Below are positions 1-64,000 of a stretch of 64,000 bases of DNA, in pieces (the stretch's first letter is position 1; the number at the start of each line of letters is the position of its first letter). This stretch comes from a candidate division FCPU426 bacterium. Its GTDB lineage: Bacteria; Oederibacteriota; Muellerivitia; Muellerivitales; Muellerivitaceae. A program made the position numbers and the translations under genes. Location: assembly GCA_963771075.1 (NCBI GenBank), contig CAVYSE010000028.1, forward strand, positions 352,001-416,000, given 5' to 3'. The notes below the pieces were generated by a model that had not been told where the DNA came from, did not search any database, and was given only the letters and a program-made list of their open reading frames with translations.

Positions 1-182
1 GGCCATGCGCGCGGGCCAGGACCTCCCGTAGGTGCCGCACCAACAGGCGGTTGGGGACGAGGACCACCAACGGGGTCAGGGGGTCTTTTAGCCTGAGTTC
101 CTTCACTTCATCAAACAGCGACTGTTCAAGGAAGGGCTGATAAGGGCCTAAATAAATTGAAAAACCCAAGGGAAGGCTCCAT
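1..182 (-). CDS. N-terminal fragment (runs off the window) of a probable AddB/RexB-like helicase-nuclease subunit, apparently frameshifted
   Basis: Manual reverse translation across indels gives ...LGPYQPFLEQSLFDEVKELRLKDP / TPLVVLVPNRLLVRHLREVLARAHG; the 'vlVPn' motif resembles AddB-family N-termini. Confidence 0.4.
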
Positions 183-281
183 GGAAAGGGGGGAGGGTGC
201 TTTTCTTTCGGGGCATTATATATAATCGCTTTTCCCAAAACCCTAAAGGTCGCGGGTCCGATTCAACCCAGGGGAGCTTGC

Positions 282-1124
282 ATGTCTCGTGAAATCCTAG
301 TCGCCACCGCCGCTGGCTTCTGCTTCGGCGTGAAACGCGCCATCCAGAAGGCTGAAACCATGGAGAAAGCCTTCATTTTCGGCTCCCTCATCCACAACCC
401 CCAGGAAGTCGACCGCCTGGCCTCCCTCAACAAGAAGATCGTGCACACGCTGGAAGAGGTCGAGGACAACAAGGTGGTCATCACCGCGCATGGCTTGGAC
501 GTGAATGTCCTGGACCACATCAAGGAAAAGGGGCTTGAGATCATCGACACCACATGCCCCCTGGTGACCAGGATTTACAACGAGGGAACGAAACTTCAGG
601 ATCAGGGGCTCCAGATCGTCATCATTGGCGACCCCAAACACGTAGAAGTCAAAGGCATCGCCAGCCGCATGAAAAACCCGATTATCATTTATAACGAGGA
701 GGATATTTCCCAGGTCCCACAGGGTTCCCGCATCGGCGTGGTTTGCCAAAGCACCCTATTGCTGGAAAAATTCGACCGCTTCGTGGGGCTTCTAAGGGGC
801 CGTTGCTCCGAGGTGATTCCCGTCAATACCATCTGCAAGCCCACCAAGGACCGCCAGAACGCGGCGGCGACCCTATCCAAACAGGTTGATTTGATGGTGG
901 TCATCGGGGGCCGTAATTCGTCCAACACCCACAAGCTGGCCGATACCTGCCAGGAATTCCTTCCCAATTCGACTTACCATATCGAGACCGCCCAGGAATT
1001 GGACTCCCAGTGGTTCGCGGGCAAGAACAAGATCGGCATCACTGCCGGCGCTTCCACCCCCGATTACCTGATCGAGGAAGTCATCGCAAAGATCCGCACC
1101 TACGACGAGCTGGTTCCCGCCTAA
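282..1124 (+). CDS. ispH: 4-hydroxy-3-methylbut-2-enyl diphosphate reductase
   Basis: AGFCFGVKRA, LIHNP, TAHG, DTTCPLV, NTICKPT..RQ, GGRNSSNT, GITAGASTPD motifs. Confidence 0.97.
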   Translation: MSREILVATAAGFCFGVKRAIQKAETMEKAFIFGSLIHNPQEVDRLASLNKKIVHTLEEVEDNKVVITAHGLDVNVLDHIKEKGLEIIDTTCPLVTRIYNEGTKLQDQGLQIVIIGDPKHVEVKGIASRMKNPIIIYNEEDISQVPQGSRIGVVCQSTLLLEKFDRFVGLLRGRCSEVIPVNTICKPTKDRQNAAATLSKQVDLMVVIGGRNSSNTHKLADTCQEFLPNSTYHIETAQELDSQWFAGKNKIGITAGASTPDYLIEEVIAKIRTYDELVPA

Positions 1125-1139
1125 TTTTCCAAGGGCCTT

Positions 1140-2159
1140 CTAATTTCTGGAATGGACCGCTTTCAGCCACCGCTCCAAAGTCTTCATATTGCCTAGGGTA
1201 TCTTCCCAGGACATGCGGGGGGATTCCTTCAAACCCAGTTGTAAGCACCGCCCCACCTCATCCGCTTCCAGGCCATAAAGGTTCTGTTTCTCGGTGATCT
1301 TGAAGACTTTTGGTTTTTTCTCATAAATTTGGACCTCGATTGTCGAGATCCCTTTGCTCCACCGTCCCGGATGCCAAGGGGTCGGGGCATGGATCTTTCC
1401 CTTTGAACCCCAAATAGTTACCCCAACGCCTTTTGACAAACGGGTTCCACAGCAAAGCTGGCCAAGGACCCCGTTCGGAAATTGAAGCGACGCCACGGCC
1501 ATTTCATCCACCCCGGTTAATGGGGAGAGAAGGCCGGTTCCCATAACAACGGTGGGGTTCAAGAAGGGTTTTCCGGACGCCGCACCCGCCAAAAGCCGGG
1601 CCATAGAGGCTGGGTAGCACCCAATATCGAGGATTCCGCCTCCGCCCAGTTTCTTGTTCCAAAGCCGGTGTTTCACATTCACGGGCCGGTCAAAACTGAA
1701 AACGGACTCGATCAACTTCACCTCGCCCACCGCCTTTTGGCGGATCAACTGAACCAGGCGCGCGGTCTGGGGATGGCACCGGTACATGAAAGCTTCCATC
1801 AAAAAAACCCGGTGTTTCCGGGTGGCTTCCAGAACCTTGGCCGTATCCTTTAACGTCATGGTCAGGGGTTTTTCGCAAAGGATCGCTTTTCCGGCCTTCG
1901 CGGCATTGATCGCCCACTCAGCGTGGAAAGGATGAGGCGGGGCAATATAAACCGCGTCCACTTCGCTGTCTTGCAATAGCTCGGCATAGGAACCGTAGTA
2001 GTAAGGAATTTGATACTGGCTGGCGAATTCTAAAGCGGGTTTTTCCTGCCGGCTGGCCACTGCGGTCAAGACACCGGTTTTAGAAACCTTTACGGCTTCC
2101 GCGAAGGCGTGGGCAATGCCGCCGGTGGAGAGAATGCCCCAGTGAATTTTTCGGGTCAT
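1140..2159 (-). CDS. Gfo/Idh/MocA family oxidoreductase
   Basis: WGILSTGGIA, DAVYIAPP..H, ILCEKP, GGGGILDIGCY. Confidence 0.93.
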   Translation of the reverse strand: MTRKIHWGILSTGGIAHAFAEAVKVSKTGVLTAVASRQEKPALEFASQYQIPYYYGSYAELLQDSEVDAVYIAPPHPFHAEWAINAAKAGKAILCEKPLTMTLKDTAKVLEATRKHRVFLMEAFMYRCHPQTARLVQLIRQKAVGEVKLIESVFSFDRPVNVKHRLWNKKLGGGGILDIGCYPASMARLLAGAASGKPFLNPTVVMGTGLLSPLTGVDEMAVASLQFPNGVLGQLCCGTRLSKGVGVTIWGSKGKIHAPTPWHPGRWSKGISTIEVQIYEKKPKVFKITEKQNLYGLEADEVGRCLQLGLKESPRMSWEDTLGNMKTLERWLKAVHSRN

Positions 2160-2178
2160 GACATTCCCTTCTTGAGGA

Positions 2179-2226
2179 ATAGCTTTTAGCCGTTAGCTAA
2201 TAACCAACCACTAACAGCTAATGGCT
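2179..2226. repeat. Degenerate 7-nt-period intergenic repeat with inverted halves
   Basis: tagcttt tagccgt tagctaa ... ctaacag ctaatgg ct. Confidence 0.5.
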
Positions 2227-2445
2227 TTCTAATGTTTCTTTCATCATCTTCGCCAGGGTGTCGCAGCAGCAGTCAAACCCCATGTTCTGCTTTCCCGGGC
2301 CAGCTCCCTCATTCATCTTAAGTTTAGGGCTTTTTCCATGGACGGGGCAAACCAGGGTTGCCGCCTTGGCTTCCAAGGCTTTTAAGGCCGCTTCCAAGGC
2401 GCTCTTTTGGATTTCCTCTTTAAACTCTCCACTCATCTTTGACAC
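2218..2445 (-). CDS. Small hypothetical protein with CPxH and CCCD motifs (possible metal binder)
   Basis: 75-aa ORF with GAGGTG RBS-like sequence at its 5' end; VCPVHGK...FDCCCD. Confidence 0.65.
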   Translation of the reverse strand: MSKMSGEFKEEIQKSALEAALKALEAKAATLVCPVHGKSPKLKMNEGAGPGKQNMGFDCCCDTLAKMMKETLESH

Positions 2446-2532
2446 CTCATCAAAAACTTACTTATTAATGGTTTATTCAAAAAAAAGTATTTCTTCGCGC
2501 CCTTCGCGGTAAAAATTTTGTTGCTATAAAAC

Positions 2533-2564
2533 AAAAAAGCCCGTCCCCCTAGAGGGACGGGCTT
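2533..2564 (-). terminator. Rho-independent terminator downstream of the LysM gene
   Basis: aagcccgtccc-cctaga-gggacgggctt stem with an A-run on the + strand (U-tract on the - strand). Confidence 0.85.
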
Positions 2565-2579
2565 GATTGTCAGCGGCCA

Positions 2580-2993
2580 TCAGAAATAATCGATCGGCAG
2601 GGTGTTGCGCGGCGAAGAATGTGGCGCGAACTTCGGCGTCTTGGAGGCCAAGGACCGGGCGTTCGAAAGGTCATCGCTCGAGGCATCCATGCGGATCTTC
2701 AGGTCTTGTTTGGGATAGATCAAATCCGGGTCCTGGATCAAGTCGCGGTTGGTCTTGAAGATCAAGGGCCAGGCGAAGCTGTCGGCGTAGGTGCTTTTCT
2801 TGCCAGCGATTCCCCAAAGGGTGTCGCGATGCTTCACCATGTAATCGCTCAGCTTCATGGGGGTCGGAACGGCGGTTGGCGCGGCTTCCGCGACCGGCTT
2901 GGCGGTCTCAACCGTTTTAGTGCTGCTACAACCAATGGCCAAACCCGCTACGGCGACCATGGAAAGAATCAGATTTAATTTTGCGCTACCCAT
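2580..2993 (-). CDS. LysM peptidoglycan-binding lipoprotein
   Basis: Lipobox LAIGC; YMVKHRDTLWGIA...WPLIFKTNRDLIQDPDLIYPKQDLKI. Confidence 0.9.
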   Translation of the reverse strand: MGSAKLNLILSMVAVAGLAIGCSSTKTVETAKPVAEAAPTAVPTPMKLSDYMVKHRDTLWGIAGKKSTYADSFAWPLIFKTNRDLIQDPDLIYPKQDLKIRMDASSDDLSNARSLASKTPKFAPHSSPRNTLPIDYF

Positions 2994-3214
2994 AGGTGTC
3001 TCCTTGATGGCTTAAAAAAGCGTTGTGCCTTTATTTTGCAGCTAAATATTAGACGAATCAAGGCTCTTTTCCAGCCTCAAATGGATGAAAAGCCGTTTTT
3101 TATCCCCGGGAGGTCTTAAATCGTTAAAAACGCCTTCTGTGGGTGCCCGGTTATCCACAACCCATCGAGAAACAAACAATTAACAAGGTGATGAAAAGTG
3201 TCCTTATTCACCCC

Positions 3215-4267
3215 TTAACAAATTCTTGGAAGTTGTTCCCCACTCAACAGGTCCAAAATGCGGGTAGCTCCCGTTACGCTTTTGAGCCGAACCGATTTAC
3301 CTGCCCCTTCCAACACATGGCCTATCACCCTGGATTGGGAACTGACCTGGTATTTAGCCAGTATTTCCAAGGCTTTTGTGGCCTCTTTTTCAGGCAGGAT
3401 CAGGGCAAAACGTCCCTCATTAGCGACATACAAAGGATCTAGACCCAACAACTCGCAGGCCGCGTTGACGGGTTTAGTAATGGGAATGAGGGCCTCGTCC
3501 AATAGGATCGGATGGGGCCCCGCCTGAGCGATCTCGTTCACCGCCGAAGCCAGCCCCCCCCGGGTCAAATCCCGCAGGCAGTGAACGTCCAACCCCGCTT
3601 TTAAAAGAGCCAAGACCGGCTCATGCAAAAAGGCGCAGTCGCTTTCCAATGTGGTTTCGAATTCCAATCCCTCCCGGGCGGCCATGATGGCGATTCCGTG
3701 GCGGCCCAGGTCCCCGCTGAGGATCACCGCGTCACCAGCCTTTACACCCGCCGGGGATATTTCCCATTTTCCTTCCACCACCCCAACGCCCGAGGTATTG
3801 ATGAAAACCCCGTCTCCTTTTCCCTTATCCACCACCTTGGTATCGCCAGTCACGATATAAACCCCGGCTTCATCGGCAGATTTGCGCATGGACTGGGCGA
3901 TTTTCCATAACTGGTCCAGGGGGAATCCCTCTTCCAAGATGAATCCAGCAGTCAGGTAAAGGGGCTTGGCACCCGCCATCGCCAAATCGTTAACCGTTCC
4001 CGTCACGGCCAACTTGCCGATGTCGCCACCAGGGAAAAAGATAGGTTTTACCACGTAGGAATCGGTGGTCATGGCGATACGGGTGCCAGGCAGGTCCATT
4101 ACCGAGGCGTCGTGGCGCTTTAAAAGGGGCGCGTTCCCGAAAGCGGGCAGGAAGATTTTTTCAATCAGTTGCTGGGTCAGCGTTCCCCCGCCGCCATGGG
4201 CCAGGAGAATCCGGTCGTAATCGTTGAAGGGGATGGGACAATCGAGCGCGAAACCGCTATCGGACAT
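3215..4267 (-). CDS. hypE: Hydrogenase maturation protein HypE
   Basis: [46 protein letters not shown]-terminal GEQLPRIC. Confidence 0.97.
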
Positions 4268-4322
4268 TTTCAAAATTCCTTTAGAGGATGGTTTTCCATT
4301 CTGTTAAATTTTTACGAAAAAA

Positions 4323-4547
4323 TTAAAGAAGTTGAATGAATTCTTCGACGGATAACCCGGCGTCATTAATGATCCGGCGGAGGGTTCCTAATTTAACATC
4401 GCCAGGATGGCTCGGAACAGTCACGGGATTTGGATGGCCTTCTTTGTAAAGAATAGCGTGGCTTCCGGTATGGTGATCCAGGTGAAAACCAACCCTGCGA
4501 AGGGCGGAAAGAACTTCCCGAGCTTTACAAACAGGAACTTTCGGCAA
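4323..4547 (-). CDS. hicA: HicA family toxin
   Basis: GF...TGSHAIL...VTVPSH.GDVKLGTLRRIINDAGLSVEEF. Confidence 0.92.
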   Translation of the reverse strand: MPKVPVCKAREVLSALRRVGFHLDHHTGSHAILYKEGHPNPVTVPSHPGDVKLGTLRRIINDAGLSVEEFIQLL

Positions 4548-4550
4548 GGT

Positions 4551-4763
4551 TTAAACAGTCAGGGCGACGGATTTGGAATGTTTCTTTCGGGCTATCGAAA
4601 GGGAGTGTTTGTTTGCGACGATTAAATAACCTTCAAGCGCATCCAAGAGGGATCTTTTGGCTTCCTGCAGAGTCTCTCCCTCGGAGATGCAACCCGGGAA
4701 AGCGGGGATATAAGCGGTGTAACCGCCCTCTTTTTGTGGTTCAAAAATCGCGTTGATTTTCAT
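4551..4763 (-). CDS. hicB: HicB family antitoxin (short, no DNA-binding domain)
   Basis: EGGYTAYIPAFPGCISEGETLQEA...DALEGYL. Confidence 0.92.
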   Translation of the reverse strand: MKINAIFEPQKEGGYTAYIPAFPGCISEGETLQEAKRSLLDALEGYLIVANKHSLSIARKKHSKSVALTV

Positions 4764-4851
4764 GGATTAAGATTAACAAATATTAACAATTCATTCCAGG
4801 GGGACCCGAGCGGATTTCTTTTTAAAATCGAACAGTTAGTTATTGTTTCCA

Positions 4852-4937
4852 CGCCACCGTGGGCCTGGAGCACGCGGTCGTAATCGTTGAAGGGGATGGG
4901 GCATCCGAGCGCGAAACCACTATCTGACATTTTCAAA
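4852..4937 (-). pseudogene. Diverged duplicate of the hypE 5' end
   Basis: About 86-nt direct repeat of 4189-4274 (about 11 mismatches by manual alignment); encodes [26 protein letters not shown], then similarity stops. Confidence 0.9.
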
Positions 4938-4979
4938 TGCCCCTTTCAGAACAAAGTCTATAAAACACAAACAATTAAT

Positions 4980-5999
4980 TTATTCTTCAACTCTCTCGAA
5001 TAAATAGAATTCATCACCACCATACTCCAGAATCATCTTTTGTTTTTCCATATCCACTACGATTTCTTTCAAATTACCTCTAAAATCATTATTCTTATTA
5101 ATTGGTTCTGTTTTATATACGAATATTTTGTCACTGAAATTGAAATCCCCTGATCTCAATCCCCCGCCACCTGAACCCCAAGCAGTTGAATCCCAGAAAT
5201 AAAAATTTTCACTTTTTATTAGTTTTGGACTATCTGAAATGCGAAATGTGAGTTTTCCATCAGTAAGATTGAGAGACATCATATTAGAACTGACATAAGC
5301 AGTCCTAAGTATATTAGCTTTTGCAACATCATCTGCATCGTTCTGGGTTACTCCGTTTAGGACATAATCGGTCATCCGCCAAATGCCATCCAAATTGCTA
5401 TATGAATGTAAAGTTACATTTTTGTGATGTCGGCGTGTTATATAGCTCGTACAATTTCTTAATAAACTGTTTTCGGAATTTGTGGGATAAATTGCACCCA
5501 CTTCAAAATGAAGCGCTCCATATCCAATGACATATCCTAAATAATTTGAATAAATTTTATTCCGGTCTTGATCAAGAATTGCATCTTTAAAATCTTGATT
5601 GAAAAATTCCTCCTTATGTTCAAGAAGACCTTTTGCATTGGAAAATATTTGAGTCTTAAACTCCCAATTTTCTTTCTCATCATTTATTTGATCATTTAAA
5701 CAAACGGGATAATCAATTTGGTTGGCAAGCCACACATAATCGTTATTTATGACCGCTTGTTTGATACGGTCAAAATATTCTTTAGCTTTTATATCTTCCG
5801 GTGAATCTACTATTTGGGACTCATAAATGTTTACTGATACCCCCCTACTTATTTGTGGAGCGGAAATGCTTTTGATTTCATCACCTAAACAAAAACTGTA
5901 ATTAAAAATAAAAGACAAAAATGATAAAAACATGAGTTTGATTATTGAAATTCTCATTTTTATCTCGCGATTTCTAACCCCTAGAGATATTTCATTCAT
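4980..5999 (-). CDS. Low-GC hypothetical exported protein
   Basis: 339-aa ORF, markedly AT-rich, hydrophobic signal-like N-terminus; family not recognised. Confidence 0.75.
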   Translation of the reverse strand: MNEISLGVRNREIKMRISIIKLMFLSFLSFIFNYSFCLGDEIKSISAPQISRGVSVNIYESQIVDSPEDIKAKEYFDRIKQAVINNDYVWLANQIDYPVCLNDQINDEKENWEFKTQIFSNAKGLLEHKEEFFNQDFKDAILDQDRNKIYSNYLGYVIGYGALHFEVGAIYPTNSENSLLRNCTSYITRRHHKNVTLHSYSNLDGIWRMTDYVLNGVTQNDADDVAKANILRTAYVSSNMMSLNLTDGKLTFRISDSPKLIKSENFYFWDSTAWGSGGGGLRSGDFNFSDKIFVYKTEPINKNNDFRGNLKEIVVDMEKQKMILEYGGDEFYLFERVEE

Positions 6000-6087
6000 C
6001 CAAGTCTACAAACTTTAAGCTCTCCCACCCAAATCCATTATGACAAAGCATCTAGAGACATTTGTTTGACATTTATGGGCTCTTTTG

Positions 6088-6103
6088 TGTGATGGAAGTC
6101 ATA
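6088..6103. promoter_or_regulatory. TGTGA-N6-TCATA palindrome upstream of the ech operon
   Basis: tgtga tggaag tcata; matches the sites at 24941, 25309 and 25335. Confidence 0.6.
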
Positions 6104-6165
6104 ATAAAAATAAACAAGGGGGCATAGAGTAACTATACAAAATCGTTGAAAAAGCGAGGAAAACC

Positions 6166-8079
6166 GTGAATTTGATTGGATTCCTGATCCTATTTCCGCT
6201 CGTACCAGCCCTGCTCTTGGCCGTTATTTCCAACCAGGCCGTTCGGGCCTGGGTGGTCAACCTAAGTGTGGCGGCCATCGCCGCCGCAACCATCGCTTTG
6301 ACCTATGTTTACATGGGCGGGCAGGCCGTTTTCTTCAATTTCGACCCCTCCTGGGTTGATCAGGTTCTGTTGATCGGCGAAGGCATCCTCACCCTCTATC
6401 CTTCTCTGGAGCTGCAAGAACATCAAAAAGAGCGAAGCCTGGATTCCCGCCCTTCTTATCATCCAGGCGGGGCTTACTGCCTATACCGAATTTGCGATCG
6501 GCCCCGCCCCCGTGGAGAACACCCTCTATGTCGATAACTTCTCCCTCATCATGGCCCTCATTATCGGTATCATCGGCGGTTTGATCTGCGTTTACGCCAT
6601 CGCCTACATGAAGGACCACCACGACCACCACCCGGAAATTGTCGGACGACCGCCGCGGGTTCTTCTTCCTGCTCTTCCTCTTCCTCTCGGCCATGTTCGG
6701 CGTGGTCTTTTCGAACCACCTGGGCTGGCTTTTCTTCTTCTGGGAAATTACGACCCTCTGCTCTTTCCTCCTGATCGGCTACAACAAGGATGAGATCGGC
6801 ATCCGCAACGCCTACCACGCCCTGGGATTGAACCTCATCGGCGGGGTGGGCTTCGCGCTGGCCCTCTTTTTAATGGCCCAAAACCACCTGGCCCCGGCTT
6901 TGGATTCGCTGGTTGCCTTGGGCAGGACGGGCCTGCTGGTGGCCGTGCTTCCCGCCACGCTCATCTGCTTCGCGGGGCTGACCAAATCGGCCCAGCTTCC
7001 CTTCAGTTCCTGGCTCTTGGGCGCCATGGTGGCCCCGACCCCCGTTTCCGCCCTGTTGCATTCCTCCACCATGGTCAAGGCGGGGGTCTTCATCATCGTC
7101 AAGTTCGCGCCCGTCATGGAAAAGAACCCGGGAGTCGGCTTTTTCTTGGGCTTGGTCGGTGGCGTCACCTTCCTGGCCGCTTCGCTCTCCGCCGTCACCC
7201 AATCCAACGCCAAACGGGTACTTGGCCTATTCCACCATCGCCAACCTGGGGTTAGTGGTGGCTTGCGCCGGGGTCGGCACCCCGCAGGCGATTTGGGCGG
7301 CCATCTTGTTGATCATCTTCCACGCCATTGCCAAGGGCCTGCTCTTCCAGGCGGTCGGTACCGTCGAGCACAAGATCGGAAGCCGCGACATCGAGGATAT
7401 GGACGGTCTTATCGTCACCCGCCCCGGCTTGGCCTTCGTGCTCTTGATTGGAATCCTGGGCATGTTCCTGGCACCCTTCGGAATGCTGATCTCCAAATGG
7501 GCCTGCTTGCAGGCCTTTATCCAGGCCGATCCGATCCTGGCCATCCTTTTGGCCTTCGGCAGCGCGCCCACCCTTTTCTTCTGGGCCAAATGGATGGGCA
7601 AACTCATCAGCATGCCCACCCTGGAGCGCGCCAAGGACAAGGCCAGCGGTTACGAATGGGCTTCCCTGGGCACCCTGTCGGTCTTGACCATCGCGGCCTG
7701 CGCCCTCTTTCCCCTCGTTTCCTCCCAAATGATCCTTCCCTACCTGCAATCCGTGGGCGTGTTCCTCGACCCCTTAAGCCGGGGCAACATGTCCATCATG
7801 ATCGTGATGCTGGGGGCCTTTTTGGTTCTCCCCCCCGCCTTTCTTTTCCGCCCCAAGAAGGACCAGGTGGTGGCTTCCTACCTGGCGGGCGCCAACCTGA
7901 ACAACGGCAATTCGCAGTTTCTGGGCTCTATCCAGAGGACGATGGGAGTTGAAATGCGCAACTACTACCTCACTTCCATCTTCAGCGAAAAGTGGATCTC
8001 CTTAATCGGCGGGGCGGTCTGTATCGGCCTCTTCGCGGTGATGTTCGCCCTGTCGGCCACCAACCCGGGTTGGGGCTTC
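6166..8079 (+). CDS. echA: Ech hydrogenase antiporter-like subunit A (frameshifts near 6400, 6640, 7220); continues in frame into EchB
   Basis: FFWEITTLCSFLLIGY, AGLTKSAQLPFSSWLLGAMVAPTPVSALLHSSTMVKAGVF, LAYSTIANLGL, FHAIAKGLLF, GMFLAPFGMLISKW. Confidence 0.9.
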
Positions 8080-8982
8080 ATGCCATCCATACCGATGGCG
8101 CAATCGGGCTCGGGACTGACCCTGGTCCAGAAACTGATCGGTCTCGGTGTCTTTCTCGTCGGGGCGCCCATCCTAGGCGGGCTCTTAGGCGGGTTTGACC
8201 GGATCGTCTCGGCCCGCATGCAGGGCCGGGTGGGACCGCCGATCTTGCAGCCCTTCTTCGACGTCATGAAACTTCTGCAAAAGCGCACGGTGGTCGTGAA
8301 CCAGGCTCAGGCCTACTACGTGGCCTGCTTCCTCCTCTTCATCGTCCTGACCGGCGCCCTCTTCTTCATGGGCGGCGACCTACTCTTGGTGGTGTTCGCC
8401 CTGACGGTCGGGGCTCTCTTTTTGGTCCTCGCGGCCTACTGCCCCAACTCGCCCTACAGCAATATCGGCGCCGAGCGGGAACTTTTGCAGATGATGTCCT
8501 ATGAGCCCATGCTCCTTTTGATGGCGCTGGGGATGTACCAGGCGGCCCACAGCTTCCACGTGACGGCGGTGGCGGCCGATATCCACCCCCTGTGGCTGGC
8601 CCTGCCGGGGATCTTGCTGGGCTTCATTTACATCCTCACCATCAAGCTTCGAAAGTCGCCCTTCGACCTTTCCACCTCGCACCACGGCCACCAGGAACTG
8701 GTGAAGGGGCTGACCACCGAGTTCTCGGGGTCCCAGCTGGCCCTCATCGAGGTGGGCCACTGGTATGAGAACATCCTCCTGATGGGCCTGGTCTACCTCT
8801 TCTTCGCGGCCTATTCGCCCTGGATCGCGGTGCTGGCGGTGGGCGCCATCTACCTCTTCGAGATCCTTATCGACAACTCTTACGCCCGCCTGACCTGGCA
8901 ATGGACGCTGAAAACTTCGTGGGCCGTGACCCTGGTGTTCGGGGCCGTGAATGTTTTGGTTCTTTACTACTTTTACCAATAA
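8080..8982 (+). CDS. echB: Ech hydrogenase membrane subunit B (NuoH-like); no stop separates it from echA
   Basis: DRIVSARMQGRVGPPILQPFFDVMKL, SPYSNIGAERELLQMMSYEP, KSPFDLSTSHHGHQELVKG. Confidence 0.9.
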   Translation: MPSIPMAQSGSGLTLVQKLIGLGVFLVGAPILGGLLGGFDRIVSARMQGRVGPPILQPFFDVMKLLQKRTVVVNQAQAYYVACFLLFIVLTGALFFMGGDLLLVVFALTVGALFLVLAAYCPNSPYSNIGAERELLQMMSYEPMLLLMALGMYQAAHSFHVTAVAADIHPLWLALPGILLGFIYILTIKLRKSPFDLSTSHHGHQELVKGLTTEFSGSQLALIEVGHWYENILLMGLVYLFFAAYSPWIAVLAVGAIYLFEILIDNSYARLTWQWTLKTSWAVTLVFGAVNVLVLYYFYQ

Positions 8983-8997
8983 AGGGGAGGGAAACCC

Positions 8998-9468
8998 GTG
9001 AGCTACCTATCGAAATCGCCTTGGATCATGCACTACGACGCTTCCAGCTGTAACGGATGCGACATCGAGGTGCTGGCCTGCCTGACGCCCCTTTACGACG
9101 TGGAGCGCTTCGGCATCATCAACACCGGCAACCCCAAGCACGCCGACATCCTGCTCATCACCGGATCGGTGAACGAACAGAACCGCGAGGTCGTGCGCAA
9201 CCTCTACAGCCAGATGCCCGACCCCAAGGCGGTCGTGGCCATCGGAGCCTGCGCCCTTTCGGGCGGCGTCTTCCGGGAATGCTACAACGTGCACCAGGGC
9301 GTGGATTCCACCATCCCCGTGGATGTCTACGTGCCGGGATGCGCGGCACGGCCCGAGGCCATCATTGACGGGGTGGTGCAGGCGCTGGGCCTCTTGGAAA
9401 AGAAGGCCGCGAATTTTAAGGCCGCTCCCGGGGCGAAGGCCCCCACGGCAGAGGCGGTGGCCGTATGA
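8998..9468 (+). CDS. echC: Ech hydrogenase small subunit C
   Basis: SSCNGCDIEV, NPKHADILL, GACALSGG, YVPGCAARPEAI. Confidence 0.95.
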   Translation: MSYLSKSPWIMHYDASSCNGCDIEVLACLTPLYDVERFGIINTGNPKHADILLITGSVNEQNREVVRNLYSQMPDPKAVVAIGACALSGGVFRECYNVHQGVDSTIPVDVYVPGCAARPEAIIDGVVQALGLLEKKAANFKAAPGAKAPTAEAVAV

Positions 9469-9887
9469 CAACCCATTTCGAGGAACAACCGGTCATAAGC
9501 ATTGATAAAAACGGCCTGGTGGCCAAGGTGGCCGAATTGAAGAAGGACGGCTACCGCCTGGTGCAGGTTTGCGCCACGACAGGCGCCGAGAATTTCGAGA
9601 TCACCTACAGCTTCGACAAGGACTACAAGTTCTTGAGCCTGCGCCTGAGCATTCCCCGCGCCGACGCGGTGTTGCCCAGCATTTCGGGCGAGTATTTCAT
9701 GGCCTTCACCTACGAGAACGAGTTCCAGGACCTCTTCGGTATCAAGGTGACGGACCTGAAGCTCGACTTCGGGGGCAAGTTTTACCAGCTGGCCAAGAAG
9801 ACGCCCTTTAATGAAACCAAGGCCGAGGCTACGGCAGCCGCCCAAGCCGTTATTACAAAACCGGCGAACGCCGGGGAGGTTAAGTAA
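9465..9887 (+). CDS. echD: Ech hydrogenase subunit D (NuoC-like)
   Basis: GYRLVQVCAT, EITYSFD, PSISG...YENEFQDLFGI. Confidence 0.9.
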   Translation: MTTHFEEQPVISIDKNGLVAKVAELKKDGYRLVQVCATTGAENFEITYSFDKDYKFLSLRLSIPRADAVLPSISGEYFMAFTYENEFQDLFGIKVTDLKLDFGGKFYQLAKKTPFNETKAEATAAAQAVITKPANAGEVK

Positions 9888-10967
9888 TGGGAAAGCAAAC
9901 GATCGTCCCCTTCGGGCCGCAGCATCCGGTTCTGCCGGAACCCATCCACCTGGACCTGGTATTGGAAGATGAGAAGGTCGTCCAGGCCATCCCCTCCATC
10001 GGTTTCATCCACCGGGGCCTGGAGCGCCTGGCCGAAAAGAAGGAATTCACCGACATGGTTTACGTGGGCGAGCGCATCTGCGGTATCTGCAGTTTCATCC
10101 ACAGCCACGGCTTCAGCCACGCGGTGGAAGGCGCCATGAAGATCGAGGTGCCCGAAAGGGCCCAGTACCTGCGGGTGATCTGGGGGGAAATGTCCCGTAT
10201 CCACAGCCATTTGCTGTGGCTGGGGCTGATGGCCGACTCCTTCGGCTTCGAGAACCTTTTCATGCATTCCTGGCGGGTCCGGGAAAGGCTGTTGGACCTG
10301 GTGGAGGCCACCACGGGCGGCCGGGTCATTTTCGGTTCCTGCAAGGTGGGCGGCGTGCGCCGGGACATCAACGAGGAAGCCATGACGGGCGTCTCCAAGG
10401 AACTGCGTGGAGATCGAGAAGATGAGCGCCGAGATCACCTCGGTCTTCGAGAAAGACTCCTCCGTCAAGAAGCGTACGGTGGGCGTGGGCGTTTTGTCGA
10501 AAGAGGACGCCTACCTACTGGGCGCAGTGGGGCCGGTGTTGCGGGCCAGCGGGGTCGCTTCCGACCTGCGGATGCTGGGCTACGGCGCCTACGGACAGCT
10601 TCAGTTGCAACCCGTGGTCGAGAAGGGCGGCGACTGCTACGCCCGCACGATGGTGCGCTGCCGGGAGGTCCATCAATCATTCGGCCTGATCCGCCAGGCC
10701 ATCGAGCGCATGCCGGCCGGGCCCATCGATGTGAAGGTGGCGGGCACCCCGACGGGCGAGTTTTTCGCCCGGCTGGAACAGCCCCGCGGTGAGGTCATCC
10801 ATTACGTGAAGGGCAACGGAACGAAGTTCCTGGAACGCTACCGGGTCCGCACCCCGACCTTCGCCAACGTCCCCCCCCTGGTCACCATGCTGGCTGGCTG
10901 CCAGCTCGCCGACGTACCGGTCATCGTTTTGTCGATCGACCCTTGTATCAGCTGCACGGAGAGGTAA
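9887..10967 (+). CDS. echE: Ech hydrogenase catalytic subunit E (frameshift near 10407)
   Basis: PFGPQHPVLPEP, L1 ERICGICS, L2 DPCISCTER with no C-terminal extension. Confidence 0.95.
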
Positions 10968-10970
10968 CCC

Positions 10971-11354
10971 ATGCCCTTTTTTCAAATGTCCAAGCTCGCG
11001 ATCGGAAGCGCATTGAAAAAGCCGTCCACCCGGCTTTACCCCTTCGAGATCCGGCCCGATATCGACAAGACCCGGGGCCGAATCGAATTAAAGGTGGAAA
11101 CTTGCACCTTTTGCACCCTCTGCGCCAAGAAATGCCCCACGGGCGCCATCGAGATGGACCGAAAGGCTACCCCCCGGGTATTCCACCTGGACCGTTTCAA
11201 GTGCATCCTCTGCGGCGCCTGCGTGGAAGGCTGCGCCAGCAAGTCCATTACGACCGAGAACCATTGGGCCGCGCCGATGGATAAGAAGCAGATTTTGACC
11301 TGGACCCAGGCCGCCCCGCCCCCGAAACCCGCGCCTGCCGCCCCCACAGCGTAA
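10971..11354 (+). CDS. echF: Ech hydrogenase 2x[4Fe-4S] subunit F
   Basis: TRLYP, CTFCTLCAKKCP and CILCGACVEGC. Confidence 0.92.
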   Translation: MPFFQMSKLAIGSALKKPSTRLYPFEIRPDIDKTRGRIELKVETCTFCTLCAKKCPTGAIEMDRKATPRVFHLDRFKCILCGACVEGCASKSITTENHWAAPMDKKQILTWTQAAPPPKPAPAAPTA

Positions 11355-11357
11355 CAC

Positions 11358-11462
11358 CAGCTCACAGCTCGCAGTTGGCAGTTCGCAGTAAAGTCTTTAA
11401 GGCTTACCTGCCATCTGCGAACTGCGAGCTGCCAACTATCTTTGAGCTGTTGACTGTCGACT
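11358..11462. repeat. Inverted array of 7-nt units forming a long imperfect hairpin
   Basis: cagctca cagctcg cagttgg cagttcg ... ccatctg cgaactg cgagctg ccaacta..tgagctg. Confidence 0.8.
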
Positions 11463-11485
11463 TCTTCTTATGGCTAACTACCCCC

Positions 11486-11821
11486 ATGCATGAATACTCC
11501 GTCGCCCTCAACGTCGCCGACCTTGTGCTCCAGCACAGCCAGGGCAAGCGCATTGAGAAGGTCAACCTTTCGATTGGGGACATGTCGGGGGTTTTTTACG
11601 ATTCCCTGGCCATGTACCTGCAGTTGGTCTTGGAGGAAAAGGGCCACAAGGATGTGGTGCTGAACGCCCAGTTCATACCTGCGACCTTCGTCTGCGCCTG
11701 CGGGAAGGAATATACGGCCTCCAAAATGGCGGAGGCTTGTCCCGCCTGCGGGGGCTATGACCGTAAAATCACCGCAGGCAAGGACTGCCTGGTGGAAAGC
11801 ATCGAAATCAACGACGAATAG
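11486..11821 (+). CDS. hypA: Hydrogenase nickel insertion protein HypA
   Basis: MHEYSVA start, CACG...CPACG, GKDCLVESIEI. Confidence 0.95.
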   Translation: MHEYSVALNVADLVLQHSQGKRIEKVNLSIGDMSGVFYDSLAMYLQLVLEEKGHKDVVLNAQFIPATFVCACGKEYTASKMAEACPACGGYDRKITAGKDCLVESIEINDE

Positions 11822-11832
11822 ACCCAAAAGTT

Positions 11833-11931
11833 TCACCACAGAGGCACGGAGACACAGAGAACAACAGATAGATTTCGGATGGTTTAAACAAAAAAGGTGT
11901 TTTCCCTGTGACTCTGTGTCTCTGTGGTAAA
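11833..11931. repeat. Inverted 9-nt-period intergenic repeat (cacagag family)
   Basis: caccacagaggcacggagacacagag ... ctgtgactctgtgtctctgtggt. Confidence 0.8.
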
Positions 11932-11960
11932 AAATTTAATGAATGGTTTTGAGGTGTTTC

Positions 11961-12608
11961 ATGAGTGAAAAAATAGAAGTCAAAACTTCCGCCCAGAGCG
12001 TGAACAACCAGATTGCAGCAGAAAACCGCTCCTTTTTCGCAGAAAAGGGCCTGACCGTTCTCAACCTGGTCAGTTCGGCGGGGTCGGGAAAAACTTCCCT
12101 TTTGGAATCCATGGCCAAGCGCTATGGCCACGAGATGGCCGTCATTACCGGCGATATACAAATGACCTACGACGCCGACCGCATCTCGGCCGCCGGAAGC
12201 CAGGCCCTCCAAATCGAAACCCACGGCACCTGCCACCTGACCGCTCAGATGATCAAAGACCGGCTGAAGGACCTGAATTTAGAGAAGGTGAAACTACTAG
12301 TGATCGAGAACATCGGCAATCTCGTCTGCCCCTCAACTTATGATTTGGGGGAGAACATCAAGGTGGCGCTTTTGAGCGTGGCGGAAGGCGACGAGAAACC
12401 CATGAAATACCCGGCGCTATTCCTCCGGGCCAGCGCGGTGGTTTTAACCAAGGTGGATTTACTGCCGTACGTCAATTTCAACGTCGACCGCGCCCAGAAG
12501 GACTGCCAAAAACTGAACCCTCAGGTGAAGTTCTTCTCCACTTCCTGCAAGACCAGCGAGGGGATGGAAGAGTGGTTTGGTTTCCTAAAAACTCTTCAAA
12601 CCAAATAA
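11961..12608 (+). CDS. hypB: Hydrogenase nickel incorporation GTPase HypB
   Basis: NLVSSAGSGKTSLLE, CHL, IENIGNLVCP, EGDEKPMKYP, TKVDL. Confidence 0.96.
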   Translation: MSEKIEVKTSAQSVNNQIAAENRSFFAEKGLTVLNLVSSAGSGKTSLLESMAKRYGHEMAVITGDIQMTYDADRISAAGSQALQIETHGTCHLTAQMIKDRLKDLNLEKVKLLVIENIGNLVCPSTYDLGENIKVALLSVAEGDEKPMKYPALFLRASAVVLTKVDLLPYVNFNVDRAQKDCQKLNPQVKFFSTSCKTSEGMEEWFGFLKTLQTK

Positions 12609-12636
12609 TCAAAAACTTATTAGAGGGCCCCTAAAA

Positions 12637-13302
12637 ATGAAAGAACAGTGGACCGCCGTCGATAACTATATCCAAGACAAGCTCTTGCCCGACGATCTAG
12701 TACTGGAGTCAGCGCTCAAGGCGAGCGATGCGGGAGGCCTCGACCCCATCCAGGTTTCGCCGACCCAAGGAAAATTCTTGCACCTTTTGGCGAAGGTCCA
12801 GGGTGCGCGCCGGATCCTGGAAATCGGAACCCTAGGTGGTTACAGCACCATCTGGCTCGCCCGGGCCCTTCCGCCTGGATGTAGGTTGATCACCTTGGAA
12901 ATTAACCCCAAGCACGCCGAGGTCGCCCAGGCCAACATCGCTCGGGCGGGCCTGGCCGATGCCGTCGAGATAAGGCTTGGCCCAGCCTCGCAAAGCCTGG
13001 CCAGTCTGGTAACCGAAAGCGTAATCCCTTTTGACCTTATTTTTATTGATGCCAATAAAGAAAGTTACCCGGAATACCTGGCCTGGGCCCTCAAGCTATC
13101 CCGTCCAGGCAGTTTGATCTTTGTCGATAACGCCGTCCGAAAAGGTGAAATCGCCAATTCCGCCAGCACCGACCCGAGGGTCAAGGGCACTCAGGGGGCC
13201 TACGAATTATTGGCTAAGGAACCCCGAGTCAGCGCGACAGCTATCCAGACCGTGGGAAGCAAAGGTTATGACGGGTTCATCATGGCCCTGGTTCTATCCT
13301 GA
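12637..13302 (+). CDS. O-methyltransferase (caffeoyl-CoA OMT/YrrM-like)
   Basis: RILEIGTLGGYSTIWLARAL, FDLIFIDANK, QTVGSKGYDG. Confidence 0.93.
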   Translation: MKEQWTAVDNYIQDKLLPDDLVLESALKASDAGGLDPIQVSPTQGKFLHLLAKVQGARRILEIGTLGGYSTIWLARALPPGCRLITLEINPKHAEVAQANIARAGLADAVEIRLGPASQSLASLVTESVIPFDLIFIDANKESYPEYLAWALKLSRPGSLIFVDNAVRKGEIANSASTDPRVKGTQGAYELLAKEPRVSATAIQTVGSKGYDGFIMALVLS

Positions 13303-13338
13303 TCGAATCCTTTCCCTAATGGATGGGACCGGACTTAC

Positions 13339-13704
13339 CTAATTGAACAGGCGGACCCACCTATACATATCAAGCGGGTGAGACCGTCTCCGCCAGGCCG
13401 TGGTGAAGGAAGCCCTCAAGGAGATCAAGAGGAGGAGCACCACCACCACGACCAGGGTGGACATGGCCTGTTTGGGGGTGCGGTGGGCGACCCTATGGCG
13501 CGTGTGGGGAACCTTTGATTTCCAGGCCTGGACGAGGGCCGTTTCGGTGTTTTCGAATGAGGCATCCTCAAAGCTGTTCTTGACGAAAAACCCGGCCACA
13601 TCGTTGACCGCTTCCCGGAAAAGGAGGGGCTGGAGGAGGAGCAGGCTGGAAAAGCCCGCCATGGCCAGGAGGGCGATAAAGAGCCCGCGCTGGCGCAGGG
13701 CCAT
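13339..13704 (-). pseudogene. Probable truncated N-terminus of an ABC exporter permease/ATPase
   Basis: Two hydrophobic helices with QPLLFREAVNDVAG; ends abruptly against the convergent methyltransferase gene. Confidence 0.35.
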
Positions 13705-13813
13705 TTTGAAAAGGCTGGAAGGTTGGGCGGCCCGCGTCCAAATCGGCTTCCGAAGCCGGCCCCTTCGCGAATTCAGACTTCACAATGGAACTCATTTCAT
13801 GTTTTGATAAACA

Positions 13814-14419
13814 TTAACTTTTCGCAAAATCCAAAAGTAATTTGTAATCCCCTGTGTCCGCAGTCTTCAACGCACTTAAATACCGGTCGCGGGTCTTCCC
13901 CGCTGAATCGATGGAATTGTTTTCCGTCATTTCACCCCAGGTAAATGGTTTCTGGCCGTGGGTACTCATTAATAGATTGGCGGCCAGACGGGCGTGGCGG
14001 CCATTGCCGTTGGCAAAGGGGTGGATGGAAACCAGGCGGTGGTGAAACCGTACCCCGATTTCATCCCAAGAATAGGACTTGTTTTGAATCCATACCTTGG
14101 TATCTTCACAGAGATTTTTAACCTCAACGGGTATTTGTTCCGCTGAAACGCCCAGGTTTTTGACGGTGGTTCGGTATTTCCCCGCCCATTTCCAAACATC
14201 CCCCAACATTCTTTTATGTAATTCGCGAAGAAACGTGTCCGTAAGAATTTCCGCGTGCGGCCGGGCAATCGCCCAGGTCACCGCGTCCTGTATGTTCGCG
14301 TGCTCCGCGCGGTTGAGTTCCCCTTGGTTTGTGACATGCCCGGGAACCAAGCCTTCCATTTCATCCGGGTCTAACGGCGTGCTGCCCGGCGCCGGGTATT
14401 CAATCATTCGTTTCCCCAT
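13814..14419 (-). CDS. Mobile mystery protein B (Fic domain)
   Basis: GSTPLDPDE, ELNRAE..NI, VWKWAGKYR, Fic motif HPFANGNGRHAR. Confidence 0.93.
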   Translation of the reverse strand: MGKRMIEYPAPGSTPLDPDEMEGLVPGHVTNQGELNRAEHANIQDAVTWAIARPHAEILTDTFLRELHKRMLGDVWKWAGKYRTTVKNLGVSAEQIPVEVKNLCEDTKVWIQNKSYSWDEIGVRFHHRLVSIHPFANGNGRHARLAANLLMSTHGQKPFTWGEMTENNSIDSAGKTRDRYLSALKTADTGDYKLLLDFAKS

Positions 14420-14897
14420 CCATTGGCTCCCAGATTCGTGGATCCCCGTCGCGTATCAGGTCCATCGTCAATTCAATGATCTTTTTGGCAGAAACTTCAG
14501 AGTGAATACCTTGGGCTTCAAGATTCATGGTCTGGTCCACGGTTTTTACGATTTTTTCAGCCATCTTCCTGGCCCGGTATTCCACGATCTCGGAGAGGGA
14601 GGCGTACCCCGGTTCGGGGACGATGGCCCAAACCAGCTGGCAGTTCATGGCCCGCGCAGCACGGTCGAGCGAACCCAAGGTGGCTTTTTTGGTGATCTCG
14701 TTGTTTTCAAATTGGTTGATGCCGGGGGCTTGGGTACCGATCTTCTTGGCCAATTGTGCCGTTGTAAGGCCAAGGGCCGTTCGAACGGTCTTTAACCATC
14801 CGTTTTGTGGCATGGCATCTCGCAACCCGAGAAATGGAACAAGTTTGGTGTCTATCATTTCCCTTTGGTTTTTTAGCTTTTTACGGTTAGTTTTCAT
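14400..14897 (-). CDS. Mobile mystery protein A (XRE HTH)
   Basis: PQNGWLKTVRTALGLTTAQLAKKIG, AMNCQLVWAIVP, TMNLEAQ, PRIWE. Confidence 0.92.
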   Translation of the reverse strand: MKTNRKKLKNQREMIDTKLVPFLGLRDAMPQNGWLKTVRTALGLTTAQLAKKIGTQAPGINQFENNEITKKATLGSLDRAARAMNCQLVWAIVPEPGYASLSEIVEYRARKMAEKIVKTVDQTMNLEAQGIHSEVSAKKIIELTMDLIRDGDPRIWEPMDGETND

Positions 14898-15048
14898 GAA
14901 TTTATATTAAGTTTTATATTAAAATAAATCAATATAAGATAATCTAAATATTATTATAAATGTCTATATATTAAGTTATACATTAATAATATTTGTTTTT
15001 GGGGTTAGATTTCACCATCTTTTAAATGTTTTGAGATTTAAAAAGGGG

Positions 15049-16146
15049 CTAGACGATTGTCTCCGCCCTTCGATACCGATAATAGGCCGAGCAGGCGCCC
15101 TCGGTGGAGACCATGGGGGCTCCCAGGGGATGTTCCGGGGTGCAGTTCTTCCCGAAGGCCGGGCACTGGGCGGGTTTCTTGATGCCTAAGAGGATCTTGC
15201 CGCTAATGCACTCGGTGCTTTCCTCGGCGGTGACATGGGCCACGCCGAACCTTTCTTCCGCGTCAAAGAAACGGTAGTTGTCGTTCAAGGCCCAGCCGCT
15301 CTTGGGGATTTCGCCGATTCCCCGCCACTTCTTGTTCACTACCTGAAACACTTCCTTGATCACCTTCAGAGCCTCGAGATTTCCTTCTTTAAGAACCGAG
15401 CGAGAGTATTGGTTCTCGACCTCGTGCCGCCCCTCTTCCAGCTGTTTCACGCACATATAGGTGCCCTGGAGGATATCCAACGGCTCAAAGCCGGTCACGA
15501 CGATGGGAACCTTGTACTTTTCTGCAATCGGCGGGTATTGCTCCCAGCCCATGATGGTGCAGACATGGCCCGCGGCCAGGTAGCCCTGCACCCGGTTGTC
15601 GGGCGAGGAAAGGATGGCTTCCATGGCGGGGGGCACCAGCACGTGTGAGGCGAGGAGGGAGAAATTATTGAGCCCCAAGGCTTTCGCCTGCACCACCGCC
15701 ATGGCGTTGGCGGGCGCGGTGGTCTCGAACCCCACGGCGAAAAAGACGACCTGCTTGTCGGGGTTCTGTTTGGCGATCTTGACCGCGTCGAGGGGGGAAT
15801 AGACCAGCCTCACCTGCCCCCCATTGGCCTTGACTGAGAGCAGATCCTTATTCGATCCGGGAACGCGCATCATGTCGCCGAAGGAACAGAAGATGACCTC
15901 TGGGCGGGCGGCGATCTCCACCGCCTTGTTGATGACCTCCACCGGCGTCACGCAAACAGGGCATCCCGGGCCGTGTACCAGGGAGATTTGGGGAGGAAGC
16001 AGGTCTTCCAGCCCGTAGCGGGCGATGGAATGGGTCTGACCCCCACAGATTTCCATGATGACCCAGGGCTTGGTGGTGATTTTCTTGATGGATTCGGCGA
16101 GCTTCAGGCAGGCGGGACCGTCCCGGAACTCGTCGACGTACTTCAT
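15049..16146 (-). CDS. hypD: Hydrogenase maturation protein HypD
   Basis: [46 protein letters not shown]. Confidence 0.98.
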
Positions 16147-16391
16147 TGCGCGCCCTCGTTGGCCAGGGCCTTCAACTGCTGGAAATCCTCCAGGGTTAGC
16201 TTGGCTTCTGCTTCATCCAGCAAGCTGATGGCGACCCCCACGTGCACGATCACGTAATCCCCCACCTTGGCCTGGGGCAGGCAGGAAAGGGAAACCTCGC
16301 GGGCCACGCCGTCAAAATCCACCTTGCCCGTGCGGAAGAGGGGGTCTTCCCCCGTGACCGTCACGATTTTTCCCGGAATAGCTAAACACAT
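16143..16391 (-). CDS. hypC: Hydrogenase chaperone HypC
   Basis: [22 protein letters not shown]. Confidence 0.97.
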
Positions 16392-16419
16392 GTAAGGCTC
16401 CTTCTGCGAATTCAGGTCC

Positions 16420-17030
16420 CAGTTGTGGAAATTGATTAATTCGTTTTTCAGTAATGACTTAGGCCAACGACATTTGGTAGGTCTGCAAAGCAAGCTTCAG
16501 AATTCTAAGCGCTTCCTTTTTATGGCCTTGAACAACCAGCATATTTCCTAAGAGCTCCATCGTAAAGCCCAGCAATTTTCATTAAAACGTCCCCATTGAG
16601 TAGGATTTCTCTAAATAATTGGATAGACCGACAATTCAATTATTGCGTCTTTCCGAACGCTCCATTTGAGGTAAACAAAGTATTTTTATTTTTTGTGTAC
16701 AAACTAAAAGTTTCAAGACATAACTTGATCAAAAAATCTGAAACCTGCACAAATTCCGCTTGGTGAACAACAAAATACTGATATAAATCCATGGTTGTTT
16801 TCGTGGTATTTAAATACCAATTCCGAAGCTGATCACTGAACTATCAGCACTTTTTAACGTCCTAAGCCATATTCTCGGCGGACTATATATGCCTGTTTAC
16901 AGGCCCAACAGTTTTTAGGATGTGGGGGATACTTATCATGTGTTTTTTGAAATTTCATTCTTAAATCCAATTTAAAGTCGCATTCAAACGTTTACTGCAT
17001 GACTTATCTTAACCGGTAGTATTAATTGGA
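16420..17030 (-). pseudogene. AT-rich decayed insert between hypF and hypC
   Basis: About 600 nt, AT-rich, no long ORF; residual frame MELLGNMLVVQGHKKEALRILKLALQ looks like a TPR-type helix. Confidence 0.35.
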
Positions 17031-17044
17031 TTATCTGACGGCGG

Positions 17045-19361
17045 TCATTTGTTCTTGAGAATTTTTCTCGCGTAGGCGGCCTGGCCAAGGGCCAAACCCC
17101 CGTCGTTGGGGGGCACCTGCTGGTGCCAATAGGGGGTGAAACCCTCTTCTTTCAGGCGCCGGATGGCGCCCTCGGCCAGATACCGGTTCTGGAAACAGCC
17201 CCCGCTTAAAAGCACCTGGGTGCAACCTTCCCGCTTGGCCGCATCCACCAGGCATTCGATGAGGGCATTATGAAATTTGCGGGAAATGATCCCGGCGGGT
17301 TCTTCGCTCCTCAAGTCCGATCAGGATCTCCTTCATCATCGGTTCCCAGTCGAGGATAAATCCAGCTCCCTGCAGAGCAATAAGGGAAAGGGATAGCGTT
17401 CCTTGGTATCGGCCCTGGAGAGCGCGAATTCCAGGCGTCATGGCCGCGTCGCCCTCGAACCGGCTCTTTTGGCATAACCCGGCCAGGGAGGAAACCGCGT
17501 CAAACAACCGCCCCATGCTGGAGGTTCGTCGGCGTGGCCGGGTTATTCAAGAGGTTGCTTGAGCACCGACAGTTCGGCGGGCTCAAAGGCCGACAACGAG
17601 GGGAATGTCGATCCAGGTGAAGATTTCGTCCCCCTCCATCTCATAGAGAATCCCCAAGGCGCAACGCCTGGGTTCTTTGGCATGCCTGGTCCCCCCCGGT
17701 CAGGGGAAAGGTCCGCTGGTGGCCCACCCGCTCATCCTTATCACCCAGCCGGAAAAATTCCCCGCCCCAGATGGTCTGGTCCTCCCCCAGGCCCGTGCCG
17801 TCCCAGGCCGCGCCGAAAGCGGCGCCGTCCACGTGGTTTTCCGCCGCGCAGGCGTAAAGATGCGCCAGGTGGTGCTGGACCTTGATGACCGGCAAAGCCC
17901 CACTCGCATCCCTTGCGGGTCGAGGGGTAATCTGGGTGCAGGTCCACCGCCACCGCTACGGGGTCCGCCTCATAAAGCTAGGAAGGTCGAGAGGGATTGC
18001 TCGAAGGCTTCCATGGAAGGCAGGGTTCCCAGGTCGCCCAAGTGCTGGCTCAAGAAAACCTTGTCGTCCTTGGCCAGGCCTACCGTGTTCTTGAGAAAGG
18101 CCCCGAAGGCCAGGACCGATTCCCCCTTTTCTTTCATTTGGACCGGAAGGGGCGCGTAACCCCGGGCCCGGCGCAAAACCTGGGGCTGGCCGCCTAACAA
18201 CCGGGTAACCGAATCGTCCATGGGCCGGGCGATGGGGCGGTTGTGGACGAGGAAAAGGTCGGCCAAACCCCTCAAGCGTTCCAGCGCCTCTTTTTCCTCG
18301 TAACAAATCGGCTCTTCGGACAGGTTGCCGCTGGTGGCCACCACGGGAAAGCCCAGGTCCCGCATCAAGAGATGGTGCAGGGGGGTTGTGGGAAGCATGA
18401 CGCCCAATTGGGGATTGCCCGGCGCCAACCCTTCCGCAAACCACTCAACCCCTTCCTTCTTATAGACCAACACGATGGGTGCCGCGGAGGAGAGCGAGGA
18501 GTGATTCCTCTCCCCGGGTGATACCACACAGACTTTTTTGATCTCCTCCATCGAGGGAAACATGACCGCGAAGGGTTTGGCCTCCCGGTGCTTGCGGATG
18601 CGCAAAAGATCCACCGCCTCATGATTGCGGGCGTCGCAAACCAGTTGGAACCCGCCCAGCCCTTTCAGGGCGATGATCTGGCTTTTGCGGATGGCTTCCT
18701 CCGCCAACCGAAGCGCGTCTTCTTCTTTCGCCAATACAGCCCCCGATTGGGGGTCCCAGGCTTCCAGTTGGGGGCCGCATTGGGGGCAAGCCGTGGGCTG
18801 GGCGTGGAAACGCCGGTCGGCGGGATCTTTGTATTCTTTTTTGCATTTCGGGCATAGCGCGAATGCCCTCATGGTGGTGTGGGGCCGGTCGTAGGGGAGC
18901 TTCTCGATGATGGAAAAACGGGGCCCGCAGTGGGTGCAGTTGGTGAAGGGGTAGCGGTAGCGGCGGTCGGAGGGGTTGAGGATTTCCGCCACGCAATCCG
19001 GACAGGCCGCCAGGTCAGGCAGGACGAGCACAGTCTTGTCGCCCGCTGAGTCGCTTTCCCTGATCTCAAAATGCCCATAGCCCTTGGGCGGGAAGAACTC
19101 CACCTTCAGGTCATCGATTCGGGCTTGGGCGGGCTTTTCGTCCCGCAGGCGCTTCAAAAATGGGACGAGATCGGAAGAAAGGCCCTCCACCTCCGCTTCC
19201 ACCCCTGCGGCACCGTTCAGGACATAGCCCTTAAGTGAATGTTCCTTCGCCAGGCGGTACACGAAAGGGCGGAAGCCCACGCCCTGGACCACCCCGCTCA
19301 CCCGCACCTTCACCCGGGACAGGGGGAGGGAGGACGGATCGCTGTTGTTTTTCGCGTTCAT
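17045..19361 (-). CDS. hypF: Carbamoyltransferase HypF (several frameshifts in the 3' half)
   Basis: GVVQGVGFRPFVY, CPDC/CTHCGPR zinc fingers, RRARGYAP, QHHLAH, WDGTGLG, MGRLFDAVS, PPNDGGLALGQ spread over four ORF pieces. Confidence 0.95.
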
Positions 19362-19423
19362 GGAAGATCTTATTCTTTCACCTTCTCCCCTGGAGGGAGA
19401 GGGTTCACTCTTTTACATCCTGT

Positions 19424-19849
19424 TCAGCCCTTAATCCACTCCAAAACCGCCTCGACCGCCTCATCCAGGGCCTGGAGGGTGACAGGGGAGAACCTTTCGG
19501 TGAAATCGAATTGGCGGGCCGGGACCCGGCAAAGGTAAAGACGGGGGGTGGAACCGTAAAGGATGCCCGAGAGCTCGAGCAGGGCTTCGGGTGAAAGGTG
19601 GTGGGTGGAGGCGGAGGCATTCGCTTTCGGGTCTATTTTTTCCACAAGTACCCTGTCACCCTGTGGGTCGGCATCGACAAGGAGGACCCGCTCAAAAGAG
19701 CCCCATTCCTCGGCCAGTTCCAGGTTGAGCTGCTGGGCGGTGCGTGTTTCCACGCCCGGGATCTCGCGTTTTTCCAGCCTGCGGGCCACTTCCCAGCCTG
19801 CCCCGTCGTCGCCCCGGGTGGGGTTGCCGTAACCCAAAACCAGAATCAT
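19424..19849 (-). CDS. hoxW: Hydrogenase maturation protease (HoxW-type)
   Basis: LGYGNPTRGDDGAG, QQLNLELAE, VDA, THHLSP; follows hoxH. Confidence 0.88.
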   Translation of the reverse strand: MILVLGYGNPTRGDDGAGWEVARRLEKREIPGVETRTAQQLNLELAEEWGSFERVLLVDADPQGDRVLVEKIDPKANASASTHHLSPEALLELSGILYGSTPRLYLCRVPARQFDFTERFSPVTLQALDEAVEAVLEWIKG

Positions 19850-19866
19850 TTAAATTCCAATCTGTA

Positions 19867-19979
19867 ACCACAGATTGCTTCGCAATCACAGAGGCACAGT
19901 AAAAAAGGAATATTTTAGGTTTAAAAAATCCAAAAGCCTTAACCGTGTCTCTGTGGCCCCAAAGGGGCCCGTGGTGAAA
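19867..19979. repeat. Second copy of the cacagag-family inverted repeat with inserted mini-hairpins
   Basis: accacagattgcttcgcaatcacagaggcacag ... ccgtgtctctgtggccccaaaggggcccgtggt. Confidence 0.75.
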
Positions 19980-20000
19980 ACTTTTTTATCTTTGAGATTC

Positions 20001-21434
20001 TTAATCCCTCTCCACGCTCCGGACCAGGTTCCCTCGGTGGTCGTGGATTTTCAAGACCATGGGCATCGATCCCAGGGCGTGGGTGGAGCAGGAAAGGCAG
20101 GGATCGTAACAGCGGATGGCCGCCTCGACCCGGTTCAGCGCCCCTTCCTTCACGTCCGCCCCCTGGATGTACTGGCGGGCCACTTCCAGGACCGACTTGT
20201 TCATGGAGGGATTGTTTTGCCCCGTGGCGATGAGAAGGTTCACCTTCAGGAGGGCGCCCGCGGCGTCCACCTTGTAATGATGGAAGAGCGTGCCCCTCGG
20301 GGCCTCGCAGCAGCCGACGCCCTCCAGCTGGTTGCGGGAGGCCACCACGTGGACATCGGTGGAAAGGATTTCCTTGTCGGTGAGAAGCCGCTCGATTTCC
20401 TCGACGCAGGAGAGGGTCTCAATAAGCCTGGCGTAGTGGTAGAAGAAGGTGCCGTTGACCGCCCGGCCCTTGCCCAGGGCCTTGAAGGCCTCGAACTCCA
20501 CCTGTGCCTTGGGGGTTTTCATTTTGGACGCCACGTTCAGACGCGAAAGCGGCCCCACCCGGTAGACGCCCTCCGGATAGCCCATGGGCTTGTAGTAGGG
20601 GTACTTGAGGTATGAGAAATCCACCGGCATCTCGGCGATGTAGGCTAGGTAATCGGCCGGGTTCACCTGGTCGATCACGATCTTGCCGTCCGGCCCCACC
20701 CAGCGCAGTTTGCCGTCGTAAAGCTCGTGGGAACCGTCGGCCGTGACCAGTCCCATGTGCAGGGTGTCGCTGGGCGCGAAGCTTTCCACCTCTTCCCGAT
20801 GGGACGCCATGTAGTCCTTGAGCAATTTCAGGCCGATCTGGGAGGTTTCCAAGGCCTCGGGAATCCACTTGAGGAGGGTTTCCCGGCTCTCGGGCCTCAT
20901 GGGATTGGTCATGCCCCCGGCGATGACCCCGTCGGTGTGGATCTTCTTACCTGTCAGGTGCTGGGAAATTTCCTGTCCGAACTTGCGAAGCCGGATGCCC
21001 TTCCTGGCCACATCGGGAAACTTGGCGGCCAGGCCCACCACGTTGCGCAGGGCCGGGTCCGAATCCCACCCCAGCAAGAAGTCGGGGGCGGAAAGGTAGA
21101 AGAAGGAAAGCGCGTGCGAGGACAACTGCTGGCCCAGCTGGATCAAGCGGCGCAGCTTGACCGCCGCCTCGGGAATGGCCACCCGCTGGATGGAGTCGCA
21201 GGCCTTGGCGCTGGCGATGGAATGGGATACCGGGCAGATGCCGCAGATGCGCGGAGTGATGACGGGCATCTCGGTGTAGAGGCGCCCCTCGCAGAATTTC
21301 TCGAAGCCTCGGAATTCGTCCACATGAAACTGGGCGTCGGAAACTCCGCCCTTGTCGTCGAGAAAGAGGGAGATTTTCGCGTGGCCCTCAATGCGGGTCA
21401 CGGGGTTGATCTTGATGATCTTGTTCTCAGCCAT
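20001..21434 (-). CDS. hoxH: Bidirectional NAD-linked [NiFe]-hydrogenase large subunit (group 3d)
   Basis: [46 protein letters not shown] plus C-terminal extension. Confidence 0.96.
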
Positions 21435-21972
21435 ATGCGGCCTTCCTTTCGTTGGGGAGGTCGGGCACCTTGTCGGTGAGGAGCGCGGAAAGGACCTCGA
21501 AAATCAGGTCCGCGTCGGGGGGACAGCCGGGCAGGTAATAATCCACCTTCACCACCTGGTGCAGGGGCATCACCTTGGGGAGCAGGGGCGAAACCCCCAG
21601 GCCGTCGCCCGGGGGAAGCTTGCCGGGGACGTTCGATTCGGCCTCCACATAAGCCCGCTTGAGACACACGTCGGTGCCGACCTGGTTGCGCAGGGAGGGC
21701 ACGTTGGAAGTCACGGCGCAATCGCCGAAGGCCACCAGAACCTTGCAGTTTTCCCGGATATGCTTGATCTCCGCCAGGTGTTCCTCGCTGGAAACGGCGC
21801 CTTCCACCAGCGCGATGTCCACGGGGGGAAAATCCTTCCCGTCCACCACCGGGCTCTTCACGATGTCGGCCAGTTTCACTACTTCCAGGAGCCGCTCGTC
21901 GATGTCCAAAAGGGACATGTGGCAGCCCGAGCATCCGCCCAGCCAGACCGTTCCGATCTTTTTCTTGCTCAT
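21427..21972 (-). CDS. hoxY: Bidirectional hydrogenase small subunit
   Basis: [31 protein letters not shown]. Confidence 0.95.
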
Positions 21973-22676
21973 AGCTCTTTCCTCTTTTCGACCAGTTCGG
22001 TGACCAGGTTGGGGAACCGAAGCAACTTGCCCTGCGAGGCTTCCTTGGGCCAGATGGCGCCCACCGGGCAGATCATGCTGCATTTGCCGCACCAGGTGCA
22101 GGCGCTGGTGGAGCCCCAGGGGTCGTGGAATCCCGCGACAATGCGCGAATCGGCCCCCCGCCCCATGACGTCCCATACGTGGGCGCCCTCCACCTCGTCG
22201 CAGACCCTGACGCATCGGGTGCACATCACGCACCGGTTGTGGTCAATGACGAAGCGGTTGTGGGAAAGGTCGATTTCCGCCTTGGGCTGGAGGTAGGGGA
22301 ACCGCACGTGCTCCATGCCGACCGATTTAGCCAGGTCCTGGAGTTCGCAGTTGTTGTTGGCCACGCAGATGGCGCAGATGTGGTTGCGCTCGGAGAAGAA
22401 AAGCTCCACGATCATCTTGCGGTATTTCTGGAGCTTCTCCGTGTTCGTGTGCACCTTCTGGTTGGGATGAACCTGGGTCACACAGGTGGGCAGGAGCTTG
22501 TTGACTCCTTCCACCTCCACCAGGCAGAGGCGGCAGGCGCCCACCTCGGAGAGCCCGTCGAAATGGCAGAGGGTCGGGATGAAGATGTCGTTCTTGCGGC
22601 AGGCTTCCAGCAATGTCTGCCCCGGATAGGCCTGGACCTCGCGGCCGTCGATGGTGAGGGTGAATGGCTCGGCCAT
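21969..22676 (-). CDS. hoxU: Bidirectional hydrogenase diaphorase subunit U
   Basis: IPTLCH...[49 protein letters not shown] before the ATG at 22676. Confidence 0.94.
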
Positions 22677-24363
22677 TAGCGCACCTCCGCGGGCGACGGG
22701 AGCGAAGTTGCAGACCCCCGCCGGACAGCGTTTTTCTTTTACGTGCGCCTCATATTCATCCCGGAAGTACCGCAGGGTCGAGAGAAGCGGGTTCGGGGCG
22801 CTTTGGCCCAGACCGCAAAGACTGGTTTCCCGAACCATGGGCGCCAGGGATTCCAGGAGCTCCAGGTCGTACTCGGTGGCGGTGCCCTTGCAGATCTTGG
22901 TCAGAAGGTCGTACATCTGCTTGGTGCCCACCCGGCAGGGCACGCACTTGCCACACGATTCGTCCATGCAGAATTCCATGAAGAACCGCGCCACGTCGGG
23001 CATGCAGGAACCCTCGTCCATGACGATCAGCCCGCCGGACCCCATGATGGAGCCCAGCTTCTGGAGCGCGTCGTAATCGAGCGGGGTATCGAGATGCTGT
23101 TCGGGGATGCAGCCACCCGAGGGACCGCCCGTCTGGGCGGCCTTGAACTTCTTTCCGTTGGGGATGCCCCCGCCGATGTCGAAAATGACCTGCCGCAGAG
23201 TGGTGCCGATGGGCACCTCCACCAGGCCAGTGTTCTGGATGCAGCCCGAGAGGGCGAAAACCTTGGTGCCCGTGCTCTTGGGGGTGCCGATGCCCGCATA
23301 CCATTCCCCGCCCCTTTCCACGATGGGGGGAATATTGGCGAAGGTTTCCACGTTATTGATGATGGTGGGCATGCCCCAGAGCCCTTTTTCCGCCGGGTAG
23401 GGCGGCCGGGGATGGGGGGTTCCCCTCTAGCCCTCAATGGAGGCCAGGAGGGCGGTTTCCTCGCCGCAGACGAAAGCGCCGGCCCCGATTCGGATTTCCA
23501 CATCAAAGGAGAAGCTGGTTTCCAGGATGTTCTTGCCCACCAGGCCCAGTTTTTTGGCCTTCTGGATGGCGGTTCCGAAACGCTGGATGGCCAGGGGATA
23601 TTCGCCCCGGATATAGGCGAAACCCCGGTTGGCGCCGATGGCGTAGCCCCCTAAGATCATGCCCTCCAGCACCCGGTGGGGGTCGCTTTCCAAGACCGAG
23701 CGGTCCATAAAGGCGCCCGGATCGCCCTCATCGCCGTTGCATACCAGGTATTTCTGCTCTCCCACGTATTTGTACGACATCTCCCATTTGTTGCCGGTGG
23801 GGAAACCGGCCCCTCCCCGGCCCCTGAGGCCGCTTTGCTTGACCTCGCCGATGACCTCCTCGGGAGTCATCTGGGTCAGGGCCTTTTGCAGGGCCTTGTA
23901 GCCCCCGATGGCGATGTAATCTTCGATACTGTCGGGGTCGATCTTCGAGCAGTTTTCCAGGACGATCATTTGCTGGTTCTTGTAGAAGGAATGCTCGCTG
24001 GATTTCATCGTGGGCGAGGCGTCGGTGTCGGAAAAGATCACCATGTGGGGTACGGGCTTATGGTTCTTCACGTGGTCGGCGAGGATGGGTTTGAGGTTTT
24101 CAGCCGTGACCTTCTGGTAGATCACGTCGTCGGCCTCGATTTCACCAGCGGACCCTTGGCGCAGGCGCCCATGCATCCCACCGCTTTCACTTCCACCCCC
24201 GAGCCAGGGTTCAGGTGGCGGACTTCCTCTTTCATCTTCTCGAGCACCTTCTGGGCGCCCGAGGAAATACAGCTGCCCCCCATGCAAACGCAGACCTTCT
24301 TGGTCTGAGGGCGCTCTCGGCGTGCAGCTTCTCGCGCAGGTTGTAGAGGGCGTGGTTTTTCAT
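22676..24363 (-). CDS. hoxF: Bidirectional hydrogenase diaphorase subunit F (frameshifted)
   Basis: N-terminal CMGGSC thioredoxin-like FeS domain, [53 protein letters not shown]. Confidence 0.93.
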
Positions 24364-24876
24364 ATCTCGGCCCCCAGTCTTTCCTGGATCTTGGCGACAA
24401 TTTCCGTCGGGATTCACCCGGGGAAGCACCTCGCCGTCATAGACCACCGCGGGGGCCAGCCCGCAGGAACCGATGCATCGCGCGGTCTGAAGCCCCAGCT
24501 TGTTGTCCTTGGTGACGTCGCCCGGCTTGATGTGGAAACCCTTGTCCATCTCCTCCAGAAAGGCATGGGCGCCCTTCACGTAGCAGGCCGTTCCCGTGCA
24601 AACCACGCAGCTATGCTCACCCCGAGGCTTAAGGGTGAAGAAATGGTAGAAGGTCACGACCCCGTAGACGCGGGAGGCGGGAAGGCGCAGTTCCTTGGCG
24701 ATGAGCTCGATGACGGGCTTCGGCAGGTAGCCGAAAAGTTCCTGGACCGAGTGGAGCACCTGGATGAGGGCGTCGTGCCTTTTGCCGTGGGTATTCATGA
24801 TGGTTATGATCCGCCGGACCCTCGGGTCGTTTTTGGGGATGGCCGGGGCGGCCGGCGGCGGATTCAGGGAAGACAT
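24360..24876 (-). CDS. hoxE: Bidirectional hydrogenase subunit E (frameshift near 3' end)
   Basis: DALIQVLHSVQELFGYL, VYGVVTFYHFF, CTGTACYVKG, RCIGSCGLAP. Confidence 0.93.
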
Positions 24877-24940
24877 GGTTTTTCTCCAATCCAATCTAGA
24901 GCTTTACGCACATGCAAATTACAGGGCCTGGACGAAAAAA

Positions 24941-24960
24941 TTTATGATACCACTCATAAA
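24941..24960. promoter_or_regulatory. TTTATGA-N6-TCATAAA palindrome upstream of hoxE
   Basis: tttatga taccac tcataaa, perfect 7-bp arms. Confidence 0.7.
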
Positions 24961-25308
24961 AAATATTCTAAATGAAGGATCTCCCACTAAACGATAAGGG
25001 CGAGCCAAAACAACCCTCAAGTCAAGAATCGAACCCTGTCCCGGGAGTATCCACAAACCGAAGGGAAGAACTTAGGCAAATACAAATGCGCTCTTTCCCA
25101 ATTCGAGTAAGTGACCCTTATTCCCGCCCGCAGAAAATTTTCGGGCTTCCTTGATTCATCAAAATCTTTTTCCCCCGCCGAAATATTTATCATCCCCTTT
25201 GGGTTGCCTCAGCCCATTTGCTAAATAACATTTTCATGAATGGGGGGCCTGGCACCAGCTATTGGAACACAAAAACCTTACCCGGATTGCATAAGTGTTC
25301 AAGATTTG

Positions 25309-25350
25309 TATGACATGGCTCATAGGATTAAAACTATGAGTTCGCTCATA
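25309..25350. promoter_or_regulatory. Two TATGA-N6-TCATA palindromes upstream of the group 3b operon
   Basis: tatga catggc tcata (25309-25324) and tatga gttcgc tcata (25335-25350). Confidence 0.7.
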
Positions 25351-25429
25351 CGATTTTCGACAAGAGCGGTCCATAAACTGTCATCGAGTGATTCGTCTTT
25401 ACATCTTGTCCGGTTCCTTGGAGGACCCA

Positions 25430-26452
25430 ATGACCGTCAAGCAACTTGATCCCGGATATCTCAATGGTTGGCTGGAAGGCCTGCTCCTCAACCAAACTCT
25501 CGTCGCGCCCGTTGAGAAAAACGGGCATTTCGCCTTCGAGGCCGTCAGTCGCGTGAGCGACATCCGCCTCGATTACGACGTGACCACGCTCCCCCCAAGA
25601 AATTCCTTCTGCCGCCCAAGGAAGTGCTGGTGACCTTCCACAACGGCGTCCCATTACCAGAGTGTCTTCCAGGCCGATCCTTTCATTCTCTTCGGCGTGC
25701 ATCCCTACGACGTGCTGGCCATCTCGCAGATGGACCAGGTTTTCAGCGGAAACCAGAAGGATGAGCACTACCTGGCCCGACGGGCGCAGTGTTCCATCGT
25801 GGCGCTGGACCCGCTCACCATCTCCCCCAACAATTTTTCCGCCTGCATGAACGCCGGGATGGTGAAGGAAGGCTGGGACGTGCTGCTTTCCAAGGTCGGG
25901 GACGTTTTTCTCGCCGAGGCCAAGACCGAAAAGGGCCTGGCCCTGATGCGCTATCTCGCGCCCACGCCCGCGGCCACGCCCGAGCAATTGGCGGCCCGTG
26001 AAAAGATGTGGGAGGCCAACCTGCAAACCCAGCAAAAGCACAAGCTCAAATGCGCCGCCGAGGACCTGCCCGACCTTTTGGGCCGCAATTACGACCATCC
26101 CCTTTGGCAGGAAAGGGCGAACCTCTGCTTTTCCTGCGGGGCCTGCAACATCGTCTGCCCCACCTGCTACTGCTTCGACGTGCAGGACGACGTGGACTGG
26201 AGCCTGAATTGCGGGACCCGCTGCCGGTCCTGGGACGGCTGCCTCTTGCGGGACTTCGCCACCGTGGCGGGGGGGCATAATTTCCGCAACCGTTCGGCGG
26301 AACGTTTCCGCCACCGTTTTTACCGGAAAGCGAAGTATATGCCTGAAAAAATGGGCGAACTGACCTGCGTGGGCTGCGGCCGATGTGTCAGCGCCTGCGT
26401 AGCGAAGATCTCGAATCCGGTCGAAGTCTACAACAAACTTTGGGGGGAATAA
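25430..26452 (+). CDS. Sulfhydrogenase-type beta subunit (AsrA-like FeS protein), frameshift near 25600-25620
   Basis: LDYDVTTLPP, CFSCGACNIVCPTCYCFDVQD, R.WDGC, CVGCGRCVSAC. Confidence 0.9.
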
Positions 26453-26454
26453 CC

Positions 26455-27315
26455 ATGGCCACCACCGCCGAGCAAAAACAGGAAACCCTGACGCCGCACG
26501 ATATTTACCTGCCCCAACCCGCCACCCTGACGCGGGTGGAAACCATGACCGCGGTCGACTCCTTTTTCGAGGTCCGCATGGACTCCGGGGCCGACCTGGG
26601 CCATATGCCCGGCCAATTCGTGGAGGTCTCCGTGACCGGCGTCGGCGAGGCGCCCATCTCGATCTCCTCCTCCCCGACCCGGCCCGGGACCTTTCAGATG
26701 GTGATCCGCCGCATCGGAAACGTCACCCAGGCGCTGCACCGCAAGAAAGCGGGGGATAAGATCGGCATCCGGGGACCTTTCGGCACGGTGTTTCCCGTGG
26801 ACACCGACATGAGGGGCAAGAACGTCCTCTTCGTCGGGGGCGGGATCGGGCTGGTGCCCCTGCGCTCCGCCATCCAGTACGTCCTGGACCGCCGGAAGGA
26901 TTACGGCCGGGTGATCATCCTGTCCGGGACCCGGTCCCCCGCGGACCGCCTCTTCCTGGAGGACCTGGAGGAATGGAAAAAACAACCCGACGTGATGGTC
27001 CTGGAAACAGTGGACCAGGCTTCCCCCGACTGGAAAGGCCATGTGGGAGTGATCACTTCCCTCTTCCCCATGGTCAAGCTCACCGGAGGGCCCTGGGCCT
27101 CCGTGATCTGCGGACCCCCGATCATGTACAAGTTCGTCATCAAGGAATTGAGGCACCTGCAGGTTCCCAACCAGAACATTTTCGTTTCCCTGGAGCGGCG
27201 AATGAAATGCGGGGTCGGCAAGTGCGGCCACTGCCAGATCAACGGACTCTACGTCTGCCAGGACGGGCCGGTATTCCGCTACAAGGAACTTTTTGACCTT
27301 CAGGAGGCCCTCTAA
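26455..27315 (+). CDS. Sulfhydrogenase-type gamma subunit (FAD/NAD(P)-binding, 2Fe-2S)
   Basis: PGQFVEVS..GVGEAPISISS, RGPFG, GGGIGLVPLRS, CGPPIMY, ERRMKCGVGKCGHC. Confidence 0.93.
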   Translation: MATTAEQKQETLTPHDIYLPQPATLTRVETMTAVDSFFEVRMDSGADLGHMPGQFVEVSVTGVGEAPISISSSPTRPGTFQMVIRRIGNVTQALHRKKAGDKIGIRGPFGTVFPVDTDMRGKNVLFVGGGIGLVPLRSAIQYVLDRRKDYGRVIILSGTRSPADRLFLEDLEEWKKQPDVMVLETVDQASPDWKGHVGVITSLFPMVKLTGGPWASVICGPPIMYKFVIKELRHLQVPNQNIFVSLERRMKCGVGKCGHCQINGLYVCQDGPVFRYKELFDLQEAL

Positions 27316-28067
27316 TGGCTAAACCCAAAGTCGCCATATTCGATTTCGCCTGCTGCGAGGGTTGCCAGCTGCAGGTGGTCAACATGGAGGAGGCCCTGCT
27401 GGACCTCCTCAACGTGGTGGACGTGGTGGAATGGCGCGAGGCCATGAGCGAGCAAAGCGAGGTCTTCGATATCGCCCTCATCGAGGGTTCCATCACCCGC
27501 GCCCAGGACGAGGAAAAACTGCAGCGCATCCGGAAGAAGGCCGGCATCCTGGTCTCGCTCGGCGCCTGCGCCGTCTCCGGAGGCGTCCTGAACCTCAAAA
27601 ACCAGCGCTCCAACGAGGATGCGGGCCAGGCCGTTTACGGCGACCGTTTCCACATGCCCCACTTGCAGACCGAGAGCGTCAAGGCGGTGAAGGACGTGGT
27701 GAAGGTGGATTACGAAATCCGGGGCTGTCCCATCGACCGGAAGGAATTCAGCTACATCGTGCGGTGCCTGGCCCTGGGCCGGGAACCCTATGTTCCCAGC
27801 TATCCGGTCTGCGTGGAATGCCGCATCCGGGAAAACAGCTGCCTCTGGGAAAAAGGCGAGATCTGCCTGGGCCCCCTGAGCCGGGCCGGTTGCGACTCCA
27901 ACTGTCCCAGCAAGGGCGCCCCCTGCGTGGGGTGCCGGGGTTTTTCCGAGGACGCCAACCCGGCGGCCATGAGCACCATCCTGAACCTTTACGGGAAAAA
28001 ACCGCAAGACCTGGAAAGCCGCCTCGCCCTTTTCCTGAAACCCACCAAGGAGGCCGTCCATGCCTAA
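27315..28067 (+). CDS. Group 3b hydrogenase small (delta) subunit
   Basis: FACCEGCQL, EGSIT, GACAVSGG, GCP, VCVEC...CLGP.SRAGC...CP...CVGCRG. Confidence 0.93.
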   Translation: MAKPKVAIFDFACCEGCQLQVVNMEEALLDLLNVVDVVEWREAMSEQSEVFDIALIEGSITRAQDEEKLQRIRKKAGILVSLGACAVSGGVLNLKNQRSNEDAGQAVYGDRFHMPHLQTESVKAVKDVVKVDYEIRGCPIDRKEFSYIVRCLALGREPYVPSYPVCVECRIRENSCLWEKGEICLGPLSRAGCDSNCPSKGAPCVGCRGFSEDANPAAMSTILNLYGKKPQDLESRLALFLKPTKEAVHA

Positions 28068-29358
28068 GAACGTCAAGATCGATGTCCATCACGTCACCCG
28101 GATTGAGGGCCACGGCAACCTAGTGGTTCGGGCCGCGGACGGGAAGGTGGAAAAGGCCGAATGGCAGGTGCCCGAGGCCCCGCGATTCTTCGAATCCTTT
28201 GTGCGGGGTCGCAAGTGGGACGAGGTGCAGGGCGTGGTCTCGCGCATTTGCGGCATCTGCTCCATCAGCCACTCGCTGGCGGCCATCAAGGCCGTGGAAA
28301 ACGCCTTCAAGATCCAGCTGACCGAGGAACTGAACCAGCTTCGCACCCTCACCCACTATTCGGAAATGCTTCAGAGCCACGTGTTGCACGTGGGTTACCT
28401 GATCGCGCCGGACCTTCTGGGCGTGAAATCGGTGGTGCCCCTGGTGGAGACCCACCTGGCCGTGGTGAAAAAGATCGTGGCCCTTCACCGGGCCGCCAAT
28501 GAGTGGTCGGACCTCTTGGCGGGCCGAACCACCCATCCCATCACCCTGGTGCCGGGAGGCTTTACCCGCATCCCCACCCAGCGCGAGTTCCGCGACCTGC
28601 ACAAGCGCCTCAGCGACCTGGTTCCCCTGGCCCAGGAAGTGGCCGAGGTGGTCCTGTCCCTCGCCGACAAACTGCCCGGCTTCACGCGGGAGACCGAGTA
28701 TGTGGCCCTGAAAAAACCCGGAATCTACGCCTTCTATGAGGGCGAGATCGCCTCCTCCGACCTGGGGGAGGTCACGAGCGTGAACCAGTTCGAGAAGGTG
28801 GTGAACGAGTACGTCACGCCCCAATCCACGGCCAAGTGGGCCCGCTGGCACCGAGACTCCTACGCGGTGGGGGCCCTCGCCCGCTATAACCTGAACCGGG
28901 AGGAGCTATCGCCCCTGGCCAAGAAATGGGCCCAGATGTTCGGCCTGGGGGAAAAGGTGATCAACCCCTATTTGAACTCGGTGGTCCAGCTGGTGGAATG
29001 CGCCCATGTGCTGGAGCATTCCCTCTCGATGTTGGAAGGGATGATGACGAACCCGCCCAAAACTGCGAAGGTGGAATTTCAGGTGAGAGCGGGCAACGGC
29101 GCCGCCGCGGTGGAGGCCCCGAGGGGCATCCTGTTCCACCGCTACCAGTTCAACGAGGACGGGGTTTGCACCGCCGCCAACCTGTGCATTCCGACCAACC
29201 AGAACCACGGGAACCTGCAGAAAGACGTGGAAGCCCTGGTCCCTTCCATCCTCAACCTGAGTCAGAACGACATCCAGAAGTACCTGGAGATGCTGGTCCG
29301 CTCCTATGATCCCTGCGTGTCCTGTTCGACCCATTACCTGGACGTCAAGTTCGTTTAA
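28060..29358 (+). CDS. Group 3b [NiFe]-hydrogenase large (alpha) subunit
   Basis: HHVTRIEGHG, EAPRFFE, SRICGICSISH, EAPRGILFH, RSYDPCVSCSTH. Confidence 0.95.
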   Translation: MPKNVKIDVHHVTRIEGHGNLVVRAADGKVEKAEWQVPEAPRFFESFVRGRKWDEVQGVVSRICGICSISHSLAAIKAVENAFKIQLTEELNQLRTLTHYSEMLQSHVLHVGYLIAPDLLGVKSVVPLVETHLAVVKKIVALHRAANEWSDLLAGRTTHPITLVPGGFTRIPTQREFRDLHKRLSDLVPLAQEVAEVVLSLADKLPGFTRETEYVALKKPGIYAFYEGEIASSDLGEVTSVNQFEKVVNEYVTPQSTAKWARWHRDSYAVGALARYNLNREELSPLAKKWAQMFGLGEKVINPYLNSVVQLVECAHVLEHSLSMLEGMMTNPPKTAKVEFQVRAGNGAAAVEAPRGILFHRYQFNEDGVCTAANLCIPTNQNHGNLQKDVEALVPSILNLSQNDIQKYLEMLVRSYDPCVSCSTHYLDVKFV

Positions 29359-29394
29359 CGCCTGTCCGGGCGCCGGTTTCCCTATAATCTTCCC

Positions 29395-29874
29395 ATGGAA
29401 AACCGGCGCTCCCAACCCGATGCGATCGTGGCCCTCGGCAACCCCTTCATGGGGGATGAGGGTATCGGCCCCTTTTTGTTGGACCGTTTACGCAAGGATT
29501 CCCGACTGCCCTCCCAAGTAGACCTGATCGACACGACCGGCAATATCCTGACCGCTCTTCACGCCCTTTCCGACCGCCGCAAGGTCATGTTTTTGGACTG
29601 CGCCCTCATGGGTTTAAAACCCGGAGATTTCCGCCTTTTTCACCCTTCCCAAGCGCAAACCGAAAAGAACCTGCCCGGGCTTTCCCTGCACGAGGGGGAC
29701 CTTTTGGGGATGCTGCGAACCTCCGGGCTTTTGGGCGAATCGGCGGAAGAAGTGCTGATCTTTGGCGTCGAACCCGAAAGGGTGGAGCCGAAACAAGGCC
29801 TCTCGGCAACCCTTTCTTCCCGGCTGGACCAGTATCTCTCGGAAATTTTGAGGGAATTCAAAAACCAGGTTTGA
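29395..29874 (+). CDS. Hydrogenase maturation protease
   Basis: ALGNPFMGDEGIG, LDCALMGLKPG, SLHEGDL, FGVEPE...GLS. Confidence 0.92.
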   Translation: MENRRSQPDAIVALGNPFMGDEGIGPFLLDRLRKDSRLPSQVDLIDTTGNILTALHALSDRRKVMFLDCALMGLKPGDFRLFHPSQAQTEKNLPGLSLHEGDLLGMLRTSGLLGESAEEVLIFGVEPERVEPKQGLSATLSSRLDQYLSEILREFKNQV

Positions 29875-30147
29875 TTTTTCCGTTCTCTGTTCTGGTCCAA
29901 AATCGGTTGACCTCCACATGTAAAGAACCCGGAATTCCGGGGGCATGGTTTCCTTCGGGATGAACGTTTTCTGAAAACGTTCAACTCTCCGCGATTGGGA
30001 AAACGTTAGGCCCAAAAAAAGGCAGTTCCCCCTTTCTCCTCCTCCCTCCCGGTGCTAATTTGAACTTGGGGGATCCCTCCCCTCCTTTCCCAAAACAATT
30101 TTCCAACCGCTTGAAATACGGAATCTTTTCACTTCCCGGAGGTTTCC

Positions 30148-32247
30148 ATGCCCAAACATCAAGTGGTTCCCTTGCCCTCGGATCATCTCGACCAGCTGCC
30201 GCTCTTGGGCCATGATTTAAAAACGGCCTTGAGCTACGCTTCTTTTTATTCCGTCGAGAGTCCGTTCGTCTCGCAGTCCATCCAAAAATTCCACAAATCC
30301 CTGACGCGGTTGATCGAAAAGATCGGTCCCCTTTTCATTTGGCGCAGGGATTCGAAACTTTATTTGAACGGCACCGAATGGACCGACATGTTCGATTTCA
30401 CGGAGACCCTGGAGAACAAGGGTATGGACGGGATCGAAGTCCAGGCCCACCTCTCGGTGGGGGAACTGACCCTCTGGCTGAAATGGGCCACCTTTCCGGT
30501 GGCGAAACCCAACCCGGAGTTGAGGGCCCATTGCCCCCATTTGCGCTTCCTGGATAAGGAAGAAACTGAGACCTTTGAGTTGCCTTCCCCGTCCCTCGGG
30601 GAAGAGGTTCTGGTGGACGATTCCCCCGAGGTTCCGGAATCCGTGGTCCCCTCAGCGGCTGAAAAGACTCCGGGAACGAAAGCGGCCCAGGCGGGGAAGA
30701 AACCCGAACCATCTCGCCCGGCACTTGGAACACCCAAGGAATTAAATACTCCCCTACCACAAGAAACTCCGGCCCGGGAAACCCTTTTAAGTTTCCTGGC
30801 GGAGGCATGGCAACACGCCCAGCTCCAACGCCGATTGGTGGGAACCAGCGCGGAATCGGCGACCCTGACCCAATCCTTTGAGAAACTTTTCGGCAGGCTC
30901 TTGGACCGCATCGAAAATAACGGGCCCGAGTTCGAGCATATCGCTCGGTGGTTCAAGGCCAACGAAGGCGACCTGATGGACAGGAACTCCTCGGAAGCTA
31001 TGGTTCCGCTGATGGAAACGGCGGTTGAACATGACTGGACCTCCGTTCTCTTTGATCCCTCCACAGCGGGCTTGGTGAACGACTGCCTGGCCCATTGGGG
31101 AGCCACCGGCAAATCCGGTCTGGTTGAGAAAACCGTAACACGCCTGGCGGAGGGCCTGACCGGAGACCGCTATGAGCGGGAACTGGCCCTGACCCATTTG
31201 ATGGACGCTCGCCCCTGGGTGCACCGCCGTGAGCTGGTGGATAGGGTGCTGGAGAATCTCAACCTTCTGTTGGCCAACGAGACCTCCCCTTCCCTCTATC
31301 AAAGCGGCTTACTCCTGGCGTGGGACCTGGTGGAGCCGGCCCTCCAAACCACCAACGAGTCGCACGTGCTGAACCTCCTGGCAACCCTTCATTTCCACGC
31401 CGATGAGGACAACTCCGCCTTTCCCGACCGCAACCGAATCGCCCGCCATTGGCTCTTTGAGCGGTCCAACGCCGAGCTCGTGAGGAAGCTGGCGGGCTGC
31501 GCTTTCCATGCCGGACAATTGAGGCACTTTCCGCTTTTGGGGGAAATGGCCGCTCCCCTGCTCCTGCAGGATTTTGTCCAAGCCCCGCCAGAGGAAAAGC
31601 CCAACCTGATTCCGATCCTCTCCGAATTGCGTGAGCCGGTCCAATCCGTTTTGGCCGAGCAATTGGCGGAAATGAATGAGGAAGAGGAAGTAAAATCCCT
31701 TTTCCCCCTTCTACGCGTCTCGGGTTTCGACCCCTCCCTGGGCCTTCTCTTGGCGGGTTGGCTCTCCCGGGGAAGCCATGACCTCAAGTTGAGGTTGCTG
31801 GCCCTGATCGAGGAATTGAAAGACCCCATTTCCGGGTTGGCCCTCCGCCTGGCTTTGTTCGACGATTCGGAGGAAATCGCGGCGCGGGCGGCACGGGTAG
31901 CGGGACGGATCGGCTACCAGGCGGCGCTTCCGGTGCTGTTCAAGGCGGCTAAGCTTCGGGAAGGGCGCTTCCCCAACAACGATCAATACTTGATCGCGGT
32001 CTGCCAGGCCCTGGGTGAACTCCGGGCCCCCGATAGCTTGAACTTGTTGGAGGATTTCGCGCGGAAAAAACCCCTTCTCCGGGGCAAGAATTATTCCCTG
32101 AAGGTGCGTTTGGCGGCTATCGACGCCCTGATCCGGCTCCAGAAACCCGAGGCTTGGGAATTCGTGGAAACGCTGATGGAGGAAAAAAACCCGGCCCTTC
32201 AGGAAGCCTTGGAGATGCTGATCCAAGAGCAGACGCCGAACATTTGA
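30148..32247 (+). CDS. HEAT-repeat domain protein
   Basis: 699 aa, helical; C-terminal HEAT-like units (ALFDDSEEIAARAARVAGRIG, AVCQALGEL, VRLAAIDAL). Confidence 0.75.
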   Translation: MPKHQVVPLPSDHLDQLPLLGHDLKTALSYASFYSVESPFVSQSIQKFHKSLTRLIEKIGPLFIWRRDSKLYLNGTEWTDMFDFTETLENKGMDGIEVQAHLSVGELTLWLKWATFPVAKPNPELRAHCPHLRFLDKEETETFELPSPSLGEEVLVDDSPEVPESVVPSAAEKTPGTKAAQAGKKPEPSRPALGTPKELNTPLPQETPARETLLSFLAEAWQHAQLQRRLVGTSAESATLTQSFEKLFGRLLDRIENNGPEFEHIARWFKANEGDLMDRNSSEAMVPLMETAVEHDWTSVLFDPSTAGLVNDCLAHWGATGKSGLVEKTVTRLAEGLTGDRYERELALTHLMDARPWVHRRELVDRVLENLNLLLANETSPSLYQSGLLLAWDLVEPALQTTNESHVLNLLATLHFHADEDNSAFPDRNRIARHWLFERSNAELVRKLAGCAFHAGQLRHFPLLGEMAAPLLLQDFVQAPPEEKPNLIPILSELREPVQSVLAEQLAEMNEEEEVKSLFPLLRVSGFDPSLGLLLAGWLSRGSHDLKLRLLALIEELKDPISGLALRLALFDDSEEIAARAARVAGRIGYQAALPVLFKAAKLREGRFPNNDQYLIAVCQALGELRAPDSLNLLEDFARKKPLLRGKNYSLKVRLAAIDALIRLQKPEAWEFVETLMEEKNPALQEALEMLIQEQTPNI

Positions 32248-32274
32248 TTATTTTATAAAAAGCGGTGTCAACCC

Positions 32275-33288
32275 TCAAAACAGTGAGAGTTGATCCTGGG
32301 AAATAAAGGACGATTTCCGACGCCTGGCTTTCAGGACCGCCTCTCCAAAAACGGGAGTGGCGTTCGGGGAGGGTAAGCTAGCGGCCGCTTCCGATGCCAC
32401 GGCGGGCGGCAACTCCCGCACCAGGGGGGAAGCCGGTGTATCGGAGGCATTCCCTTCTTTTTGGCGCCTTTTGTTCTCCACGAAAGCCTGCCCGTCCGCG
32501 CAAAGGGTCAGATATTCGCACCATCCGCAAAGAGCGCTGGTCTTGGTCGGATAATCCTGGGTCTTCTCGATGGTTTTGATCTTGCTGATGTATTTTTGCT
32601 TGAGCCATTCGATTTCCTTGGCATTGCGCTCCCCCACCACCTGGTCCTTCTCGAAGGCCACGAAATGCCAGATGTGCTTGATCTTTTCCTTCGTCCCGTA
32701 GCGGGGATGCTGGATTAGGCCGATCTGGTAGAGGGCCAATTGGTCCTCGTTCTTCACGTCTTCCTCGCTCATTTTCCGGGAGCTGGTCTTGTAGTCGTGG
32801 ATCCAAAGCACATTATCCTCGTCCCGGCCCAGCCGGTCGATAAAACCCTGCATGCGGTATTGTTTTTGGGTATCCAGGTCAAAGGTGACCTTCATCTCGA
32901 TGGCTTCCGTCTTGTCCTGGTCGAAGGGATGGTATTGGTGGTAATAATTTTCCAGGTAGAGCTGGCCCTTTTGGAAGTAATCCTCCATCGTTTCCCCGGG
33001 ACGGACGATCCTTAGGGGGCTTTCGAAGTTTTTTTGTTTTTGTTTCTCGATGGCCGCCCGATATTCGTTTTGCCAGTGTTGCTTGAAGTAATCCATCAGC
33101 TCATTGACCGTGGGCACCCGCTCGGGGATCTGGTGATAGAGGTATTCCATGGTTTCGTGGAACCGGGAACCCAAAAACAGTTCCACCCCCTCCGAGACCG
33201 GGGAGGGCAGCTTGAGGATGTAGCGGTATTGGAATTGCGCGGGGCAGGTAAAGTAAGTGTTGATGCGGGAATAGGAATAAACCGTCAT
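32275..33288 (-). CDS. RecB/Cas4-like PD-(D/E)XK nuclease
   Basis: SYSRINTYFTCP, GSRFHE, GFIDRL...HDYKTS, QLALY, CGWCEYLTLC. Confidence 0.9.
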   Translation of the reverse strand: MTVYSYSRINTYFTCPAQFQYRYILKLPSPVSEGVELFLGSRFHETMEYLYHQIPERVPTVNELMDYFKQHWQNEYRAAIEKQKQKNFESPLRIVRPGETMEDYFQKGQLYLENYYHQYHPFDQDKTEAIEMKVTFDLDTQKQYRMQGFIDRLGRDEDNVLWIHDYKTSSRKMSEEDVKNEDQLALYQIGLIQHPRYGTKEKIKHIWHFVAFEKDQVVGERNAKEIEWLKQKYISKIKTIEKTQDYPTKTSALCGWCEYLTLCADGQAFVENKRRQKEGNASDTPASPLVRELPPAVASEAAASLPSPNATPVFGEAVLKARRRKSSFISQDQLSLF

Positions 33289-33343
33289 GACCGGATTATA
33301 ACGGTCCAATCCCAAATTGTCGAACGCCGAACTTTTCGAATGC

Positions 33344-33826
33344 CTAATTCAGGCGATGGACCAGGTGGCAGATCCCATCGGTGAGATACAATTCCAGCCG
33401 AGCCTTCCGGTCCTGCCAAACATAGGTCCTTCCTCCCCATCTTTGTTGGAAGCCCGGATTGCCCAGTTTCTGGGTCCACAGGGCCAACAGCTCCTTTTCC
33501 TTGGAGTCGGTCATGCTGGAATGGAACCGCCACTCGATCCGAACAAGGGTTTTAGTCTTCACGTTGAAAAAGAAATAAAATCCCATGACCGAGGGGTCCC
33601 GGCTCACCCCGCGGTAAACCAGTTCCGACTCGTTGCTCATGGTTTGATCCAGCTGAAGGGGTTTGGTGGAAAAGAGAAACCAGTCGGTCTTGACATCATC
33701 AAGCCGGGCGCAAAGGGTCAAGTCCTCGGCCACCTGTAATTTCGAAAGACCCCGATCCTGCAGGCTGCAGGCTGAAACCAGCAATAGGACCCCAAAGATC
33801 CCATACCAGCGTAATAAGGAAAGCAT
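33344..33826 (-). CDS. Hypothetical lipoprotein
   Basis: Signal with LVSAC lipobox; family not recognised. Confidence 0.65.
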   Translation of the reverse strand: MLSLLRWYGIFGVLLLVSACSLQDRGLSKLQVAEDLTLCARLDDVKTDWFLFSTKPLQLDQTMSNESELVYRGVSRDPSVMGFYFFFNVKTKTLVRIEWRFHSSMTDSKEKELLALWTQKLGNPGFQQRWGGRTYVWQDRKARLELYLTDGICHLVHRLN

Positions 33827-33928
33827 GGACGACCCCCGCCCCCTAGCATAAATCCAACAAGGCTTTTTTTCTAATCACGCCTTTGTTAAAGTCGGGAATC
33901 CTTTCATATCCTTTATCCGGAGCCTTTC

Positions 33929-35665
33929 ATGCCCCTGCTGAATCCCGCCTCCCTGCCACACGATTTTCCGCGTGTTTTCGTCCCTCCCCAAGCGGATTTG
34001 GGGGATTGGCTCACAGTGGAAAAACTATTCGCCTCGCTGGAACATCGGCCCCTTTCCTCCCGACAAGACCTAGAACGCTGGATGAAGGATCTGGGGGAAT
34101 TCGAGGATACACTGGATGAAGAAGGTTCCCTACGCTATATCCGCATGACCTGCGCCACGGACGACCCCCAGACCGAGCAGGCCTACCTGGACTTTCTCCA
34201 GAATGTTTCCGAACCCAGCAAATCCAGGTTTTTTGCCTTGCTCAAGAAATATTGGGAGTGCCCCTACCGCGCCAAGTTGCCTCCGGAAAATTTCAAGCTT
34301 TTTGACCGTTCGGTCGAGAACCAGCTTGCCCTCTACCGCGAGGAGAATATCCCGCTGGAAACCGAGGTGGAGAAGCTTTCCCAGCAATACCAAAAACTAA
34401 GCGGCACCCTGACAGTGAATTATGAGGGAAAGGAGCAGACCCTCCAGCAAATGGGGCGCTACCAGGAAACGACGGACCGGGCCAAACGGGAGGAAACCTG
34501 GCGCCTGACCGCTGAAAGGCGCTTGAAGGAGAAAGACGCCTTCGAGGAACTCTTCGACCAGATGCTTCGAGCGAGGATAAGGATCGGCCAGAACGCCGGT
34601 TTCGGCAATTACCGCGATTACGCATTCCGTCGGAAGGAACGGTTCGACTATTCGCCCGCCGATTGCGAGGCTTTCCACGAGAGCGCCGAAAAGGCCATCA
34701 AGCCGTTGGTGCACAAAATCCAGCGTAAACGGGCCGAAAAGATGGGGTTGGATCAGCTAAGGCCGTGGGACCTTTCCGTTGATCCGGAAGGCAAGCCGCC
34801 CCTCAAACCCTTCGAGAAGATGGAAACGCTCGCCGAATCGTGTGAAAGAATCCTCAGACAGGTGGATCCCGAATTTGGGGACCAGTTCAAGACCATGCGC
34901 GACCTAGGCCTGCTGGACCTGGAATCACGCAAGGGCAAGGCCCCCGGCGGATACAACACCACCCTTTCCGAGTCCCGACTTCCCTTTATCTTCATGAACG
35001 CGGTGGGGATGGACAATGACGTGCGAACCCTTCTGCATGAGGGAGGGCACGCCATGCATGGTTACGCCTCCCGCATGATCCTCTTCTCACCCTACCGCCA
35101 CGCGCCCATGGAATTCTGCGAGGTGGCCTCCATGAGTATGGAATTGATGGCGGACCCCTTCCTGGGAGAGGTCTACCCCGACCCGAGGGACGCGGCACGG
35201 TCCATCCGCCGCCATTTGGAGGACGTCATCCTCCTCTTGCCTTGGATCGCCACCATCGATGCCTTCCAGCACTGGATCTACACCCATCCGGGACACGGCC
35301 GGGAAGAAAGGTCCGCCTTTTGGGTTTCCATACGTCGAAGGCTGGGCGGGATGGAGAATTGGACCGGACTGGAGGAGATCCAGTCTTCCCTCTGGCACCG
35401 CCAGCTGCATATCTTTGAGTATCCCTTCTATTACATCGAATACGGCATCGCCCAGTTGGGAGCGCTCCAGGTCTGGAAGAATTTCAGGAAGGACCGGAAA
35501 GAGGGGGTCCGTCTTTATAAACAGGGCCTGGCGGTGGGAGGCAGCCAAACCTTACCCGAGATATTCAATTCCGCCGGGATCCGCTTCGATTTCAGTTCGA
35601 GGATGATCCAACCATTGATGGAAGAAGTAGAACAGGAACTGGAGCGGTTGGAAAAGGTTAATTGA
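33929..35665 (+). CDS. M3 family oligoendopeptidase (PepF-like)
   Basis: SRKGKAPGGY, TLLHEGGHAMH, EVASMSMEL, YYIEYGIAQLGA. Confidence 0.95.
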   Translation: MPLLNPASLPHDFPRVFVPPQADLGDWLTVEKLFASLEHRPLSSRQDLERWMKDLGEFEDTLDEEGSLRYIRMTCATDDPQTEQAYLDFLQNVSEPSKSRFFALLKKYWECPYRAKLPPENFKLFDRSVENQLALYREENIPLETEVEKLSQQYQKLSGTLTVNYEGKEQTLQQMGRYQETTDRAKREETWRLTAERRLKEKDAFEELFDQMLRARIRIGQNAGFGNYRDYAFRRKERFDYSPADCEAFHESAEKAIKPLVHKIQRKRAEKMGLDQLRPWDLSVDPEGKPPLKPFEKMETLAESCERILRQVDPEFGDQFKTMRDLGLLDLESRKGKAPGGYNTTLSESRLPFIFMNAVGMDNDVRTLLHEGGHAMHGYASRMILFSPYRHAPMEFCEVASMSMELMADPFLGEVYPDPRDAARSIRRHLEDVILLLPWIATIDAFQHWIYTHPGHGREERSAFWVSIRRRLGGMENWTGLEEIQSSLWHRQLHIFEYPFYYIEYGIAQLGALQVWKNFRKDRKEGVRLYKQGLAVGGSQTLPEIFNSAGIRFDFSSRMIQPLMEEVEQELERLEKVN

Positions 35666-36410
35666 ATTTCCAGGAGAGGTTCAGTTGACCAGGACCCGCC
35701 GAGAGTGAAACATCCTTGGGGGCGTAGACCACCGCGTTGCCGATGAGGATGCCGAAAGTCGCGCCCGCGAATACATCGGAAAGGTAATGATAGTAGCCTT
35801 CCACCCGGGCCAAGCCCTCCAGGGTCCCCAAGAGATAGGCCGTGGCGCCCGCTTCCCATCCCCAATATTTCGTGACTACCGGCGCGAAACAAAAGGACGT
35901 GATGGAATGGCCCGATGGAAAAGAATAGGTGTTCCCCCCGCTGGGGCGCACCCTCTGGATGGTATATTTGAATCCTGCGGCAACCACCGCGTCCAAAGCC
36001 AAGGCTTCCATGGTGTCCCTTCCGAATTCCTGTAGCCTTAAATCGTCAGTCAAGGCTCCCAAACCCCACCCCCCCAAGCCCAAGCCCCCCTCGACCCAGC
36101 CCTCCCCGTAAAAATCGCCGAAATCAAAGAGGGGCTGGATATTCCAGTTTTGGAGGTCCGAGGCCAGGCTATTTTGGCCGTCCAGGGTGGCCCAGTCCAC
36201 GGCAGTGGCCACGCTGCCGACGGCAAGGGGGGCTATGTTTTCGGTGATAAAGAAATGGGGAAGATCATCGAGAATTTTGGAGGGAAAATGAACCAGACTC
36301 ACATCGGAATCAGGGGAAAGGGAATTTTCATCCGCCAGGGCTATTCCCCCGCTTAAACATTCCGCGAACAGGATGAGGATAAAAATGAATCGAACAAGGC
36401 CTTTTAACAA
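35658..36410 (-). CDS. PAP2 family phosphatase
   Basis: KYTIQRVRP, SFPSGH, ARV...HYLSDVFAGA. Confidence 0.9.
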   Translation of the reverse strand: MLKGLVRFIFILILFAECLSGGIALADENSLSPDSDVSLVHFPSKILDDLPHFFITENIAPLAVGSVATAVDWATLDGQNSLASDLQNWNIQPLFDFGDFYGEGWVEGGLGLGGWGLGALTDDLRLQEFGRDTMEALALDAVVAAGFKYTIQRVRPSGGNTYSFPSGHSITSFCFAPVVTKYWGWEAGATAYLLGTLEGLARVEGYYHYLSDVFAGATFGILIGNAVVYAPKDVSLSAGPGQLNLSWKFN

Positions 36411-36904
36411 ACCTCTTCTTCCGTCTCATCTTCTTGGGGGTACTTGTCGTACAACCAGACACCGACCAGGATACCGCCAACGGTAGCGATGGCCATCAGT
36501 TTTCCCTCGCCGATCTGGGTCAGGGCCGTTCCGGGGCAGGCCCCCGAGAGCGCCCAACCCACCCCAAAAAGCAACGCGCCGAAAATCCGGCCGGGGGTGA
36601 ACTTCAAGGGCTTCCAATCCAGGGGTTTTCCCTGAATGGTGGGTTTCTTGATCCATTGGAACAACAGCAATCCGAGGGCCACAACGAATATGGCCATTCC
36701 GATCACACCCCACAATTGCGGGCTTTTGAACCGGAACATGTCCATCATGGCGTCGAAATCGGTGGCTTGGGACTTGGAGAGAAAATAGCCGAACAGGAGC
36801 CCGAATCCTCCCAAGATGAGGGGATTGGACCCGGATTGGGAGGAGGCGGAAGTTTTCTTGCGGGCTGGTCTTTTCAGCGTGGATAAGTTCTTACGGATAG
36901 CCAT
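36404..36904 (-). CDS. YeeE/YedE family (sulfur-compound transporter) half-protein
   Basis: GLLFG, GALLFGVGWALSGACPG. Confidence 0.85.
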   Translation of the reverse strand: MAIRKNLSTLKRPARKKTSASSQSGSNPLILGGFGLLFGYFLSKSQATDFDAMMDMFRFKSPQLWGVIGMAIFVVALGLLLFQWIKKPTIQGKPLDWKPLKFTPGRIFGALLFGVGWALSGACPGTALTQIGEGKLMAIATVGGILVGVWLYDKYPQEDETEEEVC

Positions 36905-36905
36905 A

Positions 36906-37385
36906 TTAATTCACCCCAAAAAATTTAAAGATCAGGTGGGCCGTCAGGATGCCCGCCGTCAAAAACCCCAAGGTCGCCAAAATCGACATTTTGCTTCCCA
37001 TGGGAATACCCATGATGCTGTTGCCGCTCACGCAGCCCCCCGCCCAACGGGCTCCGTAACCCACCAAAAGACCGCCGATAAAGAGCCAAATAAAGGTTGG
37101 GAAAAAACCGCCCATGGTTAAGGAGTCCAATTGGCCAAAGAGGAAGGTCCAGGACCAATGGCCGATGGTGGCCAGGGCACCTCCCAAAGGAAGACCCAAT
37201 ATGAAAAAGAATTTCCAACCCGGTTTGGATTTTTCCCTGGTGACCAGGGAGCAGGCGTCCATCACCCCCCCTGTCACGCCCAATTTCTTTCCCATGAACC
37301 AGGCCAACCCCAGGGCGGTCAAACCAATGCCCAAACCTCCAGCCCACCAGGACCAGGTTTGAAAAAATAGAACCCTTGAAAGCAT
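36906..37385 (-). CDS. YeeE/YedE family half-protein
   Basis: WWAGGLGIG, LGVTG, GGLLVGYGARWAGGCVSG. Confidence 0.87.
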   Translation of the reverse strand: MLSRVLFFQTWSWWAGGLGIGLTALGLAWFMGKKLGVTGGVMDACSLVTREKSKPGWKFFFILGLPLGGALATIGHWSWTFLFGQLDSLTMGGFFPTFIWLFIGGLLVGYGARWAGGCVSGNSIMGIPMGSKMSILATLGFLTAGILTAHLIFKFFGVN

Positions 37386-37511
37386 CGGAACCTCCCTTAT
37401 CGTTTTGACGCCGCCTATTGTAACTTAGCGTTTTTTTAGAACTTCAAAAAAAGTCATAGGCCATGTAACTGGTCAACTAATTTGGTGGCGGTTGAAACCT
37501 CTTTGTGTCCC

Positions 37512-38426
37512 TTAATAGGCCTCAAAATGACCGAATTTTCGTCCGGTCAGCCGTTCAAAGGCTTCCACATATTTCTCGCGCGTTTTTTGCACGATTTCCT
37601 CCGGTAATGGGGGCCCGGGAGGAGTCTTGTTCCAATCCTTCAGCGTTTCAAGGTAATCCCGGACGAATTGCTTGTCATAGCTTTTTTGAACGACCCCTTC
37701 CCGATAGTCCGCCTTGGGCCAGAACCGGGACGAATCGGGGGTCATGACCTCATCAATCAGGATTAATTTACCATCCAATAGGCCAAACTCAAACTTCGTG
37801 TCCGCAATGATGATGCCCTTGGCGTCGGCGAGATCCCGGCCCTTCTTGTAAATGGAAAGGCTGGCTTCCTTTACCTTTTCGGCAAGGGGCGAATCTTTCA
37901 GGATGCTTTTCATTTCCTCGAAGGAGATGTTGAGGTCGTGGCCCTGTTCGGCCTTCGTGGAGGGGGTGAAGATGGGCTCGGCGATTCGGGAGGATTCCAT
38001 CAGCCCTTTGGGAAGTTCAATACCGCAAACCTTACCGGTTTTTTGGTATTCCTTCAAACCCGAACCCGTTAAATAACCCCGAACGATGCATTCGGCCGGA
38101 AGGGGCGAGGCTTTTTTCACGATCATGGAACGGTGGACTAATTGGTCCTGCGCCTTACGGAAAGGTTCGGGAAGGGTGGAGATATCGGTTGAGATCACGT
38201 GATTGGGCAGGATTCCCTCGACCTGCTTGAACCAATAAAGGGATATTTGATTCAAGACCACGCCCTTATCGGGAATGCCGTTGGGCATGATGACATCAAA
38301 CGCCGAAATGCGGTCCGTCACCACGATCAGGAGCTTATCGCCCAGATCATAAATATCCCTCACCTTGCCGCGTTTGGGAGCGGGCGCGCCGGGGATGTTT
38401 GTCTGAAGAACGGGATTTTTACTCAT
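37512..38426 (-). CDS. purC: SAICAR synthase
   Basis: [54 protein letters not shown]. Confidence 0.97.
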
Positions 38427-38446
38427 CTATTTTCCATTTCCCCCCA

Positions 38447-39708
<1,262 letters not shown>

Positions 39709-39779
39709 TGGGTTCCTTTGGTTAACCTAAAATCGACAATATATTAGATGAAATAAGCCCCAAAAACACCGACTTTTTA

Positions 39780-40920
39780 TTATAACCCCGCTGCGGCGTG
39801 GGGTAGGCGCCCGGGAGCGAAAGGCTCGAGCGATAAATCGGTTTTTTCGTTGTTAAGCGCCTGGGCCATCAAGCGGCCTGTCACAGCTGATTGTAATAGC
39901 CCATGGGTAAAGTGCCCTGTCGCCAACCAGGCCCCCTCCGTTCCCGGAAGCCGGCCAAGATAGGGCCAACCGTCCACCGAACCCGTCCTTAATCCCGACC
40001 AACAGCGTTCGATTTTTTCGGGCCCTAAGTGGGGGTAAAACCGTTGGGCCCCATTTTTTAATTTTTCCATCCCCTCGGGCGTATTGATTTTCTCAAATCC
40101 GGCTTCTTCCAATGTGCTTCCCAAAAATAGACGGCCATCCCGCCGGGGAACCATATAGACAAAGGCTTTCCCAATGCCGGTAAAAAGGATATGCCTTGCC
40201 TTTCCGGGTTCATCCTGGAATAAAACCGCTTGCCCCCGGATGGGTTGGGTCGGAGTGGAAAATCCAAGCCGCTCGCAAAGCGATGCCGTCCAGGGGCCCG
40301 CGGTCAGCACCACTTGATCGGCTTCCACATCTTCGCCGGGTTGTTCTTACCCCGACGACCTTTCTTCCATGGAGAATAAAATCCTCCACCGGTTCCTGAT
40401 CCCTCAAGATCGCACCGTTTTTTCCAAGAAAAGCCAGAAGCGCTTGGCCTAAACGGGGGGGCAAAATCTGGCTTGTTCCTTCCACGAAAAAAGCCGATTG
40501 TAAATCGCCCGAAAGACCCGGCTCCCGGCTCAATACCTCTCGGGGGGAAAGCCATTGGCCCTTTACGCCGAAGCCCTCCATCGCCTTTTCCATGAATCGG
40601 ATGGAAGCTTCTTCCTCGCCACCAAAAGCCAGGTCCAAACTGCCGGATCGTATAAATTCCGGGTCTATCCCTGTGTCCTTCCTTAATTTCTCGCACCAGC
40701 TTGGGAAAAGATCGAAGGAACTTTTGCAAAAGTGGAAAAAATCCGCGTCCACCCTGGAAGCGCTGCGCAGGTCCAGAAAACCCGCTCCTGCCCAGGAAGC
40801 CTCGCGGTAGAAATGGGACTTTTCCAGCAAGATCGGTTGAATTCCCAACTCCAACAAGCGATAGGCGATGGAAAGTCCGATTACCCCGCCCCCCACAATC
40901 ACGATCCTATTGGATATCAT
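39780..40920 (-). CDS. thiO: Glycine oxidase ThiO-like FAD oxidoreductase (frameshift near 40330)
   Basis: GGGVIGLSIA, EASWAGAG, PIRGQ, YMVPRRDG, WSGLR, ATGHFTHG. Confidence 0.8.
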
Positions 40921-41045
40921 CTTGTTCGCCTTCTGAATACCAGGGAAGAAGTCATGGTTTTCACTCGGAATATCAAAAAATTACGCCAATATGCAAAAAA
41001 GCCTTCTCCGCCAAGGAGAAGGCTTTTTAAACCAAGACAACGCTT

Positions 41046-41762
41046 TTATTTACCGGAAGGCATCGGAAGTTCGGGAGTCACCACAGGCGTTACGACAGCG
41101 GTCGTAACCGCGGAAACAACCGGTGTATTCACGGCATCCAGGGGAGGAATCGCGACGGAAGCATCCGACGCGGGAGGAAGAGTGGTCGATGGGGAGGTCG
41201 ATGACGTCATGTTAGCCGTGGCCGCACCCGGAGCCGGTACAAAAGCATAGGGTCGGAGTGCCAAAAAATACCAACGGTTATCCCTAAGGGCTAAAGCAGC
41301 GTAAATATGGAATGAACGGTTGGCCGCATCCGTTCCGTCCGCATTTTTCAATCCGGAGATGGTCGCGGTACAATCCACCAGGGCAAAGTTAAGGATAAAG
41401 CGGAATTTAAAATCATCGAACGTTTGGGTGGAACCTTTCATCATTTGTACGTCCGCTCCCACCAGCTTTTCAATATCCCCCCGATTCCAAGCATCCTGCC
41501 CGAATGGGTTGATCAGAGAACCATCCTTGACCCAAAAGGCGGCCAATGGCTTCGGGTCCCCGGCGGTCCAAGCTTGGGAAAAATCCGTGAATGTTTTTTT
41601 AATTCCCGCTTCGTCGTTCGTGGACTTTGCATTCGCTTTGACCGATTTCGAAGCGGAAGCCTTAGGTTCCGATACACCCTGTTGCGCCATGGACAGGTTC
41701 AAAGGCACCATTAACAGGAAAGAAAATAAAACTAAAAACTTGTTCATGGACGACTCCTTCAA
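41046..41762 (-). CDS. Exported NTF2-like (SgcJ/EcaC, DUF4440) protein with S/T/P-rich tail
   Basis: Signal peptide; DEAGIK...AWTAGD...AAFW..DG.LINPFG. Confidence 0.7.
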   Translation of the reverse strand: MKESSMNKFLVLFSFLLMVPLNLSMAQQGVSEPKASASKSVKANAKSTNDEAGIKKTFTDFSQAWTAGDPKPLAAFWVKDGSLINPFGQDAWNRGDIEKLVGADVQMMKGSTQTFDDFKFRFILNFALVDCTATISGLKNADGTDAANRSFHIYAALALRDNRWYFLALRPYAFVPAPGAATANMTSSTSPSTTLPPASDASVAIPPLDAVNTPVVSAVTTAVVTPVVTPELPMPSGK

Positions 41763-41985
41763 TTCATTTTTAATAGGCCCGAGTGGATGAATAATGGCCC
41801 GAAGAAGGCGTCATTATGCCCAGGCCCCGGAAAAAGGGTCAATCAATGGCAACAAAACCAAACAAAAAATTACATGTTGGTATAAAAAAGCGCTTACAAG
41901 GTAAACGATTTTCCTTAACATATTCACAAACAAGGTTTAACATTAAACTTAGGTAGAACTCTAAATCTAGTCAATCAGGTTCTTT

Positions 41986-42270
41986 ATGGAACAGCCCATG
42001 CGCATCCATGAAATGCTTGATTCCTGTCTGACCACAGAAATCCTTTCAACGATCGATTCTTCCCTTTACCGCTGGTTCGACCTATTGAGAACCGACGAAT
42101 CCAAATTTTTGCGCCACCGGAAAATACAGATTGAGTTACTTGAAAAAATTGGGAACCAATTGGAAAAAGATTTGAAGGGCCCTCTACAGGGACAAGATCT
42201 TATCGAGGTAGGGCGAAGGGTCGATGATTTCCTCAGAGGCAAGGGTTACCACATAAAATCTTTCTTATAA
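41986..42270 (+). CDS. Hypothetical protein
   Basis: 94-aa ORF filling an intergenic gap; no motif recognised. Confidence 0.5.
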   Translation: MEQPMRIHEMLDSCLTTEILSTIDSSLYRWFDLLRTDESKFLRHRKIQIELLEKIGNQLEKDLKGPLQGQDLIEVGRRVDDFLRGKGYHIKSFL

Positions 42271-42367
42271 TTCGCCGGATGTTTCTATCGTTGAACGCTT
42301 CCCAGCCGAACCCTTTCTAAAAAAGAAAAGGCCTAAATGATCGGGGTTCATATTTTTTTTGAAATGA

Positions 42368-43579
42368 TCAATTACTAAATTGGGCCTTGACCGCGAGGAT
42401 GCGCTCAATGTTGTTGTTGAAGGCCTGGAGGACATTGGGATCAAAATGACGCCCGGTTCCCTCCCGGATGATCCGCAGGGACTCCTCCAGGGAAAAAGCC
42501 GGTTTATAGCAGCGCTTGGTCGTAAGCGCGTCAAACACATCGGCCAGTGCCACGATCCGACCGTTCAAGGGGATCGCTTCCCCCTTCAAGCCACGGGGAT
42601 AACCGGACCCATCCCACTTCTCATGGTGGGTCATGGCGATTTCCTCCGAAACTTTCAACAATTCCGCCTTGGCGTTTTCCAAAATTTTTCCGCCGAAGAC
42701 CGTGTGGTTCTGCATCTCCTTGAATTCCGCCGGGGTCAATTTTCCAGGCTTCATGAGGATTGAATCAGGGACGCCTAATTTCCCGATGTCATGCATGGGG
42801 GAAGCATAACGGATGCTTTCCACTTCGTGGGCGGAAAGCCCCAAACCCTCGGCCAGGATCGCCGAATAGCGGCTCATCCGGTGGATATGTACCGCCGTGT
42901 CGTCATCCTTGTATTCCGCCGCCACGGACAGGCGGAAGATGGTATCCAGGTAGGCTTCCTTAAGTTCCTGGGTTAGCAAGGCGTTCTTGATGGCGATGGC
43001 GGCCTGGCTGGCCAGGGAAAGGACCAGGTTCTCAAAATGTTTCTCGAAGGGGACGATCTGCTTACCCTTGCGGGCGTTGATCAGCTGCAAAACACCCACC
43101 ACATTGCTGGAAGCGTCCTTCATCGGCACGATCAGCATGCTCTTTGTGCGGTAATTATTCTTCTCGTCGAAGGATCGGTTGAACCGGTATTCCTTGTTGG
43201 CCGGAATCTTATAGGCGTCCGTCAGGTTCAAAACTTTTGCGGTGACCCCGACATAACCCGCGAGAGAACTTTTGTCGAGGGACACATAAAAGCCGGTGAA
43301 GGTGGAGGGAACCACTTCCAGGGTTTTCTTTTGGGCCTTGGCTTCGGCTTTTTTGCGGGCTTCCAGCACATCGTTCTGGCTGACCGAAAAACGGAGCTGG
43401 TTCCCCTCCCGCACGTACAAACTTCCCGCCTCGGCATTGGTGAATTGTCGGCTCTCAGTGAGGATCAGCGTCAAGAGTTGATTAAGATCCTGCTCCCGGG
43501 AAAGAGCGATTCCTATACGGTTGAGGGACATCAATTGCTCGTGAAGACCGAGGACACTGACCTTGGATTTTGGGGACAT
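42368..43579 (-). CDS. GAF + HD-GYP c-di-GMP phosphodiesterase
   Basis: GAF (YRTKSMLIVPM, GVLQLIN); HDIGK, HHEKWDGSGYPRGLKG, ADVFDAL. Confidence 0.95.
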   Translation of the reverse strand: MSPKSKVSVLGLHEQLMSLNRIGIALSREQDLNQLLTLILTESRQFTNAEAGSLYVREGNQLRFSVSQNDVLEARKKAEAKAQKKTLEVVPSTFTGFYVSLDKSSLAGYVGVTAKVLNLTDAYKIPANKEYRFNRSFDEKNNYRTKSMLIVPMKDASSNVVGVLQLINARKGKQIVPFEKHFENLVLSLASQAAIAIKNALLTQELKEAYLDTIFRLSVAAEYKDDDTAVHIHRMSRYSAILAEGLGLSAHEVESIRYASPMHDIGKLGVPDSILMKPGKLTPAEFKEMQNHTVFGGKILENAKAELLKVSEEIAMTHHEKWDGSGYPRGLKGEAIPLNGRIVALADVFDALTTKRCYKPAFSLEESLRIIREGTGRHFDPNVLQAFNNNIERILAVKAQFSN

Positions 43580-43831
43580 AAAAACCTTTCAAGGGTTAAG
43601 AAGGTGTTGTGTCGTTAAAATAACCGCACTCCATCAAATATACAAGGGCAGGGGGCCCCTTATGGCCGGGTGAAATATCTTTTTAAAACACCATTTTCTA
43701 ATGGGATTTTAACCTAGGTCATTTTTTCATTTGGAGCCTTACAGCACTTCCCCTTGGCCGAGGCCCTGCTTTGGGTGCGGCGATTACATAGAAGAACGAA
43801 TCATAAATTCGTCCTAGGTTTAATTCTGACT

Positions 43832-43931
43832 TTCCCCCTTTGAAAAAGGGGGGAGAGGGGGGTATTAGCTGTTTCCGATGCAGTACGACAAGGCTAACTC
43901 CCCCTTGGTCCCCCTCTTTCAGAGGGGGGAA
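43832..43931. repeat. REP-like GC-rich inverted repeat pair
   Basis: tccccctttgaaaaaggggggagagggggg ... tcccccttggtccccctctttcagagggggga. Confidence 0.7.
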
Positions 43932-44043
43932 AAATCATGCAACCTAAAACCCGGAACGGACTTATGATCCGGTCTACTTAGGGGAACCGGCCCACCTGCC
44001 GGGAGCCCTCCAGACGAGCAGCGGGACTTGGTTGTGCCGGTTC

Positions 44044-44451
44044 CTAATGGGAACCGGCTGGAGGAATATCCACAAGCCTGTATCGGACGGTTTTTCCCGC
44101 CCCCAGCCGTTCAATCCGCCTTTGGCCCAACAGATGCGGGAGCAAATAGGGGTTAAAGAACTTTGGTTTTGTCGTCAACCGGTTCAGGTTATAGGTCAGG
44201 CTGCTACGGGCCATGCCCAGTTCTTGGGCCAGTTCGCCCGGGGTCACCTCCCCCCGTTTTTCGATGCAGGCGATAATCCTTTCCAAATCCCCTAGGCTAT
44301 CGTGGTGTTCTTTTCTTCCCTTTTTCCTGTTTTTGTAAGCCTCGGTCAGGGGGATAGGGGGGGATGGGGCCGATTGGGCCCGGGGTGATTCATTCTTCTC
44401 CAAACCAAAAATATTCCTCAGAAAACCCTTCATAGGCGATTGTTCAACCAT
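44044..44451 (-). CDS. Winged helix-turn-helix protein
   Basis: GGAGGT RBS; IIACIEKRGEVTPGELAQELGMARSSLTYNLNRL...IERLGAGKTVRYRL. Confidence 0.85.
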   Translation of the reverse strand: MVEQSPMKGFLRNIFGLEKNESPRAQSAPSPPIPLTEAYKNRKKGRKEHHDSLGDLERIIACIEKRGEVTPGELAQELGMARSSLTYNLNRLTTKPKFFNPYLLPHLLGQRRIERLGAGKTVRYRLVDIPPAGSH

Positions 44452-44502
44452 TGGATACCTCCCAAATTATTGGCTCAAAATCCTATTTTCCGCCAATTCT
44501 TC

Positions 44503-44803
44503 TTCGCAGTGGAAAAAATTGGCAGAAAGGACGGTAGGTCCGTTTTCCCAGTAAAATAAATTGGTAATTAGGCGTTATCCCGGTAAATTTAATTGGCAGG
44601 TAGGCCATTCCCGGTAAATAAAATTGGCAGAAAGGCGGTTTTTCAGTGGCAGGTACCGGTTACCCGAGAAATTAAATTGGCAGAAAGCGCAAAAAGTCCG
44701 GTCTCCCGTGTAATTAAATTGGGAAAAAGGCAGTCGGGGCTTGGTCTTTAGCAACAAAAATTGGCAGGAAGACAGTCCCTGGTTAAAAAAATTGGCAGGT
44801 TGC
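44503..44803. repeat. Helically phased iteron-like array, consensus about TCCCGGTAAAWWAAATTGGCAGRAAGG, 8 copies plus 1 partial
   Basis: AATTGG cores at 44517, 44559, 44591, 44622, (44644), 44675, 44717, 44759, 44790. Confidence 0.85.
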
Positions 44804-44809
44804 GGACAA

Positions 44810-47687
44810 TCAAAGGCGGGTTTTGCCAATCTCATAGACTTTCAAGACTTCATCCCCATAGTGGTTGATGACTTTATGGCGATCTTCCCGGTTTGCCATT
44901 TTCAGGTTGGGGGATATCAAAAGGCCGGCTTTCGGTCTTATAGAGCGCCGACCAGGCGGATTCATCAATTTCAGCCCGTAAGGCCCGCTTGAGCTTGTCA
45001 TAGGGTTCCTCGGCGCCGGTGAAGTAGGCGTGGCGCACGAAAAAGCTTTCGCCGTTGTAGTTGGTGTCGAGGAACCAGCAGGCGATATCGTCGGTCTTGT
45101 TGCTTCGCACGTCCCCGGTGGTGGGGTCATAAACGTCCACCCCCTTGATCTTGACCGTCAGCTTGCCGTCCTTGGTTTTCTTGATATCCACATCCGGTTC
45201 CCCGAAGACCATGAACAGGTTCCCGGAACCGGTTTTCTTGAGCAATTCGTCGCCCATGGCCAGGTCGGGGTTCATGCGGGCTAAGAGGATAGGCAGTTTC
45301 CCGAATTGTTTGGCCTCTTCCGCCACGGCGAAATCGTCGGCTTTTTGCTTGTCCGGTATGAATTCCTTCACCGTTTCCCCGGCATGGGCGTCATAGGCAA
45401 AACCCAACACCACCAAAAGGTCAAACCCCGCGCCTTTCATGGCCTCCTTGGCGGCTTCTTTGACTTGTTCTGGCCCCACGGTGCCATGTTCCGGCCCAAT
45501 GGAAACCGCCACCCGGCGGGTTCCACCTTTTTTATCAGTGTATTCGCCGATGGCGTGTATCCAAACACCCGCGAAGGGTTCTAACCGGTCAAACTTAATG
45601 CCTTCGTTTTTATGGGTGCTTTTAACCCCGGCTTTTCGGAGGTTATCGAGGATCGTGGTTTCGAACTGCCCCACCACCGCCTGTTTCTTGCCATCCACTT
45701 CAGAAACCGGCCTGGATTCGTCGGTGGATAACACCCGATGGGGTGAAAGGCTTTCTACCGTGAAGGGGCCGGTGACCCGAACCCGCTTGTTGTCTTCGTA
45801 AGGTTGGTCGTAGAGGTATTCGTAATCGCCGTGTTTGGAAATGGATTCGTCCATTTCCTTTTGCCGTTCCTGCCGCAAGGCCCACCATTCTTCCAACAGC
45901 TTTTTGGCCTTGTCGGACCAGTCTGATTCCGCTTCTCGTGGAACTTCCCATTCTTCCCACTTTTGCTTGAGGGCCTTATTCAAGGATTCCAAGACAGGTA
46001 CCAGCTTTTCCTTCCATTTGTTGTGAATTGTGTCGATCTCTTCGTTGTTGGCGATGGATTTGAGGGTGATGTGTGGCACGCGTTTATAGACGAACCCTTT
46101 TTTGATATCACTATCTGATTTTGGAAGGGGCATTGATGGTGTTTTGTTGGTAACTTCGGCTTCTTTCATTATTCCAGTGTCAGAATCAGTAAGTAAGTAG
46201 TAAGGAAACTTAGCGGCCATAAGTCGTGTGCGTGCTAAGGCTAATGCCACACGCGATGTATCTGTTGTTATCCATCGTCTTCCCCATTGTTCGGCCACAT
46301 AAGCAGTTGTCCCAGAACCGCACGTAGGATCAAACACAAGATCTCCTGGATCAGTCGCCATAAGAATACAAGTTTCAATAATTTTTGGGCTTGTTTGAAC
46401 TACATAAGTTTTTTCGTAGGAGATGGCAGTTGTTAACCAAAAATTCGTTAGTTTTTTATAAGGGAAATCAGCGAATTCCAAACGATAGCTTAAACTTTTC
46501 CCCTCTTCTTGAAGCCTATTTGCACATACCAAACGGTCTAATTTTTGTTTATCGACTATCCAAGCCCCTCTACTTGGTGGGTTGAATTTTTCATTCCTAA
46601 AAGAATATTGAAAGTCAGTTTGTTCACTATACGAAGGCGCTATTACCGAAAATAATCGGTAATACTTTGTTCCCTTCGAATGCAGCTTATTTTTAAAATC
46701 CGAAGGGTCAATTTTCTCCCATTCTTCATTTGGGTATAAAGCGTATGGACCATGAGAACTAATTTGCGAAACATCGTTCTCTTCAAATAATTGTTTATAC
46801 TTAAGCATCTGTTTGTTCTTTGCATAAAACAATATATGGTCATGCATTGTTTCTAAGTATTTAGCGCCGAGTGGTAATGTCTTTTTCCTGAAAATTATAT
46901 TTGCAATAAAATTTTCGCTTCCAAAAACCTCATCAAGTAAATTACAAACCAAGTGGTTATTTTCAGAGTTAATCTGGACAAAAATACTGCCTGATTCGGT
47001 TAATAAATCTCGGCTCTCTATAAATCGATCTCTTAAGTAGCTCAAATATGAATGAATCCCTTTTTCCCAAGTATCCCGGAATGCTTTTATTTGTTCAGGT
47101 TGTCTGGTTGCATCCTCAGCACGATCCTTAAGATCATTTTTTCTTGTTGAAACCTGCCAATTCGAACCAAATTTAATACCATAGGGCGGATCCATGTAGA
47201 TCATTTGGACCTTGCCCTTGAGCCCTTCCTTCTCCGCCAACGAATTCATCACGAGTAACGAATCACCCAAGATCATCCGGTTCGCCCATTTCACGTCATG
47301 CTGGTAGAAATCGATCATTTCCTCGAACTTGATGCCGTTGAAATCTCCGAAAAGGTCGGCTTGGGATTCGGGCGCGTCCTTCTTTGCCTGCTTGCGGATA
47401 TCCTCGATGATGTAACGGGGGTGGATTTTTTCCTGGATATAAACGGGAACGGCCGGAACCTTGAGCGGTTCCCTGTCCTGCTCGTCCTTTCCCTTCCAAA
47501 CCAATTGCGGGTCCAGCGACGGGTCGCGGGCGTAAAGCAGGCCGGGGTATTCGATCGTTTTGGGCTTGTTCTCGTCCGCCTTGACGAAATCCCGCAGTTC
47601 CTCGGTGGGTATGTTCGCCCGCCGGTCCTTGTGCTTCAGGTTCTCGACTGGGATTTTGTTCTTTCCACTGCCCTTTTTAGGCGGCAT
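44810..47687 (-). CDS. Type III-like adenine DNA methyltransferase (Mod); C-terminus frameshifted near 44880
   Basis: NRMILGDSL, DPPY, FDPTCGSGTT; conserved-looking tail KVINHYGDEVLKVY lies in the adjacent frame ending at 44810. Confidence 0.93.
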
Positions 47688-47734
47688 AAGAAGTCCTTGC
47701 TGTTAAAAAATTTGAATCTTTATGGCCATCCCTA

Positions 47735-48565
47735 TTATCTCTGTTTCAGCTTCTTCAAGCCTTTTTTAGGCGGTAAAAAATTCTCGCCTGTCACCACCTT
47801 TCGCCCTGTTTTGTTCTCCAACTCGAGCCGCGCCTTACGGGCGATGCCGCCTCCTTTTTGCCCTGCCTCTTTGTTCGGCTCCAGCCCCACGGCGCCTTCG
47901 GTTTCCGCGATCTGCCGGGTTGAAAGCTCGGCGAGGGCCGTGAAGATCAATTCCGCCTCGCTCATGTGGTCGCGGAGATTCTGGGTCTTGAGGCCTTTTA
48001 TTTGCTTGTGGTCTTTTACCGAGACATCCGCCCATTCCCGGTGGATGAGATCGGTCAAAAGGGCATATTCTTCATCGCCCTTGATCTCGTGATTTTTCCA
48101 GTAGTCCGTCAGTTTGTTTCGGGTTTCCTGGCCCATCATCCTCTGTTGGACCCATTTCTCGCTGCGGCCCTGCCGCAACCAATACTCCCGGGCACGGTCC
48201 AACGAAAGAGCGGGGTCTGCCATATCTTTCAGGCGTTCGTGGCCCACCTTAGCCAGCCACTGCTTGAGGGGCTCAACCTTGGGGGAAGGGATTGACTGCA
48301 CGAGTCGCAAGATCTGTTCCGTATCCGCCATATCCGTTAACCGATTCTTGCCATCCGCAGCGGTCATTTTCAACCTGTGACAATTTGTCACGGTTTGATT
48401 ACCTTCTTTTCTAAGCCTTTCCTTGAGCTTTCGCCAATAAGCGCCGGGATCGACACTTTCAGTCAATGCGGAGACTATATCCACAATAACGAAAAACCAT
48501 TTTTGGTTTTTCTCATCCCAAATACGCCGGACCTTTTTATCTTCAAATAAGACCATATTACCCAT
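47735..48565 (-). CDS. BRO-N domain (antirepressor-like) protein
   Basis: KVRRIWD...WFFVIVDIV, YWRKLKERL, LKMTAADGK, QSIPSPK.EP.KQWLA, NLRDHMS. Confidence 0.9.
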   Translation of the reverse strand: MGNMVLFEDKKVRRIWDEKNQKWFFVIVDIVSALTESVDPGAYWRKLKERLRKEGNQTVTNCHRLKMTAADGKNRLTDMADTEQILRLVQSIPSPKVEPLKQWLAKVGHERLKDMADPALSLDRAREYWLRQGRSEKWVQQRMMGQETRNKLTDYWKNHEIKGDEEYALLTDLIHREWADVSVKDHKQIKGLKTQNLRDHMSEAELIFTALAELSTRQIAETEGAVGLEPNKEAGQKGGGIARKARLELENKTGRKVVTGENFLPPKKGLKKLKQR

Positions 48566-48589
48566 GTTTCCTCCTCCCCCTTTTTCGTT

Positions 48590-51500
48590 CTATTTCATTC
48601 GGACCTGCTGCTCATCCGCGCATGATTTGCAGGATTCTAAAAACTTCCTGATGGCCGTCTTTACATTCCAAGGGTCCGTGATTTCCAAAAAAGCCCATCT
48701 CCCATAACCCCCATCGTTATTCACGGCGGGCACCCAGAAGTCCCTGGCGGTAGCCACTTTGGCTTGCTTTTCACGGCGTTGTTCACCGGTAACTTCTAAT
48801 ATCAGGTTTAAGGGATCTTCATGGCCATCTTTTAAACGCACAATGAAATCCGGAATATAGTCGTGTTCCTCGCCCTCAAAAATATAAGGAATCGTGAAAT
48901 TCAAGTGCCGGTCGTTCTTGATGTAGCTGGAAACTTCATCCATGTTTTCCAGGGACTCGGCCAATTTTTGTTCCCAATCCCTGGTATCCGCCACGATGAA
49001 ATTGGCGTGGCACTTTCCCGGTTGGGTCTGGTATAGGCGTTTCTTGGACGCCCGGAAATCAATGTACCGCGTGGAACCGACCGTGTCGAAAGACCGCAAG
49101 ATGGGTTTTAAAACTTTCTGGCCTTCCGTGGAACGGACGATGGCCCCGTAAATCTTCTCCGCCGCTTCCTCCAGGGGCCTGCTCAAGGATATGAGCGGTT
49201 TAAACGTATCGTCCTTGCATTCCAGGTATTCGTCATACCATTGGCGGACGATGGAAAGGATTTGGGGGAAAAGCCAAGGCTTGGGATTTCCCTCCGCGTC
49301 CGCGAAATACTTTTCCATGACCCTTTTGGCGATATGGAACTGCACTTCCTGGTTCCTCAGGCTTTTAAGCTTATCGAGCGTGTGGATGGTGACCTCGCCC
49401 ACGATGGGGGCCACTTCGGTGGAGGTGGGCAAATCGGCGGTGGAGAGGACCTTTTTGGATTCGGGCCCGAATTTCACGGACAATCTTTCCTCCGGCAGGT
49501 CGTAGCGGTATCCCGAAAGCCGGGGGAAGGTGATTTCGGTTTTGGAGGGGTTCCCGATGGCAAAAACATGTTCGGGTGGATCTCCTAAATTGACTTCCGA
49601 GGCCGATCCGGAACAGGGAATGAATGAGAACGGGACGCCATAAACCTCGGCGTATTCCGGGTCAAAATAATCTTTCCCATCTTCTTTCCGTGTTGGGACG
49701 TAACTCATCCGGCGCAAGCCACGGCCCACGACCTGCTCGCATAAAAGCTGGGTTCCAAAGGCCCGGACGCCCAGGATATGGGTGACGGTGTTGGCGTCCC
49801 AACCCTCGGTCAGCATGGAAACCGAGACTACGCATTTGATGTGCTCGCCCAGCTTCCCGGGTTTCCCGACCGTGTTCATGACCTCGCGCAGGATGTCCTG
49901 GTCCGTCAATTGGTCGGCGGAACGCCCCGGGTAGCGGACCATGTATTCCCGCTTGAATTCCTCGATCTCGTGTTCGGCCATTTTCTTGAAATCGGGGTTC
50001 ATGGCGTCCTCCGATTCCAACTGTTCGCTGTCCACCAGGATCGTATTGGGCCGGCCAAGCCACCCTCCGTTTTCGACGTTGCTGAAAAGCTCGAAAGCCC
50101 CCTTCACCAAAACCGTTTTGTCTTTTTTAAGCGTTTTCTCGTGGCCCGAAACGTAATCATATACCAGCTTGGAAACGTTGGTGTTGTTGCAGACGACGAT
50201 GAAAACGGGAGGGGTCAGGCCGCGCCTGCGGTTCTCCGTGTTTTCTTCCCATTTCCGGTAATGCTTCTCGTAATTCTCGTAAAGGCTTTGGAGGGCGCCT
50301 TCCAATTCCAGGGGCAGCCGGGGGTTAGAGCCCAGGCCCTCGGTGCCGCGTCCCTTTTTGGGCAGGTTGTCCCGGATTCTCAGCCAAAGGTCCCGGTAGG
50401 TCGGCTGGTCCCCCACCATGGAGTTGTCGGAGATGGGAACCCTGGGGATCTTGACGATGCCCGATTCGATGGCGTCCACCAGCGAAAAATCCGAAACCAC
50501 CCAGGGGAACAGCGCCCCTTCCCTGTAACCGGAGCCCTTCAGGAAAAAGGGCGTCGCGGACAGGTCATAAACCGCCTTCACGCCCAGCTTGTTTTGGACG
50601 GCTTCCAGGCCGGAAATCCAGACGCGGGCTTCCTCATTGCGCTTTTCCGCCTCACGGGATTCGGCCCCGGAGAGGTCCTCCTCAATATCTTCCGCCGTTT
50701 CCACCCTGCGGCGGTAGCAATGGTGGGATTCGTCGTTGATCACGATGATGTTTTTCTTGTTCCCGAATTCCCGGCATACACGGCGGACCATCTGGTCCGG
50801 GGTTTCCGTGAAGGGGCTCGCGCCATTGTTGGCTTTGTCGTCTTTTCCGCGAAGGATGGCCTTGGTAAGTTTGCCCGCCTTGATAATTTCCCTGGGTTTG
50901 AATGAGTGGAAATTGGTGACGAGTATTTTGGCCGACCCGAGTTTCTCCAAGTCCTGGGAGGGGACCAAATCCATTTTTCGGTAATAGTTTTCGGGGTCAT
51001 TGGGCAATAGGACCCGCAGGCGGTCGCGGATGGTGATGCCGGGGGTCACGATGAGAAAGGAATCCCCGAATTTGGGGTTCTGGGTTTCGGCGGCCTTGTT
51101 CAGGACGTGGTAGGCGATGGCCATGGCCATCACGACGGTCTTCCCGCTTCCGGTCGCCATTTTGAAGGCCATGCGGAAGAGAAGCGGGTTCGCGTCGTCG
51201 TTGAATCGGCGGATGTCGTTCAACATCCAACTGTCGTTCTTGGGGGCGATTTCCGTCAGGTAAACCAGCGTCTCGATGGCTTCCACCTGGCAGAAGAAAA
51301 GCCGTTGGGGCCTTCCCGGGTTTTTCCAGTAATCCAAAAGGCGGGCGGTGGTTCGGGTGATACCCGGATACTTGATTTTCCGCCATTCGGAAACCTTGGC
51401 GCGGATTTGGTTGATGAACTGGTTTTCCTGGATGCGGTCCCCGGTCCATTCGGTGTTGAGGGAAAGCTGTTCCCTGCTTCTTTTCCTGGATTTGGGGATG

Positions 51501-51634
51501 GGCATGAAGTAGGAACTGACGCGCCTGGCGTCCTCGACCGTGTTCGTGATGCCCTCGTCGTCGAACTTGAAATGGCGCGCGGGTTCTTCGTAGGGGGAAT
51601 TAAGGATGGGGTTGTCGATAACGACTTGGTTCAC
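48590..51634 (-). CDS. Type III-like restriction endonuclease subunit (SF2 helicase + PD-(D/E)XK; BPTD_3080-like)
   Basis: NPILNSPYEEP, KMATGSGKT, NDESHHCY, DLSATP, MLTEGWDA, EQVVGRGLRR, YIPDFIV...LEVTG. Confidence 0.93.
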   Translation of the reverse strand: MNQVVIDNPILNSPYEEPARHFKFDDEGITNTVEDARRVSSYFMPIPKSRKRSREQLSLNTEWTGDRIQENQFINQIRAKVSEWRKIKYPGITRTTARLLDYWKNPGRPQRLFFCQVEAIETLVYLTEIAPKNDSWMLNDIRRFNDDANPLLFRMAFKMATGSGKTVVMAMAIAYHVLNKAAETQNPKFGDSFLIVTPGITIRDRLRVLLPNDPENYYRKMDLVPSQDLEKLGSAKILVTNFHSFKPREIIKAGKLTKAILRGKDDKANNGASPFTETPDQMVRRVCREFGNKKNIIVINDESHHCYRRRVETAEDIEEDLSGAESREAEKRNEEARVWISGLEAVQNKLGVKAVYDLSATPFFLKGSGYREGALFPWVVSDFSLVDAIESGIVKIPRVPISDNSMVGDQPTYRDLWLRIRDNLPKKGRGTEGLGSNPRLPLELEGALQSLYENYEKHYRKWEENTENRRRGLTPPVFIVVCNNTNVSKLVYDYVSGHEKTLKKDKTVLVKGAFELFSNVENGGWLGRPNTILVDSEQLESEDAMNPDFKKMAEHEIEEFKREYMVRYPGRSADQLTDQDILREVMNTVGKPGKLGEHIKCVVSVSMLTEGWDANTVTHILGVRAFGTQLLCEQVVGRGLRRMSYVPTRKEDGKDYFDPEYAEVYGVPFSFIPCSGSASEVNLGDPPEHVFAIGNPSKTEITFPRLSGYRYDLPEERLSVKFGPESKKVLSTADLPTSTEVAPIVGEVTIHTLDKLKSLRNQEVQFHIAKRVMEKYFADAEGNPKPWLFPQILSIVRQWYDEYLECKDDTFKPLISLSRPLEEAAEKIYGAIVRSTEGQKVLKPILRSFDTVGSTRYIDFRASKKRLYQTQPGKCHANFIVADTRDWEQKLAESLENMDEVSSYIKNDRHLNFTIPYIFEGEEHDYIPDFIVRLKDGHEDPLNLILEVTGEQRREKQAKVATARDFWVPAVNNDGGYGRWAFLEITDPWNVKTAIRKFLESCKSCADEQQVRMK

Positions 51635-51849
51635 GATATTCCCGCGGACATGAGATAAAACGGGGCCATTATAACTGCCTAATAAGTCGGGCTATGCCCC
51701 AATCTGTATTGGATTTCAAAAGCAAAAGGGGGCCGTGGATTGGCCGGAGGTGCTTCTAGGGGCAACAAAAAATCGTAAATTTAGGCGTGATATCAGAGGT
51801 ATTCTTGATTGATGAGATCTGTGCTTTCTTATTCCAGGTGAGACGCCCG

Positions 51850-52233
51850 TTATCCGGCAAGGGATTCCAGCTTTTCCTTCAGGGCCGTGATCTTCCGAAC
51901 CGTTCCGGCACGGTCTAAAGGGTCCTCGGCGGGATCGTGCGACTCATAACGGAATTGGACGGCAAAGGCGTTGAGTTCGACCAGGTCCCAGAAGGGTTCC
52001 ACATCCTCTCCGTCCGCCTTCAGTTCGGCGAGCAGCGCCCGGATGTCGTGCGTGAGGGGGTATTCCCTTCCCTTGGACGCAAGCCAGGCCTTCAAGTATT
52101 TTTCCACGGCCTGCTGGGCATGGAAGCCGAACACTTCATCCGCGAATATCGCGGCGTTTCCCATGGCTTGCAAGGCCAGAACATCCCTCGCTGCTGCGTC
52201 CATCATTTGGCGGGCGGGATCATTCACGCTCAT
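51850..52233 (-). CDS. HEPN domain protein
   Basis: FHAQQAVEKYLKA, THDI, AVQFRY. Confidence 0.92.
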   Translation of the reverse strand: MSVNDPARQMMDAAARDVLALQAMGNAAIFADEVFGFHAQQAVEKYLKAWLASKGREYPLTHDIRALLAELKADGEDVEPFWDLVELNAFAVQFRYESHDPAEDPLDRAGTVRKITALKEKLESLAG

Positions 52234-52555
52234 AGAGGATCTTTCCCTCCCGCAAGGCCCGTCCCAACACGTGGTTGCGGTCGCCCCTCCAGCGTTCCAT
52301 CTCATCCCGGCTGTAAAGCAGGAGGTCCAAGGGAACCCGCCAATCCCTCAATTTCATTCCGATGCGCGCCAATTCCCTCCGCCGGCTCCTGGCCGCCGAA
52401 AAAGGCTCCGATTCCACAACGATCAGGTCGATATCGGAATGGGCCCCTCCCTCCCCCCGAGCCCGGGAGCCGAAAAGGATGATTCGCTCCGGATGCGCCG
52501 CCTCCACAATGGCCCGCCCTATTTCCTTGATCATCCCTTCCGTGACCGTGACCAT
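52220..52555 (-). CDS. Minimal nucleotidyltransferase (MNT)
   Basis: PERIILFGSRARG...SDIDLIVV, PLDLL, EGKILYE. Confidence 0.93.
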   Translation of the reverse strand: MVTVTEGMIKEIGRAIVEAAHPERIILFGSRARGEGGAHSDIDLIVVESEPFSAARSRRRELARIGMKLRDWRVPLDLLLYSRDEMERWRGDRNHVLGRALREGKILYERE

Positions 52556-52822
52556 TGCCTGTCCTTTTCCAAACTTTGCGGCCTATTCTATCCGGAAACC
52601 AAGGCCTCTTCCCATCGGCGGCCCGTAAAAGATCGTCGGTTAATGCGGTTTTAAATGGCCTTATCCAATGAAACCCACCCTAAAAATGGAAGCGCGTAAA
52701 TTTTGTATAATTGAGTATACAAAAATCACTTATCAAAAAAGGCCTATTTTATTGGATAAAACAAGGGAATGGCTTTTGAGCTGGTAAACAGATGGAGACT
52801 GCGCCTTTATCGACCAATCGCA

Positions 52823-52985
52823 TCACCACTTCACCGGGCATTTCATGATTTCACCTGATTGCTTGTGCTTGAAAAGGACATGCCCTTTTTCCCGGCCGAA
52901 TTTCCAGAGGTCGTGGGTGAGCTTCACATCCTGCCGGCAATAGTCGATCACCTGGTCGAACTTCCCCTCCCGCCACCACTTCACC
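52823..52985 (-). pseudogene. Diverged duplicate of the 3' end of the helicase-exonuclease gene
   Basis: 163-nt direct repeat of 56934-57096 (about 13 mismatches); encodes VKWWREGKFDQVIDYCRQDVKLTHDLWKFGREKGHVLFKHKQSGEIMKCPVKW*. Confidence 0.93.
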
Positions 52986-52997
52986 TCAATTATGCAC

Positions 52998-53182
52998 TTA
53001 ACGTTTGAACTCCGTCCTCACCCCCCCTTTCACGCCCTTCAAGTCGAATTTCTCCGGTTCGAACTCGCGGTCGAGCCAATCCGGCATTTGCCGGTGCTCG
53101 GGATGCTTGAGGTCAGCCACAACTGCCAAAAGGTCCTCATAGCCTGGCGGACCGCCGCCGGCCTGACTGTCAATCCTCAGGT
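52998..53182 (-). pseudogene. C-terminal remnant of a pRiA4b ORF-3 family gene
   Basis: Manual translation PED*...GGPPGYEDLLAVVADLKHPEHRQMPDWLDREFEPEKFDL. Confidence 0.7.
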
Positions 53183-53260
53183 ATTTTCAATGACCCTCCC
53201 CGGGGCAAGCCCCGGGGAGGGTCATTTTCATTTTCTGCACCATGACAATTTCTCCAAATA

Positions 53261-55012
53261 TCAACCCCATTTCTCCTTCTCAAGCAGGGCCATGAAATTA
53301 CGCTTGGCTTTGTGCTTAAGGCGCATGACGGCCATGTATTGTTTGAAGTCAGCCTCACGGCCCAGCCGGATCATGAGATCCCGGATCTTGCGGAGCAAGC
53401 CCACGGCTTCCCCATAGGCCTCGTTGTTCTTCCGGTCCAGTGTGGGCTCCACCCGTTTCTGGTAAATAGGCAGGGAGTCCGCGGGATGTTCCTTCTCCCT
53501 CTTGGCCGCCAACTCCATCCAAAGGCCTTCCGCGCAGCCGCCTTCCTGGGCCTCCCGCCACGCGGCTTCCAGGTTCCTTTCCCACAGGAACACGCGCACC
53601 AACTCGGAACGGCCGACGCCGTACAGGCCCCGGGAATGGAGCCGTGCGTCAGCCGCTTCCTTGGCGCCTTTTTTCCTGAGTAGCGCGATGGCCTTTTCCC
53701 GCCAGGAGGGCCACTGGGCCGCGCGGTCGGCGCTTTTTTTCAGCTTCTTGTATTCGTCCAAGCCGGGCGATCCGGCAAAACCGTCCCAAACTACTTTTAT
53801 GGCTTCGTCATGCCGCTTGCGCCGGTGGTATTCCTCGGCCAGGAACTCCCTTAAATCAGGATGGGTGTCCCCCGGGAAGGCCTTGAGCCCTTGTTCGGCC
53901 CAATCCAGCGCCGAATCGTGTTTTCCCGCCTCCTTGTAGGTCCGCGCGATCCCAAGGAAGCCGTAGGCGCTTGATAGTTCCCGCTTCTTGACCTCAACCA
54001 AAGCCTCCACGTCCCCGGATTGCCGGGCCAGGGTTTCCATGATGCGCGTGATCCGGAAGCGCTTCCCGTATCTTTCCTCGTCCTTGCCGCCGGGTCCCAG
54101 GGCCGGCACATCCACCCACTCGACCTCGGCCAGTTTCCTGTACGAGGCGAGTCCCTCTTTCCCGAGGACATCCGCGTAGCTTTCCGCCGCGCCGAGGAAG
54201 GTTTCCCATTCCGAGTTGAGTTCCCAATCGAAAAGCCGCCGGGCCAGGTTCCCGGGGTCAGGCTTGGCTTTGCGGCAGGCCTGGAGGTGGATCTCCTGGA
54301 GATCCTCCAGGAGGCCGCCCATGAGCCCGTCCGAGTCGTCCACCGAACCCAGGGCCCCCTCGACGGCGGCCAGGGCGTACTCGCAAATCTCGACGGCCTC
54401 GTCGGCGTGGCCTTCCTTGAGGAGTTCCTCCACCGATTCCACCGCTTCCCCGATCCGCGAGGCGTAATCGGGCAGGGCGCGGTAGTCCACGAAATCCCCG
54501 GCGCTGACCGCGTCGTCGATGGCCCGCCGGTAGGTGGAAAGGGCGATGCCCTTGGAACCCTTTTTCGCCGCGGCCAGGAGAAGCCGCTGCCGGAGGCGGT
54601 CATCGTTCATGGCCTGGTCCATGAGCAGCTTGACGAGGGCATCCTTGCCTTGGGCCCCCAAGTGGGAACGGACGTCCTCCATGGTCACGGAGGGTTTTCC
54701 CACCTTTCCACCGCCCTTGGAGTTCCCGGCCTTTTGATGGAGCCAAGCCAGGCCCACGGCCACGCAATGCTTGCAGAAGTCGCCCTCAATACCCATTGGA
54801 CAGGAGCAGTCATAGTCGAGTCCCCCGCCCTTATCCCGCAGCTTCACGCGGTAGGCCCCTTGGTCGCCGTGGACCTTGGCGGTGATGGTTCCCTCGTAAC
54901 CCTCCAAGGACCGCACCCGTCCATTGTTGAAATAGTCCTCCCCCCGGGCGAACGAACGCTCCCCCGCCATGCGGCGCAGCGCCGAAGGGTTGAATGAAGC
55001 CTCCTGGGCCAT
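53261..55012 (-). CDS. SWIM zinc-finger protein with helical C-terminus
   Basis: SFARGEDYF, CSCP...FCKHCVAVGL, DDSDG, HKAKRNFM. Confidence 0.92.
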   Translation of the reverse strand: MAQEASFNPSALRRMAGERSFARGEDYFNNGRVRSLEGYEGTITAKVHGDQGAYRVKLRDKGGGLDYDCSCPMGIEGDFCKHCVAVGLAWLHQKAGNSKGGGKVGKPSVTMEDVRSHLGAQGKDALVKLLMDQAMNDDRLRQRLLLAAAKKGSKGIALSTYRRAIDDAVSAGDFVDYRALPDYASRIGEAVESVEELLKEGHADEAVEICEYALAAVEGALGSVDDSDGLMGGLLEDLQEIHLQACRKAKPDPGNLARRLFDWELNSEWETFLGAAESYADVLGKEGLASYRKLAEVEWVDVPALGPGGKDEERYGKRFRITRIMETLARQSGDVEALVEVKKRELSSAYGFLGIARTYKEAGKHDSALDWAEQGLKAFPGDTHPDLREFLAEEYHRRKRHDEAIKVVWDGFAGSPGLDEYKKLKKSADRAAQWPSWREKAIALLRKKGAKEAADARLHSRGLYGVGRSELVRVFLWERNLEAAWREAQEGGCAEGLWMELAAKREKEHPADSLPIYQKRVEPTLDRKNNEAYGEAVGLLRKIRDLMIRLGREADFKQYMAVMRLKHKAKRNFMALLEKEKWG

Positions 55013-55053
55013 AGGACTTATTTTCCTTCCCGTCCCTACTTGGCGTAGGCCGC

Positions 55054-55341
55054 CTAAAATTTCACGTCCGGATATCTTTTAACGATCATTTCCAACAAAC
55101 CAGGGAACTTCCGCTCACAGTCCCTTTTGCCTTGCCCGCCATCGGAAAGGAAAAAAGAAAAATCATAACCCTGTGCGCGGGTGGTCAATCGAGTCCTGCG
55201 GACTTGAAAATCGATGTATGCCGATCCGTCGTATTGAAGGAAATAATCCACCTGTGACCCATTATTTAATACCAAAGAACCGTATCTTTCCTTAATTTCA
55301 CCCATGAAATTCCATCCCTGGGATTTAATTTCCAAGACCAT
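55054..55341 (-). CDS. Hypothetical protein (lower GC)
   Basis: 95-aa ORF co-oriented between the ATPase and SWIM genes. Confidence 0.55.
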   Translation of the reverse strand: MVLEIKSQGWNFMGEIKERYGSLVLNNGSQVDYFLQYDGSAYIDFQVRRTRLTTRAQGYDFSFFLSDGGQGKRDCERKFPGLLEMIVKRYPDVKF

Positions 55342-55386
55342 TGTTTTTAACTTTTTTACTAATTCATCTATCCTTTTCCAAACTTC

Positions 55387-56880
55387 CTACCCCTCCCTTC
55401 CCCAGCCCTCCAGGAAACGGTTGAGGAACTCGGACAGGGACTTCTCGCGCTCCACGTATTGGGACAGCACCCAGGCCACGGTGACGGCGATATGGTAGCT
55501 CTCCGACCGGGACTGGGCGGCCCGACGGTAGGCGGGGTGGGCCTGGTTCACGCAGACGGTGGTGCCCGAGAGCCAGCCCATCTCGGGGCGGTCCGGCCTC
55601 AAGTCGAAGGTGATCCTCAAGCCCGCCGGTTTTTTCTGGCTTTCTTCCCCCTCCTCGCCCGGCTCCACCGCGTCCACAGGTTTTTCCGGTTCCGCCGCGG
55701 CCGACGGCTTTTCCGCGACGTCCTTTTCCACGGGTTCGGCAGGGGGCGTTCCCGGTCGCGCCTCTTTCCCCTCCCCGCCGCCGGGGATAGCCCTGCGCCT
55801 CGTGTCCAAGAGGGGCCGCAACTCAGGAAAATCCCCCACCAGGCCCGCCACCACCTGCTCGATTTCCTTCTGCGAGGGATAGGCTTTCTTGGGGGAGGAT
55901 TCCAGCGCCGCCTCCCATTCCCCCAGATCTCCTAGGGCCGGTTCCACCATCTTCAGGATGGCTTTCCGGTACCGGTAATACTGCTTGAGGCTGGTGGAGT
56001 CCTTGAGGAAATCCGCCTTGTGGGTCGTCAGGAGAGCGGCCCAGCCCGGGATCTCGATCATACCGGTGATCCGGTCCGGGTTGCCGGGGCGGATACCCAG
56101 CCATTCCCACCCGCGCTTGATGACCTTTCCGTAGGTGGCGGCCCCCAGGCCGCGCTTTTCCTCGGGCAGGGGGGCGGGGGAAACCCCCACCCACCCGAAA
56201 CCCGCCAGGGTGCGCCGGGCACCCAGGTGGATGGGGAAAAACCGGCTGCGTTCGGGCGGGAACTGCGCCGCTTCACCCTCCAAACGCCGACCGGAAACGA
56301 TGAAGGAAAAGGGACGCCGGTAGAGCCTACCGTAAATGGCTTCCACGAAACGAGGATGCAACAGGGGCTCAAAATGCCTGCGCAAGACCTCCTCCAGCCA
56401 GGGGGCTTCCAGGAGTTTCGAATGGGCGGAGGCCAGGTGGAACGAGATGGCGGTTCCGTTTGTGCCTTCCGGCACCAGCCCCTGGGGCCCGACATATCGC
56501 CAGGGAGCCCGCAGGGGGGATTCCAGGTGCCAGCGGGTCGCGTGGTGGGATTTCCCGCAGCGGCTCTCGGTGGTCACGGCCTCGCAGATCAAAAGCGAAA
56601 GCTTGGCGCCGATGCCGGCGAACCCGATGCCCTTGCCCCGGACCTTGGTGGAGGAAGCGATGTCGTGGTAGCCCTTGAGGCTGCCGCGGGCCATGCCCTT
56701 GCCGTCGTCTCGCACCACGAGGGTTTTCTCGGCGGGATGGGGCTCGAACCACGCGGTGGACGCCCCCGAATCCAGGGCATTGGCCACCAGTTCGGTGATG
56801 ATGGTTTCCTCCTCGGGGAAGGGATAGCCGTCCCGGATATCCTCCAGGAGGTGCCTCAGGTTGATGCGAGTCTGGCCCAC
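55387..56880 (-). CDS. GHKL (HATPase_c/MORC-like) ATPase
   Basis: ELVANALD, VRDDGKGM, GFAGIGAK, GT; C-terminal VNQAHPAY. Confidence 0.88.
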   Translation of the reverse strand: MGQTRINLRHLLEDIRDGYPFPEEETIITELVANALDSGASTAWFEPHPAEKTLVVRDDGKGMARGSLKGYHDIASSTKVRGKGIGFAGIGAKLSLLICEAVTTESRCGKSHHATRWHLESPLRAPWRYVGPQGLVPEGTNGTAISFHLASAHSKLLEAPWLEEVLRRHFEPLLHPRFVEAIYGRLYRRPFSFIVSGRRLEGEAAQFPPERSRFFPIHLGARRTLAGFGWVGVSPAPLPEEKRGLGAATYGKVIKRGWEWLGIRPGNPDRITGMIEIPGWAALLTTHKADFLKDSTSLKQYYRYRKAILKMVEPALGDLGEWEAALESSPKKAYPSQKEIEQVVAGLVGDFPELRPLLDTRRRAIPGGGEGKEARPGTPPAEPVEKDVAEKPSAAAEPEKPVDAVEPGEEGEESQKKPAGLRITFDLRPDRPEMGWLSGTTVCVNQAHPAYRRAAQSRSESYHIAVTVAWVLSQYVEREKSLSEFLNRFLEGWGREG

Positions 56881-56930
56881 GAAAACCTCCGGCTTGCGAC
56901 TATTAAATATTTCTCCCCTGGACGGTCATC

Positions 56931-59900
56931 TTATCCCCACTTCACAGGGCATTTCACGATTTCACCCGATTGCTTGTGCTTGAAAAGGACATGGCCGTTT
57001 TCCCTTCCGAATTTCCAGAGGTCGTGGGTGAGTTTTACGTCCTGGCGGCAATAGTCGATCACTTGGTCGAACTTCCCCTCCCGCCACCACTTCACCGCCA
57101 AGAGGCCGTCCGCGCTTTTTTCCGCCCCTCCCAGAGTATGCTCCGCCAGGTGGGCCAGGGAAAGACGGTGGTTCAGCGTTTTTTGCAGGTCCGCCATTAA
57201 ATCCAGCGAGGGGAGGCTCTGAAGGTTGAAGGATGCGTAACCCTGAAGCACCCCGTAGTCGAACCGAAGCGTGTTGAAACCAATCACTAAACTGGCGGCT
57301 TTAAGGTGCCGCAATAAATCTTGCACCGTGCTCTCCACGTAGGTGAAATATTTATCCAGCTGGATGTCATAAACCACCGCGCAGGAAAGTTTCATGCCCG
57401 GCAGGTTGCCCCACCCCCCCTGAATTTCCCCCGCCAAGTATTGGGTTTCGATGTCGAATACAACCGTGCCCGTCTTTTCCGGCGGATTTTCTTTGTACGT
57501 TCCGGGTTGGGGGCCCTGGGAAGGCGAGAGGGGGTTCGCGATGGGAGCTTTTTTCACGAACAGGTTTTCCGTTTTCGGAAACAGATCCGGGCTTGGTCCG
57601 GGGGCAGGCGACTGGGTTCGAGCCTTATAGTCTTCCCGCCCGAGAATAAAACCCAGGATACGAAGGGCTCCTTCCTTATCCAGCGGATGGTTCCCGCTCC
57701 CGCACTTGGGGGATTGCACGCAGGAGGGACAGCCCTCCTCACATCCGCAATCCCGGATCATCTCAAAGGTGGTCGAGAGCAGTTCTTCCATTGTCCCGTA
57801 GGCCTTTTGTGTCAACCCGACCCCGCCGGGATAACCATCGTAAATGAAGATGACCGGCTGAGGCACTTGTGGATGGGCCGGGGTGGAGATTCCTCCCAGG
57901 TCCCATCGGTCGCAAACCACATGCAGGGGCATCATGGCGATGGTTCCGTGTTCGGCGGCGTGGAGCCCGCCCATGAAATGGATCTTCCGGTCCGTGACCT
58001 GTCGTTGAAGAGTCTCGGGAAGCGCCATCCAAAGGGCTTTCGTCTCAAAGGTTTGCGTGGGAAGAGTGAGGGGATAGGTGGAAACCAGGCCCTGGTCCAG
58101 GAGGCGATGAACCTCATAATTGATGAACCGCTGGGTGATCTTGACCCGGCCGAAGCGAATGGAACATTGGGATTTGGCCGGGCCCAGGTGTCTTCGGTTT
58201 TCCTCCTGCAGGATCTCCGTTTCCTCCTCATAATTGACCTGGGTGTAATAATCCACAGGCTCATCCAGGACCAGTATCTTGCGCTGTTCCCATTGCAGGT
58301 CCTTGACCACGTATTGGATGCCCTGGTGCAAATACACCGCGCCCGGGTGGCAGTCCCGAAAAGCGCGCGAGCCATCGATGGTTCCGATCACTTCCCCCGT
58401 GTCCTGCCGGATGATGGAATAACCCTCCCCCATTTCCCGAATACTGACCGAACGCTGGGGATTTTTATCCGTTACCAGGAATTTATCCCCGGCCGCGGTC
58501 TCCAGCACCAAACCTTCTTGGACCATGGGTTTTAACCATTGGCCCAAAGCCGGGCCGTAGATAGGCCCGTCCCCCTCCAAGGTAATGGGGATCTCGGATG
58601 ACGCGCAACGCAGGTGGTTTTTCGCGATAACTTCATTTTCAAAACCCACCATCAGGGACTCGGGCCTCATAGAAAAAAACCGCGAAGGGTGCTTCATCCA
58701 ATATTGGTCCATGGCGTCCGCCATCCCGACGAGAAAGACCGCCGAAGGAGCCTGCCCCCGGCCAACCCGGCCCGAACGCTGCCATGTGGAGATCATGGTT
58801 CCGGGATAACCCACCAGGACGCAGGCGTCGAGACCGCCCACGTCGATGCCCACCTCCAAAGCGGAGGTGGAGATGACCGCGCTCAATTCATCCTTAAAAA
58901 GCAGGGATTCGATCTCCCGCCTTTCCTCCGGCAAATATCCCGCCCGGTAACTTCGAATCCGGGAGGCCCATTCCGGCCTCGACTGGTGGACCCACAGGCT
59001 GATGAGTTCGGTGATCTTTCGCGCCTTTGTAAAAACGATGGTTTTAAGGCCCTGGTCCAGGCACTCGATGAGAAGTGTCACCGCCGCGGTGTAAGGCGAT
59101 CCCGACTCGGGGTTCCACAGGACAAAAGTTTTTTTATTTTGGGGCGCCCCAGATTCGGAAATAATCTCAAAATCCTGGCCGGTCAACCCCTTGAGGAATT
59201 CCTCCGGGTTTCCCAGCGTAGCCGAACATGTCACAAAGTGGGGATCGGTGCCATAATGGCGACAGACCCGCCTTAATCGGCGAACAACATGCGCGACATG
59301 GGCGCCAAAGATTCCCCGGTAACTGTGGGCCTCATCGATCACCACGATTTTCAAGTTCTTGAAAAATTCGGCCCATCCGTCGTGAAACGCCAAGATGCCC
59401 AAGTGGAGCATATCCGGATTGGAAAGCAATATATTCGGCGGGTTCTTTCTAATTTTGGCTCGAACCCCGGATGGGGTATCCCCGTCGTAGATCTCGGCGC
59501 TGAATTCCGGTAACCCGTTCGTTTTAAATCGGCCTTTCCATTCCTGGAGGTTTTTAAGCTGATCCTGCGCCAAGGCTTTCACGGGATAAAGGTAAAGGGC
59601 CCGGTATTTGGGGCTTTCCAAAATTCCATTAAATACTGGCAGGTTGAAACACATGGTTTTACCCGAGGCGGTGGGGGTGGTCACAGCCGTGTGTTTCCCC
59701 GCGAGGATGGCGTCCAAGGCTTGCGCTTGATGGGTCCATGGGGCCTCAAACCCCGAATTTTTAAGGACCCCCATCAAAGAATCGGAAAGCCCCTTGGGCC
59801 ACGCCGAATACCGGGCTTGGGTTGCCTGAATGACCTCTACATGCTTGATATTGTCTTTTAAGTCTTCCCGTGATTGGAGATGGGATAAAACCCTGGAGAA

Positions 59901-59936
59901 TGGGGAATTAATATTTTTAGCCTCAATGAATCCCAT
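56931..59936 (-). CDS. DUF1998 DEAH helicase (MrfA/SftH/Hrq1-like) fused to a C-terminal RNase H-like/DnaQ exonuclease
   Basis: TPTASGKT, DEAH, SAT, QRSGRVGR, CGCEEGCPSC; then FDIETQ, GFNTLRFD, YCRQDV. Confidence 0.93.
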   Translation of the reverse strand: MGFIEAKNINSPFSRVLSHLQSREDLKDNIKHVEVIQATQARYSAWPKGLSDSLMGVLKNSGFEAPWTHQAQALDAILAGKHTAVTTPTASGKTMCFNLPVFNGILESPKYRALYLYPVKALAQDQLKNLQEWKGRFKTNGLPEFSAEIYDGDTPSGVRAKIRKNPPNILLSNPDMLHLGILAFHDGWAEFFKNLKIVVIDEAHSYRGIFGAHVAHVVRRLRRVCRHYGTDPHFVTCSATLGNPEEFLKGLTGQDFEIISESGAPQNKKTFVLWNPESGSPYTAAVTLLIECLDQGLKTIVFTKARKITELISLWVHQSRPEWASRIRSYRAGYLPEERREIESLLFKDELSAVISTSALEVGIDVGGLDACVLVGYPGTMISTWQRSGRVGRGQAPSAVFLVGMADAMDQYWMKHPSRFFSMRPESLMVGFENEVIAKNHLRCASSEIPITLEGDGPIYGPALGQWLKPMVQEGLVLETAAGDKFLVTDKNPQRSVSIREMGEGYSIIRQDTGEVIGTIDGSRAFRDCHPGAVYLHQGIQYVVKDLQWEQRKILVLDEPVDYYTQVNYEEETEILQEENRRHLGPAKSQCSIRFGRVKITQRFINYEVHRLLDQGLVSTYPLTLPTQTFETKALWMALPETLQRQVTDRKIHFMGGLHAAEHGTIAMMPLHVVCDRWDLGGISTPAHPQVPQPVIFIYDGYPGGVGLTQKAYGTMEELLSTTFEMIRDCGCEEGCPSCVQSPKCGSGNHPLDKEGALRILGFILGREDYKARTQSPAPGPSPDLFPKTENLFVKKAPIANPLSPSQGPQPGTYKENPPEKTGTVVFDIETQYLAGEIQGGWGNLPGMKLSCAVVYDIQLDKYFTYVESTVQDLLRHLKAASLVIGFNTLRFDYGVLQGYASFNLQSLPSLDLMADLQKTLNHRLSLAHLAEHTLGGAEKSADGLLAVKWWREGKFDQVIDYCRQDVKLTHDLWKFGRENGHVLFKHKQSGEIVKCPVKWG

Positions 59937-60156
59937 GGGGGGATTCTAAGGTGAATTTTTTAAAAAACCCACTTTTACAGCAAATTTACGCAGTTCTACT
60001 TTCCCTAAAATGGGTGGAGTTTAAAATAATTCTGGTTCCATTCTATTTCGCCTTAAATTTGACAATATTTTAATATTTTAATTTAGAACCATTTGAATAA
60101 TCGACCAATTCAGATTGGCATTCAGGTTGCATCTGTTGATTGCGGGAGACGAAGCC

Positions 60157-60336
60157 ATGGAAGAGATTCGGTGTGAGGACGTTCGAAAGAAACTTGATGA
60201 TTTCCGCCAAGCCCATTTGACCCCGCCAGAGAAGGGACGAATGGAAAGACATCTTTTTTATTGTCCGGATTGCATCAATCAACTGGCCGCACAAGCCTCG
60301 AACAAGGATAAGCGGGAAGTCTCTATTCTTTCCTGA
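60157..60336 (+). CDS. Small zf-HC2 (anti-sigma-like zinc finger) protein
   Basis: IRCEDVRKKL...MERHLFYCPDC. Confidence 0.7.
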   Translation: MEEIRCEDVRKKLDDFRQAHLTPPEKGRMERHLFYCPDCINQLAAQASNKDKREVSILS

Positions 60337-60413
60337 TCAAAAGCGATAAATTCCGGCCCTCCACTTATACGCCTTCAATTACGGTTATAACCTTTGATTT
60401 CTATAAGGCGGCT

Positions 60414-61535
60414 TTAAACCCGCATCGGCATGATCACACAAAGATAATCCCCATCCCCCTTGGGACGGATGATACCAGGACTTAAAGGTTGGGTAAGTTC
60501 CAAACTAATTTCCTTAGTACCGACATTCTTCAAAACATCCAAGACGTATTTTGAGTTGTAAGCAATACTGATTTCCTCGCCCTTGTAGGCTATGTCGATT
60601 TCTTCTTTGGCTTCCCCCATATCGGGGGTTTTTGAGGAAATGGTGAGTTTGTTTCCCTTGGCTTGGTAACGAATGGAATTGGATTTTTCGGAAGTCAAGA
60701 TAGCGACGCGGCGGGTGGCCGCCGCCAATTCTTCGGTCGAAGCCTCGATCTTTTTATCGGATTCTTTGGGAATCACCTGTTCGTAATTCGGAAATTGCCC
60801 TTCGATTAGACGGGAGACAATCTCCACGCCTTCCACAACAAATTTGATTTGATTGTCAGTGGCCATTATTTCTACAAGAGTTTCTTTTTCCTCTTCTCCT
60901 TTATCTGACTCGGAAATGACTTTCGAGAGTTCATTTAATGTTTTAGTGGGAATAATGACGCTGCATTTATCTTCATTCTTGCCGTCCATCTTTTTTTGAA
61001 TAAAGGCAAGCCGGTGGCCATCGGTGGCGACCATTCTCAGTTTTCCATTCTCCGCTTGGAAAAAGACACCATTTAAGACATATCGAGTTTCATCGTTTGA
61101 AACGGCAAAAAGGGTTTTCCGGATCATTTCCTGTAAAAGGCTTCCTTTTACCTTAAACGACTTGTCTTTTTTCACCTCTGGAAGAATTGGAAAATCATCT
61201 TTTGGCAAGCCATGAATTTTGAAATTGGATTTTTGGCAGACCAATATGACCTTATGATTATCGTCGATTTCAATATCGATCGATGCGTCGGGTAATTCCC
61301 TCACGATATCCGCTAATTTTTTAGCGTTTAAGGTAATGCTACCTTTTTCAACCACTTCGGCTGGAACACTGCATCGCACACCCATATCCAAATCGGTGGC
61401 TACAAACTCCAATTTTTTATCCCTGGCTTCCAAAAGCACATTCGCCAGAATGGGCATGGTATTTTTAGCGGCAACCGCGCTTTGAACCGTTGAAATTCCC
61501 TTTTGAAAATCAGACCGAGTAAGAACTACTTTCAT
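60414..61535 (-). CDS. dnaN: DNA polymerase III beta clamp
   Basis: PILANVLL, ATDLD, RYVLNG, VATDGHRL, RLIEGQFPNY, VIMPMRV. Confidence 0.98.
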   Translation of the reverse strand: MKVVLTRSDFQKGISTVQSAVAAKNTMPILANVLLEARDKKLEFVATDLDMGVRCSVPAEVVEKGSITLNAKKLADIVRELPDASIDIEIDDNHKVILVCQKSNFKIHGLPKDDFPILPEVKKDKSFKVKGSLLQEMIRKTLFAVSNDETRYVLNGVFFQAENGKLRMVATDGHRLAFIQKKMDGKNEDKCSVIIPTKTLNELSKVISESDKGEEEKETLVEIMATDNQIKFVVEGVEIVSRLIEGQFPNYEQVIPKESDKKIEASTEELAAATRRVAILTSEKSNSIRYQAKGNKLTISSKTPDMGEAKEEIDIAYKGEEISIAYNSKYVLDVLKNVGTKEISLELTQPLSPGIIRPKGDGDYLCVIMPMRV

Positions 61536-61574
61536 GAGAAACTCCTATGGCCATGGATTAAGAAGACTTTAACT

Positions 61575-61870
61575 GAAAGACTTTTAAATTTAAAAGGAAT
61601 TAGAAGTAGTAGTAGGCTTTGCGGATATGTGTAAAAAACCCTAATTGTTTAACTTTTTATTGGAATATTGGGCTTTTTTAGCTGTGTATAGATTGAGGGT
61701 ATTATATGGGAAATTCACAACCCCGCAATCCATTTGCCCCCTATCCCCAATCATCCGGAATGTTTCCCCAGAATGTCCACTTGTTTTTGTGTATCGGAAA
61801 AAAATTATATTCGGGATGGATGTTACGAATGAAATTGTGGAAAAGTTGCGGATGAGTCGTGGATAAGGCA
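61575..61870. other. oriC unwinding region in the dnaA-dnaN spacer
   Basis: AT-rich cttttaaatttaaaag, DnaA-trios tag aag tag tag tag (61601-61615), overlapping box variants tgcggatat/tgtgtaaaa (61620-61636), further boxes tgtgtatag, tgtggaaaa, cgtggataa. Confidence 0.88.
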
Positions 61871-61885
61871 AAATATAAAAAGGAA

Positions 61886-63271
61886 TTAGTTGGAGTAAAA
61901 ACCGTCGGTGAGTTGTTTTTTCAAGCTGTTGATTTCGGCCAACAATGCGATATCGGAAACGAGCAAGTCCTCGATTTTCTCATAAGCGTGAATAATGGTC
62001 GTGTGGTCCTTACCTCCAAAAGCGGCGCCGATCTCACTCAGGGAATGAGGTGTTAATTCACGGGAAAGAAACATGGCGATTTGCCTTGGGAAGGCGATCT
62101 GTTTCGTCCTTTTTCTGGATTTCATGTCCGAAAACCGACAATTGTACCTGTCCGCGACCACCCTTTGAATATCTTCCACCGAAACCCTTTTATCCTCGTT
62201 GGGAAAGGTATCTTTTAGAATTTCCTTGGCCAAGTCTAGGGAGACCTCCTGGCGGGTGAGGGACGAAAAAGCGATGACCCGGAGCATGACGCCCTCTAAT
62301 TCCCTAATGTTGGCTTTCGCGTGATTCGCGATGAAGGCCGTCACGTCATTGGGGACGAGGATTCCCTCATGCTCGGCTTTTTTCCTTAAAATGGCGATTC
62401 GGGTTTCCAAATCGGGCTCTTGAATATCGGTGATCAGCCCCATTTCGAACCGGTTTTTGAGTCTTTCCTCGAGCTTGATTTCTTTGGGATGGCTGTCCGA
62501 AGTCGCAACGATTTGTTTTTGGGCCTCATAGAGGACATTGAACGTGTGAAAGAATTCTTCCTGCGTGCTTTCCTTACCTTCCAAGAATTGAATATCGTCT
62601 ATCAATAGAACATCAACGGTTCGGTACTTATTCCTGAAATCTTGGGTGCGCCCGGATTGAATGGATTGGATCATGTCATTCATGAATTTTTCGCTGGATA
62701 AATAAAGAACCCGGGAAGCCGGATTCTGGATTCTTACGAAGTTTCCGATCGCCTGCAAAAGATGAGTTTTTCCTAAACCAACTCCCCCGTAGATAAACAA
62801 GGGGTTGTAGGAACGGGCAGGGGATTCCGCTACTGCTAGGCAGGCCGCATGGGAAAAACGGTTGCTGTTGCCGACAACGAAACTTTCAAAATTGAATTTT
62901 GAATTCAGGATAAATTCAGTATCGGTTGAATTTCCGTGATTTAGGGGATTTATTCTGGATTTTTCCGCAATTTCAATGGATAAAGAGGGCTTAGCAGTTA
63001 AAGGAGCTGTTTCGGGATTGAGAATTGCATTTTCGATTTCAAATTGAATTTCCAATTGTTCAGGATGGAGGGCATTCAAGGCCTTTTGGATTTGGGGTTG
63101 GTAATGGTCCCTGATCCAATCCCGGAAAAACTCATTGGGAACCTGGACATGTAGAGTTTTTTCGCGTACCGAGGCTTTGGTAACCTTAAACCATGTTTCA
63201 AAACTTTGTTGGTTTAGGTCTTTTTTTAGGTTTTCAAGGCAACGATCCCAAAGATCGGCAGTAACACTCAT
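61886..63271 (-). CDS. dnaA: Chromosomal replication initiator DnaA
   Basis: FETWF, YNPLFIYGGVGLGKTHL, DVLLIDDIQFL, QEEFFHTFN, RQIAM, GGKDHTTI. Confidence 0.99.
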   Translation of the reverse strand: MSVTADLWDRCLENLKKDLNQQSFETWFKVTKASVREKTLHVQVPNEFFRDWIRDHYQPQIQKALNALHPEQLEIQFEIENAILNPETAPLTAKPSLSIEIAEKSRINPLNHGNSTDTEFILNSKFNFESFVVGNSNRFSHAACLAVAESPARSYNPLFIYGGVGLGKTHLLQAIGNFVRIQNPASRVLYLSSEKFMNDMIQSIQSGRTQDFRNKYRTVDVLLIDDIQFLEGKESTQEEFFHTFNVLYEAQKQIVATSDSHPKEIKLEERLKNRFEMGLITDIQEPDLETRIAILRKKAEHEGILVPNDVTAFIANHAKANIRELEGVMLRVIAFSSLTRQEVSLDLAKEILKDTFPNEDKRVSVEDIQRVVADRYNCRFSDMKSRKRTKQIAFPRQIAMFLSRELTPHSLSEIGAAFGGKDHTTIIHAYEKIEDLLVSDIALLAEINSLKKQLTDGFYSN

Positions 63272-63580
63272 CCACAAGCCTCCCGAAAACTAAAAAAAGA
63301 TAAAAACCCTTTAATAAGGCCTATTTCCGCATAGCGGAAGATAGGAGTATCCCCAACTTATCAACAACCCTACATCCACGTGAAAATAGGGCCTATTTTT
63401 AACATTTTTCCCTAATTCTGGTTTATTCACAATTGTGAATAGCCCTGTGGACAACTAAAAGGCCTTTTTCCACCGTTTAGAACCTGCTTACTATTTCCTC
63501 AATAAATTTTTTTATTAAATCTTTTGAGGAGAAGCTTTCAACTTATGCACCGTTTACTCACAACTATCCACAAATTCACG
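63269..63580. promoter_or_regulatory. DnaA-box cluster upstream of dnaA
   Basis: tcatccaca, ttatcaaca, ttattcaca, tgtgaatag, tgtggacaa, ttatgcacc, ctatccaca. Confidence 0.85.
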
Positions 63581-63850
63581 TTTGAAAAGCGCTAAGACGA
63601 AAAAAATTTTTTCGTGGATCGCGAGGGTTGGCATGGCGAAGACGAAAAAATTTTTAGGTACATCTTTAGATTTTCGAAAAATGTAACTTGCTCACTCCTT
63701 TTAAACCTTTTAACGCCCAAGTCAAGAAAATATTGAGAGGAAGAAGAAAATTTATTTCCCCAACAAATTAAATGCGCTCTTGACAGGTCGTGGTTCCGGT
63801 TCAAAAGTGAAAATTTTTTTCCCTGGAAAAAAATATTTTTCTTTGAGCCA

Positions 63851-64000
63851 TCAATAACTGTTCGCGTCCAATTTCACTTTGCCCCGGAAGATCCAATAGA
63901 TGCTGGCGGTGTAGGAAATCACGAGAGGCATTCCGATGGCTGCGATGACTGTCATGATTCGCAAGGTTTTCAGGGAGGAGCAGCGTTGTAAATGGTCAGA
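63851..64000 (-). CDS. cydB: 3' end of cytochrome bd oxidase subunit II (partial)
   Basis: Manual translation LTIYNAA / [41 protein letters not shown]. Confidence 0.88.

Follow-up and report, generated by a model that had tools for sequence, protein, structure and literature searches.

For RocS, RicO, RacA and pSK1 Par, tethering of DNA to the membrane has been proposed or shown; these proteins combine a winged helix-turn-helix (wHTH) domain of the MerR type, a coiled coil and a MinD-like terminal helix, RocS and Par also having DUF536, while the ricS sites are non-palindromic and dispersed (PMC11500499, 10.64898/2026.03.06.710092). In Bacillus subtilis, the ParB-family protein Noc, with an N-terminal amphipathic helix and a variable spacer, spreads from about 70 dispersed palindromic sites (NBS), which it binds sequence-specifically, and its weak membrane helices are made effective by clustering on DNA (PMC4331003). 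The HTH protein StbA of the conjugative plasmid R388 is described as repressor and positioning factor at once; its stbS site, with phased direct repeats (stbDR) of 9 bp every 11 bp, lies upstream of its own gene (10.1101/2022.04.29.490116).

The 64,000-nucleotide stretch of DNA analysed here (the window), from a candidate division FCPU426 bacterium, contains a gene for a small wHTH protein directly beside a repeat array (Table 1). By analogy, the protein is best read as a putative tether acting in the manner of Noc, RocS and pSK1 Par; it lacks the ParB domain and the coiled coil of those proteins. As in Noc, a predicted N-terminal amphipathic helix and a variable spacer accompany palindromic sites; as in RocS, RicO, RacA and Par, a small wHTH is joined to a predicted MinD-like terminal helix; and as in StbA-stbS, phased direct repeats stand upstream of the gene for the HTH protein. 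Unlike Noc, the protein is a wHTH standing alone; its 1-10 sites adjoin the gene that encodes it, and their phasing would bring about the clustering. It is set apart from RocS, RicO, RacA and Par by its Pro-rich linker, by a predicted anchor found at one end or the other and by several paralogues per genome, and its array is local and phased where ricS is dispersed. In contrast to stbDR, the repeats are on the chromosome, are separated by 3-5 or more turns and go back to palindromes of 45 bp.

Table 1. Coordinates of the array, the wHTH gene and their surroundings in the window.
Feature	Position	Strand	Remark
GAF/HD gene	42368..43579	-	context; conserved downstream border of hotspot
wHTH gene	44044..44451	-	135 aa
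Predicted amphipathic membrane-targeting helix	44401..44433	-	codons 7-17; moment 0.66; MinD-MTS-like; prediction only
Ribosome-binding site	44458..44462	-	GGAGG, from sequence
Full palindromic site	44486..44529	.	sole one in array; (CTG)CCAAT-N20-ATTGG(CGG)
Half-site unit, core 44559	44546..44572	-	22/27 consensus match
Half-site unit, core 44591	44578..44604	-	25/27 consensus match
Half-site unit, core 44622	44609..44635	-	27/27 consensus match
Partial unit, decayed, with CAGTGG at 44644 resembling the core	44631..44657	-	12/27; weak
Half-site unit, core 44675	44662..44688	-	23/27 consensus match
Half-site unit, core 44717	44704..44730	-	22/27 consensus match
Half-site unit, core 44759	44746..44772	-	19/27 consensus match
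Half-site unit, core 44790	44777..44803	-	21/27 consensus match
Type III-like mod gene	44810..47687	-	context
Lone inverted arm	44821..44830	+	within final codons of mod; left over from the array or due to chance
Copy of MrfA-like helicase gene 3' end	52821..52984	-	context; ~80% identical; source gene 56931-59936

The array consists of real, helically phased DNA repeats. Its eight AATTGG cores lie exactly where the initial annotation had placed them (44517, 44559, 44591, 44622, 44675, 44717, 44759 and 44790; distances 42, 32, 31, 53, 42, 42 and 31); when the region was simulated 20,000 times with a first-order Markov model, such cores numbered 0.38 on average and 6 at most. The helical phasing proposed there was also reproduced: a scan from 5 to 25 bp gave 10.5 bp as the best period (mean cos 0.975; p 5e-5 against +/-10 bp jitter, and p 3.6e-4 after collapsing repeated spacings to four values). 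The full 27-nt units were recovered (19-27/27 matches to the consensus), and the supposed partial copy at 44644 is weak. The two inverted cores thought to flank the array have another identity. That at 44486-44498 is an arm of a full palindromic site, the inner core of which is symmetric at 3/10 and has N20, also present in run X1, against the family norm of N21; the other falls, allowing two single-letter gaps, in the 3' coding end of mod. These gaps were seen in three runs, and the 3' break in the mod frame probably reflects a mistake in the assembled window sequence. The phasing of A-tracts is weak (R 0.36 over 22 tracts, a raw value).

Contigs from four public runs contain the array whole or in part, with identical letters where covered; one spans 44039-45200 whole and may itself be the origin of the window sequence, and one has a 3-nt gap at 44497. 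This agreement rules out an assembly artefact. Since each of the six frames has 2-7 stops across 44452-44810, and run X1 has no indels there, the array is not the coding sequence of a repeat protein. No sigma-70-like promoter was found in the array and Rfam gave no match over it, the nearby matches being sub-threshold miRNA families on a separate hairpin (43833-43929).

The window protein comprises a predicted N-terminal amphipathic helix, a Pro-rich linker, a basic AYxNRKKGRK arm and the wHTH. The extra segment noticed between recognition helix and wing is real here, as a 15-residue insert ahead of the wing, and is absent from many homologues. HTH_24 (26.5 bits, cut-off 21.9) was the only Pfam family to pass its cut-off; no ParB domain was among the 15 families matching at E<=1, and no DUF536 match was obtained. 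The predicted structure is a single wHTH whose longest helix has 14 residues, with no coiled coil in the model. A structural search (wide VIA-align) returned ScpB, Z-alpha, IclR, ArsR, MarR and ROK types tied at Z 7.2-8.8 among its top 50 matches; Z-alpha (Z 8.7, rmsd 1.8 over 61 residues, 16% identity) was tied with unrelated wHTHs and gave E 0.2 in a PDB sequence comparison. NCBIfam matches were all far under their cut-offs, which together with the generic HTH_24 match speaks against membership of the MarR, ArsR, IclR or Csa3 regulators. PADLOC matched at most 7/49 family members and not the window protein, the ESM Atlas gave only generic HTH clusters (best 0.91), and a homodimer prediction scored 0.01, pointing neither way. 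Of the Noc/ParB features, the ParB N-terminal (CTPase) domain is absent, and the sites are local, not dozens dispersed over the chromosome.

The gene, initially taken for an orphan, has 4 copies in this genome and occurs in 11/30 same-family genomes and in 0/68 other genomes of the phylum; 18/31 family genomes show no copy. The proposed check of sequences upstream of homologues bore out the wHTH-plus-array module, called undescribed: cognate, phased sites lie upstream of the wHTH gene at 23/25 distinct loci, and the link of gene and array is family-wide. (Counts leave out the duplicates L066, L049 and L052 and one non-family site at L063; protein set A2 leaves out five distant proteins and fragments.) Loci L067 and L072 have no sites. 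The usual family site is 1-4 palindromes of the form X-CCAAT-N21-ATTGG-X', and from their sequence the window units are half-sites of this long palindrome. Phased half-site arrays occur at three loci: the window, G018 (direct spacings 42, 42, 32, 158, 32, 42, 42 and 32; mean cos 0.978) and G014 (best period 10.65). The 19 distances between full palindromes (62-336 bp) likewise have their maximum at 10.5 bp (p 5e-5; mean cos 0.656). Matches to the site pattern number 0-6 per genome in 31 genomes, and half-site clusters in G000 are confined to the four wHTH genes plus three small orphan spots.

The dominant arm class X tracks the recognition-helix residues in 23/23 loci. Helices [AS]R-S[ST]L-T go with TG arms, [AS]R-S[ST]L-A with TT, PK-STL-I/V with GT and PK-STL-K with GG; TA arm variants are found beside TG. 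On a tree built with the code residues masked, residue and arm changed together four times, and a single origin was rejected for TG and likewise for TT (p-AU 0.008 each). The loci are kin and not independent, so the code rests on these 4 events. Its exceptions are a remnant on contig C22 and one of four L054 sites, both of a different specificity class.

A terminal anchor, either a MinD-like amphipathic helix or a membrane helix, is predicted in 36/49 family proteins; it is N-terminal in 27, C-terminal in 7, at both ends in 1 and transmembrane in 1. Shuffled sequences gave such a prediction in 11% of cases and the termini of long ORFs in 30%. The window helix resembles the MinD targeting sequence as printed in two papers; taken alone it gives p 0.03 against shuffles, with pLDDT about 49. 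The predicted anchor appears to have been kept in the family while switching termini and type. The initial annotation had overlooked this anchor as well as the long palindromic site and the residue-to-base covariation.

Taken together, the array, its phase, the family-wide link to the gene, the covariation and the relocating anchor, which we count as shown, make it on balance probable that the wHTH binds phased half-sites on one face of the DNA, clips the DNA to the inner membrane and likely represses its own gene. The half-sites (CTGCCAATT plus an A/T tract) would be bound by the adjacent protein, and the aligned copies would hold the DNA through their terminal amphipathic helices. Helix 3 may read the two bases beside CCAAT (Thr86 with TG in the window), with the A/T tract taken by the basic arm and wing. 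Because single helices are presumably weak, as in Noc, 4-10 phased sites may provide avidity; and because the Pro-rich linker may carry the protein copies, inverted arms three turns apart could equal direct repeats 3-5 turns apart. The module would act in cis and, at hotspots on the chromosome, move together with accessory and defence cassettes, whose positioning, expression or persistence the tether might serve. Counting against a tether, RocS needs its coiled coil for membrane association (PMC11500499 / 10.64898/2026.03.06.710092), and the window protein has none. The two loci without sites, the array's lack of a recognisable sigma-70-like promoter and the proteins that fail the anchor test also weigh against this reading.

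A somewhat unlikely alternative is that the protein is only an autorepressor or roadblock, whose phased operators, by looping or as a cooperative strip, control its own gene and those behind it on untethered DNA, the helix just parking free protein at the membrane or mediating a protein contact. The final site adjoins the ribosome-binding site, ending 18-41 nt before the start codon at most loci; the module stands between cas6/DUF1016 and cas1 or cas4-cas1 at L046, L054, L057 and L060; and 13/49 proteins fail the anchor test, about 8 of them without any candidate helix. StbA represses through phased direct repeats (10.1101/2022.04.29.490116). Repression alone does not account for an anchor kept despite moving between termini and changing type; the downstream genes are unrelated between loci, and 8-10 sites over 300-700 bp in our judgement exceed what repression needs.

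The 21-bp cores are outside what the tether model explains. They differ from site to site yet are symmetric, with 132/160 complementary pairs against 60+/-6 in shuffled cores, 4.12 pairs within a site where comparison between sites of the same locus gives 2.55, and, among 26 related pairs, 16 double changes that compensate each other, with about 3.4 expected. The sites are not an RNA stem, since mismatches on the sense strand show no excess of G.T over A.C (10 vs 16); the lack of an Rfam match agrees. Integron attC sites and REP/REPIN elements have conserved outer boxes and a variable self-complementary core, and stand beside accessory cassettes. The sites of this family resemble them in their conserved outer arms, variable self-complementary cores and adjacent accessory cassettes; they differ in their near-perfect odd-centred symmetry, their 10.5-bp phasing, the covariation of the arms with the adjacent wHTH protein and the lack of a linked integrase or RAYT. 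REP/RAYT membership was rejected, the only Y1 transposase match among the loci being at L072, which has no sites.

The symmetric cores would also fit hairpin or cruciform handles for recombination or integration of cassettes (attC- or REP-like), with the wHTH as an accessory factor and the window array as a stack of these handles that has decayed. At other loci, full sites do fold (-17 to -22 kcal/mol, 3/3), modules start directly behind stop codons, cassettes are flanked by duplicated gene 3' ends (window mrfA, L063 and L070), and one hotspot holds different specificity classes; the copied helicase end in the window marks cassette accretion at its hotspot. We nevertheless regard this reading as unlikely. 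A hairpin cannot normally form the pair flanking a single central base. This pair is complementary in 21/32 sites; a 10.5-bp phase is a property of duplex DNA, and the hairpin is gone from the three direct arrays (window unit folding, z -0.46), which have kept the phase. No recombinase was found in the 161 neighbouring ORFs scanned, and template switching can perfect inverted repeats that have no function (PMC5941160).

A second palindrome class (AATAAGGG) shares the same helical phase. Nine 21-bp palindromes on contig C22 (spacings 42, 63, 63, 52, 63, 64, 52 and 73) and seven at L063 (53, 63, 73, 52, 64 and 32) are all different, nearly perfect and in 10.5-bp phase over hundreds of bases. In a genome-wide control, palindromes with a centre of 1 were phased at 10.5 bp (n=35, p 1.5e-4) and those with centres of 2-5 bases were not; a centre of 0 gave p 8e-4, but with a best period of 15.3. 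A tentative and rather unlikely reading is that in this bacterial family accessory and defence DNA is held on the membrane by a lattice of such phased, odd-centred, all-different palindromes through two unrelated membrane-anchored families. This wHTH would serve the CCAAT arms and transmembrane ParB-like proteins the AATAAGGG class; the cores would be constrained by symmetry, not sequence, and palindromes in ParB-like, DUF1016 and Bro-N genes would mark cargo.

It is very unlikely that the module is a one-protein partition system like pSK1 Par or StbA, which an excisable element has left on the chromosome or still uses, with the array as centromere. A wHTH with upstream repeats and a predicted membrane helix fits the outline given for Par (PMC11500499), the patchy presence and several specificity classes recall incompatibility groups, and the wHTH co-occurs with a ParB-like family (10 genomes with both, 3 with wHTH only, 2 with ParB only, 16 with neither). 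Against this, no match to the protein was found in 72,556 plasmids, 50,697 phages or viral contigs, the window protein model lacks a coiled coil, and Rep, relaxase and integrase are absent from the 161 ORFs near the loci, in keeping with the initial observation. The 35 viral matches to the site pattern all have asymmetric cores and no wHTH nearby; named-genome scans gave no protein match and four site matches, two of them sites already known and two without a wHTH nearby. The suggested kinship with iterons or parC fell away: the same ORFs contain no Rep (E<=1e-8; window 1-36000 lies outside the scan) and no NTPase (ParM, ParA or TubZ). The missing Rep, with no plasmid match, speaks against an iteron replicon, and the missing NTPase against parC/ParR, type Ib and type III partition.

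An origin anchor of the RicO/RacA kind is highly improbable. Five loci (window, G018, G008 C30, G011 and L048) follow an MrfA-like gene behind dnaA-dnaN, dnaA ending in the window at 61886, 17 kb from the array. However, this site is empty in G002, G003 and G014, 18/31 family genomes have no copy, and the sites do not scatter about the origin. Across the window, DnaA-box matches did not exceed chance. With most wHTH copies elsewhere, a necessary link to oriC is not supported; nor is one to the restriction-modification (RM) system, whose genes are absent at most loci, and no neighbour gene common to all loci was found. TTGGCAG, suggested as the Mod target, occurs 481 times against 492 expected, and the same arms are found at loci without RM genes.

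In the literature searched, which included few subscription papers, no description was found of this predicted tether family or of all-different phased 21-bp palindrome arrays. The palindromes, each unlike the others, close to perfect and in 10.5-bp phase, form a pattern that is unaccounted for; if the lattice reading were true, it would amount to a novel type of system for addressing the chromosome to the membrane or for handling cassettes. As putative tethers between DNA and membrane, the wHTH proteins make up a family that is small and can be tested, and nature has given it a residue-to-base code of four classes; these, if confirmed, would be usable as orthogonal tethers or repressors. The predicted tether would be compact and sequence-tunable, and its gene recurs at dispersed locations within a single family of uncultured bacteria.

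The array upstream of the winged-helix (wHTH) gene was checked against the window sequence, and its eight AATTGG cores and their spacings were exactly as first stated, in a non-coding region where 0.38 cores would be expected by chance. The phasing at 10.5 bp was also borne out (mean cos 0.975, p 5e-5; p 3.6e-4 with repeated spacings collapsed). Contigs from four public metagenome runs (soil, bog or unspecified) reproduce the array whole or in parts, and one run's contig, which may be the window's source, spans it entirely. Both inverted cores that the initial annotation placed at the flanks of the array are present: the one near the wHTH gene is not a flank but the second arm of a full palindrome, and the other falls in the end of the mod gene. 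The frame break of mod is absent from three runs, which carry one extra letter each at 44875 and 44886, and is therefore probably an assembly error; the ORF terminating at 44810 would then hold the true end of the Mod protein. Another assembly indel possibly divides a glycine-oxidase-like gene of the window.

The wHTH gene, initially regarded as an orphan, has three paralogues in its own genome. A profile search detected the gene in 11 of the family's 30 other genomes (12 with a looser cut-off), in none of 68 genomes from elsewhere in the phylum and at eight metagenome loci, while plasmid, phage and viral collections gave no match. At 50% identity there are 62 representatives, the last few being unrelated HTH proteins. 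The predicted structure comprises just one winged helix, into which a short helix is inserted, and its structural matches are generic and tied with each other.

Co-occurrence of gene and upstream sites extends to the homologues, sites being present at 23 of 25 distinct loci. At 21 of these, one to four palindromes of the form X-CCAAT-N21-ATTGG-X' were found (spacer N19-20 in a short subgroup); two further loci, in genomes G014 and G018, bear direct half-site arrays instead, and two have no sites upstream. Genomes contain few full sites, most of them adjoining the wHTH gene; in three loci another gene or an IS stands in between. Successive palindromes lie 62-336 bp apart, and when periods from 5 to 25 bp were scanned, these distances (n=19) peaked at 10.5 bp (p 5e-5), a single distance of 289 bp being out of phase. 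The array of the G018 sister protein, at the same chromosomal spot as that of the window, has spacings of 42, 42, 32, 158, 32, 42, 42 and 32. Orphan site pairs also occur; one of them duplicates, over 361 bp and at 90% identity, the array in front of the paralogue on contig C24. The window units correspond to the left two thirds of a full site; their palindrome cores are decayed, with 2-5 of 10 pairs remaining, yet phase is retained, which argues that phase and arms, rather than hairpins, matter there.

The two bases that precede CCAAT follow the residues of helix 3: TG pairs with [AS]R-S[ST]L-T and TT with -A, PK-STL-I/V is accompanied by GT and PK-STL-K by GG. In 23/23 loci the dominant arm class agrees with these residues, the exceptions being single off-class arms or TA arms, and a later find, a truncated copy in G008 resembling the GT-class protein of locus L060, lies beside a GT site. 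A tree built with the code residues masked requires four changes of arm class, and single origins of TG and likewise of TT were rejected (p-AU 0.008 each). From this covariation over four events, the main evidence, we infer that the wHTH protein would bind the array upstream of its gene through the major groove.

Residues 7-17 are predicted to fold into an amphipathic helix resembling a MinD targeting sequence (10.64898/2026.10.05.756812, PMC5471200). Of 49 proteins, 27 have the predicted anchor at the N-terminus, 7 at the C-terminus and one at both ends, and in one it is transmembrane; 13 failed the test, several narrowly, and control rates were 11% (shuffles) and 30% (long-ORF termini). In more distant relatives, the wHTH is followed by a membrane helix or preceded by a hydrophobic region. 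Since the helix is kept while shifting between termini, it would most simply be a membrane anchor. In Noc, weak helices are effective only if clustered on DNA (PMC4331003), and a wHTH is joined to a MinD-like helix in RocS and RicO and, by prediction, in pSK1 Par (PMC11500499, 10.64898/2026.03.06.710092). Phased sites would bring all terminal helices to one side of the DNA, and we lean slightly towards the module being a cis-acting DNA-membrane tether. The protein likely also represses its own gene, because in most loci the start codon follows 18-41 nt after the end of the last site. The outline of the module resembles Noc, RocS, RicO, Par or StbA, but defining domains of theirs (ParB domain, coiled coil, DUF536) were not found in the wHTH protein. 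The iteron and parC comparisons made initially did not hold, as no Rep and no NTPase partner (nor any integrase) occur among 161 scanned neighbouring ORFs, drawn mostly from 199 listed and leaving out wHTH genes, the duplicate locus L066 and some short ORFs. No description of the wHTH family or of phased variable palindromes was found in the literature searched (main texts, with few subscription journals).

The module of the window occupies a hotspot whose borders are a GAF/HD gene and, on the other side, the MrfA-like helicase gene located behind dnaA-dnaN. The spot is empty in three genomes (G002, G003, G014) and contains other genes in G044; modules of differing classes occupy it in G018, G008 and locus L048. 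Copies elsewhere lie within cas operons before cas1 or cas4 (four loci), belong to toxin-antitoxin clusters or follow housekeeping genes; none of the scanned ORFs is a neighbour common to all loci. Duplicated gene ends border cassettes at three loci, including the window. Judging from these settings and gene ends, the module travels with accessory DNA.

Coordinates of the features discussed (bare numbers, window positions; L, stretches compared; G000, the window's own genome; other G, other genomes; C, contigs)
Feature	Position	Remarks
wHTH gene	44044..44451 (-)	135 aa
Phased array	44486-44803	
Full palindrome	44486-44529	
GGGG/CCCC hairpin-forming repeat	43833-43932	3' of wHTH gene; also G014, G018, many metagenome-run contigs
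Glycine-oxidase-like gene	39780-40920	identity by eye; seemingly two ORFs
Diverged 3'-end copies of upstream gene (mrfA-like; wHTH itself)	52821-52984; L063:10425-10535; L070:7586-7686	beside defence/toxin-antitoxin cassettes
Orphan site pairs	L053:15415-15790; L056:8297; L090:3620-3790	no wHTH gene behind
CRISPR loci with module between cas6 and cas1 (or cas4-cas1)	L054:7914-10895; L057:1474-6754; L060:7306-10763; L046	insert is DUF1016, site array and wHTH; specificity classes differ
Distant relative	L113:942-1827 (G002:C10)	N-terminal region hydrophobic and probably multi-pass, then Pro-rich linker and C-terminal wHTH; no CCAAT sites
ParB-like genes with in-frame palindrome and AATAAGGG	L079:2953-6324; L081:2747-4525; L082:2839-4446; G000 C3, C11, C13, C23	
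DUF1016 genes	L054, L057, L058, L060	8-10/10 odd palindromes, centre AGACA-N-TGTCT-like
Bro-N gene palindrome	48377-48391	7-1-7
C22 array	L078:3660-4160 (G000:C22:24176-24648)	nine near-perfect 10-1-10 palindromes, eight different cores; spacings 42, 63, 63, 52, 63, 64, 52, 73 bp; one TT-class wHTH arm, no TT-class protein found in G000
Third odd-palindrome class	G000:C12:14359-14628	AAAGTCTATT-N-AATAGACTTT; spacings 33, 42, 111 bp

The 21-bp cores differ among the sites of one locus, yet each is symmetric (132/160 pairs against 60+/-6 when shuffled); in a rough count, compensated double changes number 16, about 3.4 being expected. Even the pair next to the lone central base shows complementarity in 21/32 sites, and no RNA-type wobble bias was seen in core pairs. 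Such symmetry could arise by template switching, which perfects inverted repeats without function (PMC5941160) but would not obviously set their phase. At six loci the wHTH sites are interspersed, in phase, with odd palindromes of a second class, flanked by AATAAGGG; this class also builds phased arrays of its own. It recurs in frame within ParB-like genes, where it stands just after the HTH with a core particular to each paralogue; some of these genes encode hydrophobic segments at the C-terminus. Similar palindromes occur in DUF1016 genes and in the Bro-N gene of the window. ParB-like and wHTH families are found together in 10 genomes, wHTH only in 3, ParB-like only in 2 and neither in 16, with a cut-off picked after viewing the list and among related genomes that are not independent. 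A wider reading, which we consider rather unlikely, is that a phased palindrome lattice, served by the anchored wHTH and ParB-like families, would lay accessory and defence DNA on the membrane.
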